Assembly (NCBI GenBank): GCA_030669415.1
Contig: DAOVDS010000002.1
Location: forward strand, 1-47,307
DNA length: 47,307 nt
Direction: 5' to 3'
Source: a bacterium
Lineage (GTDB): Bacteria > Planctomycetota > SKW154 > DAOVDS01
Part shown: one piece after another, positions 1 to 47,307 of the stretch
Numbering within the stretch: position 1 is the stretch's first letter
Layout of the letters: each line of letters begins with the position of its first letter
The notes under the pieces: generated by a model
What the model saw: only the letters and a program-made list of their open reading frames with translations
Told to the model about the DNA's origin: nothing
The model's database searches: none
Made by a program: the position numbers and the translations under genes

Positions 1-211
1 TTGTCGGCACTGTTCTTATAGGGATGTCCGCGAGAAGCAGAAGGTCTTAACCTGGAGTAGAGTAGAGAGACATTTTGAAAAGCGGCTTGCATTACGGCGG
101 GTCTGCATTATACTTATTTGCATGGACGTGGATTCGCCAGACAAAGTATTTTTCCAAGAGTTGGGGTTTTTACTTAAAGGGTACTCAGTTGCAATTCTTA
201 CAGAAAAAGTG

Positions 212-240
212 TTGATGAGTATGCGCCAAACACATACCAT
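212..240 (+). promoter_or_regulatory. Candidate sigma70 promoter for the protease-antitoxin-toxin module
   Basis: TTGATG (212-217), 17 nt spacer, TACCAT (235-240), about 45 nt upstream of ATG 284 in AT-rich DNA. Confidence 0.4.
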
Positions 241-283
241 AATAGTAATGTGAAGGTGTCATTTAGCCGTAAAGGGTCTTGAC

Positions 284-1303
284 ATGAGTACGCAACAAGT
301 CATCCTGGAGCTTGAGACTAAGAGGGACTCCAACGTTATTGCTTTTATTACCTCTGACCGCCCGCCGCCCGTGGCTGCAAAAATAGCGGGCGACGTGATA
401 CGCATTTTTTACGAGCACTTGACGAGTCTTGAGGAGAAGGCAAATCTCGACCTGTTTATCCACAGCAGAGGTGGCGACACAGCAGTACCTTGGCGGCTGG
501 TGAATCTGTTGAGGGAGTTCTGTTCAAACCTCACTGTGCTGGTTCCATACAGAGCCCACAGTGCTGCAACCTTGATTGCCTTGGGCGCAAACAAAATCAT
601 CATGAGTCGTTTGGGCGAGCTTTCACCGATTGACCCAACCGTCGGCACGCCCTTCAACCCTTCTCACCCCACAAACCCCCAACAGCAAGTGGAGATAGGT
701 GTAGAAGACGTAATCGGGTTTTTCAACTTCACCAGGGAGCGTATCGGAATTACCGACCAAGGGAAGGTCCTTCGCGTGCTTGAAAAGTTTGTGGACAACC
801 TTCACCCCCTGGCAATAGGCGGGATATATAGGTCTCATTCTTTCATAAGGATGATTGCTACGGAACTCCTATCCCTTCACATGACAGGAAAGGGCGAAGA
901 GGTGAAAATCCCGCATATTGTCGAACACATGGTCGAGAAGCTCTACTATCACAACTACTCGATTCCTTGGAAAGAAGCTAAGAAGATTGGCCTAAAAGTG
1001 GTCAAAGCAGATGACGAAACAGAAAAGCTCCTGATGAACCTTCACTTCGAGTATGAAAAGGAAATGAGCCTCGGCAAGCCCTTCAACCCGGAGGAGTTCT
1101 TAGCGGGAGGCAATACGGGAGAGAAAGTAGTCAGCTTGGCGGTCGTAGAAAGCAAAGGAAAGAAGTCTAAGGTTCTCAAGAAAATCAAAGTCACAAGAAA
1201 CGCTATCCCTCCTGGTGCGCCGCCTGGGGCCATACCACCCTATTCGGTACATCAGGAGTTTCTGGGGTGGCAGACTGTGGAACCGGAAGGGAGCACATCA
1301 TGA
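284..1303 (+). CDS. SDH-family (ClpP/crotonase-fold, S49-like) serine protease, probably cytoplasmic
   Basis: 339 aa. Motifs LDLFIHSRGGD, VLVPYRAHSAATLIALGA (nucleophile Ser), LGELSPIDP (Asp) and LYYHNYSIPWKEAKKIGLKV (His) match the SDH_sah family. No signal peptide seen. Confidence 0.85.
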   Translation: MSTQQVILELETKRDSNVIAFITSDRPPPVAAKIAGDVIRIFYEHLTSLEEKANLDLFIHSRGGDTAVPWRLVNLLREFCSNLTVLVPYRAHSAATLIALGANKIIMSRLGELSPIDPTVGTPFNPSHPTNPQQQVEIGVEDVIGFFNFTRERIGITDQGKVLRVLEKFVDNLHPLAIGGIYRSHSFIRMIATELLSLHMTGKGEEVKIPHIVEHMVEKLYYHNYSIPWKEAKKIGLKVVKADDETEKLLMNLHFEYEKEMSLGKPFNPEEFLAGGNTGEKVVSLAVVESKGKKSKVLKKIKVTRNAIPPGAPPGAIPPYSVHQEFLGWQTVEPEGSTS

Positions 1304-1575
1304 AATGCACTGCGGGGGGCAACAGCCCCAATGGCTTCTTCTTGACGATACAGGCTCAAGAAACCTATCCAGCTCTTGGAGAGCAGTTCACAGCTTACGC
1401 TTCTGCCGACAGTCCTCCGCTCTTTGCTCTGTACGAGACAGAATGGCAACCTATGCCCACGGCACAAGATGTGCTGCTTATAGACGAAGAAGCGATAGCA
1501 GAGGACTTCGAGCTTGCAGAGATGGGTCTGGACGAATACTGCGATATACTGGCTCGTGAAGATGAAGAAGCCTAA
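1300..1575 (+). CDS. Small acidic protein, putative antitoxin of the downstream MazF
   Basis: ATG 1300 overlaps the protease stop (ATGA) and its stop overlaps the mazF start (TAATG). 91 aa with a very acidic C-terminus (DEEAIAEDFELAEMGLDEYCDILAREDEEA), as expected of a toxin-binding tail. Confidence 0.65.
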   Translation: MKCTAGGNSPNGFFLTIQAQETYPALGEQFTAYASADSPPLFALYETEWQPMPTAQDVLLIDEEAIAEDFELAEMGLDEYCDILAREDEEA

Positions 1576-1910
1576 TGACGCGGCGAGAAGTCTACTATGC
1601 AAATCTCAACCCTGCTCGTGGTTCTGAACAGAAGGGACTGCGTCCAGTTGTTATTGTGCAGGCTGACTTCGTAGCATCTTTCACTCAGACTGTAGTCATC
1701 GTGCCATTCACCACCAATATGAATCGTGCCAGACTCCTTACCTGCGTTTTCGTGCCTAAAGATGAAGGAGGACTGCGGGAGGATTCTGTAGCTCTTTGCC
1801 ACCACGTAAGGGCAATAGACTCGTCAAGACTGTCTGACTACTGGGGAAAGCTCTCAGAGGAATATACGGCCCGAATTGATGCTGCATTAGCACTAACTCT
1901 CGGACATTGA
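1575..1910 (+). CDS. mazF: MazF/PemK-family endoribonuclease toxin
   Basis: 111 aa. EVYYANLNPARGSEQKGLRPVVIVQ, IVPFTT, GGLREDSVALCHHVRAIDSSRL are typical PemK/MazF motifs. Confidence 0.93.
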   Translation: MTRREVYYANLNPARGSEQKGLRPVVIVQADFVASFTQTVVIVPFTTNMNRARLLTCVFVPKDEGGLREDSVALCHHVRAIDSSRLSDYWGKLSEEYTARIDAALALTLGH

Positions 1911-1974
1911 GCTGCTTGGTCGAGAAATCCGAACCTGTTGCCGCAGTCAAGCCGGATTTTTCTGTCGCCGGAGC

Positions 1975-2009
1975 GTAAGCGTTCAGCCCGTGTGGTGCTG
2001 AACGCTTAC
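1975..2009. repeat. Perfect 13-bp inverted repeat (REP/MITE-like hairpin)
   Basis: GTAAGCGTTCAGC (1975-1987), 9-nt loop, GCTGAACGCTTAC (1997-2009). No U-tract follows. Confidence 0.8.
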
Positions 2010-2173
2010 ATTTAGCCGCCCGGTTTTTCCTTCAGGCATGGTTAGTTTTAGTCTGAATATTCCTGCTTGAGGAAGTTCTGTCTTTAGGTCATAATGGCAA
2101 GCCGTTCAAGCACGGGAAATAGCGACAACACCGCGGCGGAAGCACCCTTTGAGCGACTGTCGCGCCGGTTTTG

Positions 2174-2202
2174 TTGACAAACTGCTCTGGTCCTGATATA
2201 AT
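2174..2202 (+). promoter_or_regulatory. Consensus sigma70 promoter with extended -10
   Basis: TTGACA (2174-2179), 17 nt, TATAAT (2197-2202), preceded by TG. A second weaker candidate TTGAGG-17-CATAAT lies at 2067-2095. SD GGAGG precedes GTG 2234. Confidence 0.8.
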
Positions 2203-2233
2203 GCCAATCTGACAGAATCGGGAGGGGACAAGA

Positions 2234-2917
2234 GTGATTGCTGCAAACAAGTCAAGAGATGCGGCGAAACTGCTCGGGATTCTTGAGCAGCGCTACGGCA
2301 AGAAGCCGAGGCCGCCGGGCTGGAGCCTGGTCGAGACACTGCTGTTTTACGTCATTTACTACAGCTCGGGCGTCACCGCCGCCCGTCGCGCTTTCAAGGC
2401 TTTCCGGGAGGAGTACGTTAATCTCAACGAGGTCCGGGTTTCGACCCTGAGCGAGATTCGCGCCACTCTCCGGATGGCAGGCGCCAGCGACAAGACCGCT
2501 GTCCAGTTGCGCGGCATGCTCAAGCAGATTTTCGCCAGCGAGAACGTGGTTTCGCTGGCAGGGCTGCACGGCGTACCCGCGGACCAGGTGAAGCGCTATC
2601 TCTCCCGCCTGGACGTCCTGCCAGTCCACGCAATAGACTATCTTCTTCTCGTGAAGTGGGACTATCCAATCCTCCCGGTTGACAGACAGGTGGCGAGAAT
2701 GGCGTCGCGTCTGGGCCTGACCGGGGCCAATACCAGGGAGGTGCGGGCACAGAAAACGCTCATGAGAAAGGTCAACAGCAACTCATACTACGACTTCTAC
2801 ACTCTCTTTCTGGAGCACGCAAGCAAGGTATGCACAGACAAACCCCGCTGCGACCGCTGCGTCGTGGCCAAGTACTGCAAGCACGGCAGGTCTCATTCAG
2901 GCGTGAAATCCAAGTAA
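2234..2917 (+). CDS. Endonuclease III-like HhH-GPD protein with C-terminal 4Fe-4S motif (degenerate active site)
   Basis: Contains LNEVRVS, LPVDRQVARMASRLG and C-terminal CTDKPRCDRCVVAKYC iron-sulfur motif. The HhH GxGxK motif is absent. Confidence 0.75.
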   Translation: MIAANKSRDAAKLLGILEQRYGKKPRPPGWSLVETLLFYVIYYSSGVTAARRAFKAFREEYVNLNEVRVSTLSEIRATLRMAGASDKTAVQLRGMLKQIFASENVVSLAGLHGVPADQVKRYLSRLDVLPVHAIDYLLLVKWDYPILPVDRQVARMASRLGLTGANTREVRAQKTLMRKVNSNSYYDFYTLFLEHASKVCTDKPRCDRCVVAKYCKHGRSHSGVKSK

Positions 2918-2932
2918 CTCAGAGGTATCGCG

Positions 2933-3688
2933 GTGGCGGGACATTCACACTGGGCCGGTATCAAATACAAGAAGGGCGCCGCGGATGCCAAGCGCGGCAA
3001 GCTCTTCTCGAAGCTGGCCAGCAGGATAATGCTGGCGGCGCGTGAAGGGGGCGGCGACCTGGACATGAATCTCAAGCTGCGCTACGCGGTGGAACAGGCA
3101 CGGGTCGCCAACATGCCTAAAGATAAAATCGAGCGCGCCATAAAGAAAGCCACCGGCGAGCTGCCGGGAGCCGCCCTGTCAGAAGTGATTTACGAGGGGT
3201 ACGGGCAGGGCGGGGTCGCAATTCTCGTGGAGGCACTCACCGACAACCGCAACCGAACCGTGGCGGCGCTGCGAAAGATATTCCAGACCCGCGGCGGCAA
3301 CATGGGCGCTACAGGTTGCGTTTCCTGGATGTTCACTACCAAGGGGCTTATCCACGTGGAAGACAGCAAGATAACCGAGGATAAGCTTATGGAACTCGTC
3401 CTCGATGCCGGCGCGGAAGACATCAAGCACGAAGGCTCCACCTTCGAGGTGACGGCAGAGCCGGGAGACTTCGATGCAGTCAAGCAGGCTATCGAGGCTC
3501 ACGGAATTACGCCCGCGTTCGCTCAGATAACCCGCATACCTTCAACGAACGTGCCTGTCAACGACGAGACGGCAAGAAAGGTAATATCGCTCATAAGTGC
3601 TATCGAGGACAATGACGACGTGGTAAACGTCTACGCCAACTATGACATCTCAGATGAAGTAATGACGAAGATACTCGCCGAGACATAG
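2933..3688 (+). CDS. yebC: YebC/PmpR family protein
   Basis: MAGHSHWAGIKYKKGAADAKRGK, NMPKDKIERAI, YEGYGQGG, LTDNRNRT, EDNDDVVNVYAN. Confidence 0.96.
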   Translation: MAGHSHWAGIKYKKGAADAKRGKLFSKLASRIMLAAREGGGDLDMNLKLRYAVEQARVANMPKDKIERAIKKATGELPGAALSEVIYEGYGQGGVAILVEALTDNRNRTVAALRKIFQTRGGNMGATGCVSWMFTTKGLIHVEDSKITEDKLMELVLDAGAEDIKHEGSTFEVTAEPGDFDAVKQAIEAHGITPAFAQITRIPSTNVPVNDETARKVISLISAIEDNDDVVNVYANYDISDEVMTKILAET

Positions 3689-3719
3689 CGGCGCAGGCGG
3701 AAAACGAAGGGAGGAACTG

Positions 3720-5087
3720 ATGCGTGACAGGCTCGCCGAGGCCATAAAGCGGTCATCCGCCGATTACACGGAGATACGCATCGAGAAGAGGCAGTCCACG
3801 AGTGTTCAATACCGCGGGCGCAATCTCGAGTCGGCCGGGGCCAATACTGATACGGGAGGCATTGTCCGCTGCCTCGTGAAGAGCGGCGGGTGGGGAGTCT
3901 CGACCTTCAACAAGCTTGAGGATCTCGAAAAACACCTCGAGTTTGCCCACGAGTGCGCCAGGTCCCTCACCCGCGAGAGCATTGAGCTCGCAGAGGCGGC
4001 GCCGGTGGTTGACGATACGACGGTCCAGCTCGAAGAGGACTTCCGCGAAATCCCGCTCGCGCAGAAGAAGGAGCTTATCTCTTCCTACAACGACATACTG
4101 CTGTCCCACTCCGACCTCATTCGCGACACCATGTGCGTTTATGCCGACAGGTTCGTTGACTACTACTGCGCGAATTCCGAAGGCACCTACATCCACGAGG
4201 AGCGCCCACACATCCTGTGCAGGGTAGCCGCTATCGCACGCAAGAACGGGAATGTCCAGTCAACCGGGGAGAGCGTCGGCAAGCAGCGCGGCTTTGAAGC
4301 TGTGCGCGACATGACACAAACGGCGCACACAGTTGCCAGGCGCGCCCTTGACCTCCTGTCTGCGGAAACGGTGAAAGGTGGGAAATACACCGTCGTGTGC
4401 AATCCCAACCTTGCAGGCGTTTTCATACATGAGGCTTTCGGCCACCTCTCCGAGGCCGACCACCTCTACGAGAACCCCAAGGCGCGAGAGCTGATGGTAC
4501 TGGGCAAGGAATTCGGGAAGCCGCTTCTTAACGTTATCGACGATGGCTCAGTCCCGGGCCTGCGCGGCTCGCACAAGTATGATGACGAGGGCGTGCCTAC
4601 GCGCAAGAACTACCTGATAAGGGAGGGCAAACTGGTCGGGCGGCTTCACTCGCGCGAGACGGCGCACAAGATGGGCGAGGAGCTCACCGGCAATGCGCGC
4701 GCAATCACGTACCGCTTCGCGCCGATTGTCAGGATGACAAACACCGCCATTGAAGTGGGTGACACCTCGTTCGAGGACATGATTTCGGACATCAAGCTGG
4801 GCGTGTACGCGTGTGATTCACGCGGCGGCCAGACCATGCTCGAGAACTTTACTTTCACCTCCGGGTACGCATACATGATTCGCGACGGCAAGGTGGCCGA
4901 GATGGTAAAGGATGTCGTGCTCGGCGGCAACCTGTTCGATACGCTTGTTAGCATAGACGCCATCGGCAACGATTTCAAGTGGTTGGAAACCGCGGACGGC
5001 TGCGGCAAGGGCGGCCAGATGCCCCTGCCGGTATCCATGGGAAGCCCGCACATCCGCATACAGGATGTAATCATGGGCGGTAAATGA
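3720..5087 (+). CDS. tldD: TldD metalloprotease subunit
   Basis: 455 aa. FIHEAFGHLSE metal motif, YDDEG, GNAR, PIVRMTNT, C-terminal CGKGGQ. Confidence 0.92.
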   Translation: MRDRLAEAIKRSSADYTEIRIEKRQSTSVQYRGRNLESAGANTDTGGIVRCLVKSGGWGVSTFNKLEDLEKHLEFAHECARSLTRESIELAEAAPVVDDTTVQLEEDFREIPLAQKKELISSYNDILLSHSDLIRDTMCVYADRFVDYYCANSEGTYIHEERPHILCRVAAIARKNGNVQSTGESVGKQRGFEAVRDMTQTAHTVARRALDLLSAETVKGGKYTVVCNPNLAGVFIHEAFGHLSEADHLYENPKARELMVLGKEFGKPLLNVIDDGSVPGLRGSHKYDDEGVPTRKNYLIREGKLVGRLHSRETAHKMGEELTGNARAITYRFAPIVRMTNTAIEVGDTSFEDMISDIKLGVYACDSRGGQTMLENFTFTSGYAYMIRDGKVAEMVKDVVLGGNLFDTLVSIDAIGNDFKWLETADGCGKGGQMPLPVSMGSPHIRIQDVIMGGK

Positions 5088-5118
5088 CCGGAACAGGACA
5101 ATCGCACAGGAGAACAGC

Positions 5119-6414
5119 ATGGACCTCTTGGAAAAGGTGAAGAACCAGGTAGACTCGGCCGAGGTGTTTGCCTTGTCGGCGGAGTCGCTCGACGTCTCGT
5201 TCACCTCCGGCCAAATCAAGTCGTCCCAGCGCAAGGGAACCTTCGGAACTGCATTGAGAATTATCAAGGATGGCAGGATAGGCTTTTCAAGCTCCATAGG
5301 CGATGGAAACGAGGACCTGCTCGTAAAAAACGCGCTCGAATCCGCCCAGTTCGGCGACAAGGTGGAGTTCGACTTCGCGCCCGCGGCCCAGGCGCCAAAA
5401 GTCGAGACTTTCCACGAAAGCGTTCCGGCGCTTGCGACGGCTGAGATGATTGAGATGGGCAACAGGGTGGTTGGGGCGCTGCGCAAGGCGGAAGAGGGGC
5501 TTGAAATCAGTGTCGGCGTCTCGCGGCACCTTACCGAAGGTTCAATTGAGACAACCAATGGCGCGCGGATGACAGAAAAGAGCTCCGTCTTCTCCCTTGG
5601 CGCCAGCATAGAGCGCATTGAAGGCAATGACATACTGGGCCTCTGGCACTCCGGGCAGAGTGCGAGGGTCGAGGACTTTACGGAAGAAGTACCGGGCAAA
5701 ATCGTTGAGCGACTCGAGATTTCGAGGAACCTCACTTCGGTCGAAAGCGGGCCAATGCCTGTTATCTTCCCGCCGAGAGCCATGTTGACACTGCTCATTC
5801 CACTGCTCCAGGGGGTAAGCGGCAAGTCGCTGGCGCAGGGTTCATCGCCGCTCGAGGGCAAGGTCGGCGAGAAGATTTTCGACGAGAAGTTCACCCTCTT
5901 CGAGGACCCCACGGTGGCTCTGCGTCCTGCCAGCACGGCGTTCGACGGCGAAGGGATACCTTCGGGCAGGTTTCCCCTCGTGGAACGCGGCATTCTGAAG
6001 AACTTCCTGCTGGATTTGAAGACCGCTTCCCAGACAGGCATGCAGTCTACCGGGAGCGCCCGGCGGGGTCTGACCTCCATGCCCTCACCCGGCCCCAGTA
6101 ACCTGCTCATGGAGCCTGGCGAGACTCCGCTCGCCGAGATGCTGTCCGGGATAGGCAGGGGCCTCTGGGTGGACACCGTGCTTGGCCTGGGGATGGGGAA
6201 CATCATGAGCGGCGCGTTCTCCAACACGCTCGGCGTCGCGTTCAAGATTGAGGATGGCAAGCTGGTCGGCCGCGCCAAGAATGTGAATATCGCAGGCAAT
6301 ATCTATGAATTGCTCAAGAATATCGCGGCAATCAGCAAAGAGACAGAATGGTTCTACGGCAGAATGAGCCTGCCCTACCTTATGCTCGACTCTCTGCCCG
6401 TCGTCGCCAAGTAG
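5119..6414 (+). CDS. pmbA: PmbA/TldE partner subunit
   Basis: 431 aa. FDGEG, STGSARRG, NIMSGAFS, IAGNIYELLK. Lacks HExxxH and follows tldD. Confidence 0.88.
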   Translation: MDLLEKVKNQVDSAEVFALSAESLDVSFTSGQIKSSQRKGTFGTALRIIKDGRIGFSSSIGDGNEDLLVKNALESAQFGDKVEFDFAPAAQAPKVETFHESVPALATAEMIEMGNRVVGALRKAEEGLEISVGVSRHLTEGSIETTNGARMTEKSSVFSLGASIERIEGNDILGLWHSGQSARVEDFTEEVPGKIVERLEISRNLTSVESGPMPVIFPPRAMLTLLIPLLQGVSGKSLAQGSSPLEGKVGEKIFDEKFTLFEDPTVALRPASTAFDGEGIPSGRFPLVERGILKNFLLDLKTASQTGMQSTGSARRGLTSMPSPGPSNLLMEPGETPLAEMLSGIGRGLWVDTVLGLGMGNIMSGAFSNTLGVAFKIEDGKLVGRAKNVNIAGNIYELLKNIAAISKETEWFYGRMSLPYLMLDSLPVVAK

Positions 6415-6448
6415 CGGCGCCGGCAGGGGTGTCCTGAAAGCAGGGGAG

Positions 6449-9400
6449 ATGGAGCCCAAAAAAGGCATAGACATAGCTGACTTCCCTACGATATTTCAGT
6501 CCCTCACCTCGGGCAGGCGTACGGGCAATCTGAAAGTCTCTACAGGCACCGGCTCCTTTTTCTTCTACTTCCAGGATGGTGTTATCAAGCACTTCGCCCA
6601 GCCCGCGCGCGACGACGTGCTCCTTCGCGCCATGCTGCACTGTGCCAAGATTGACCGCACCGGATATGAGAAGCTGCTCTCCCGGCACCGGCGCAGTGGC
6701 CGCTCCTATCTTTCTCTTTTTTCGGCCAAGCGCACCATCACGGACGCCGATATCACCCAGGCCATGCAATTCATGGTGCAGGAAGAAGTCTGCGACCTGT
6801 TTGTACGCTCGCGGCTCAACTGCGAGTTCTTCGAAGGCGAGCCGTTTCCTGAAGTCTTCGGCACCGAGAAAGAGCGGGTAACGCTCTCGGTATTGCCCGA
6901 GCCAGTCGTCATGGAGGCGGCACGCAGGATGGATGAAGTCAGCCTTCTTCGCGAAATTGTGCCATCCACCAGCGACGTGTACACAGTTACCGGCGTCACC
7001 GAGGAGCAGTTGGAGGCGCCTCTGCCGCCCGAAGATGCCGGCCCTCGTGAAGAGGTGCTTGACCTCATCGACGGACACCGGGACATTGAAGACCTCGCGG
7101 CACTTGCGAGAATGTCCAAGTTCGACCTGCTGCGCAGGCTCGCCCAGCTTGCCGGCGCGAGGGTCGTCGAGGCGCTTGGCGCACGCTCCCTCCTGACCCT
7201 TGCGCAGCAGTACGCCATTGAAGGAAACATACGCAAGGCTCTGAGGCTCTACGAGCGCGCGGAAGAGCTCGGCGAGGCCCGCATGGAGACCCGCATGCAT
7301 ATCGCACGCCTCTATGGCGCACTCTGCGACGAGAAGCGTGCCCTCGCCAAGTACATCTCCATATCCGAAGATGCCCTCAAGTCGAACGATACTGACGGCG
7401 CCATTACTGCGATTCGCCAGGCGCTTCACCTCGCCCCGGAGAACACAGAGGTTCGCGAGAGACTGGCCGCCCTTCTTCTGCAGAGCGACCGCTACGATGA
7501 GGCGATTAACGAGTCAATCGAACTGGCGAACCTGCTGGTCAAGGCCAAGAACCTCGACGGCGCCGTGCAGATATGGCTGTCTTTCATGGACAAGTATCCC
7601 ACCTCGACCGAATCGCACCGCCAGCTCGCGGAGCTCTACAAGGAGCGGGAGAACAGGACCGCGGCTATCCAGGTTCTGGAGAGCCTTGCCGAGCTGTATC
7701 TGACCCGCGCCCGGCGCGAGCGGGCGGTGGAAGTCTACCGCGAGGTCCTCAAGCTTGACCCCAAGCATACCGGCGTGAGACTCAAGCTGGCGTCGCTTCT
7801 CAGGCGCATAGGAAACGTGAAGGAAGCAGCCCGGGAGTACGAGAAGTTCCGCTCATCCACGCGGATGCTGCGTTTCTCGAAGCGGCCCCAGACGATTCTC
7901 AGGTCGTGGTTCGGCCTCAGACACCCCACGGTTATCGCGTCCGCACGGCTGGCACTCAGTGGGCCCGCATTGCGCGCGATAGCCATCCTTGCGCTCGGAC
8001 TGGTTCTGGCCGGCGTGCTTACGCTCATCTTCTCTGTAACAGTTGCTTCTCAAGGCAACGAGCTCGGCCCCGGGATAGGCTCTGTACTCTTTGGCGCACT
8101 GGTCATCATGCACATCGTGATGGCCATTGGCGTTCTACCGCTGCTGGCCTCGGCATCAGTGCTTCTGCACCCCCATGAAGATGACGAAAGCGTTGCAGCG
8201 CAGCTTGTAGCGCACCCGCGCGGCGCGGTGGCGGGCAAGTTCGTCGCCACACTCTCGACGTGGCTGATACTGCTGCTTGCCACGCTGCCGCTGGCTGCGA
8301 CAGTGGTGCTGCTGCGGGGCGCAAGCGGGCCGGTCGTTTCGCTCAACTTCTACCTCCAGATTCTCGTGGGCGCAGTTATCGCTGCAGCACTGACCCTGGT
8401 TTGCGCAAATGCGCCGGACAGAAAGAGCGCTATCGTTGATTCCTACCTGGTCTGCGCCGCACTGGCACTGCTGGGAGTGCTGTTCGTCAGCATGCTCTCA
8501 GACGTTGGGGGCACCGGCAGCGGGTCATTGCTGGCGAAGCCTGTCTCAATGACCGACCTGCCCGCGTTCCAGTTGCGCACATCCACGTTTGTCGGAACCG
8601 CGCTTCTGATGCCGATTGCGGCGGTGTTTGTCTGCGGTTTCATACTAATGGCTGCGGTGGCACGTCTGACGCCCGAACGCGGGTACTCCAGCCCCGCCCA
8701 GAAGCTGTTCTGGCTGATTGTCATACTCCTGGGTACGGCAATCGGCCTTGCATGGGCAAGCACGGGCGACCATGCCTCGTCGCTTTCCCAGCCGCCGGTC
8801 GCCCAACTGCTTCTCCTTATGAGCGTATTCCTGGCGCTTTCAATTGGCGCGATCGTTTTTTCCACCGAATCGGCACCCCCTGTAACCGCTGAAAATGAAA
8901 GCGTTAAAAAGCTCCTGTCGAGGTCGCGCCTGAAGCTCATGCTCGGCCCCGGGCCTTTGCGTGGCTCGCTGTTCGCGCTTGCAGGCAGTGCAATTGTGCT
9001 GTTTGTAGTGATGCTGTTCCTGGGCCTGTCGGAGAGCTCGGCAACTCCGACAAAACTGAGTGGAGGCGTGCTCACTGCAGTTTATTTCGCCATACTGGGC
9101 CATGTCACACTTGTTATTTCACTGGGACTGCTTCTCTCAACCACCCAGCTCTCCGGCAGGTGGCGCAGGCTGATTCTTATATCAGTGCTCGGTATTACGC
9201 TTGCCGGGATACCTGCAGCCATGACATACATGCAGTTTCACATACCCCGCCTGGTTGCGGATTTGAGCCCGCTCGTGCTTGCAGCCGCCGCATTCGGCAA
9301 GAGTATTACTACAGAGAAATACATATGGCGCGCTGAGGCGATAAACTGGGGCTGGGTGGTGGCTGTGTACTGGGCAGCGGCTGCAGCCATCGGGACCGCG

Positions 9401-9463
9401 GCGGTGCTGCGTCTGAGGCGAAGTACGAGAGGCTCGACGCAAAAGGGAGGCAAGTCCAAGTGA
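6449..9463 (+). CDS. DUF4388 + TPR + multi-pass membrane (ABC-2 permease-like) fusion protein
   Basis: N-terminal DFPTIFQSLTSGRRTGNLKV...MEAARRMDE (DUF4388-like), central TPR-like repeats, C-terminal ~500 aa with many hydrophobic helices (GKFVATL...LATLPL). Confidence 0.7.
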   Translation: MEPKKGIDIADFPTIFQSLTSGRRTGNLKVSTGTGSFFFYFQDGVIKHFAQPARDDVLLRAMLHCAKIDRTGYEKLLSRHRRSGRSYLSLFSAKRTITDADITQAMQFMVQEEVCDLFVRSRLNCEFFEGEPFPEVFGTEKERVTLSVLPEPVVMEAARRMDEVSLLREIVPSTSDVYTVTGVTEEQLEAPLPPEDAGPREEVLDLIDGHRDIEDLAALARMSKFDLLRRLAQLAGARVVEALGARSLLTLAQQYAIEGNIRKALRLYERAEELGEARMETRMHIARLYGALCDEKRALAKYISISEDALKSNDTDGAITAIRQALHLAPENTEVRERLAALLLQSDRYDEAINESIELANLLVKAKNLDGAVQIWLSFMDKYPTSTESHRQLAELYKERENRTAAIQVLESLAELYLTRARRERAVEVYREVLKLDPKHTGVRLKLASLLRRIGNVKEAAREYEKFRSSTRMLRFSKRPQTILRSWFGLRHPTVIASARLALSGPALRAIAILALGLVLAGVLTLIFSVTVASQGNELGPGIGSVLFGALVIMHIVMAIGVLPLLASASVLLHPHEDDESVAAQLVAHPRGAVAGKFVATLSTWLILLLATLPLAATVVLLRGASGPVVSLNFYLQILVGAVIAAALTLVCANAPDRKSAIVDSYLVCAALALLGVLFVSMLSDVGGTGSGSLLAKPVSMTDLPAFQLRTSTFVGTALLMPIAAVFVCGFILMAAVARLTPERGYSSPAQKLFWLIVILLGTAIGLAWASTGDHASSLSQPPVAQLLLLMSVFLALSIGAIVFSTESAPPVTAENESVKKLLSRSRLKLMLGPGPLRGSLFALAGSAIVLFVVMLFLGLSESSATPTKLSGGVLTAVYFAILGHVTLVISLGLLLSTTQLSGRWRRLILISVLGITLAGIPAAMTYMQFHIPRLVADLSPLVLAAAAFGKSITTEKYIWRAEAINWGWVVAVYWAAAAAIGTAAVLRLRRSTRGSTQKGGKSK

Positions 9464-9876
9464 AATACAGAAAAGAAGGCGACCACTATCTCGTAGTCTT
9501 CGACAAGGGCGATGAGCTGGTGCAATCGCTGACTGAGCTTGTCGCTGCCGAGAGCATCGAGGGTGGAATCGTTCGCGGCCTGGGTGGTGTCACGAACGTC
9601 GTCCTGGGCTTCTTTGACACTGAGAAAAAGGAGTACCTGCGCAAGGAATTCGCCGGTTTCTACGAACTTGCCAACCTGGTTGGTGACATCTCCCTGGTTG
9701 ACGGAAAACCGTTCTGCCACCTGCACGCAGTTATCTCCGACGCCGAGATGCGCGCGTTCGCAGGCCACCTGTTTGCTGCGGAGGTATCAGTGACGGGTGA
9801 GCTGATTCTAACGCCGGGCGAAAAGGCCCCGAGGCAGTTCAACGACGAAATCGGGCTCAACCTGATTGACCTCTGA
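9460..9876 (+). CDS. PPC domain (DUF296) protein
   Basis: GLGGV, ELANLVGDIS, HLHAVISD, AGHL motifs. GTGA overlap with the upstream gene. Confidence 0.9.
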   Translation: MKYRKEGDHYLVVFDKGDELVQSLTELVAAESIEGGIVRGLGGVTNVVLGFFDTEKKEYLRKEFAGFYELANLVGDISLVDGKPFCHLHAVISDAEMRAFAGHLFAAEVSVTGELILTPGEKAPRQFNDEIGLNLIDL

Positions 9877-9877
9877 C

Positions 9878-11383
9878 CTATCTCGCTTTCGACATCAGAA
9901 GCGACAAGCCTGATTTCAGGTAGTAGAGGAACTCACGGATACTCGTAGTGTTTCTGACAGTGCGCAGGACATAGCCGGGCGAGAAGTAGAATTTCTTGAG
10001 CATCTTGTGCTGCTTTCGGCGCAGCTCGTGCACGGCGAAGTGTCTCATGCGCCAGGGCGCGCTCTGGCGGGTGCCGCCGTACATCAGAAACTCTTCCCAG
10101 TCGGGGCGCGGTTCTATCAGCCCGTCATCCTGCATTATCTCCCACAGCGGCGTCCCGGGATAGGGCACCCCGACTGCGACAAACAGCGTCGTCGGCCGAA
10201 TCCAGGCTATCAGTTCCTGTGTAGCCTCAATGTCGTGCTCCCTCTCGGACGGGTGCACCCCGAGTATGAAATCAGCCTCGATGTTGGCTACGCCCGCCCT
10301 GCGCGCGGCGCGGAAGGCCGCCCTCACCTGGTCAAGATTGATGCCCTTGCCGATAAGCTCCAGAATCCGCGGGCTGCCCGATTCCACGCCGAACGCGACG
10401 CCCCTGCAGCCGTGCGCGACCATTGCACGCAGCAGGTCTTCATCGACGGCATCAACACGCGTGGTGCAGTTCCATGTAAGCGACAGTTCCTTGAGCGCTC
10501 TCATTATCTCGCGCAGCCTCGCTGGCTTCAGGGTAAACGTGTCATCGAGAAACACCACATGGTTCGTCCCGTATTCCCGCACCAGGTGATCGAGTTCCGC
10601 AGTCACGTTTTCAGCGCTTCGGAACCTCGCGCCTCTACCGTGCGTGACCCGTATTGCGCAGAAGATGCACGCGTTCGGGCAGCCGCGGCTCGTTGAGACC
10701 TCCGCAATGTTGAGGAAGGCGCGCGAGAACCCGCGGTACGACTGCTTTCTGTAAAGCCTCCGCCTTAGCAGGTCACGAGCCGGAAAGGGGAGCAAGTCCA
10801 GGTTCTCAATTGCCGGCCGCGGCTCGTTGCGCACAACACCGCTTTCGGTCCTGTACGCAATCCCGCGAACGCCTGAGAAATCCCATCCATTTCTACCACA
10901 GAGGCACGGAGGACACGGAGAATTTATTCCTTTTGTTTTTCTGTTTTTGTTTTTCTCTGTGCTCTCTGTGTCTCTGTGGTAAATTTCTACTATTTCTCTG
11001 AAGGTAAGCTCACCCTCGCCGAAGACTGCAATGTCGAAGCCCGGGAACTCTTCAAGTGTCTGCTCCGGAAGGGCCGAAGGGTGCGGCCCGCCAGCCACAG
11101 TCAGCACGTCGGGAAGGGCCTGCTTTGCGACCCGGGCCAGTCTGCCGCCGCGTGGCGCGGTCGGTGTCATCAGAGTTATGCCAACCACGTCAGGACGGAA
11201 CTCGAGCAGGCGCGAGCGCAGCGCCTCCTGCGAGAAGCGCTCGACATCATAGTCCCAGATTTGCACCTGCGCGCCATCCTGCCTTGCGACCGCTGCCAGG
11301 TAGCAGAGGTTGAGCGGTGTCTGGGATGACACGAACTCCACGCCTGTGGTAATCATCCTCGGCCTTATCAGCACGACCCTCAC
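9878..11383 (-). CDS. B12-binding radical SAM protein
   Basis: GGPHPS, FGEGE, SRGCPNACIFC (CxxxCxxC), FLDDTF, GVESGS, PYPGT. Start reassigned to GTG 11383, which follows SD GGAGGTG. Confidence 0.9.
   Translation of the reverse strand: MRVVLIRPRMITTGVEFVSSQTPLNLCYLAAVARQDGAQVQIWDYDVERFSQEALRSRLLEFRPDVVGITLMTPTAPRGGRLARVAKQALPDVLTVAGGPHPSALPEQTLEEFPGFDIAVFGEGELTFREIVEIYHRDTESTEKNKNRKTKGINSPCPPCLCGRNGWDFSGVRGIAYRTESGVVRNEPRPAIENLDLLPFPARDLLRRRLYRKQSYRGFSRAFLNIAEVSTSRGCPNACIFCAIRVTHGRGARFRSAENVTAELDHLVREYGTNHVVFLDDTFTLKPARLREIMRALKELSLTWNCTTRVDAVDEDLLRAMVAHGCRGVAFGVESGSPRILELIGKGINLDQVRAAFRAARRAGVANIEADFILGVHPSEREHDIEATQELIAWIRPTTLFVAVGVPYPGTPLWEIMQDDGLIEPRPDWEEFLMYGGTRQSAPWRMRHFAVHELRRKQHKMLKKFYFSPGYVLRTVRNTTSIREFLYYLKSGLSLLMSKAR
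10894..10981. repeat. Imperfect palindromic element (CACRGAG units) inside the radical SAM CDS
   Basis: TACCACAGAGGCACGGAGGACACGGAGAA (10894-10922) versus TTCTCTGTGCTCTCTGTGTCTCTGTGGTA (10953-10981): 24/29 complementary around a T-rich loop. Confidence 0.85.
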
Positions 11384-11494
11384 GACGCAACACCTCCAGT
11401 GGAAGCCATCTTGCGCCGAGCCGCATGCATGGAGTGCCGGTGAGATGTGGCCTTCACGAACGACAGAAAGCACCGGCTCATCATTGCGTATTTC

Positions 11495-12058
11495 TCATTC
11501 CTCAAAGGAGCTGCGGGGGGCGTAGGGGTCTCGCCCCTTGAAGGGGATGTGACGGTTGAGGATTGTCGAGAACACCTGGCTGCGCGCCCTGCCCTGCTTT
11601 CGCCACAGGATGGTGAGCCTCACGAATATCTCATTTTCATTCTCGTCAACAGGTATGAGCTCGAGGTCGTACTTGTATCCTTCATACCCGGGCAAATCGG
11701 CGTTGGTGCGCGCGATTCGGGTGATTTCGACACCGGCGGTGAGCTTCGATTCCACCTGGGAGAAGATACTGTCAGACATGATAGCCGCGGTGGACTGGTC
11801 TGTGGCGCGCTTGTGCATCGCGGTGGCTGCCGCGAAAAGCGCGAACGCGGACGAAAGCCCGATAAGCAAGACGAAGAGCGCTACGAGTATCTCAATAAGC
11901 GTGAACCCTTTGGGCTGTTTCGGGTTTGCGCACTTCGTTTGCGCGGCGACATTTGTTCTTCGCACAAATGGTGCGCGAGTTTCGAGTTTCGGGTTCCTTT
12001 CGCGCAACCCGGAACCCGGAACTCGTAACTGCTCTTCTATGGTTATCTGGAGTTCCAG
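11495..12058 (-). CDS. Minor prepilin (GspI/PilV-like); start uncertain (CTG 12058, TTG 12007 or GTG 11965)
   Basis: Class III signal KG|FTLIEILVALFVLL followed by a short globular domain. No in-frame ATG upstream of the motif. Confidence 0.75.
   Translation of the reverse strand: MELQITIEEQLRVPGSGLRERNPKLETRAPFVRRTNVAAQTKCANPKQPKGFTLIEILVALFVLLIGLSSAFALFAAATAMHKRATDQSTAAIMSDSIFSQVESKLTAGVEITRIARTNADLPGYEGYKYDLELIPVDENENEIFVRLTILWRKQGRARSQVFSTILNRHIPFKGRDPYAPRSSFEE
11917..12025. repeat. Heptamer-repeat inverted repeat plus small hairpins in the prepilin leader
   Basis: CGAGTTTCGAGTTTCGGGTT (11976-11995) pairs with AACCCGGAACCCGGAACTCG (12006-12025). Small hairpins at 11928-11944 and 11950-11970. 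GTTTCGGGTT repeated at 11917 and 11986. Confidence 0.75.
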
Positions 12059-13164
12059 TCTTCTCTCCCGCCGGGCAGTCTCAAGATGAGGCTGAAAGTC
12101 CTGCCAGCCTGGACCAGTGCGCCACGCCTGTGCGCGGCGGGTATGCTCCACCTCGCACCCCGGCCGTACTCATCTCGAAGGACAAGCGCCCCCCGCTTCG
12201 CCTCGGCGTAGCGAATCCACTCGCCACCTATCTTAACGTACTTGTACTCTGAAGCTGCGAACACCCTGTAGTCTTCGACAGGTATGCGCGTGGATTCTTC
12301 ATCAATGTCGCTCGAGAGTTTGGATATGGCGCCGGTTTCGCCTTCGGCCACGACAAGCACCACCTGAACCGCGCGCGGGAAGATGTCGTCACTCGGGTCC
12401 AGGAGCGAGGAGCCGCTGAGGAATGTTGTGAACTCCCTGTCTTCCGGCTTGAACGGCGGTGTGCGCGAGCGTGTCGAATCCCACCAGAGCGCAGGTCCGC
12501 TCTTCTCGTCGGCAGCCGGCATTATTATCGGCAGGTGGCGCAAGTCCCATGTGTTGGTGTACTGGGTCCGGAAGTGAAATCCCAGGTAGAGCACACCCTC
12601 GGCGAACTCTATGAGACTGGAGCTGGCACCCCCGGGAGTCAGGTTCGAGTCAACGAAGAAAGTCCCCGCTCCTCCAATAGGTGCGCGCAGGCCGCGAAAG
12701 AGCTTTGTGGATGCGGGGTCGGAGTCCATGACGTAGGCGAGTTCGCAGAGGCCGCCTGTCGGGCGCAGGTCGCCCATGCGCGCCTCCGTGTAGTCCTGGT
12801 TGAGGTCGAGGTCTTTCTCCGCACCAAGCAGCGCACCCGCCTCCCTGTGGGTGAAGGAAGAAACCGCCCCCTCGACGGTACGCACAAACCGCATTCTCTG
12901 CCTCCCCTGGGCGTCGCGGTCGCAGACCAGCATGATGTTGGCAGATTGGCCTTCGAGGAATTCGTGGGTGTATATGCTGCGCAGGTCCTGTCCGATTTGT
13001 GCAAGGACAAACTGCGCGGTTTCGAGAGTCTCCCGCCTGCTCTCACCCGTGTGCCAGGTCGAGAGGCCTGTACGCAGTATCCCTATCGCGGCCGCGCCGA
13101 TAAAAACGAATATCGACATAGCCACCATGAGCTCGACCAGGGTAATGCCGCAGTTATGCCTCAG
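12043..13164 (-). CDS. Minor prepilin (GspJ/PilW-like), apparent CTG start
   Basis: Extending the ORF upstream gives LRHNCG|ITLVELMVAMSIF. An in-frame TAA at 13170-13168 limits the start, and SD AAGGAGGG lies 6 nt before CTG 13164. Confidence 0.8.
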   Translation of the reverse strand: MRHNCGITLVELMVAMSIFVFIGAAAIGILRTGLSTWHTGESRRETLETAQFVLAQIGQDLRSIYTHEFLEGQSANIMLVCDRDAQGRQRMRFVRTVEGAVSSFTHREAGALLGAEKDLDLNQDYTEARMGDLRPTGGLCELAYVMDSDPASTKLFRGLRAPIGGAGTFFVDSNLTPGGASSSLIEFAEGVLYLGFHFRTQYTNTWDLRHLPIIMPAADEKSGPALWWDSTRSRTPPFKPEDREFTTFLSGSSLLDPSDDIFPRAVQVVLVVAEGETGAISKLSSDIDEESTRIPVEDYRVFAASEYKYVKIGGEWIRYAEAKRGALVLRDEYGRGARWSIPAAHRRGALVQAGRTFSLILRLPGGREDWNSR

Positions 13165-13167
13165 GAA

Positions 13168-13539
13168 TTACCCTCCTTTGCGGGGCGGCTTTTCCTTGCT
13201 CTGCTTGTCTACCTCCCTTTTTACGTCCGTCGGCGTCAGGTGCTTGCCAGGCTGGTGGACATACTCGCCCTTGATTTGCAGGTCGAACATGATGTTCCTT
13301 GCACCGATGAACTCTATCAGGTTGCCCTTGTACTTGTAGCAGGCAAGCCGCTTCGCCCTGGCATCGAAGACATATACTATGTCCTCCTGCTGGTTGTTGA
13401 AGTTGGCAGCAACCGCCATCATTGACCCGCCAGGTGCCGCGCCCTGCGCGAACACGGGCCTGCCTCCCGTCCCCACCGCCAGGGCGATGAGAAGGCCTGC
13501 AATCAGACCGAGTAAACCTATCACAACATTGAGCCTCAT
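13168..13539 (-). CDS. Small membrane-anchored or secreted hypothetical protein in the pilin operon
   Basis: Hydrophobic N-terminus, beta-rich body (IVYVFD...RLACY...FIGARNI), SD GGAGGG. Confidence 0.7.
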   Translation of the reverse strand: MRLNVVIGLLGLIAGLLIALAVGTGGRPVFAQGAAPGGSMMAVAANFNNQQEDIVYVFDARAKRLACYKYKGNLIEFIGARNIMFDLQIKGEYVHQPGKHLTPTDVKREVDKQSKEKPPRKGG

Positions 13540-13563
13540 CAAGTCCCTCCTTTCCAGTGCCAG

Positions 13564-16500
13564 TTACTCTTTCGGTGTCTCGTGGTGGTGCACGATGCAC
13601 GGCTGATCATATTCCAGTGTAATCGAACGGACAATCGGCGTATCTTTCCACGCGTTGCTGAGGTAGGCATCCTGTGCGTAAGTCAAATAGACCCGTATCT
13701 CCACGCGCTGGCCCATCACGCCGATGAGGTTCTCGCCATCGGGGTCGAGGAACTCGAAGATACCGCCCTTCTTATTGCTGGGCGCAGTATCCCACCCCGG
13801 CCGGCCATCTATTCTGACCTGAACCTTGGTCAGGGTGCCCTGGGGGACTGTGGCGTCCCAGGTTATTCCCCTGAAGTATGCGTAGTTGAAGTTGTTGATT
13901 GCCAGGAAATAAACGCCCTGGCGGGAATCCCTGTTGGGCTCGTACAGGTCGTGATAGCGGAAAGGCATGAAGATGCCCAGGTCGCTGGAAGAGAAACCCG
14001 TCACGGGGCTGCCGAAGGCGCCGCGGAACACTCCCTGGCCGTAGATGTCCGCATAACGCCTGAACTCCCTTCTGCGGCTGTAGCGGTACGGCACAATCTC
14101 GCCGCAGCCGTCAGTCCGGGCAACCTGGATGTAGCCCTGTCTCGGTGTTTGGCCCGGGTTGCGGCAGGGTATGGTCTCTTCGGTCAGGCCGCCGTCGAAC
14201 ACGCCTGCCCTCGGGTAGGGAATTATGTAGATTCTCGCACCCTCGGCGTGTGCGGCAGGAATGCTCCCGAGCAGGCCTCTCTTGAGCCTGCCGAACGTGG
14301 AGCTGCCGGAATCTACATCAACGACCCCGATAATCTCATCATCTATCTTTATCAGTCCCCCGTACTGGCGCAGTTGAGGCACCCCGCCGGCGCTTGACGG
14401 GCCGGGGCTGCCGCCGGGCGGCTGGTTTCCGCCGTGCGACTGGCGCACGCCGAAGACCATTGAAGTGTCGTTAGGCCCGAGGTCAACATTCGCCACAAAC
14501 CCGTAGGTTGCGTACGGCGAATGGACTGTATCGCCCGAGACGGTAATCTCGTCAATCATACCCATAACCCCGGCGCCGCCCAGGGCCGAGCCACCTATCA
14601 TTGTTATGGGCTGCACCTCGGTGGGCAGCTCGCCGCTGGGCCACTTGAGGAGGCGGCCCCACTCATTCTGGTTGAACTGCCTCGGGGCGAAATCGGTGAG
14701 CGCAACTTTCTTGCCGCTGGAGTGGTTGACCTGCATCAGGTTTTTCTGCTGGGCGTCGATGACTGTCACCATGTCGCCGCCGCCGCTGTAATCTCGCTGC
14801 ACATCGAAGACGGGAATAACCTTGGTTCCCGCCGCGTGGGAGTTCGAGACCGTACCTTCCTGACCGCGGCAGGAGTCGCTTATGGGCAAGGGTATTGGCC
14901 CGGGCGGGACAGGCTGGGGGAAGATTCCGATTCCACGCGTGATTGTGCTCTCGAATGACGTGAGCGGGTCGGGCAGGAGGATGCTGCCGGGCCGGCGCGG
15001 CCGGGGCACTGGCCTTGGTGTGAGGCCGCTTCCACCGCGCGGCGGGAGTGGAATGGGGTCACCACCGCGACCGCCACGGCCGCCACGGCGCGGGTCTATC
15101 CCCGGGCCACCACCGCCGGGGGGCGTCACGGGGCCACCACCGCCTCCGGAGCCGTAAGGCATTATGAAGTACTGCTGCTTGTAGTTGGCATCCTTGGCCT
15201 TTTCGTACTTTATCCATTCATCGTCAAGCTGTACGTAGCCTGAGTCCTTGTAGTCGGTGGTATTGGTGACTTTCAGGGAAATCAGCTTGACGAAAGCCCC
15301 GTTGCTGTGGTCGGCTGCCGTGGTATTCTCCATCCCGCGAACGCAGCCGGTGAACTTATCGACGGCGAAACCGCTGTAGTATATTTTCTCCTGGTCAATG
15401 AGTATGAAGCCTTCGGGTGGGAAGTTCGCGGTCGAGACGACCAGGACTTCCACATCAGTGGCCAGAACGCCGTTGAACGTGCCGGCCGGGTCAGCGGGGT
15501 TTCGAGGCCTGTTCACTATCGTTTGGGGCGTAGGTGAAGGCAGGTCGTAGACTGTAAGTGCGCCGCCTACACGCAGGTCTTCTTTCAGGAAGCTCGAATA
15601 CCCCAGGATTGTCACTACGGCACCGTCCTTGTGGTAGGTAGGAACAGTCCCTCTTACGGAAGCCCGTATGAGCTGAGGCGTCCAGCCCGCCGGCGGGGGT
15701 ATGGTTGTAGCCGCCTCAAGCTGGCTCAATATCGTGAGCGTGTTGCCGTTTATTTCCACAACATTCATCGCCTCTGAATCGACCTTTATCGCGGGGAACC
15801 ACCCCCTCGACGCATCTATCGGGCCCAGCGGCAAATCAGAGGCATTCTCGACAGTAATCTGGTAGACCTTGTCATCTATGTCGCCCACGAGGCGCGTGAC
15901 ATTCTCATAGGTGCCAAGCGAGCGGCCGTCCACAAACATGGCCAAATCACCGTAGCGCACGCCTTTCCAGGAACAGGCGACGTGGTACCAGGTATCCGCA
16001 TCGAACGTGTACGGGGCCCGAAGGGTATTGCCTATCTGGTCAAGTCCCGCGTCGCAGACCATGAGCACGAGGTCGCTTCCATCGTAGTAGAAGGTCACGC
16101 GGCTCTCGTACTCGCCCTTGGCGTGGTCCAGGAAGTAGTGAGCCCCGGCGCTCCAGCTCGGCTTGAACCAGAAGGCGCAATAACCCGTGCCGACTGACTG
16201 CGGGTTTCGGCCCCGCCGCTCCGGGATAATCGGGAACTGACTGGCCGTCTGCACCGGGATACCGTTCTGCGTTGACTGGCCGTCAATTGTCTGGTCGTAG
16301 TGCTCGGTGTACTTGTTGCCGTCGTTGAGCCTGCCGGCCTCGATTTTGAAGTCTCCCTCCTGCGGGTCATGACTGTGCGATGGGAACGCCCAGTTCGCAT
16401 TCAGGGAATTCGGCGTAGTCGTGAGGTGGTTGGCCTCGCGGTCGTCGAACTGCAGGACGCTCTTACGCCCGCTGTTCCTATCCAGCCACCTGACAATCCC

Positions 16501-18534
16501 GGGCGAGAAATCCTGCTGGCTGTCCATGGTCCAGGCCACAGTCATCGGCGGGGCAATCTCGACTACCTGGTGTATGGTGTGTCTGGCCAGCTCTGTGCCG
16601 ACAGGCGAGTTGATAATCCCCGTGGCTTTCAGCGAGAAGATGTTGTAAGACTTGTAGCAGAACCCCGTGGTCGAGGCCACAAGCGACGGGTCGTTCGGGT
16701 TGATGGCGTTGGTGAGCAGGGCGACCTTGTCCCTGTCGGAGATAACATCCATTCCGGCGGCGGACTCGAGGATGCCGTTGAGGTCTTCGTGACAAGTCGG
16801 CGGGCTCTCCCTTATGAGCTTCACCAGCTCCTCGGCTTCCTTGACAGTAATCCAGTCGGGTTCCCTCTTCTGTCTCTGCTGCCTGCCGCGCATGATGTAT
16901 CGTATGTCCGACTCGAACGGCTCGTGTCGCAGTCCCACCAACAGGGCCTTGAGCACCCGGTCGCTGCAGGAGTTTATGTTGACGGGGTGGCGCAGGCACG
17001 CCTGCACGCGGGCCTCTCCGGCGACATAGGAGTTGACAATATCCCTGTCGGTGACGACCCTGCCGAAGCGGTCACGCCCCGCGACGACAGCATACTCCAC
17101 GCTGTTTGCGCTGGAGATGCGAACCAGCGTGCCTCTGTTGAAGTGGCGCGTGTCTGCGATGGGCAGTCTGCGCCTGTTTGTGTAGCCGCGTGTGATTTCG
17201 GGCACATCGTCCCGGATTCGGGTAGCCCGGGACCAGTCCCTCGAGCGCCAGGAGTAGGTGGTTATGAAACCCTTGATTCTCTTATAGTCTATTGCGCCGA
17301 AAGTCTCAAGGAACAGGACCTCCTTGAGGGTCTTAATGTTCCTGAACGCCTGTGGCAGGAACTTCTTGAGCCTGTCCGTCTTCGCCTGCTCTTCCGCCTC
17401 AATCTCCTCGATGTACTCGTTGAAGGCCTGGGTCATCTGCTCGAACCACTGCCTTCTGCGCGAGTTCTCCGGCATGCTCGACGGAATTCTGCGCCCAATC
17501 CGGTCAACAACGCTGTCACCCAGCAGTCCACGGAGTTTCTCTGTGTCATATCCGTATTCCGCCAGTTTCTTATTGACATCCTTCTGGTCGGGGGTGTAGT
17601 CGGGCTTCTCCGGCTCGATAAGCCTGCCGGGGTCTATCTTGGCATCTTCTATGTCCTGCTCATCGACGCCGAGGTCCTTGAGCTTGTCGATGTAAAGCTG
17701 GCGGTAAAGCAGCGCCTCGGCGACAGCGTCGAACTTGGTCCAGCTCGATATCTCGCGAATGGACTCGGGCGTGGAAAAGAGCCTCAACTGCCTGTTCGCG
17801 TCGTGTGAGCGGTGCTCCGATACCTTGAAGGCCCGACCGTCATAGACCAGCGCCCCGCGCTTATGCTCGTCAGCCACGAGGAAGATGCCCCGCAGGCAGC
17901 CGGTGAGCGCTCCTTCGGAAATACCGCGGTAGGCGATATACTCGGTGTCTACACGCACGTAGCCGTCAATCGTGTCGGGGTCGCCGTCGGAGTAGAATAT
18001 TGACGGGTCTTCGACGGGAATAATCGTCTCATCAACCTTAATGGAGGCGGACAGCTCGGTAACTCCCAGCAGGTTGGCAATCAGCCAGGGCGTGGCGGAA
18101 TTGATGTTGACCTTGCCCTGCTCGTCCTGGGCCTCGACGGACCACATCTCGCCCCTGGGGTCGTTAAAAGACTTGCTTGTCCCGTCTGATAGGGAAACGT
18201 CCAGCGGCAGCGGCGGCACGAGAAGCTCGTCGTAATCGTCGAAATCGGGGCTGTCGAACCCGGAGAAGGTTGAGCCGGAGGCACCCCCGCCGTTGAGCAG
18301 GTTGTAGCGTTCGTTGTCGTCGTGGGTGGCATAGAGACTAACAATGGCATGGTTGAGCGCGCCGCGCGCAGCCCATTCGGCACGCTTCTTGTCCATGAAG
18401 TTCTTGGACGACTTCTCGGCAAGGCGCATTGAGGCCATGAACGGCACTGCGATTATCATGAGCGCCGCGATAACCACAACCACCATGAGCAGGGCAACCC
18501 CCTTCTCCCTATCCCGTGTCATACCTGTCTTCAT
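13564..18534 (-). CDS. Giant GspK/PilX-like minor pilin with LamG-like domain and repeated beta modules
   Basis: KG|VALLMVVVVIAALMIIA (no Glu5, GspK/PilX-like), DEQGKVNINSA, PVNINSC, LamG-like FWFKP...WYHVACSW...MFVDG, repeated RGxxxTxxxxHxxGxxV. TAATG coupling to the upstream gene. Confidence 0.75.
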   Translation of the reverse strand: MKTGMTRDREKGVALLMVVVVIAALMIIAVPFMASMRLAEKSSKNFMDKKRAEWAARGALNHAIVSLYATHDDNERYNLLNGGGASGSTFSGFDSPDFDDYDELLVPPLPLDVSLSDGTSKSFNDPRGEMWSVEAQDEQGKVNINSATPWLIANLLGVTELSASIKVDETIIPVEDPSIFYSDGDPDTIDGYVRVDTEYIAYRGISEGALTGCLRGIFLVADEHKRGALVYDGRAFKVSEHRSHDANRQLRLFSTPESIREISSWTKFDAVAEALLYRQLYIDKLKDLGVDEQDIEDAKIDPGRLIEPEKPDYTPDQKDVNKKLAEYGYDTEKLRGLLGDSVVDRIGRRIPSSMPENSRRRQWFEQMTQAFNEYIEEIEAEEQAKTDRLKKFLPQAFRNIKTLKEVLFLETFGAIDYKRIKGFITTYSWRSRDWSRATRIRDDVPEITRGYTNRRRLPIADTRHFNRGTLVRISSANSVEYAVVAGRDRFGRVVTDRDIVNSYVAGEARVQACLRHPVNINSCSDRVLKALLVGLRHEPFESDIRYIMRGRQQRQKREPDWITVKEAEELVKLIRESPPTCHEDLNGILESAAGMDVISDRDKVALLTNAINPNDPSLVASTTGFCYKSYNIFSLKATGIINSPVGTELARHTIHQVVEIAPPMTVAWTMDSQQDFSPGIVRWLDRNSGRKSVLQFDDREANHLTTTPNSLNANWAFPSHSHDPQEGDFKIEAGRLNDGNKYTEHYDQTIDGQSTQNGIPVQTASQFPIIPERRGRNPQSVGTGYCAFWFKPSWSAGAHYFLDHAKGEYESRVTFYYDGSDLVLMVCDAGLDQIGNTLRAPYTFDADTWYHVACSWKGVRYGDLAMFVDGRSLGTYENVTRLVGDIDDKVYQITVENASDLPLGPIDASRGWFPAIKVDSEAMNVVEINGNTLTILSQLEAATTIPPPAGWTPQLIRASVRGTVPTYHKDGAVVTILGYSSFLKEDLRVGGALTVYDLPSPTPQTIVNRPRNPADPAGTFNGVLATDVEVLVVSTANFPPEGFILIDQEKIYYSGFAVDKFTGCVRGMENTTAADHSNGAFVKLISLKVTNTTDYKDSGYVQLDDEWIKYEKAKDANYKQQYFIMPYGSGGGGGPVTPPGGGGPGIDPRRGGRGGRGGDPIPLPPRGGSGLTPRPVPRPRRPGSILLPDPLTSFESTITRGIGIFPQPVPPGPIPLPISDSCRGQEGTVSNSHAAGTKVIPVFDVQRDYSGGGDMVTVIDAQQKNLMQVNHSSGKKVALTDFAPRQFNQNEWGRLLKWPSGELPTEVQPITMIGGSALGGAGVMGMIDEITVSGDTVHSPYATYGFVANVDLGPNDTSMVFGVRQSHGGNQPPGGSPGPSSAGGVPQLRQYGGLIKIDDEIIGVVDVDSGSSTFGRLKRGLLGSIPAAHAEGARIYIIPYPRAGVFDGGLTEETIPCRNPGQTPRQGYIQVARTDGCGEIVPYRYSRRREFRRYADIYGQGVFRGAFGSPVTGFSSSDLGIFMPFRYHDLYEPNRDSRQGVYFLAINNFNYAYFRGITWDATVPQGTLTKVQVRIDGRPGWDTAPSNKKGGIFEFLDPDGENLIGVMGQRVEIRVYLTYAQDAYLSNAWKDTPIVRSITLEYDQPCIVHHHETPKE

Positions 18535-20030
18535 TATTCTTCTTCCTTTTCTTCTTCCTCAACCTGTCTTAGCTTCATCTTGCCGTACCTGTTGATGGTG
18601 ATAATCGCGTGCTTGTACTTCTCGGGCGGACCGGACTGCTTCTTCTCAATTTCCTTAAGCGCCTCTTCCGAGGATATGGGCGCGGATGCCCCGCCGGAGC
18701 GGCTCACGTACTCGATTTCTTCCTCCTCCGGCTCCGGCGCTTCGTAGTCCGGGTTCTCAGTCAGCCTGATTACTACATCCCCTTCGTGGCGCTCCGGGTC
18801 CAGCCTGCCCTGCGAGTCGAAGTAAATCGTCTGCGGATATCCCATAAGAGATGCGGAATCCAGCTTCTCAACCTCGGGGTCCACAATGGCACCGATACGC
18901 ACGTCGTCAATGATACCGTAGAAGCTCTCCTCGCTGTCGCTTATGAACAGGCTCATGTCGGTCTCGACAAGGTGCTCCGGCAGCATGCCTCTCGCATCCT
19001 CAGGCGGCATGCTGGCGATGGGTTCGAGCCTGGCAAGCGAGTGACGAGCATCAACGAAGAAAATAGTCAGCGGGACATTGTTTACATACAGCCTTGCCTT
19101 GTCCGGCGGATAGTCAATCGATGCGCTGTAGTGCAGCACGATATGGTTCCACATGTTCGGGGTCACCACATTGTCGAGCGTGCGAAGCGGATAGTAGCTC
19201 TTCGGCTCTGCGAAACCGAACTCGAGGGCGTAGTTTTCCGTAAGCTTCAGGAAATAGGAACCTTCCTTGAACACAATTGCGAATCGCTCTTCCTTGTCGT
19301 ATTTCTGCTTGAAGGTTATCTCGTTTAGCGCCCGGCGCCTGGCCTGCTCTTCAAGCTCCTCCTCATCGGGAGCAGATTCCTCGTCATCGTCGTCGTCATC
19401 CTTCTGGAGCTTTCCCATAAGCTCCTTGTACACGTCACCGCGGAAGTCTCCGGGGAATATCCATGCCTCGAGCACGAGGCCGCCTGGCGGCGTGAAGGCT
19501 GGCAGGTTCCCGCAATCCACGTAAGAGTCCCTGACATCAAGCCCCTGGCCGGTGCCGAACTCCAGCCCGTTGCCTGTCTTCCCCTGCACAAGATAGGCAT
19601 TGGTGACCTTGCCCCTCATCCCGAAGGCGCCCACGACCTCGTCACCGATAATCTCCTCGAAATGCCACTGCGCGACCGTCTTCTGTCCAAGGCCGAATAT
19701 CGTGTTTTCACGAGGGATTACGTGCACCTCGGAAGATGCCTCGTTTGTGAGGGAGAAGTTGCGGGCGGCGCGGATTACAGCCTGCGTACGCAGTATGTTC
19801 GCCTCGAACCCCCACTCGCACGAGAGTCTTGAAAGCACTGTCACGCCAAGGCCCAGAAGCAAGGAGACGATAGAGATGACCACCAGCAGCTCGAAGAGAG
19901 TGAAACCGGCCTGAAGCCTGTAACCAGTATCCAGTAGCGAGTAACCAGGGACAAAACCGGATGAAATTTTCATCCTTTTCCTCCCTGGATACTGGTTGCT
20001 GGTTACTGGTTGCTGATTACCCTTTTTCAC
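18534..20030 (-). CDS. GspH/FimT-like minor prepilin with inserted LamG/ConA-like domain (start GTG 20030 or ATG 19973)
   Basis: AG|FTLFELLVVISIV; LamG-like VAQWHFEE...LEAWIFP...WNHIVL...LYVN...FYGIIDDVRI; C-terminal IYFDSQG...ITINRYG. Confidence 0.78.
   Translation of the reverse strand: MKKGNQQPVTSNQYPGRKRMKISSGFVPGYSLLDTGYRLQAGFTLFELLVVISIVSLLLGLGVTVLSRLSCEWGFEANILRTQAVIRAARNFSLTNEASSEVHVIPRENTIFGLGQKTVAQWHFEEIIGDEVVGAFGMRGKVTNAYLVQGKTGNGLEFGTGQGLDVRDSYVDCGNLPAFTPPGGLVLEAWIFPGDFRGDVYKELMGKLQKDDDDDDEESAPDEEELEEQARRRALNEITFKQKYDKEERFAIVFKEGSYFLKLTENYALEFGFAEPKSYYPLRTLDNVVTPNMWNHIVLHYSASIDYPPDKARLYVNNVPLTIFFVDARHSLARLEPIASMPPEDARGMLPEHLVETDMSLFISDSEESFYGIIDDVRIGAIVDPEVEKLDSASLMGYPQTIYFDSQGRLDPERHEGDVVIRLTENPDYEAPEPEEEEIEYVSRSGGASAPISSEEALKEIEKKQSGPPEKYKHAIITINRYGKMKLRQVEEEEKEEE
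19920..20020. repeat. ~100-nt heptamer-repeat (ACCAGTA-like) imperfect palindrome around a start region
   Basis: Left arm 19920-19951 and right arm from 19982 are 26/32 complementary. The inner palindrome GGATGAAATTTTCATCC (19959-19975) contains ATG 19973. Confidence 0.85.
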
Positions 20031-20659
20031 TGCTTTCCCCACGAGCCGATATCGTCGCCTTCACCGTTCTCATTCTTGCCGTCGGGCCCTATCGACCATA
20101 TCTGATAGCGCGACCAACTGTGATAGGTGGCCGTCTTTTTCGACTTGCCCGGCTTGAAGCCGGAGAGGTTCTTGCGGCCCAGCCCCCTGTAGGTGCACAT
20201 GTAGCTCTTGGGCTTCTTGTAGTCGCGGTTGTGGAAGTAGACAAGCGGGTTGCCCCAGGAATCAACAATCTCGCGGGCCTGCCTGTCCCCGAAGAACCAG
20301 TTGAGCGGATAGCTCGCAGGGATATTGTCCTTGTCGAGATTGCTGTAATACTTCTCCTCCAGCTCGACGTACGGCGGCCCCTTGGCCTTGCTCGACAGGT
20401 GCACGACGAGCGATTCGATGCCGTCGTTGACCTTGTTGGAGTAGAATCCCTCATCCTTCAGCGAGGTGGGCGGGTAATCGCCGTAGTCGTGCTCGTATTC
20501 CTGAAGCGCCATCATCAGTTGCTTTATGAGCGTGTCCGTCTCCGTCTCCTTGGCCCTGGAGCTTACTTTTATAAGTGAAGGCAGGAGAAGCCCCATGAGC
20601 AGGCTGAGAATCGCCACCACAACCAGCATCTCGACAAGGGTGAAGCCGCCGCGCCGCAT
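20027..20659 (-). CDS. gspG: Major pseudopilin-like protein (GspG/T2SSG domain)
   Basis: MRRGG|FTLVEMLVVVAIL, ALQEYEHDYGDYPP, VDSWGNPLVY, YQIWSIGPDG...DDIGSW. Start reassigned to ATG 20659. Confidence 0.8.
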   Translation of the reverse strand: MRRGGFTLVEMLVVVAILSLLMGLLLPSLIKVSSRAKETETDTLIKQLMMALQEYEHDYGDYPPTSLKDEGFYSNKVNDGIESLVVHLSSKAKGPPYVELEEKYYSNLDKDNIPASYPLNWFFGDRQAREIVDSWGNPLVYFHNRDYKKPKSYMCTYRGLGRKNLSGFKPGKSKKTATYHSWSRYQIWSIGPDGKNENGEGDDIGSWGKQ

Positions 20660-20673
20660 AATTCCTTCCTCTC

Positions 20674-22929
20674 CTAAAAGCCGGACCCGCTCTTCTTGAC
20701 GCCCGGTCTCTGTCTGAACACGCGCACCTTCTCCACGACCAGCGTCCATCCTATTCCCGCCTCCGCCTGGCCATACACGCCGACAACGAGCTCTTTCACA
20801 CGCGCCAGGGGCGCGCACGAGAATAGCGCTTTGCGCACACCGTCAAGGATAAGCTCGATGTTCCCCGTCTTGTAGTCCAGGCCGATTCCCAACGTGTGGC
20901 TCTCCGTGTCAAGCGGGAAACGCCCTATTGCTATGGGCATATCAACTGACTTCCATTTGCCCCTCTTCTCCGTGAAGTTGTAGGCGAGCGAGCCATCCAC
21001 GTCCTTTATCAGGATGACGGCGCCCTGGATTTCTCCCTTGCTGCCCCGCTTCTCAATTCTCAGGCCGAACCGCGCCCCCGCAGCATCCAGCCCGTTGAGA
21101 ACCGCTTCAATGCGCTTGAAGGCACTGCCGGACTCCGTGCGACGAAGGAAAGGTCTCTTGCCTCCCTCGCGCTGCGTGCCTGAGAAGCGTGCCGCGTTGG
21201 ACTCGATTTTCATCTCAATTCCGCAGGTGCCGTCATTCTCCTCCGTCCAGTCGTTCGAGACATCGTCGGAGTCGGAGCGCGTGAAGCTGTCCTCCCAGAG
21301 GTCCCAGTAGAGTATCTGATTGATCTTTGTGATAGCATCCCCGGCGTATGCGTCGTCAGGGTCAACGACCAGGACGCTCATGAACCGGGCCATGGCACCC
21401 GCGAGGTCGCCGGATGTATAGGCCAGATAGCCCAGCGCGTCGAGCGCCTCGACGTGAGCCGAATTCAGTTCCACAGCCCTCTCCAGGTGCCTGCGGGCGA
21501 GGAAGTCCAGCTTCAGCTTCACGCAGCTCATTGCCAGCAGATAGTGGGCGTCCGCATCCTTGTCATCCGCCGCAATGGAGTAGCGCAGGTTCCTGGCGGC
21601 TACATCGTAGTTCCCAAGCTCGTACTCTATGCGCCCGAGGAACTTGAATACTTCCACGGGCCTGTACCCGTTCTTCAGCGCGCGGGTGAGTTCCCTGCTC
21701 GCCGAGTCCTTGTCGTCGGCAGCGTAGTAAGCGCCCGCAAGCTTGAAGTAGGCGACTCCCGATGCCGGCTCAATCTCGATAGCCCTCATGTAGGCGCTTA
21801 TCGCATCTTCACCCTTGTTCTCGTTCTCGGCAAGATACCCGCGCGCCACCTCGGCCCGCCAGTTCCCGGGGTCAACAGTCAGCGCCTGCGCAAGCTCAGT
21901 GGCCGCTGAAGTGAACTTGCCCATGCGTGCATGCACAAGCCCGAGCGTGGTCAGCACAGCCGCGTCAGGCAGCCCGACCGCCTGTGCCCGGCCCAGCCAT
22001 ACCTGCGCATCCTGGAGTTCGCCCTTCAAATACGCAATCGAGCCCAGCAGCGCAAACGGCTTCGGGTAATAGGGGTCAATAGTAGCGGCCTGGGCGAGCG
22101 CGGCCTCCGCCTCATCGAGCTCGCCCAGCACGACCTTCGCCTCGCCCTTGCCAAGCAGGGAGCGGAAATCGTCCGGCGAGGAGGCGAGCACAGCCTCAAA
22201 CTCCTTGAGCGCTTCCTCCGGCTGCCCCAGCTCAAGAAGCATCTCGCCAATCTCGTGGCGCGACCACGTGCCTATTTCCGGGACGCCGGCGGACGCGCTC
22301 GTCTCGAGAGCCTTTCTTAAAATCGGAATCGCACCACGCAGCAGGCCTGTCTTGCGCACCGCAAGCCCGAGACGGTAGTAAATCCGCGGGTCGTTCACAC
22401 CACTGCCGATAGCGTGGCGGTACAGTTCGATCTCGTCGTTGAGCTGCTTCTCGGTCGGCGTAACAGTCTTGCGGTACTCCTCACCCAGCAGGTCTGAAAG
22501 CAGCAGGTAAGCGTCAAGAAACTTGGCGTCTATCTTGACGGCGTCTCGCAGCACCTCTTTCGTATTTTCATGCAGCTTGGGGAACTGGAGCGACCACTTC
22601 GCCAGCTCGTAGCATGCCTTGAAATCGCCGACCTGAACCCTGCTGCGCTTGATGTTGAACGCCATAAGAGGCGTGGTTCTCGCCTTGAAATCGACGACAA
22701 TTTCCTTCGGGATAGGTATTTCCACATCAGGCTGAGTAAGCGTCCTGATGTAGTAGTGAGTTTCGGTAATCCGCACGACTGTACCGATGAGAGGCTGCAT
22801 GGCATCCTTGACGAGAATCTCGTCGTACTCCCGAATCTCCGGCTCATCCTCTTTCTCCTGCGCCATGAGCACGGGCGCGGCCAAGAGAACCGCCGTCACT
22901 GCAACGATGCTGAGTATCAGTCTGTTCAC
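20674..22929 (-). CDS. Secreted TPR-repeat protein with C-terminal beta-sandwich domain
   Basis: Signal peptide (…AAPVLMA|QE), many TPR-like repeats, C-terminal EDSFTRSDS beta region. Start GTG 22929 after SD AGGAG. Confidence 0.8.
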   Translation of the reverse strand: MNRLILSIVAVTAVLLAAPVLMAQEKEDEPEIREYDEILVKDAMQPLIGTVVRITETHYYIRTLTQPDVEIPIPKEIVVDFKARTTPLMAFNIKRSRVQVGDFKACYELAKWSLQFPKLHENTKEVLRDAVKIDAKFLDAYLLLSDLLGEEYRKTVTPTEKQLNDEIELYRHAIGSGVNDPRIYYRLGLAVRKTGLLRGAIPILRKALETSASAGVPEIGTWSRHEIGEMLLELGQPEEALKEFEAVLASSPDDFRSLLGKGEAKVVLGELDEAEAALAQAATIDPYYPKPFALLGSIAYLKGELQDAQVWLGRAQAVGLPDAAVLTTLGLVHARMGKFTSAATELAQALTVDPGNWRAEVARGYLAENENKGEDAISAYMRAIEIEPASGVAYFKLAGAYYAADDKDSASRELTRALKNGYRPVEVFKFLGRIEYELGNYDVAARNLRYSIAADDKDADAHYLLAMSCVKLKLDFLARRHLERAVELNSAHVEALDALGYLAYTSGDLAGAMARFMSVLVVDPDDAYAGDAITKINQILYWDLWEDSFTRSDSDDVSNDWTEENDGTCGIEMKIESNAARFSGTQREGGKRPFLRRTESGSAFKRIEAVLNGLDAAGARFGLRIEKRGSKGEIQGAVILIKDVDGSLAYNFTEKRGKWKSVDMPIAIGRFPLDTESHTLGIGLDYKTGNIELILDGVRKALFSCAPLARVKELVVGVYGQAEAGIGWTLVVEKVRVFRQRPGVKKSGSGF

Positions 22930-22964
22930 GGAACCTGTCTCCTGTCTATTCCTGCACACGGGTC

Positions 22965-23420
22965 TTATTCGCTATCCCCTTCTGTACCTTCATCCGCTCC
23001 CTCTTGCGTTCCTTCGCCGGGCTGCGCCTCTTCGATTGAAGCGGGCGGCTTCAACTGCCGCAGCACGGGTCTGAGGCTCTGGCGCGGCGCGAACGGGGGA
23101 ACCGGCACGACCTTTGCCACAGCCCTGAGATTGGGCTCCTCCAGGGGAAACACATCTTCGGTCGGCTTGCTGGTCTGCTCTGGCGGTGTCCAGGGGTTGC
23201 GCACCGGGTCGGGCATTCCCGTCCCCCAGTAGAAGTCGAACGTCTTTTCGAGGAACGTCACCTTTGCAGCAGGCATGGGCGGCACAACTCCCTCAGTCTC
23301 AAGCGGAATATCCGGCACTGTACCGGAGACCCCTTCTCCCGAGAACGCGGTGGTAAGGCCGTAGAGCGCTATTACGACCGCCACCAGGATAACCACTTTT
23401 TCCTTGTTCAGATATCCCAT
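22965..23420 (-). CDS. Hypothetical membrane-anchored Pro-rich protein (PilP-like position)
   Basis: N-terminal hydrophobic segment, RNPW motif, located after the pilO-like gene. Confidence 0.6.
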   Translation of the reverse strand: MGYLNKEKVVILVAVVIALYGLTTAFSGEGVSGTVPDIPLETEGVVPPMPAAKVTFLEKTFDFYWGTGMPDPVRNPWTPPEQTSKPTEDVFPLEEPNLRAVAKVVPVPPFAPRQSLRPVLRQLKPPASIEEAQPGEGTQEGADEGTEGDSE

Positions 23421-23448
23421 TCACCAGTCCTTTCGATATCCAGCCGGT

Positions 23449-24300
23449 TCAGTACCTGCGCCTTCCCGGACGCCGGCGCGGAGGGGTCCTGCCGCCACCT
23501 TCTTTTCGTACCGGAGGCAGTTCTCTTCCCTCGTCCTTGAGCTGTGAACGGTCAAGCACCCTCAAGGCGGCCAGGCGAAGCTTGGCCAGGAGAATGTCCT
23601 GACCCGGTAAGTCGTTGATTTCGCAGTCCTGCATCTCGAGGAAATCGCCTTCCTTGTGGAACGACAGCATCACGCTCGCCAGCGAGTACAAATCCCCTTC
23701 AATCTCGACAAGAAACGGCAGACGCCGCACGACTGTCGTAGTCCCTTCAACAACCTCAATAGTGACTTCCTTGTGCTGCAGCTTTCGAATGCGCCGCACC
23801 TTGCTCTCAATGCACTTGTTGACCAGGGCGGACGTCGCCGCAAGGCGAAGACGCAGCTCATTGACTTCCTGCTTCGTGTTGTTTTTCTTAATCTTGTCAC
23901 GAATGTCCCAGTTGGTTTCCGGTATGGTGATGTTCTTGCGGCGGGCCTCGTTCTTCGCGCGGCCCTGGATATTCTTGAGCTCCTGCCCGAGATGAAAGGC
24001 CGGGTCCACACCCTCAGGTGGTTGTGACAGGGTATCGGGGAACTCGAGCTTCACGTTGATGCCTGGGAAGGATTCCTTCTTGAAAACCTCATTCTTCTTT
24101 CTGGCGCTGCCCTCGAGACCGCTGAACTTGTCTATGGTGTCTTCAAGCTCTTCTATCTTGGACTGATTGTCTTCCCTTGCCTCAGCCGCTTCCTGGCGTA
24201 CCGAGGAGTCATATCCCAGCATCAGAAGGAGAATCCCGAGCGCGATTCCCACGGTCAGCAGGAACTTCTTGGTCTCGTCGATCTTCAGTGCCACCTTCAT
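23449..24300 (-). CDS. PilO/GspM-like inner-membrane assembly protein
   Basis: N-terminal TM, coiled coil, RLPFLVEIEGDLYSLASVM (PilO-like). ATGA overlap with pilM. Confidence 0.65.
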   Translation of the reverse strand: MKVALKIDETKKFLLTVGIALGILLLMLGYDSSVRQEAAEAREDNQSKIEELEDTIDKFSGLEGSARKKNEVFKKESFPGINVKLEFPDTLSQPPEGVDPAFHLGQELKNIQGRAKNEARRKNITIPETNWDIRDKIKKNNTKQEVNELRLRLAATSALVNKCIESKVRRIRKLQHKEVTIEVVEGTTTVVRRLPFLVEIEGDLYSLASVMLSFHKEGDFLEMQDCEINDLPGQDILLAKLRLAALRVLDRSQLKDEGRELPPVRKEGGGRTPPRRRPGRRRY

Positions 24301-25958
24301 TTTGCTCTCCCCGCGTAGACAGCTATCTCAAACCTGAACTCGCCCCTGACGTCGCCTGTGCGGCTCGGGTCTATTCCCGCCGATTTCACCAGCTCGGTCT
24401 TCAGCAGTTGGTCCTTGAACTGGCTCACAATGTCGTGCTGGTCGCCCGTCTGGCTGCTTACCTTACCCCGTATCAAGACACCGATGGGCCCCACACGCCC
24501 CTCCTCGACAGCCGAGGTATCTCGAAGCTCCATGTCTGTAATCTCGATTTCGCCGGGCGTAACATCCTGCCTTCGGGTAAGAAACAGAAGCTGGGCCATG
24601 AAGTTGCCCTGCTCGGTGATTTTGGTCAGACGCCCGATGGCGGAGGTCATCCTGGCGTTTTCCTTGGTAATCTCTCGCAGTGCAAACAGCCTCTGCTGCG
24701 CCTCGTCGAGCCGCGCCGCCACCTTCTCCTGCCTGGACACGGCCACACCGCGCTCCCTCCACGCAGCCGCAAGCCGCACGACCAGGAATATCAGCAACAC
24801 GGCGCCCGCCGCGTACAGGAAGACTGTGCGCTCCCTGAAGAACCGCTTTTTCTTCTCCTCGGCCGGCACAAGGTCCATGGCGTAACAGGATGGGTCAATC
24901 TGCGACAGGGCAAGTCCAATCGCTGTGCCGAACTCGCGCATACCCGCAGACGAGCCCGAGACATCACCGGGTGGCAGCGCCTCCACAAGGTGCAGTCTCC
25001 CGGCGGTTCCCCCGGCCACGCCCAGAAGCGAGTGCAGGTCGGGTGCGACGGCCTCGACATCAAACGACCGCGCAAGATGTTCGGCCAGGCCCGGCAGGTT
25101 GCTGCCCCCGCCCAGAAGCACCACTTTGTCAATCTTGATTCTCTTGAGCTTGAGCTGCCGGCCGGCGAAACCCACCGACGAGTTCAGAGTAGCGTGCAGC
25201 CTGTCCGCAGCCCCGGTCAGCGCGTCTGATATCTGCTTCTCACGTTCGGAGCGCCACCCGCTCCTCGCGATAACCCCCTCCGTGAGCTTGACCCTCTCCG
25301 CCTCGGGGAAACCGACGGCAAGTGTCTCGCTCAGGACTTCCGTGAAGTCATCGGCGCCCCGGCCGATTGACCTGGCGAAGAAAAGGTCTCTGTCGTTCAC
25401 AATTGCCACATCGATGTTGGTGGCGCCTATGTCGGCCACGAGATATGTCTTGCCCTCTTCGTAGATGCCCAGCCCGAGGAAGGTATTGTAGAGCGCAATG
25501 GGCGTGGGGAGGATATGCGCTATCCGCACCCCGGCCGAACCGAGCTCGAACATCGCTCCCCGGACGTATTCGTCCTTCGACATCGCCACCATGACGGTAA
25601 AGTCCTGCGATACCTCACGGGGAATGCTCAGAATCTTGTAGTCACTTGAAACAGCCTCGCTGCTCTTGCCAGCCAGCTCGCCAATCTCGTAGTCCATTAT
25701 CATCTTGAGGCGGTGTGCGGGCACGGGCGGCACCATGGTGTAGCGGATAATCGCCCCGCGGCCGGAAACGCCCATCACGCCACCGGACGCACGCAGACCT
25801 GCCTGCCTCAAACCGGAGGCAATCTGCTCGGCCGTGTCCGACGTGGCGCGCGGTATCTTGACCAGCCGCTCCACCTCCACGTTCTGGCCCCTCCTGCGAA
25901 GCCTGGCAAACTTCACATACTGGCTGCCGAAGTCAACTCCGACTGCAACACTGCCCAA
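24297..25958 (-). CDS. pilM: PilM-PilN fusion (actin-like domain + TM + periplasmic domain)
   Basis: VGVDFGSQYVK, VADIGATNID, AERVK, LLGGGSNLPGL, AIGLAL, then MDLVP + TM + coiled coil. Start reassigned to TTG 25958 after SD AAGGAG. Confidence 0.85.
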   Translation of the reverse strand: MGSVAVGVDFGSQYVKFARLRRRGQNVEVERLVKIPRATSDTAEQIASGLRQAGLRASGGVMGVSGRGAIIRYTMVPPVPAHRLKMIMDYEIGELAGKSSEAVSSDYKILSIPREVSQDFTVMVAMSKDEYVRGAMFELGSAGVRIAHILPTPIALYNTFLGLGIYEEGKTYLVADIGATNIDVAIVNDRDLFFARSIGRGADDFTEVLSETLAVGFPEAERVKLTEGVIARSGWRSEREKQISDALTGAADRLHATLNSSVGFAGRQLKLKRIKIDKVVLLGGGSNLPGLAEHLARSFDVEAVAPDLHSLLGVAGGTAGRLHLVEALPPGDVSGSSAGMREFGTAIGLALSQIDPSCYAMDLVPAEEKKKRFFRERTVFLYAAGAVLLIFLVVRLAAAWRERGVAVSRQEKVAARLDEAQQRLFALREITKENARMTSAIGRLTKITEQGNFMAQLLFLTRRQDVTPGEIEITDMELRDTSAVEEGRVGPIGVLIRGKVSSQTGDQHDIVSQFKDQLLKTELVKSAGIDPSRTGDVRGEFRFEIAVYAGRAK

Positions 25959-26002
25959 ACCTGTTCTCCTTCCCTGTAGCCACGCGGGGCCCGGCGGTGC
26001 TT

Positions 26003-28615
26003 CTACCACCGGCCCTCGTGTCGAATCTGCGCTTCCAACTGTTCCAGCTTGGCTCTTGCGTCCTTTTCCCATTCCGTTGCCGGGAAGTTGTCCCTGACAT
26101 ATTCGTAGTAGACTGCGGAAAGCCCGAGCATGCCGAGCTCCCGATAGCTGTCGCCCTTGAGCAGCATTTTTCTCGCTTTGTCCTCCAACTGGCGGTCCTT
26201 CTGAATCGCCAGTTCCCGCCGCGCCGCTGCGAGCATCGTCATTGCCGCGTGGTCCCTGTTGCCCCCTGGAAAGGCCTTACCAATGCGCTCAACCACGATG
26301 GCAAGGTTGTTCAAGAACTCCGGGTGGTGAGTCTTCTTGAAGTCCTCGAAGATGTACTGCGCCTCCTTGACAAGGACGTCGCCTTCTTCTTCTATCTCCT
26401 TTATCACCCTGTCAAGCCTCTTCTTTGCGCTCTCCTGCTCAACACCGCTGAGGCGATAGCGCTCTGCCATCTCCTTCGCCTTCTGCAATTCTCCCTGCTC
26501 GCGCAGCGATTCCAGTGTATCGAACAGCTCCCTGAGCTTATCCTGCTGCCGGCGTGATATCTCGGAGAACTCAATTGCGAACTCAGCCACCTTGCCCAGC
26601 CCGATTGGCCTGGACAGCACTACCCGGACTCCGTGCTTGGTGCGCTTGGCCGCGATATCTGCCGAACCTTCGGGGAAGGACAACGAGATACGGTTCTGGC
26701 CGGAGCCCCAGACCATCTCTTTGGCATCCTGGACCTCGAAGTCACCTTTGAAGAATTCCACTCCCCCCGTGCTGGATACTTCCACCTGTGATGCTGAGAG
26801 GATTTCAGGCCTTGCGCTGAACGTGATACCGAGCTTCCCTTCACCCTTGAAACTGCCTGAAAGCTTGTACCTGACCGAAACGCAGTCTTCCCGGATGTAG
26901 ATTTCTTGAGTAACGGGGATCCATGTCGCACCATGCGGCTCGTAGATGTGCCCGAGATAGAGCATCGAATCACCGGAGACAGCCGCCCGCCTCTGGATAC
27001 TCGAGAGAGCCTGTCGCGAGAAGGCATCGAGCCTGCCATCACTGTCGCTCAAGAAGACCTGCGCATCCCACAGTGAGAGCGCCCCGAGGCGCGAGAGATT
27101 CCAGGTTCCCCGCGGGTCAACTGTCACCTCCATCTCCGCCCCGAGAGCTACGGTCTGGGACTCGCGCGCTTCCGGTTCGAGCTCCTTCTCATAAAGCTCG
27201 GCATCGTCAAACGACGCGGTGCCGATATTGCCGAAGGCGCACAGTGAAAGCTCCATCCTCGTAGCTTTCTCGGGTGGCACAAATGTCCACCGAAGCGCCT
27301 TCCAGCTCCCGCCTTCTCCACCGCGCAGCTCAGAATACGATTCCTGCACGAAATAGGAATTCACCGGGTCGCTCCATACAACCCGCACGCCAGCCTTGCG
27401 GGCCTGGTTGGTTCTCACCTGTATCCTAACCTCGTACTGCATCTCAGGTGTTACTGTAATCGGGTCGAGGTCAACCTTGAGCATCTGGTCGGGCTCGTCG
27501 TTCACAGAGCAGTCCAGCTTCAGTGATTGCTTCCCCGTCTTCGCATTTTTCTCATCTATTGACCACCCCTGCCCCGGAGCAGTCCAGCCGGTCAGCATGC
27601 CTGAGTCCGGTCTGTCTTCTTCGAATGACCAGTTCCTCGTGATAAGGCTCTTCTCGGGGGCTGCAGTAGACCTGCGGCCAAGCAGCCCGCCGAGAACCTG
27701 GAACGCGAAGTAAACGCCGCCCACAACAAGGAATATCACCGCGACTGCATACAGGAAGGTGAGCAGCGCATTGGAGCCTCTCTTGCGCATTACTCTGTGC
27801 ACGTCAATGCGCGCGAAGTCCGCATCTGAGGGAAGACCCCGCGGCTCGGCGAACTCGAGTGATTGCACCGACGGGCCTTCGGCAGGCCGGTGCTGCTCGA
27901 CATCCACGAATTGGAAAGTGCAGCTCCCGACAGTGAAGGCTGCCCCGTGTTCGAGTATCTCGCGCCTTACCCTGCGCCCTGCGACAATTGTGCCGTTGGT
28001 GGAACCCAGGTCAGTCAGGACCCACAGGCTCCCCTCCCGCGAAATCTGGGCGTGATTGCCCGAGACCCGCTCGTCATCGAGAGGAAGAGTGTTGTTACCT
28101 TTCCTGCCCATCGTAAACACGTCTCTGCCGAGCGGATAGGTCGAGCCAAGGTTGGGGCCCTTGACTATCCGCAGCGAGTATCTCGCTCCGCCAATACCAG
28201 CATGCACCGAATCGAGCTTCCCCGGAGCTGCCGGTCGTTGCGGCGGCGCCGGCGGCGGTGTCTCCGGCTCCTCGACCACCTCTGCGACGTATGCCGACTC
28301 TTCCATGGGCTTCGTGGCCGGCTTCTCCTCAATCACCCGCTCAAAGTGTATCTCTGTACCGCCAATCGCAATCACGTCACCAAGCGCAAGAAGATCTTTC
28401 TTAACCATCTTCCCATTTAGAAGCGTCCCGTTGCTCGAGCCGAGGTCCACCACGAACCACCCCTGCTCCGTCTTCTGTATCGCGCAGTGCGCGCGCGATG
28501 CCTTGGCGTCGTTAATTGGCACCACGTTGGCTTTGGAACGCCCGATAGTGACTTTGTCCAGGTCAATCTCAACCACACGCTCGCGACCCATTTCTCTGAT
28601 AATCAACCGCGGCAT
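26003..28615 (-). CDS. Tandem-FHA membrane protein with extracytoplasmic CBM-like domain
   Basis: Two FHA domains (IGRS...SRAH...DLGSSNGT; MGRK...SGNH...DLGSTNGT), a TM, an NWSFEE CBM4/9-like domain and a helical C-terminus. Start ATG 28615 after GGGGAG. Confidence 0.85.
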   Translation of the reverse strand: MPRLIIREMGRERVVEIDLDKVTIGRSKANVVPINDAKASRAHCAIQKTEQGWFVVDLGSSNGTLLNGKMVKKDLLALGDVIAIGGTEIHFERVIEEKPATKPMEESAYVAEVVEEPETPPPAPPQRPAAPGKLDSVHAGIGGARYSLRIVKGPNLGSTYPLGRDVFTMGRKGNNTLPLDDERVSGNHAQISREGSLWVLTDLGSTNGTIVAGRRVRREILEHGAAFTVGSCTFQFVDVEQHRPAEGPSVQSLEFAEPRGLPSDADFARIDVHRVMRKRGSNALLTFLYAVAVIFLVVGGVYFAFQVLGGLLGRRSTAAPEKSLITRNWSFEEDRPDSGMLTGWTAPGQGWSIDEKNAKTGKQSLKLDCSVNDEPDQMLKVDLDPITVTPEMQYEVRIQVRTNQARKAGVRVVWSDPVNSYFVQESYSELRGGEGGSWKALRWTFVPPEKATRMELSLCAFGNIGTASFDDAELYEKELEPEARESQTVALGAEMEVTVDPRGTWNLSRLGALSLWDAQVFLSDSDGRLDAFSRQALSSIQRRAAVSGDSMLYLGHIYEPHGATWIPVTQEIYIREDCVSVRYKLSGSFKGEGKLGITFSARPEILSASQVEVSSTGGVEFFKGDFEVQDAKEMVWGSGQNRISLSFPEGSADIAAKRTKHGVRVVLSRPIGLGKVAEFAIEFSEISRRQQDKLRELFDTLESLREQGELQKAKEMAERYRLSGVEQESAKKRLDRVIKEIEEEGDVLVKEAQYIFEDFKKTHHPEFLNNLAIVVERIGKAFPGGNRDHAAMTMLAAARRELAIQKDRQLEDKARKMLLKGDSYRELGMLGLSAVYYEYVRDNFPATEWEKDARAKLEQLEAQIRHEGRW

Positions 28616-28678
28616 ATTCAACTCCCCCAGAAGTCGAATCAGTTCAGGAGTCTTTGTTGCGCAAATACCATACCAAAA

Positions 28679-28814
28679 GGCTGACAATTCGGCTCGGCGT
28701 AACTTCCGATGAGTACACGTGTTACGCTACACATTCCAGCCCCCTCGGCTGCCGGGGGCAACGTGTTAAGCGAGCTTTACACAACCCCCTTGTATTTGCC
28801 GATAATTGTCAGCC
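28679..28814 (-). other. Structured intergenic/leader element upstream of the pilus operon
   Basis: 11-bp perfect closing inverted repeat GGCTGACAATT (28679-28689) / AATTGTCAGCC (28804-28814) enclosing further hairpins. Confidence 0.45.
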
Positions 28815-28826
28815 ATGCAGGCTGAC

Positions 28827-28854
28827 ATGATACCACACCTGGACCCACTTGCAA
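28827..28854 (-). promoter_or_regulatory. Candidate sigma70 promoter for the pilus operon
   Basis: Minus strand TTGCAA (28854-28849), 16 nt, TG-extended TATCAT (28832-28827). Confidence 0.45.
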
Positions 28855-28997
28855 GGCAAATCCGCCGCACACGACAATCACGCTCGACTGTCTCGGGACT
28901 GCCGGGAATCCATTGAATTTTCTTGAAACCGCCGCGTTCTCTATAGAATAGTGAAGTGTGAGTCCGCTTGATTCTGTTGTTGAAAGAAAGGGGTCGG

Positions 28998-31652
28998 ATG
29001 ATGCGGGTCAGAGCGTTTGTCCTGTTTGTGTTTTTGTGCATAGTGGCTGTCTCGTGCACATCCTGTACAGATACCGAGGATAAGGTCATCCCGCCGCCAC
29101 CCAAATCGGCGATAAGGAATATTGATGGCACCCCACACCTCGTTATTGAAGGCAAGCAAGTGCCCATGCTCGGGTTTTTCAGCTACAGATGCCCTTACCA
29201 CACGGGTTACGACAATGTGGCGCACATCAAGAAATACATAGACCTCGCCCAGGAATACGGTTTCACCTTCGTCGCGTTCATGATGTTCTGGCAGTCTATG
29301 GATGCAGATATTGCAAAGCCTGCGACACCACAGGAGGCGGCAAGCCGGATTGACTGGACAGTCCTTGATGAGATTTTCGACTACGCGCAGGGCAAAGGCG
29401 TCTACCTCATGCCGTTCTTCAGTTACTTCCACGCCACGTGGTGGTGGCACCTCGACCCCGAACTGACAGAGCTGACTATGCGCAACCAGGATGGCGAGCA
29501 GCACCCGACGAATTTGATGGACAGGGTACCCTGCTTCTGCAACCCAACCTGGTGGGAATACCGCGATGCGATGCTCACATTCATGGTGAAAAGATACAGG
29601 GACCATCCCGCGCTGCTCGGCTGGCTGCTTGCACACGGGATAAGCGGGGAGAACAACTACCCCGGCTCAAGCGATGGGAGCTCGAACTACGCCACGGTCA
29701 AGATGTACGATTACTCCGACTTCGCACTCGGCAGATTCAGGGAATGGTTGCGCAGTCGTTACAACAGCGATGTGAATGCGCTTAGAACCGCGTGGGGTGA
29801 GCCGGCGGTAACATTCGAAGACGCTCAGGCACCCCCGCCGGAGCCGAAGCAGTCAGACCTGCTGCAGCTCTACACATTCTCAAACAGCCCGGGCGATACG
29901 AGGAGGAAGTTCCTTGACTGGCAGCAGTTCCGTCTCGAGGAAAAGAAGAAGGAACGTGACCACGCCGCGCGGCTGATAAAGAGCCTCGACCCCCAGCACA
30001 TCCTGCTTGCCGACCCGGGCGGCACACCGTTCATCTGCGGCTTTGGTGATGCGGCTGCATACTCACTTCCTGTTGATTATTACAATTACGCATCCAGCCC
30101 CGACATAGATGGTGTGTATGTCTGCCCGGGAATAACGAACACATCGTGGGAAGATAAGAATTTCTCATCCATTCTGCATCTTTTCGTCCGGTATTTTCAT
30201 TCCCGCGGCAAGGCGGCCTTCGTGCAACTGGAGAACTGGGACCTGCAGGGCGATGATACCCGTCAGTTGATTACGGAATTGTGGAACTACCACGCCTGGG
30301 CGTATTTCTTCGCGTCACTTGGATGTGGAGTCACCTGGGCGACGGGGGTGCCAGATATGGTGGTCGGTCAGGACTGGCTGCAGGCTGAGTACGACCCTGT
30401 AGAACTTGCCGAAATTGCAAGAAGCGCCTACCTTGTGCAGTCCCTGCCGCGGCAGACCGCGCCAAAGCCGAAAATCGCCATCATCGATTCACCCGGCCTT
30501 TCCATGATTGACTATCATGAGCTTGTGCCGGTGGATAGTGTTGATGTCGTGCCGAAAGGGATAGACCTCCTTTATGGTGCTATGTCACTTTCCTCCCGCG
30601 GGCTGCACTTCGACATCCTGACAGATAACGACATTATGGCAAATCCCGGAGTCCTGAACCAGTACAACGCAGTCGCACTGCTTGACACCTTCAGGGTGAG
30701 CACGCAACTGAAGGATGCACTTGCCCAGTTCAGACAACAGGGTGGCGGTCTTGTTTTGCTCGGCAAGACAGGTATGTTCGACGAGTTCGGCAACCAAGAC
30801 TTCTCCATTCTCAAGGACCTGCTTGGCATATCAAGTGATGTCACCCTCGTGTCCAACTTGCTGACAATAGGCGCATGGACATTCGAATCAGGTGATGCGA
30901 GCGGGCTTGTTGACGGACTTGAAAGCATACAGGCTGATACGTGGAATACGTTCTACATCCCGAAATTCGACTACACCGCAGAAGGATATACAGTTCTGGC
31001 AAAACTCGATTCTGACCCATCCACTGCAACTATTGGCTACAAAGACGACATTGTATTCTGGTTCCCCAAACTGTTTATTGAAGACACAACGATTATGCCG
31101 AAGTTCTTCGCCAATCTGTATGACTACTTCGACATCGGGCACGACACCGTTCCGTCCGATGTGTTCTGCTCAGGAACGAACTACAAGTTCCTGTTCAGCA
31201 GCGTGGCCTGCAGCAGTGATATTGAGTTCGACCTCGAGTCAAACGGCTGTGCGCCGACACCCGACTACGCCGTTTTTGACATCAGCACCCTGACCAAGCT
31301 CCTGGATGTAACGCCGTCGGCAGGCAAACTGACTGTGAACATTTCGCTTGCGGCCAACGAGCCGAGACTCTTGTCCTTTGTGAGGCGCCTCGGCCATCCC
31401 TTCTTCCTTGGCGGCGAATGGTGTGTCCTCTCTTCCACCACATGGAATGGCTCGCAGTTGCAGCTCCAGTTGCGCGCACGGGTCGGCGCTGACGCGAAAC
31501 TTGTGGTTGACCTCGCCGGAAAAACCTACGACTCCGTGTCTGTTGAGGGAGCTGTCGTCACAGATGAGCAGGTCAACGGAGTACAGGGTGTAGTTGTTGT
31601 TTCTTTTCAGCCGACGGCAAAGAATGTTTCTGTGAATCTCAACTTCAATTGA
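28998..31652 (+). CDS. GH42/beta-galactosidase-like glycoside hydrolase (clan GH-A), probable lipoprotein
   Basis: Lipoprotein-type signal ending VAVSC/SCTSC; RYRDHPALLGW...GENNY; FREWLRSRY..VNALRTAWG; DWQQF; trimerisation-like domain. Start ATG 28998. Confidence 0.75.
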   Translation: MMRVRAFVLFVFLCIVAVSCTSCTDTEDKVIPPPPKSAIRNIDGTPHLVIEGKQVPMLGFFSYRCPYHTGYDNVAHIKKYIDLAQEYGFTFVAFMMFWQSMDADIAKPATPQEAASRIDWTVLDEIFDYAQGKGVYLMPFFSYFHATWWWHLDPELTELTMRNQDGEQHPTNLMDRVPCFCNPTWWEYRDAMLTFMVKRYRDHPALLGWLLAHGISGENNYPGSSDGSSNYATVKMYDYSDFALGRFREWLRSRYNSDVNALRTAWGEPAVTFEDAQAPPPEPKQSDLLQLYTFSNSPGDTRRKFLDWQQFRLEEKKKERDHAARLIKSLDPQHILLADPGGTPFICGFGDAAAYSLPVDYYNYASSPDIDGVYVCPGITNTSWEDKNFSSILHLFVRYFHSRGKAAFVQLENWDLQGDDTRQLITELWNYHAWAYFFASLGCGVTWATGVPDMVVGQDWLQAEYDPVELAEIARSAYLVQSLPRQTAPKPKIAIIDSPGLSMIDYHELVPVDSVDVVPKGIDLLYGAMSLSSRGLHFDILTDNDIMANPGVLNQYNAVALLDTFRVSTQLKDALAQFRQQGGGLVLLGKTGMFDEFGNQDFSILKDLLGISSDVTLVSNLLTIGAWTFESGDASGLVDGLESIQADTWNTFYIPKFDYTAEGYTVLAKLDSDPSTATIGYKDDIVFWFPKLFIEDTTIMPKFFANLYDYFDIGHDTVPSDVFCSGTNYKFLFSSVACSSDIEFDLESNGCAPTPDYAVFDISTLTKLLDVTPSAGKLTVNISLAANEPRLLSFVRRLGHPFFLGGEWCVLSSTTWNGSQLQLQLRARVGADAKLVVDLAGKTYDSVSVEGAVVTDEQVNGVQGVVVVSFQPTAKNVSVNLNFN

Positions 31653-31762
31653 CCACCCGTGACAGCCTGATTTGTGGAGAAGGTGTTCGGCACCCAGTCG
31701 CGCATCATCTGCCGCCATGCGCGTTGGAGTACATCACTGGTAGAGCCCCATGGATTTAGGGG

Positions 31763-31791
31763 TTGATGTCACACCACAGTGGCGGTAATAT
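31763..31791 (+). promoter_or_regulatory. Candidate sigma70 promoter for the acyl-CoA cluster
   Basis: TTGATG, 17 nt, TAATAT, about 35 nt before ATG 31826. Confidence 0.4.
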
Positions 31792-31825
31792 TGGCGTCTT
31801 GCTAAAAACCCGGGAGGAATGCACC

Positions 31826-32977
31826 ATGTTCGAACTGACTGAAGAAGAAAAGCTTATCAGAGACACGGCACGCGAGTTTGCCGAAACCAAGCTAACTGAC
31901 AGGGCTGTCGAGTATGACAAGAGAGAGGAGTTTCCCTCGGAGAACTACACCGAGCTTGGAGAACTCGGTTTCATGGGCATACTTGTGCCTGAAGCATACG
32001 GCGGCAGCGAACTCGGCGATTTCGTGCTCGCGATGGTGGTCGAGCAGGTAAGCAGGGTTTGCGCCTCGACCGCCGTGGCACTGTCTGTTCACAGCTCTCT
32101 CGTCTGCCGCCTTATTGTCATGTTCGGCACTGACCAGCAGAAGGCCAAGTACCTGCCGAAGCTGGCGACCGGTGAGTACATCGGCGCATACGTCATCACC
32201 GAGCCGGACACAGGCTCAGATGCCGCCAGCATCCAGGCTTCAGCCATGCGAGATGGTAACTACTACATCCTGAACGGACAGAAATCCTGGATTAGCACCG
32301 GCGCCCAGTCGAAATGCATGATTGCCTTCGCAAGGACAAGCAAGGAAGGCAAGCCCAAGGATGGTATCACCGCTTTCATAATCGAGCCCGGGTTCGAAGG
32401 CTTCTCCGTGGGCAAGCAGGAGAAGAAGATGGGCATCCGGGCATCCGGCACATGCCAGCTTATTTTCGAGGACATGAAGGTTCCTGTCGAGAACGTGCTC
32501 GGCGAGGTCAACGGCGGGTTCAAGGTCATGATGATAGGTCTTGACGGCGGGCGCATAGGTATTGCGGCCCAGGCGCTCGGAATCGCGCAGGCGGCATTTG
32601 AAGCGGCAGTCAAGTACTCACAGGAGCGAAAACAGTTCGGGAAATTCATCGGCGAGTTCCAGGGAATAAAGGTCAAAATCGCCAATATGGCGACCCGCGT
32701 GGCAGCCGCGCGCCTGCTGGTCTACGACGCTGCGAAGCTCAAGGACCAGGGCAGACCTCACTGTGTCGAGGCATCCATGGCAAAGCTATTCGCCTCGGAG
32801 ACTGCAAACTACTGCGCGACCGAGGCGGTGCAGATTCACGGCGGCGTGGGCTATACCAAGGAGTTCCCGGTCGAGCGCTATTTCCGCGACGCCAAGGTCA
32901 CGGAGATTTACGAGGGCACCTCCGAAATCCAGCGCCTCGTGATTGCAAGGCATTTTCTGACTGAGCTGAATAGATAG
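31826..32977 (+). CDS. Acyl-CoA dehydrogenase (short/branched-chain type)
   Basis: [51 protein letters not shown]. Start ATG 31826 after GGAGG. Confidence 0.95.
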   Translation: MFELTEEEKLIRDTAREFAETKLTDRAVEYDKREEFPSENYTELGELGFMGILVPEAYGGSELGDFVLAMVVEQVSRVCASTAVALSVHSSLVCRLIVMFGTDQQKAKYLPKLATGEYIGAYVITEPDTGSDAASIQASAMRDGNYYILNGQKSWISTGAQSKCMIAFARTSKEGKPKDGITAFIIEPGFEGFSVGKQEKKMGIRASGTCQLIFEDMKVPVENVLGEVNGGFKVMMIGLDGGRIGIAAQALGIAQAAFEAAVKYSQERKQFGKFIGEFQGIKVKIANMATRVAAARLLVYDAAKLKDQGRPHCVEASMAKLFASETANYCATEAVQIHGGVGYTKEFPVERYFRDAKVTEIYEGTSEIQRLVIARHFLTELNR

Positions 32978-33017
32978 GCGGGCTGCGGCCACCTGTATGA
33001 AAGAATGTAGAAAGACT

Positions 33018-33977
33018 ATGACGAAGCTTGCCGAACAGATTTTCTCCGGCGACAGGCGCGCCGTCGCCAAGATGATAACTGCAGTCGAAAATAACCCGGA
33101 AGGCGTGCTCAAGGAGATGGAAAGCATCTACCGGCGCACAGGAAGTGCCTACCGTATCGGGGTGACAGGGCCGTCGGGCAGCGGGAAATCAACGCTGGTA
33201 GACTCTCTCGCACTCAAGCTGCGCGAGAAGGGGCTCACTGTCGGCATTATTGCCATCGACCCGACCTCACCGTTTACGGGCGGCGCGCTCCTCGGTGACC
33301 GGATTCGCATGCAGCACATTGGGCTTGACCCGGGCGTGTTTATTCGCTCCATGGCCACACGCGGAAGCATGGGCGGCTTGTGCGCCGCCGCCGGCGATGC
33401 CGCCGACATTCTCGACGCTTCCGGGAAAGATGTCGTAATTACCGAGACGGTCGGTGTCGGGCAGTCCGAAGTGGCGATAGCCAGCGTGGCCTACACAACA
33501 CTCGTGGTGCTGTCGCCGGAGGCGGGCGACGCGGTTCAGACGCTTAAGGCCGGCCTCATGGAGATTGCCGACATCTTTGTCATCAACAAGTGCGACCGCG
33601 ACGGAGCCCAGAGGCTCTCGGCCGATGTGCTAAGCATGCTCGAACTGAAGACCTTTGACGAGGGAACCTGGCGGCCTCTCGTTGTCGAGACATCCGCCAC
33701 CAAGGGCACAGGTATTGAAGACCTGGGCGAAGCCATCCAGCAGCACAGGGCGTACCTCGAGCAGGAAGGCCGGCTGCACGGCAAACGGCTCACCGCCGCC
33801 GTGAAGAAGATTCAGGACCTCGTTGTCTCGCATCTCGAGCGGGAAGCCGAGTCTGGTGCCGGCACAGATGCGCTGCGCAAGCTGGGAGAGAAGGTCCTTG
33901 GCGGCAAGCTCACCCCGCAGGCGGCGGCGTGCAAGGTGCTGGACAATCTCAGGAAACGTAAGCAGAGCAAGAGTTAG
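33018..33977 (+). CDS. meaB: MeaB/ArgK GTPase chaperone of B12-dependent mutase
   Basis: [54 protein letters not shown]. Confidence 0.95.
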
Positions 33978-34003
33978 GCAACAGCAAGACCGGGAGGCGA
34001 AAC

Positions 34004-35665
34004 GTGGAAAACGACCCCGAGAAAATCAGCCGGGAGCGGGAGAAGTACGAGAAGGCACTCAATTCGTGCAACAGCCGCGACGAGGTCGCGTTCACCACCA
34101 CCTCGTCCGAGCCGGTTGATGTTCTCAACACGCCGGCTGACCTCGAAGGCTTCGATTACCTCAGAGACCTGGGCTTTCCCGGCGAGTACCCGTATACCCG
34201 CGGCGTTCACCCCGACATGTACAGGGGCAGACTCTGGACGATGCGGCAGTTCGCGGGTTTCGGTACTGCCACAGACACCAACAAGAGATACAAGTACCTG
34301 CTCGAACACGGCCAGACCGGGCTCTCCGTCGCGTTCGATTTCCCGACCCTGTACGGGTACGATTCCGACCACGAGCGCTCCGAGGGTGAAGTGGGGCGCT
34401 GCGGCGTGGCCATATCCAGCCCCGAAGACATGGAGACTCTCTTCGACGGCATACCGCTGGACGAGGTGTCCACCTCGATGACGATAAACGGGCCTGCCAG
34501 CGTGCTGTTCGCATTCTACATCCACGTCGCCGAGAAGCAGGGCGTCCCTCCGGAGAAGCTCCGGGGCACAATCCAGAATGACATTCTGAAGGAATACATC
34601 GCCCAGAAATCCTGGATATTCCCGCCCGAACCCTCCATGAGAATAATTACCGACATAATGGCCTTCGCCGCCGACCACGTACCACAGTGGAATACCATCT
34701 CAATAAGTGGCTACCACATCCGCGAGGCAGGTTCCACCGCCGTGCAGGAGCTCGCCTTCACTCTTGCCGACGGTTTCGCGTACGTCGAGGCGGGAATAGC
34801 CGCGGGGCTCGATGTGGACAGGTTTGCGCCCAGGCTTTCCTTCTTCTTCAACGCGCACAACGGCCTGTTTGAGGAAATCGCCAAGTACCGGGCCGCCCGG
34901 CGAATCTGGGCCCGCCGCATGAAGGAGAAATACGGCGCCAAGGACCCGCGCTCATGGCTGCTGCGGTTCCACACGCAGACTGCCGGCTGCTCGCTCACCG
35001 CACCACAGCCGGAGAACAACATAGTCCGCACCGCGCTCCAGGGTCTCGCGGCAGTGCTTGGCGGTACCCAGTCGCTTCACACAAATTCCATGGACGAGAC
35101 GTTCGCCCTGCCGACCGAAAAGGCCGCGAAGATTGCGCTGCGCACACAGCAAATCATAGCCTACGAAAGCGGGGTGCCCAACACAATCGACCCGCTTGCC
35201 GGTTCCTACTTCATCGAGAAGCTCACCAACAAGATGGAGGCGCAGGCCCAGAAGTACTTCGAGAGAATAGAGAAACTCGGCGGCGTGGTCGCGGCGATTG
35301 AAAAAGGCTTTTTCCAGCGGGATATCACCGATGCCGCCTACCGCTACCAGCGTGAGATTGAGCAGCACAAGCGCATTATCGTCGGCATTAACGACTACGT
35401 AGAGGAGGAAATGCCCGACATCGAAACGCTCAAAATCAAGCCGGAGGTGGAACCCGAGCAGCGCAGGCGACTGAAAGCCCTGCGCGAAAGACGCGACAGC
35501 GGGGCATGCAAAGAACGTATCCAAGACCTCAAGGCCGCCTGCAGCGGCACAGACAACGTAATGCCGAGAATACTCGAATGCTGCCGCGCATACTGCACGC
35601 TCGGCGAAATAGTGGAGGCAATGAAAGACGTGTTCGGCGTGTACACCGAGCCACCGATATTCTGA
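34004..35665 (+). CDS. icmA: Acyl-CoA mutase large subunit, isobutyryl-CoA mutase-type
   Basis: [18 protein letters not shown] (Phe), [11 protein letters not shown] (Gln), [17 protein letters not shown]. No B12-binding domain. Confidence 0.85.
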
Positions 35666-35686
35666 GAAAAAAACGGGAGTGTTCTT

Positions 35687-38600
35687 ATGGGTAGTGCAGA
35701 TAAAAGCCCCGATTTGGCCTTAGCGCTGCAAGAGCCTTTACAGCAGGTTGCACATAAACTTGTTTCTGCCACATCCCACCTGATGCGCAGTGCAATAACT
35801 GAAGAGGATTTGCGAATCGGATTTGAAAAAATACTGTCTCCACTTTTTCGCGCATTAGGGATTAAATCAGAACCGAGATACGAGAAAACAACTGTCCTGG
35901 GCGGCCGTTCTGATGCGCTGCACGGACAGGTGATTATTGAATACGAATCTCCAAAGGCTTTTCAATCTAAAAGCCGAATACATCATGCCTACGGTCAACT
36001 TGTCGGTTATATCCAGGGAGAAGCCAAAAACAAAAAAGAGACTCTATTCCTATTTGCTCCGAAACTTGTAGGTGTCGGGTTTGACGGCCAGCAAATCTTC
36101 TTTGTCCATTACAGAGGAAGCAAGACGAAGCCAAAAACTGAATTAGACAAAAAGGATTTTGTCCGCATCGGTCCTTATCCTTTTCACGCAGAAAGCGCCT
36201 GCACCTTTCTCACATATCTGCGCGCCCTTGACCGCCTGCCACTCACGGCAGAGCATCTTGCCGATAAGTTCGGGCCAAAAAGCGAAGTTGCCAGAGACGC
36301 CGTCTCAGCCTTTGCGGATGCACTCAAAAACTGGGGGAAAGAAAGGGTACCCGTCTTTTTCAACGAATGGAAACGACTTTTCGGCATCGTCTATGGAGAG
36401 GAATTTGGCACTCGTCAGGCACAGGAGACAAAAGCACTTTCCCGTGTCTATGGTGTAAGCAAAGACACAAACTTTCAGGAATTGCTCTTTTCGGTTCACA
36501 CCTATTTTGCGTTTCTGATGAAGCTTATCGCTGCCGAGCTTGTTACTCTTAAAGAAAGCGCTTTTACCGCCTCGTTTTCCCATCAACTTACGCATACTCT
36601 AAAGGATGAGTTGCAGACACAACTGACTGACATTGAAAACGGCGGAATATATGCCAAACGCGGCATCGCAAACTTTCTTGAAGGAGATTTTTTCCGGTGG
36701 TATCTGGACGCCTTCTCGCCGCGTCTTGAAGAAGCAATCAGGGAAATAGCCAGAGCACTTTCTGAATTCGAGCCAGCGACGACCACGATTGATCCGGAAT
36801 CTGCCCGCGACCTTCTCAAAAAACTTTATCAATATCTGGTGCCGCAAGAAGTGCGGCATAACCTCGGCGAATACTATACACCTGATTGGCTTGCCGAGTT
36901 ACTTCTGAATGAAGTCGGCTATAAAGGCAACACTCTGAAACGAGTGCTTGACCCCGCCTGTGGTTCAGGAACTTTTTTGGTTCTTACCATTCAACGGGCG
37001 AAGGAGTATGGGCTGAGCCACAAAGAGCCGCCACTTGAGACGGCAAAAAGAATTGCTGCCAATATCTGGGGTTTTGACCTCAATCCCCTGGCAGTTATCG
37101 CTGCCCGCACCAACTACCTTTTCGCGCTCGGTGATATAGCGCAGGAGTTATCTTCTTTTGAGATTCCTATCTATCTTGCTGACTCTGTCCTCTGGCCTGA
37201 AAAAGCGGGAGACAAGGAGTTAAACTTTGCTGGCGGCGAGCATATAAAGATTCAGACCTCCGGCGGGCGATTTCACGTCCCCTATATCTGGGTAGCAAAC
37301 AAAGGGTTCCTTATGCGCAAAGCCGCGCCACTTGTAGAAGAGATGACAAAACAGGGCTATTCACCTGCCGAAGCGATGGAGCGGTTCAAAAAAGAAGGAC
37401 TGGTTTTCACTCCCCACGAAAAGATTGTTCAGAACTTCTACAGCGAGATTCTGGAACTTGAGAAAGAGGGTAAGAACGGTATCTGGGCGAGATTTCTCAA
37501 AAACATCTTCGCGCCGCTGAACGCTAAAAATTTTGATTTCGTCGTCGGAAATCCTCCCTGGGTGCGGTGGGATTATCTCTCAGATGAATATCGCAAGGAA
37601 ACACTCCAGTTGTGGAAAGATTTCGGTCTCTTTTCCCTGAAAGGATTTGAGACACGACTGGGCGGCGGCAAGAAAGACTTCTCGATGCTTTTTACCTATG
37701 CCGCCTCCGACTACTACCTGAAAGATGGCGGCAAACTCGGGTTTCTTATTACGCAGGAAGTCTTCAAGTCAAAAGGCGCTGGCGAGGGATTTCGCCGCTT
37801 CAAACTTGGCAAAGAAGGTAAATCTCTTAAGGTTTTGAAGGCTCATGACTTGGCCACTGTTCAGCCCTTTGAAGGCGCAGCAAACAAGACAGCAGCAATA
37901 ATCCTCAGAAGGGGGGGGGAAACTACTTATCCTGTCCCTTATTATGTCTGGAAGAGAAAAAAAGGAGTCGGGAGAATTGCAACCGATAAGAAGTTGAAAG
38001 ATGCCCTGCCTTTCCTTCAGAAAAGAAAATTGTTCGCCCGACCAATCGGCTCAAAAGTGGGCCCGTGGCAGACTCTCGCGGCAGACCAAAAGTGGCTAAC
38101 TGCGCTTCAAGGTGAAAACTCTTACAATGCGCACTCCGGAGCCTATATTTCTCCCTACGGCGTTTTCTGGTTGAAGATAGAACAAGTCCTATCTGAAGGC
38201 GAACTTCTTGTCAGTAATCTTGTGGCAAAGGGAAAGACGAAGATTCAACAAGTAAGAGAAGTTGTTGAGCCAGAACTCGTCTACCCGGCATTGCGAGGCT
38301 CCGATATCCAAAGATGGCAGGCAAATCCCGACATTTTTGTCTTACTTGTGCAATATCCTGAGAAAAGGGAACCTTACCCTGAAAGTCAAATGAAAAAAGA
38401 GTGGCCAAGAACCTACGGCTACTTGACAAGATTTAGAGAAACCTTACTCTCACGGAAGTCAAAACCCCTGAAACAGCTCGCAGAAAGAACAGCGTTTTAT
38501 GCAGTCTTCGGCGTAGGAGATTATACAGTTGCCAACTACAAGGTTGTATGGAAACGGATGACAAACGACATAATTGCAGCAGTTGTGTCCCAATCCAAGA

Positions 38601-38947
38601 CACCGTTCGGCCATAAAATCGTCATCCCACTCGAGACTACCGCCTTGATCGCTGCGAAAAATGAATCCGAGGCGCACTACCTCTGCGCTATTGTCAATTC
38701 GACTCCCGTCCGCGAATTCATCAAATCATTCTCTTCTGCCGGGCGCGGGTTCGGCACTCCTTCGGTGATGAAATATGTCGGTATTCCACAATTCGACTCT
38801 AATAACAAACTACACCAGAAGCTCTCGAAACTATCAAAAGACCTTCACAATCATAAGGCAAAGGACGGAATCCTTGACAATATCGCTCCACTGGAAAAGG
38901 AAGTAGATTCGTCTGTTCGTAAGTTATTCGGCATAAGAGAGGCCTAA
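35687..38947 (+). CDS. Type IIG-like fused restriction endonuclease / N6-adenine methyltransferase
   Basis: N-terminal RSDAL..VIIEYE nuclease-like motif; GEYYTP, VLDPACGSGTFL (motif I), VVGNPPW (motif IV); C-terminal TRD-like YLCAIVNS. Visibly AT-richer than its flanks. Confidence 0.88.
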   Translation: MGSADKSPDLALALQEPLQQVAHKLVSATSHLMRSAITEEDLRIGFEKILSPLFRALGIKSEPRYEKTTVLGGRSDALHGQVIIEYESPKAFQSKSRIHHAYGQLVGYIQGEAKNKKETLFLFAPKLVGVGFDGQQIFFVHYRGSKTKPKTELDKKDFVRIGPYPFHAESACTFLTYLRALDRLPLTAEHLADKFGPKSEVARDAVSAFADALKNWGKERVPVFFNEWKRLFGIVYGEEFGTRQAQETKALSRVYGVSKDTNFQELLFSVHTYFAFLMKLIAAELVTLKESAFTASFSHQLTHTLKDELQTQLTDIENGGIYAKRGIANFLEGDFFRWYLDAFSPRLEEAIREIARALSEFEPATTTIDPESARDLLKKLYQYLVPQEVRHNLGEYYTPDWLAELLLNEVGYKGNTLKRVLDPACGSGTFLVLTIQRAKEYGLSHKEPPLETAKRIAANIWGFDLNPLAVIAARTNYLFALGDIAQELSSFEIPIYLADSVLWPEKAGDKELNFAGGEHIKIQTSGGRFHVPYIWVANKGFLMRKAAPLVEEMTKQGYSPAEAMERFKKEGLVFTPHEKIVQNFYSEILELEKEGKNGIWARFLKNIFAPLNAKNFDFVVGNPPWVRWDYLSDEYRKETLQLWKDFGLFSLKGFETRLGGGKKDFSMLFTYAASDYYLKDGGKLGFLITQEVFKSKGAGEGFRRFKLGKEGKSLKVLKAHDLATVQPFEGAANKTAAIILRRGGETTYPVPYYVWKRKKGVGRIATDKKLKDALPFLQKRKLFARPIGSKVGPWQTLAADQKWLTALQGENSYNAHSGAYISPYGVFWLKIEQVLSEGELLVSNLVAKGKTKIQQVREVVEPELVYPALRGSDIQRWQANPDIFVLLVQYPEKREPYPESQMKKEWPRTYGYLTRFRETLLSRKSKPLKQLAERTAFYAVFGVGDYTVANYKVVWKRMTNDIIAAVVSQSKTPFGHKIVIPLETTALIAAKNESEAHYLCAIVNSTPVREFIKSFSSAGRGFGTPSVMKYVGIPQFDSNNKLHQKLSKLSKDLHNHKAKDGILDNIAPLEKEVDSSVRKLFGIREA
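37911..37919 (+). repeat. G9 homopolymer within the RM gene
   Basis: …CTCAGAA GGGGGGGGG AAACT…; the longest G/C run I saw in the window. Confidence 0.9.
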
Positions 38948-38976
38948 ATTAGTCCTGACCAAGAGGGAGCAGGTCT

Positions 38977-39378
38977 ATGGCTAAGAGAATAAGAGTACTT
39001 ATCGCCAAGCCGGGGCTTGACGGCCATGACCGGGGTGCGAAGGTCGTCGCGGCCGGGCTGCGCGACGCGGGAATGGAGGTTATCTACACCGGCCTGCACC
39101 AGAGCGCGGAGGCAATCGTCGAGAGCGCCATCCAGGAAGATGTGGACGTAGTCGGGCTCTCCATGCTCTCCGGGGCGCACATGACGTTTTTCCCCAAGGT
39201 TCGCAAGCTCCTTGATGAGAAAGGCGCCAGTGACATCATGCTTATGGGCGGCGGAATCATCCCGCGGGACGACCAGAAAACGCTCATAAGGGAAGGCTAC
39301 GCAACGGCGCTCTTCGAGCCCGGTACGGTACTGGGTGCAATCGCCGAGTTCATCAAGGAAAACGTAAAGAAGGACTGA
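38977..39378 (+). CDS. icmB: Cobalamin-binding small subunit of acyl-CoA mutase
   Basis: [13 protein letters not shown] (DxHxxG), [15 protein letters not shown]. Confidence 0.9.
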
Positions 39379-39380
39379 CT

Positions 39381-40292
39381 GTGGCAGGGAAACTGAAACT
39401 CTACCTGCTCGAGCTGCGCGCGCCGTTCCTCGCCGCCAGCTTGCTGCCCGCGGGGCTGGGTGCGGCAGTCGCCCTGTTTCACATCGGCGCTTTCGACTGG
39501 CTCCACTTCGCCTTCACGCTCCTCGGTGTCGCCGCGCTGCATGCAGGCTCCAACGTCGCCAACGACTATTTCGACCACAAGTCCGGCTGCGATGAAGCCA
39601 ACACCGACTACGCCCGCCCCTTCACCGGCGGTAGCCGCCTGATACAGGAAGGACTGCTGACACCACGGCAGGTGCTTACAGAATCAATTCTACTGTACGC
39701 CCTCGGCCTGGGCTGCGGGATATATCTGACCATCACGGTCGGCTGGTGGGTTCTTGTCCTTGGCGCAACCGGTGCGGCATGCGGGTTCTTCTACACCGCA
39801 CCCCCGCTTCGACTGTGCGCGCGCGGCGTAGGCGAGCTGGTTGTCGGTGTGAACTTCGGTACGCTCATCACCCTCGGCAGCTACTACGTCCAGACCGGGA
39901 CACTGGCGTGGGCGCCTGTCGTCGCCTCTGTACCGGTTGCAGTTCTCATCTGTGCTGTACTCTACATTAACCAGTTCCAGGATGCCCGCGCGGACGAGGC
40001 GGCACGCAAACGTCACTGGGTCGTGCGCCTGGGAAGAAGGCGTGCTGCTGCTCTCTTCCCGGTAATGATGTGCCTGCCCTATGCGGCAATCGCGACATCC
40101 GTTGCTGCGCGGGCAATGCCTGCATGGTCACTTCTCGCGTTGCTCACGCTGCCGCTGGCGCTCAGGGCGGTCCTGATTACAATGAAGTTCCATTCAGACT
40201 CTCAGCGGCTCGTACCGGCCAACGCGCTGACAGTTCTCACGCACAGCGCGTTCGCCCTGCTGCTGGGGGCGGGTTATCTGCTGGCAACTTAG
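39381..40292 (+). CDS. menA: 1,4-dihydroxy-2-naphthoate prenyltransferase (UbiA family)
   Basis: LRAPFL, NVANDYFD...D, FTGGS, YTAPPL, GELVVG, NQFQD...D, multiple TMs. Confidence 0.85.
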   Translation: MAGKLKLYLLELRAPFLAASLLPAGLGAAVALFHIGAFDWLHFAFTLLGVAALHAGSNVANDYFDHKSGCDEANTDYARPFTGGSRLIQEGLLTPRQVLTESILLYALGLGCGIYLTITVGWWVLVLGATGAACGFFYTAPPLRLCARGVGELVVGVNFGTLITLGSYYVQTGTLAWAPVVASVPVAVLICAVLYINQFQDARADEAARKRHWVVRLGRRRAAALFPVMMCLPYAAIATSVAARAMPAWSLLALLTLPLALRAVLITMKFHSDSQRLVPANALTVLTHSAFALLLGAGYLLAT

Positions 40293-40310
40293 AGGGATGG
40301 GGGCTTTCCT

Positions 40311-41453
40311 ATGGAACTGACTGAAGAGCAGACAATGGTCCGCGACATGGTGCGCGAGTTCGCCCTCAAGGAGGTCGAGCCTATCGCCGCCGAGATTGAT
40401 GAAATCCAGAGATTCCCCGAAGAGACTGTCAAGCGAATGGCCGAGCTGGGGCTTATGGGCATTCCAATCCCCGAGGAATACGAGGGCGCCGGCGGCGACT
40501 ACGTCTCCTATATACTCGCGGTCGAAGAGCTCTCGCGCGTCTGCGGCTCCACCGGGATAACGCTCGCCGCACACTACTCGCTGGGCCTCTCGCCCATCTG
40601 GTATTTCGGCACTGAGGGGCAGAAGCGCAAGTACGTGCCTGACCTCGCCTCGGGCAGGAAGATAGGCACCTTCGGCCTGACCGAGCCCAACGCGGGCTCA
40701 GACGCGGCGGGAACACAGACAACCGCCGTGCGTGACGGGGACCACTGGATAATAAACGGGGCCAAGCAGTTCATCACCAACGCGAACTACACCGGCACCT
40801 GCGTGATTACCGCCATGATTGACAGGAGCAAGGGCGCACGCGGCATCGGCTCGTTCATCCTCGAGAAAAGTATGCCCGGCTTTCGAGCAGGCAAGAAAGA
40901 GGACAAGCTGGGCCTTCGCGGCTCAAACACCGCGGAACTCATTATGGAGGATGTCCGCGTCCCCGCCGAGAACCAGCTCGGCAACCTCGAAAGCGGATTC
41001 AAGTACTTCATGAAGACGCTCGACTCCGGGCGAATATCAATCGGCGCGCTCGCACTCGGAATCGCCCAGGGCGCACTCGACAAGGCGCTTGCCTACGCCC
41101 AGGAGCGCAAGCAGTTCGGCAAGTTCCTCTACAAGCACCAGCAAATCCAGTTCATGCTCGCAGACATGGCCACAGAAATACAGGCTGCGCGCCACCTCGT
41201 CTACCATGCCGCAAGGCTCAAGCAAAGGAAAGAACCCCACTCGATGGAAGGCGCAATGGGCAAGCTCTATGCCTCCGAGGCCGCATATCGCGCTACCAAG
41301 AACGCTGTCCAGATTCTCGGCGCCAACGGCTACTCGCGCGAGTACCCTGTCGAGCGCTACATGCGCGATGCGAAGCTCTGCGAAATCGGTGAAGGAACTT
41401 CAGAGATTCAGCGCATGGTAATCGCAAGAAGACTTATCGGCGGGAATATGTAG
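40311..41453 (+). CDS. Acyl-CoA dehydrogenase (second paralog)
   Basis: [45 protein letters not shown]. Confidence 0.95.
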
Positions 41454-41473
41454 CCCCGGACGATTGCCGTGGT

Positions 41474-41704
41474 TCAGCTTGAGTCTGGAGAAGACGAGAT
41501 TCTCGTCTCGACCTTTGTCCACGCATCGGAGCACGGAGAGAGGTCTGTAACGAGACCCGCGAGGCGGGTTATCTTCCTGTGGGCGTCGAGCATCCTCGCG
41601 CACTCGGGACACGAGTCCAGATGAGCCTGAATCGACTCAGGGTCTTCGACCTCGCCGTGAAGAAACGCCGCAAGGCGCGGCCTGATTTTCTCGCATTCTG
41701 ACAA
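41474..41704 (-). CDS. Zinc-finger (ZAS/zf-HC2) anti-sigma factor, soluble
   Basis: CEKIRPRLAAFLHGE...AHLDSCPEC (HxxxCxxC). TTG 41704 after SD AAGGAG, directly behind the sigma gene. Confidence 0.8.
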   Translation of the reverse strand: MSECEKIRPRLAAFLHGEVEDPESIQAHLDSCPECARMLDAHRKITRLAGLVTDLSPCSDAWTKVETRISSSPDSS

Positions 41705-41706
41705 GA

Positions 41707-42270
41707 CTAATTCTCCTTCAGGTTGGCAAGCTTCTTTCCGAGAAACTCGAAAGCCCGCGCCATTCTCCACTCGACAGTCCGCGGACTGATTTTCAGAATT
41801 CCGGCAATATCCTTGTACTTGAAGTTGTTGTACCTGCTCAGGATAAACGGCACGCGCAAACTCTCAGGCAGCGAGTCAATCGCCTTCCTGACAACCTCCT
41901 CAATCTCCCTTTCCTCTACCTCCTCGTCAGGCCCGGGTACACTGTCCCAGTCCTCTCTCTTGAGCTCTTCTTTCTTGGTGTCGATGAACTGCTGGTACCG
42001 TTTCTTTCTGCGAAGGTGGTTTACCCAGTGGTTCTTGGCAATCTGGAACAGGTAGGTCGAGAACTTCCCGGTGCCCCTGTACGACCTGCGCTTTCTCCAC
42101 AGTTTCAGGAAAACATCCTGGGCAAGCTCCTGGGCTTTCGCGTGGTCCCAAACAAGCCTCCAGAAAAAGTTCAGCACTCCTGGATAGTACTTGCCAAAAA
42201 CTTCCGCAAACGCGGCCCTGTTGCCTTTGGCCGCCTCGTGCATCAGTTTCTTGTCAGACTGTTCACCCAT
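41707..42270 (-). CDS. ECF sigma-70 factor
   Basis: AQELAQDVFLKLW, FSTYLFQIAKN, AIDSLPE..R, YKDIAGILKISPRTVEWRMARA. Confidence 0.93.
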   Translation of the reverse strand: MGEQSDKKLMHEAAKGNRAAFAEVFGKYYPGVLNFFWRLVWDHAKAQELAQDVFLKLWRKRRSYRGTGKFSTYLFQIAKNHWVNHLRRKKRYQQFIDTKKEELKREDWDSVPGPDEEVEEREIEEVVRKAIDSLPESLRVPFILSRYNNFKYKDIAGILKISPRTVEWRMARAFEFLGKKLANLKEN

Positions 42271-42341
42271 AGGCGGGTCATTCTACCTATTAGCACAACT
42301 CAAAAAGGCCATCCCCGGAGAAAAAAACGCCGCATTACCGG

Positions 42342-44828
42342 TCATTTCTTCCTCCCTTTCTTACCCCAGTTGGATGGGTCTATCTCCCAGTTGTAGCCTT
42401 TCTTGTGCGGCTTGGTGAACAACACCCTTTCCTTCAAATCGTATACCACCTGCTCTTCGCGAATGACAACGGCGCGCTGGTTCACAACGACAGGCTTGCC
42501 GGTAAGCGAGACCTGCGCCTTCTCGACCTCGTAGACCGCGCGCTCGCCGTCGGCTGTCGTCTTACCTTCCTTCTCGCCCTCCACCTCTATATGCACCGCA
42601 TCCTCGAAGTACACTTCCTTCATGGCTCCTGTCGGCATGTCATACAGCGCAATCATCTTCGAACAGCCTGCCGTCATGGCAGCGCCCTTGCCGTCGTCGA
42701 ATCCGCCTCTCACTTTGTCCATGAAGACAATCCGGCCGTGTGTGAGGTACACCAGTATCTTCTGCGCCGAGAGCTTGTTTTTCCCGGAAACGAGCTGCGG
42801 CCTCTTTTCGCCCTCGAAGACTACGCTGTCTCCCCTCACGTAGCGCGCACGCTCACACTCCAGCATCATGCCGCCTGAGCTGCCTGTAAACGTGACCGAA
42901 CCTTCCGCCAGCGCGCTCTTCGCATCATACTGGTCGTCAAACCGCAGTGTCAGTTTCTCAGACATCAGCTCAAACGGCGGCTCAGCCTTCTTCTCCCAGC
43001 CTTCGGAGGCACCTTCTTTGCGTGCTACTTCCTCCAGGTGCGCCCGCACCGTACCCTCGAACAACGCCTTCTTCCCCTCCGGCTCAAAAGTTATCTTGCG
43101 CGCAACCATCCAGTCTTTGCCGTGTTCGAGTTTCTGTAGCCGCGCTTCGTCTTGCGAATCCAGCAGGGCAACCTGGGTTTTCGCATCCCACGAAACCCGG
43201 TCACTGTGCAGCGCGACCCGGGCACCCTTGCGGCCTGTATAGTCGATGCGCACCCGGCCGGCGGTGTCTGTCAGGACAAGCCCGGTTATCACGGGACTCT
43301 TGCCTTTTTGCGCCTCGAAGCTGGCAACCATCCTGCCGGCATGGAACTTCCACGCCGCTTGGCCCGCCTTGAAGCTGGCAACCACCTTGCCCTCGAACAC
43401 TATCACGCCATCGTTGAGACGCACCGAGATACTGTCCGAGCGCACCCATTCGGCATCCCCGCGGGCCAGCTCCGGTTTCTGACGAATCGCCACCGTCTTT
43501 CGCAGCACATCCCACACCACCGAACCGCCGCTGATTTCGTAGGCGCCATCCGCGCTGCGCACCAGCACTTTCTTGCCCGCTGCCGGGTACAGCAGTACCT
43601 GCTCAGGCTTCATGCTGCCGCCTTCGTTGGCGAGATGCACCTCTGCCTTGTTGCAGGAGATATTCCAATTGCGCGGGAGAGAGTGTTTTCCCCTGCCCTG
43701 CTTCTCCTGCGCAACCGCGCCTTCAAGCTGCGCTGTCACCCCGCCCTCGAGAAGCAGCCTCTTGCGGTCCGCCATGAGAGTCGCTTTTTTCGCCCTCAGC
43801 GTATTGGGGCCATCGACGAACCTGACCCCCTGTTTCCCTGTAACCACTGTCATGGCGCTCCGGGCATCCCATTTCGCCTCATCGCCAAAGAGATGCGCCT
43901 CGCCGGCCTGGCGCACAACGATATTGCCGATTGCCGAGGCCCTTTCGACCCTCCTGCTCTGCCCAATCGCCACCACGAGTTTGTCGCTGTGGACGGTGAT
44001 ATCGCCGTCAGTTACAGTCGTGCCGTCCGACACTGACATAATAAATATATTCTGCTCGGGCACCCGCTCCACAAGGAGCCGGCCGTTGCCCGTTACATCC
44101 ACGCGCCGCTCCTCCCCGCTGCGCCCGGTCCTTTTACCGAAAAACACCCCCTCTTCCCTGGTGACCAGGTGCATCGTTATCGGCGGTGCAAGTATCATTC
44201 TGTTGAGCTGGGTTGCGCCGCGCATCCCGCCTTTGCCGAAAAGCTCGAAGCTCGGGCCTGTCACGTGAACGAGGCTTTTGCTCCAGAACTCCGCGGCAGG
44301 CACTTCCTTGCCGTGGCGCCGGTTGGCGGCGCGGATGTTGAACTCGTCGGTTCGCAGCTTCATCTCGGTCAGGCCGTGCGGCGTGAAGAGCTCAATGCTG
44401 CTTACTACCACCCCGCCTCTGAGAAAGGAGAACACCTGTTCCTGGCCGAACTTTATTACTCCACTGCCGGCATTGAGCTTTGTCAGCGTTTTCTTGAGCA
44501 GCGGCGTGGTGGTCGTGAATGAGGAGAAGAGCACCTCCGGATTCTTCACCTCGTAGTCATTCTCGCCGCTCGGAATCGCCTCCGTCCCGCGCGCAAACCA
44601 GTCGAACACACCCAACTGCGGGTCGAAGTGCCTGTACTCCCAGTTCAGTATCTTCTGGCGAACCAGCGAGTCAGCCCGGCCCACAACCGGTTCCGGCGGC
44701 GGTGTCTCATCCCCGGGAGAAATCCGGGGCAGCTCGCCGGGCTCAGAGAGGCTCAAATCCCCCCCTATCGCAAGCAGTGCCAGTGCCGCAGGCACACCGA
44801 ATCCCAGAAGTATGATAAGCTGTCTCAC
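42342..44828 (-). CDS. Long LptC/LptA (OstA)-like beta-jellyroll protein
   Basis: N-terminal anchor, repeated OstA-like segments (AIGNIVV, AEGSVTF, ADGERAVY...VSLTGKPVV), abutting kdsC. Confidence 0.65.
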   Translation of the reverse strand: MRQLIILLGFGVPAALALLAIGGDLSLSEPGELPRISPGDETPPPEPVVGRADSLVRQKILNWEYRHFDPQLGVFDWFARGTEAIPSGENDYEVKNPEVLFSSFTTTTPLLKKTLTKLNAGSGVIKFGQEQVFSFLRGGVVVSSIELFTPHGLTEMKLRTDEFNIRAANRRHGKEVPAAEFWSKSLVHVTGPSFELFGKGGMRGATQLNRMILAPPITMHLVTREEGVFFGKRTGRSGEERRVDVTGNGRLLVERVPEQNIFIMSVSDGTTVTDGDITVHSDKLVVAIGQSRRVERASAIGNIVVRQAGEAHLFGDEAKWDARSAMTVVTGKQGVRFVDGPNTLRAKKATLMADRKRLLLEGGVTAQLEGAVAQEKQGRGKHSLPRNWNISCNKAEVHLANEGGSMKPEQVLLYPAAGKKVLVRSADGAYEISGGSVVWDVLRKTVAIRQKPELARGDAEWVRSDSISVRLNDGVIVFEGKVVASFKAGQAAWKFHAGRMVASFEAQKGKSPVITGLVLTDTAGRVRIDYTGRKGARVALHSDRVSWDAKTQVALLDSQDEARLQKLEHGKDWMVARKITFEPEGKKALFEGTVRAHLEEVARKEGASEGWEKKAEPPFELMSEKLTLRFDDQYDAKSALAEGSVTFTGSSGGMMLECERARYVRGDSVVFEGEKRPQLVSGKNKLSAQKILVYLTHGRIVFMDKVRGGFDDGKGAAMTAGCSKMIALYDMPTGAMKEVYFEDAVHIEVEGEKEGKTTADGERAVYEVEKAQVSLTGKPVVVNQRAVVIREEQVVYDLKERVLFTKPHKKGYNWEIDPSNWGKKGRKK

Positions 44829-45371
44829 TTACGAAAACTCCGCGATAATTCCTTCCCACTTGCCCTGGGCCTTGAGTATCCTCTCTGCGACCTCGCGCAC
44901 CGCGCCGCGTCCGCCAGCCCACTCCGACACAAACCCGCGGAAGCCGCACACAGTCAGTACCTCAGGCACCGCATCCGCAGGGCATGCAGGCAGCCCGACC
45001 AGTTTGAGGAGCGCAATGTCGTTCACGTCGTCACCCATGAAGCATGCCTCGCCGGCGTCAATCTCGTACTTGGCGAGCAGCTTCTCAAAAGGCTCCGATT
45101 TCTTCAGCACCTTCTGATACACATCTTCTATACCGAGGTTCTCGCACCTGCGTTTCACAACTTCCGACTCGCGCCCGCTGATTACCGCCACCCTGATTCC
45201 GCTCAGAAGCAGTGCGCGTATCCCGAACCCGTCCTTCACGTTGAAATTTCGGAATTCTCTGCCTTCATCCCCCAGCATCAGCCGGCCATCCGTCAGAACA
45301 CCGTCAACATCAAGCACCAGGAGCTTGATTGCCTTCAACCTCGATTGCAGCTCAGATTCACTCAGCGCCAT
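44829..45371 (-). CDS. kdsC: KDO 8-phosphate phosphatase (HAD)
   Basis: LVLDVDGVLTDG, FNVKDGFGI, ISGR, MGDDVND, GGRGAVRE. Confidence 0.93.
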   Translation of the reverse strand: MALSESELQSRLKAIKLLVLDVDGVLTDGRLMLGDEGREFRNFNVKDGFGIRALLLSGIRVAVISGRESEVVKRRCENLGIEDVYQKVLKKSEPFEKLLAKYEIDAGEACFMGDDVNDIALLKLVGLPACPADAVPEVLTVCGFRGFVSEWAGGRGAVREVAERILKAQGKWEGIIAEFS

Positions 45372-45392
45372 GCCCGTCTCCTTTCCGCGCCG

Positions 45393-45421
45393 ATTCTAAC
45401 ACCACCCGCATCCCGCGTCAA
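45393..45421 (-). promoter_or_regulatory. sigma70 promoter for kdsC-lpt
   Basis: Minus strand TTGACG, 17 nt, TG-extended TAGAAT, then SD AAGGAG before ATG 45371. Confidence 0.65.
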
Positions 45422-45525
45422 ACCGAAACACCTTTCAGAAAATTCGCGCATATCTGAAACCGGCTCCCGCCGCAGCTTGTAGTTAAGTTCGGAGACAGGG
45501 TTCGCAAGAGTAAAGGAGGTGCAGT

Positions 45526-45948
45526 ATGAAGAAGTTGGCAGTGATTTGCCTGCTCGTTGTGTTCGCCGGCGTGGCCATGGGCGCGACCTTCAAGGCCGCA
45601 AACCCGTTCGGAAACATGGACCAGATCGAGAAGATAGTCAAGGCCGTGGCCGCGTTCTACAAGGGCTGCGAAAGCGAGAAGGCTTCCGTCATAATGGCCG
45701 AGCTCGCCATCGTGGACCTGGCCAAGAAGAACGACATGAACGCCATCCCCCGCCTCGAAGACGCACTCGAAGAGCTCGAAGAGCCGGGCCTTCGCAACTT
45801 CACCAAGTTCCTCATCGCCAACTGCCACAAGGAAAACGGCGATGTCGAACGGGCAATGGACGTGCTCCAGTCTGTTATCACCGGCGAGGAGTACGCCAAC
45901 GACGATGTTGAAGAGGAACAGGAGGACGTGGAAGAACAAGAGGATTAG
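45526..45948 (+). CDS. Secreted helical (TPR-like) hypothetical protein with acidic tail
   Basis: Strong SD AAGGAGGT, signal peptide MKKLAVICLLVVFAGVAMG, followed by a terminator. Confidence 0.75.
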   Translation: MKKLAVICLLVVFAGVAMGATFKAANPFGNMDQIEKIVKAVAAFYKGCESEKASVIMAELAIVDLAKKNDMNAIPRLEDALEELEEPGLRNFTKFLIANCHKENGDVERAMDVLQSVITGEEYANDDVEEEQEDVEEQED

Positions 45949-45972
45949 CACGCAGCACAACCGCAATCCCAA

Positions 45973-46006
45973 AGCCCCGCCGCTTGCCGGCGGGGTTGTT
46001 TTTTTT
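45973..46006 (+). terminator. Rho-independent terminator
   Basis: AGCCCCGCCG-cttgc-CGGCGGGGTT stem followed by a T8 tract. Confidence 0.88.
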
Positions 46007-46040
46007 CGCACCGCGCCTTTGCCAACTCGCGAATTCTGAT

Positions 46041-46069
46041 TTGCCGACGCTCCAAAAGTGTGTTATAAT
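46041..46069 (+). promoter_or_regulatory. sigma70 promoter with extended -10
   Basis: TTGCCG, 17 nt, TG-extended TATAAT, then SD GGAGG before ATG 46089. Confidence 0.72.
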
Positions 46070-46088
46070 AAAGCCGGGAGGGAATACC

Positions 46089-47307
46089 ATGAGCATCAAG
46101 CCTTGTCCTGAATGTGGCAGAATAGCACCCGCAGACACGCCCGCCTGCCGGCACTGCGGCTTTCGTTTTCAGACCAGAGAGAAGCCGCCGGCCGGGCCGC
46201 AGTTTGAAGCGTCCACCCAGCCGGCATCAACCGTCTGGCAGGTGATTTCCACCATTCTGCTTATCGTTTTCGCCGGTGCGATAGTTCTCGCCGCAGTCCT
46301 GATTGCACCCGAATCGAAAACACAACGGTCCTCGGCGCCTGAGAAAGAAACACCCGCAGCGCAGCCGCAAGTCACGCCCAGGCCGCCCCCGCATCCCCCC
46401 GAGAAGGTCGCCGACGTACCACAGGAGAAGCCGGAAGAGCCCAAACCTCCCGAACCCGCCGAGCAGCCGCCTGAGCCGCCGGACACTCAGGAAGAAGCCA
46501 AAAAGCCCGAAGAGCCTGTTAGGTCGCTGGAAGAAGAGAAGATTGACAAGCTCTTCGCCCAGGCGAAGGAAGCCTGCCGCAACGAGCAGTGGCAGGCCGC
46601 CATTGACATCTGCCAGAAACTTGCCAATGAGCTGAGCGACGAGGGCCCGGCAGCGCGGGAAATAAACGGCCTCCTGCACCTCGCAAGGACGGAACTCCTG
46701 CTCTCGCGTGCCTCTGGAACGCAAGAGAACATTCTCCGCGGCCTGCTCTGGCTGCATTTCCACCAGGACAAGGATGGTAAATGGGACCAGGATGGTTTCC
46801 AGAAAAACTGCCCCGACCCCGATGCAGCCTGCGACGGCCAGGGCATATCCCAGTATGATGCGGCCGTTACCGGCCTGGCACTTCTTGCGTTCCTGGGAAG
46901 CGGCCACACCCACCGCTCGGGCGGCCCGTTCAGAAAGACAGTCAAGGACGGCCTCGACTGGCTCGTTGGCCAGCAGCAGGATGATGGCTCATTCGGACCC
47001 CGCGAAGCCGAGTCCTGGATTTACAACACCGCAATCGGCACATACGCACTCTGCGAAGCTTACGCCGTAACACGCGACTACAGGCTGAAAGAACCGGCGC
47101 AGAAAGCGGTTGACTTCATCCGCGGCGCGCAGAACCCCGGTCTCGGCTGGAAGTACGAGTCCCAGAGCGGGCGAAACGATACCTCAGTTACAGGCTGGAT
47201 AGTCATGGCGCTCAAGGCCGCCAAAACCGCGGGCCTCAGTGTTGACAAGTCAATGTTCGACGGCGCCGTCAACTGGTTCGACCGCGCCACCAACACGGCC
47301 GGCAAGA
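46089..47307 (+). CDS. Zinc-ribbon + TM + Pro-rich + prenyltransferase/squalene-cyclase-repeat protein (3' truncated by the window)
   Basis: Not in the ORF track because it has no stop. Manual translation: MSIKPCPECG...CRHCG, TM, P/E-rich linker, GLLWLHFHQDKDGKW, VTGLALLAFLG, WLVGQQQDDGSF, AQNPGLGWKY, DTSVTGW. Confidence 0.85.
   Translation, partial: MSIKPCPECGRIAPADTPACRHCGFRFQTREKPPAGPQFEASTQPASTVWQVISTILLIVFAGAIVLAAVLIAPESKTQRSSAPEKETPAAQPQVTPRPPPHPPEKVADVPQEKPEEPKPPEPAEQPPEPPDTQEEAKKPEEPVRSLEEEKIDKLFAQAKEACRNEQWQAAIDICQKLANELSDEGPAAREINGLLHLARTELLLSRASGTQENILRGLLWLHFHQDKDGKWDQDGFQKNCPDPDAACDGQGISQYDAAVTGLALLAFLGSGHTHRSGGPFRKTVKDGLDWLVGQQQDDGSFGPREAESWIYNTAIGTYALCEAYAVTRDYRLKEPAQKAVDFIRGAQNPGLGWKYESQSGRNDTSVTGWIVMALKAAKTAGLSVDKSMFDGAVNWFDRATNTAGK

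What the first reader, a model, noticed from the sequence alone, without database searches (positions are those of the whole stretch)
284..1910. Candidate tripartite protease-antitoxin-toxin system (SDH/ClpP-fold protease + acidic antitoxin + MazF)
Seen: three genes coupled by ATGA (1300-1303) and TAATG (1573-1577) overlaps behind one candidate promoter, in DNA visibly AT-richer than the host genes. The protease keeps Ser, Asp and His motif residues and has no signal peptide. Known: MazF is normally held by an antitoxin degraded by housekeeping ClpP/Lon; tripartite toxin-antitoxin-chaperone systems and the CalpL-CalpT protease cascade show that a dedicated third component can control activation. 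Inference: a dedicated protease may sense a trigger such as phage infection, cleave the antitoxin and release MazF (abortive infection). I do not recognise this combination as a named system.
Basis: partly seen in the sequence, partly recalled or inferred. Interest (0 to 1): 0.82.

Follow-up and report, generated by a model that had tools for sequence, protein, structure and literature searches.

The report
Protease-headed MazF toxin-antitoxin operon
A foreign-looking three-gene operon joins a ClpP-shaped serine protease to an unusual antitoxin and a MazF RNA-cutting toxin, and related proteases elsewhere head other toxin-antitoxin pairs, which suggests an undescribed class of toxin systems that carry their own protease.

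Summary
Three tightly coupled genes lie at 284-1910: an SDH-type ClpP-fold serine protease with Ser93, Asp117 and His223 conserved, a 91-aa acidic orphan protein, and a MazF/PemK toxin. They sit in DNA of lower G+C than the neighbouring genes. The candidate promoter was not confirmed.

The triad is not a one-off. I examined 153 loci that encode homologues of the protease, which fall into 81 protease clusters at 90% identity. In 8 clusters the protease is followed by a small unclassifiable ORF and then a type II toxin (PemK 2, PIN 3, YafQ 2), or by a Panacea antitoxin plus an unknown gene. All junctions are tight. Closely related proteases carry different cassettes, and one PemK cassette sits behind two proteases only 31% identical, so head and cassette have been reshuffled repeatedly.

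The last 25 residues of ORF2 match the tail of the antitoxin of an ordinary two-gene MazF module. Its first 60 residues match nothing.

Best reading: a protease-controlled toxin-antitoxin or abortive-infection module, related to the little-studied "small protein + SDH protease" defence pair (DefenseFinder FS_HP_SDH_sah). Whether the protease cleaves the antitoxin, what triggers it, and whether it defends against phage are all inferred. My literature searches found no description of this combination.

The parts
284..1303 (+). SDH-type ClpP-fold serine protease, 339 aa, cytoplasmic by sequence. The putative catalytic residues are Ser93, Asp117 and His223, with Gly63-Gly64 also conserved.
   Evidence: Pfam PF01972 E 7.7e-15. 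NCBIfam Clp_like_SDH 60.3 bits, below its equivalog cut-off of 250. phrog_11747 E 7.8e-43. Conserved residues from 80 sequences. AF2 model with pLDDT 94.2. The Foldseek best matches are 1510-N/NfeD protease, SppA and ClpP.
1285..1293 (+). Shine-Dalgarno-like GGAAGGGAG, 6 nt upstream of the ORF2 ATG and inside the end of the protease gene.
   Evidence: Read.
1300..1575 (+). ORF2, 91 aa, pI 4.1: putative hybrid antitoxin. Its start overlaps the protease stop (ATGA) and its stop overlaps the MazF start (TAATG).
   Evidence: No Pfam, NCBIfam, PADLOC or PHROG family. No full-length relative in 5.8 billion clusters or 1.84 billion representatives.
1486..1563 (+). C-terminal tail of ORF2 (about residues 63-88), the likely MazF-neutralising segment.
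   Evidence: Local alignment to the tail of the ORF upstream of a MazF homologue (L190): score 63, z 8.9, reached by 0 of 2000 shuffles. The N-terminal parts are unrelated (z -0.25). Weaker matches to the L162 and L178 partners, z about 4.
1575..1910 (+). MazF/PemK endoribonuclease toxin, 111 aa, of the EndoA/MazF-Bs type.
   Evidence: PF02452 E 7.2e-27. Best PDB matches are 7bxy, 4hke, S. aureus MazF and B. subtilis EndoA at E 4e-20 to 7e-19. Arg23 and Thr46 align with the residues I recall as catalytic in B. subtilis EndoA (alignment; the residue roles are recalled).
1975..2009 (.). Perfect 13-bp inverted repeat with a 9-nt loop, 65 nt after the MazF stop. It is a possible transcript end or island edge, and it has no T-run.
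   Evidence: The terminator scan did not call it.

Best explanation
The three genes are one horizontally acquired operon. It encodes a MazF toxin-antitoxin pair that carries its own protease.

Shown:
- The genes are real and coupled.
- The protease family keeps a Ser-Asp-His set and a ClpP fold.
- MazF looks intact.
- ORF2 is a chimera. Its last ~25 residues are the kind of acidic tail found on the antitoxin of an ordinary two-gene MazF module. Its first ~60 residues are unique and carry no recognisable DNA-binding domain.
- The same protease family repeatedly heads other toxin-antitoxin cassettes.

Inferred mechanism:
1. The ORF2 tail plugs MazF and keeps it silent.
2. The N-terminal part of ORF2 makes it a client of the co-encoded protease.
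3. The protease cuts or degrades ORF2 and frees MazF, which cleaves cellular and/or phage RNA and stops growth.

The protease could act on a signal such as phage infection, which would give abortive infection. It could also act constitutively, making the module an addiction cassette that does not depend on host Lon or ClpP. I favour the triggered version, because relatives of the protease sit in prophage accessory slots and on viral contigs, and because a two-gene 'small protein + SDH protease' unit is listed as an anti-phage system.

My confidence that the three genes form one functional unit is about 0.75. My confidence in the whole mechanism, with the protease acting on ORF2 to release MazF, is about 0.45.
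For: Coupling in the window:
- A 4-nt and a 1-nt gene overlap, plus a Shine-Dalgarno-like site before ORF2.

Recurrence:
- Of 153 protease-homologue loci, 122 have a complete protease ORF, giving 81 clusters at 90% identity. Eight clusters carry a recognised toxin-antitoxin cassette directly behind the protease: PIN 3, PemK 2, YafQ 2, Panacea 1.
- The junctions are tight, from a 44-nt overlap to an 11-nt gap between the protease and the next ORF.
- This count is a lower bound, because only selected downstream ORFs were scanned.

Modularity:
- The L094 protease (PemK cassette) is 51-54% identical to proteases followed by YafQ cassettes or by only a small partner.
- The homologous PemK cassette of L150 (toxins 54% identical; antitoxin tails E 7e-11) sits behind a protease only 31% identical to that of L094.
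- On a FastTree of 80 proteases the toxin-linked ones are scattered among the others.

Antitoxin role of ORF2:
- The tail is similar to the partner of a MazF homologue.
- The best ESM-Atlas feature hit is a MazE/EndoAI C-terminal-domain cluster. At score 0.76 this is a lead only.

Atypical antitoxins:
- None of the 14 middle ORFs scanned has a DNA-binding family.
- Among the partners of 27 MazF homologues from the same phylum, RHH_1 hits 7, RHH_5 hits 4 and HTH_3 hits 1.

Protease probably active:
- Asp117 and His223 are invariant and Ser93 is 99% conserved.

Mobile and phage context:
- Lower G+C.
- The protease is sporadic: 18 of 401 genomes of the phylum, including the window's own, and none of the 5 genomes sampled from the same family or order.
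- 34 IMG/VR viral loci.
- In E. coli prophages and a phage-plasmid the gene sits between the Q antiterminator and the holin.
- phrog_11747.
Against: - There is no direct evidence that the protease touches ORF2.
- ORF2 is an orphan, so its N-terminal part cannot be tied to the protease by conservation.
- The small 'IKN' partner family found behind many homologues does not detect ORF2 or any toxin-linked middle ORF (HMM; hhalign probability 0.2%).
- An aromatic-plus-Ser/Thr motif that I derived from the toxin-linked ORFs did not generalise: 10 of 33 test ORFs against 85 of 479 controls, p 0.064.
- ORF2 itself is not Ser/Thr-rich (0.16).
- Most protease clusters (73 of 81) show no recognised toxin, so the protease has a toxin-independent role.
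- The L190-type antitoxin of a plain two-gene MazF module also lacks a Pfam domain. Lack of a DNA-binding domain is therefore not unique to protease-linked antitoxins.
- The genes to the right of the unit are housekeeping-like, not a defence island.
- PADLOC gives no hit.
Confidence: 0.45

Rival explanations
1. Hitch-hiker model. The protease, with or without a small partner, is a self-sufficient module, for example an FS_HP_SDH_sah-like defence or prophage accessory gene. MazEF-type cassettes simply tend to land and become co-transcribed in the same variable slot. There is no biochemical link between the protease and the antitoxin.
For: 73 of 81 protease clusters have no recognised toxin. Dissimilar ORFs follow the protease across loci. 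Toxin-antitoxin cassettes are mobile, and MazF homologues are common in the phylum (70 of 401 genomes). No shared sequence feature links ORF2 to the other downstream ORFs.
Against: Eight of 81 clusters is well above my rough, recalled expectation of about 1% for a toxin at a fixed neighbouring position. All junctions are operon-tight, including 4-nt overlaps in the window and in L004. The association has been rebuilt with different proteases and different toxins. None of the 14 middle ORFs shows the DNA-binding domain that a free-standing autoregulated cassette usually has.
Confidence: 0.2
2. Adaptor model (type VI-like, as in SocAB). The middle protein bridges the toxin to the dedicated protease, which continuously destroys the toxin. 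If the protease or the adaptor is blocked, for example by a phage factor, toxin accumulates and stops growth.
For: One cassette type behind the protease is a SocA-like Panacea protein plus an unknown 141-aa gene (L061-L067, L086; PF13274 E 8.8e-22). I recall that SocA is a proteolytic adaptor for ClpXP. The two-part make-up of ORF2 suits a bridge as well as a substrate.
Against: MazF, PIN and YafQ toxins are, from established knowledge, stable proteins held by labile antitoxins. The ORF2 tail resembles that of an ordinary neutralising antitoxin. There is no evidence of toxin degradation.
Confidence: 0.12
3. Autonomous addiction model. The protease constitutively turns over the antitoxin, so the cassette gives post-segregational killing in any host without needing host Lon or ClpP. 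No phage or other trigger is involved.
For: Relatives occur in hosts as different as CPR/Patescibacteria, a Woesearchaeota MAG, Bacteroidota and Enterobacteriaceae, and on plasmids. A self-contained degradation step would suit such host-hopping.
Against: The window copy appears to be chromosomal, next to housekeeping genes. Two-gene versions without a toxin cannot work as addiction modules in this way. The prophage accessory position fits defence better.
Confidence: 0.18

Closest known systems
FS_HP_SDH_sah (DefenseFinder: small hypothetical protein + SDH_sah protease). I recall it as reported from phage-inducible chromosomal islands by Fillol-Salom et al. 2022. That paper is not held. Only the gene name was seen, in a passage of PMC13532340.
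   Same: Same protease family (PF01972), paired with a small unclassified protein on mobile or phage-linked DNA.
   Different: The window adds a MazF toxin, and the small protein carries a MazF-antitoxin tail. I could not run the DefenseFinder profiles, so membership is untested. As far as I recall, the mechanism of the named system is unknown.
MazEF / EndoA-EndoAI type II toxin-antitoxin pairs
   Same: MazF toxin of the EndoA type, preceded by a small acidic, translationally coupled gene whose tail resembles that of another MazF partner.
   Different: The antitoxin has no RHH or AbrB DNA-binding domain. A protease gene is fused into the operon upstream.
Predicted three-component COG2856 (Zn protease)-Xre-RelE/PIN systems (Makarova et al. 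2009, PMC2701414; passages read). Rosmer is a related case that I recall only.
   Same: The idea of a dedicated protease that cleaves the antitoxin or repressor of a type II toxin.
   Different: The protease is unrelated: an HEXXH metalloprotease, usually fused to or paired with an HTH protein. Here it is a ClpP-fold serine protease and there is no HTH.
Toxin-antitoxin-chaperone (TAC) systems (recalled)
   Same: A tripartite type II module. A dedicated third protein acts on an extension of the antitoxin, and the toxin families are interchangeable.
   Different: The third protein in TAC is a SecB-like chaperone that protects the antitoxin. Here it is a protease that would be expected to destroy it. 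The gene order also differs.
Protease-released effectors in immunity: CalpL-CalpT, and bacterial gasdermin with its protease (recalled)
   Same: An operon-encoded protease that frees a toxic or regulatory effector by cleaving an inhibitory partner or segment.
   Different: The protease families and effectors are different. In CalpL, activation is by a cyclic nucleotide, and no sensor domain is evident here.

Membership tests
SDH-type ClpP-fold serine proteinases (Pfam PF01972) | Match to the family profile above its curated cut-off | tested here: met
   55.1 bits against a cut-off of 31.3, residues 4-122 only. The stricter NCBIfam equivalog NF047768 is not reached (60.3 against 250), so this is a divergent subfamily. 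phrog_11747 covers residues 5-271.
SDH-type ClpP-fold serine proteinases (Pfam PF01972) | Conserved Ser, Asp and His residues | tested here: met
   Ser93 99%, Asp117 100% and His223 100% in 80 sequences. Their spatial arrangement in the model could not be inspected, because no coordinates were available.
SDH-type ClpP-fold serine proteinases (Pfam PF01972) | ClpP/crotonase-like fold | tested here: met
   AF2 model with pLDDT 94.2. Foldseek best matches are 1510-N, SppA and ClpP at E 1e-5 to 1e-4.
Type II MazEF toxin-antitoxin | PemK/MazF-fold toxin with the catalytic Arg and Thr | tested here: met
   PF02452 E 7.2e-27. Arg23 and Thr46 align to the B. subtilis-type MazF residues. The residue roles are recalled.
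Type II MazEF toxin-antitoxin | Adjacent upstream antitoxin gene with a toxin-binding tail | tested here: met
   A 1-nt overlap. Tail similarity to the partner of a MazF homologue, reached by 0 of 2000 shuffles.
Type II MazEF toxin-antitoxin | Antitoxin N-terminal DNA-binding domain (AbrB/SpoVT or RHH) for autoregulation | tested here: not met
   No family for ORF2 at E up to 10. The N-terminal 60 residues are unrelated to the compared antitoxin.
Type II MazEF toxin-antitoxin | Antitoxin neutralises the toxin in vivo | not testable with these tools
   Needs co-expression.
FS_HP_SDH_sah defence system (DefenseFinder) | SDH_sah protease gene next to the system's 'HP' gene, both matching the DefenseFinder profiles | not testable with these tools
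   The DefenseFinder profiles are not on hand. Only the Pfam family is shared. PADLOC 2.0.0 gives no hit for any of the three proteins.
FS_HP_SDH_sah defence system (DefenseFinder) | Protection against phage | not testable with these tools
   Needs phage plating.
Toxin-antitoxin-chaperone (TAC) | SecB-like chaperone as the third gene | tested here: not met
   The third gene is a ClpP-fold protease.
COG2856/ImmA-type protease three-component toxin-antitoxin systems | HEXXH Zn-metalloprotease, usually with an Xre HTH | tested here: not met
   No such Pfam family on any of the three proteins.

The most novel reading that the evidence does not exclude
SDH-type ClpP-fold proteases are the exchangeable 'head' of a widespread, undescribed class of protease-gated toxin systems. 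One protease family controls at least four unrelated toxin-antitoxin cassettes (MazF/PemK, PIN, YafQ/RelE-like, Panacea-linked) through chimeric antitoxins. These antitoxins have swapped the usual DNA-binding domain for a protease-client segment. On a phage cue the protease destroys the antitoxin. This would also explain how the orphan 'small protein + SDH protease' defence pair works.
Probability: 0.35. Interest if true: 0.8.

Novelty: new variant of a known kind. Interest (0 to 1): 0.68.

Why it matters
How type II toxins are ever released from their antitoxins is a long-standing dispute. The role of the host Lon and ClpP proteases is contested, and triggers are known for only a few systems.

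An operon that carries its own protease next to the antitoxin and toxin would be a compact test case that needs no host factors. One can ask whether proteolysis of an antitoxin frees an active toxin, and what switches the protease on.

The recurrent pairing of one protease family with several toxin families also gives a handle on the unexplained SDH-protease defence modules of prophages and satellites. It adds a protease counterpart to the known chaperone-controlled (TAC) tripartite systems.

Tried and rejected
- Complex prediction of protease (alignment A2) with ORF2: verdict 'no answer', score 0.00 against a mark of 0.32, controls not run. This is no evidence either way.
- The look-up of sequencing runs: no RNA holder listed. 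Four DNA runs of one marine-sediment study hold the stretch. It says nothing about expression.
- tblastn of ORF2 and MazF against all protease loci: no hit. The other PemK triads are therefore not close relatives of the window's cassette.
- BLASTP of ORF2 against the L190 partner found nothing. The similarity appeared only with a Smith-Waterman and shuffle test.
- The HMM of the 'IKN' small-partner family does not hit ORF2 or any toxin-linked middle ORF. hhalign of the two sets gives probability 0.2%.
- The aromatic + Ser/Thr motif derived from toxin-linked ORFs is not significant on held-out ORFs: 10 of 33 against 85 of 479, p 0.064, and 65 of 1000 shuffles reach it.
- Only a general Ser/Thr enrichment of the first 50 residues of downstream ORFs remains: 0.197 against 0.143, Mann-Whitney p 3e-7. 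The controls include possibly spurious ORFs.
- PDB sequence search with ORF2 gave only designed 'Cake' repeat proteins. Their scores come from summing about 4-bit repeats, and no single stretch is significant, so this is an artefact.
- The representative search gave one 2084-aa repetitive protein at E 5.8e-6. I treat it as compositional.
- The ESM-Atlas hit at 0.76 is below the level that counts.
- Paper searches found nothing on this combination: PF01972, SDH_sah, 'serine dehydrogenase proteinase', ClpP-like + antitoxin + tripartite, ClpP-like + toxin-antitoxin + defense, and dedicated protease + antitoxin. One search was a poorly chosen query and gave nothing useful.
- PMC11364771 (Tai systems) does not mention proteases.
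- The Fillol-Salom 2022 paper is not held.
- Supplementary files were not consulted.
Full report
**What is in the window**

Three same-strand ORFs fill 284-1910: 284-1303 (339 aa), 1300-1575 (91 aa) and 1575-1910 (111 aa). The first two share ATGA at 1300-1303 and the last two share TAATG at 1573-1577. A GGAAGGGAG lies 6 nt before the ORF2 start.

G+C is 0.45-0.54 in windows over 1-2200, against 0.57-0.64 further right. The contig starts at window base 1, so the left edge is unknown.

A perfect 13-bp hairpin lies at 1975-2009. The only strong sigma-70-like promoter, at 2174-2202, belongs to the next gene.

**The three proteins**

- Gene 1 matches Pfam SDH_protease (PF01972, E 7.7e-15) over its N-terminal third. 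It matches phrog_11747, of unknown function, over residues 5-271 (E 7.8e-43). It stays far below the NCBIfam equivalog cut-off.
- An AF2 model built on 80 homologues is confident (pLDDT 94.2). Its best solved look-alikes are the 1510-N/NfeD protease, SppA and ClpP.
- Across the 80 sequences Asp117 and His223 are invariant and Ser93 is 99% conserved.
- Gene 3 is a MazF/PemK toxin (E 7.2e-27). It is closest to the B. subtilis EndoA and S. aureus MazF group (E about 1e-19 to 1e-20).
- ORF2 (pI 4.1) matches no family in Pfam, NCBIfam, PADLOC or PHROGs.
- ORF2 has no full-length relative in two very large protein collections.

**Is the triad found elsewhere?**

I collected homologues of the protease from four sources:
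- one genome per species: 30 loci;
- metagenomes: 71 loci;
- 401 genomes of the same phylum: 18 with a match, the window's own genome included, and none of the 5 from the same family or order;
- IMG/VR viral contigs: 34 loci.

No homologue exceeds 46% identity to the window's protease. Of 153 loci analysed, 122 hold a complete protease ORF, forming 81 clusters at 90% identity.

Pfam scans of selected downstream ORFs show that the protease is followed by a small unclassifiable ORF and then a toxin in these loci:
- PemK in L094/L137 and L150;
- PIN in L004/L044/L046, L129 and L148;
- YafQ in L071 and L073.

In L061-L067 and L086 it is followed by a Panacea (SocA-like) protein plus an unknown 141-aa gene.

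That makes 8 of 81 clusters. It is a lower bound, because not every downstream ORF was scanned. L041 (a weak ParE-like hit below cut-off) and several unknown third genes were left uncounted.

The other clusters divide as follows:
- 12 carry a conserved ~70-aa partner that I call the 'IKN' family;
- 29 carry some other small ORF;
- 30 carry none by my crude ORF caller;
- 2 end at a contig edge.

**Evidence that the link is selected rather than accidental**

All junctions are operon-tight. The toxin-linked proteases are scattered among the others on a FastTree. I did not inspect support values.

Identity figures show repeated reshuffling:
- The L094 protease (PemK) is 53-54% identical to the YafQ-linked proteases, 51% to proteases with only a small partner, and 46% to the Panacea-linked one.
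- L150 carries a homologous PemK (54% identity) and a homologous antitoxin tail (E 7e-11), behind a protease only 31% identical to that of L094.
- The window's MazF is not detectably related by BLAST to those PemK proteins (E 0.19 or worse), so it joined a protease independently.

**ORF2 as a hybrid antitoxin**

I took the ORFs upstream of 27 MazF homologues from the phylum. One of them (L190) shares the last ~25 residues with ORF2: local score 63, z 8.9, reached by 0 of 2000 composition-preserving shuffles. The N-terminal parts are unrelated (z -0.25).

Two other partners (L162, L178) show the same tail more weakly. L094 and L150 likewise share only their C-terminal tails.

None of the 14 protease-linked middle ORFs scanned has a DNA-binding family. 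Among the 27 ordinary partners RHH_1 hits 7, RHH_5 hits 4 and HTH_3 hits 1. This contrast is modest, because the L190 partner itself has no Pfam domain.

**What I could not show**

Nothing ties the N-terminal part of ORF2 to the protease:
- The IKN partner family does not detect it.
- A motif I derived did not hold up on held-out sequences.
- Only a general Ser/Thr enrichment of downstream ORFs remains, and ORF2 does not share it.

So protease action on the antitoxin rests on gene arrangement and recurrence alone.

**Context and comparison**

Relatives of the protease sit in E. coli prophages and a phage-plasmid, between the Q antiterminator and the holin. There they are annotated 'SDH family Clp fold serine proteinase', with an unannotated 59-aa Ser/Thr-rich ORF behind them. 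A Chlorohelix plasmid carries the protease plus a 74-aa hypothetical gene.

DefenseFinder lists FS_HP_SDH_sah. The name was seen in a passage of PMC13532340. Its origin in Fillol-Salom et al. 2022 is recalled, and that paper is not held.

Makarova et al. 2009 predicted three-component systems in which a Zn protease (COG2856) cleaves an Xre antitoxin or repressor of RelE or PIN toxins (passages read). That is the nearest published concept, but it involves an unrelated protease.

My searches found no paper linking PF01972 or ClpP-like proteases with toxin-antitoxin cassettes.

Earlier unchecked notes of this scan describe the two-gene unit and 'swappable cassettes' behind SDH proteases. My census agrees and adds the toxin-antitoxin cassettes.

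**Verdict**

The triad belongs to a recurrent, modular and apparently undescribed arrangement. I rate it a new variant of known kinds: type II toxin-antitoxin systems, tripartite toxin-antitoxin systems, and the SDH-protease defence pair.

The most likely mechanism is protease-controlled release of MazF from a chimeric antitoxin, at about 0.45. The rivals are a hitch-hiker model, an adaptor model and a constitutive-addiction model.

Noticed in passing
window 2022-2028: Short variant contigs in two runs (X1 record 6 and X3 record 18, 5-6 differing letters, depth about 4) match the window only to the right of about 2022-2028. Further left they continue with unlike sequence, and the two continuations differ from each other. 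This is a weak hint that the right edge of the inserted unit lies just after the 1975-2009 hairpin.
   Followed up: partly
L191 6923-7102 and L159 3217-3396 (E. coli prophage and phage-plasmid): An unannotated 59-aa Ser/Thr-rich ORF overlaps the end of the annotated SDH family protease gene, which lies between the Q antiterminator and the holin. It is probably the small partner gene missed by annotation.
   Followed up: partly
L025-L030 and L096, upstream of the protease match: A distant 300-aa SDH-protease subfamily matches only residues 4-120 of the query. It sits behind a ~510-aa protein with a JAB-like HxHPG motif, or a ThiF/E1-like protein, plus a ~110-aa Cys-rich protein. This looks like a ubiquitin-like conjugation context. 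The domains were read by eye only.
   Followed up: no
L006 3267-3518 (also L050, L056): A minimal nucleotidyltransferase (MNT; Polbeta PF18765, E 2e-8) follows the protease + IKN-partner pair. This may be another cassette type.
   Followed up: no
L028 3737-6156 (Micrarchaeota MAG): Two ORFs stand in tandem: the protease homologue (409 aa) and a 386-aa ORF that shares its LGANKIIM and PIDP motifs by eye. One downstream ORF in the batch scan matched SDH_protease, and it is probably this one.
   Followed up: no
window 2174-2202: A perfect TTGACA-17-TATAAT promoter-like site with a TG extension lies in front of the 2234-2917 gene. That gene has only weak EndoIII/HhH-GPD-like hits below cut-off.
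   Followed up: no
L061-L067 and L086 (metagenome contigs; two are labelled human gut): The Panacea protein behind the protease has a ~60-residue Ser-rich N-terminal extension before the Panacea domain (residues 67-158). The following 141-aa gene has no family.
   Followed up: partly
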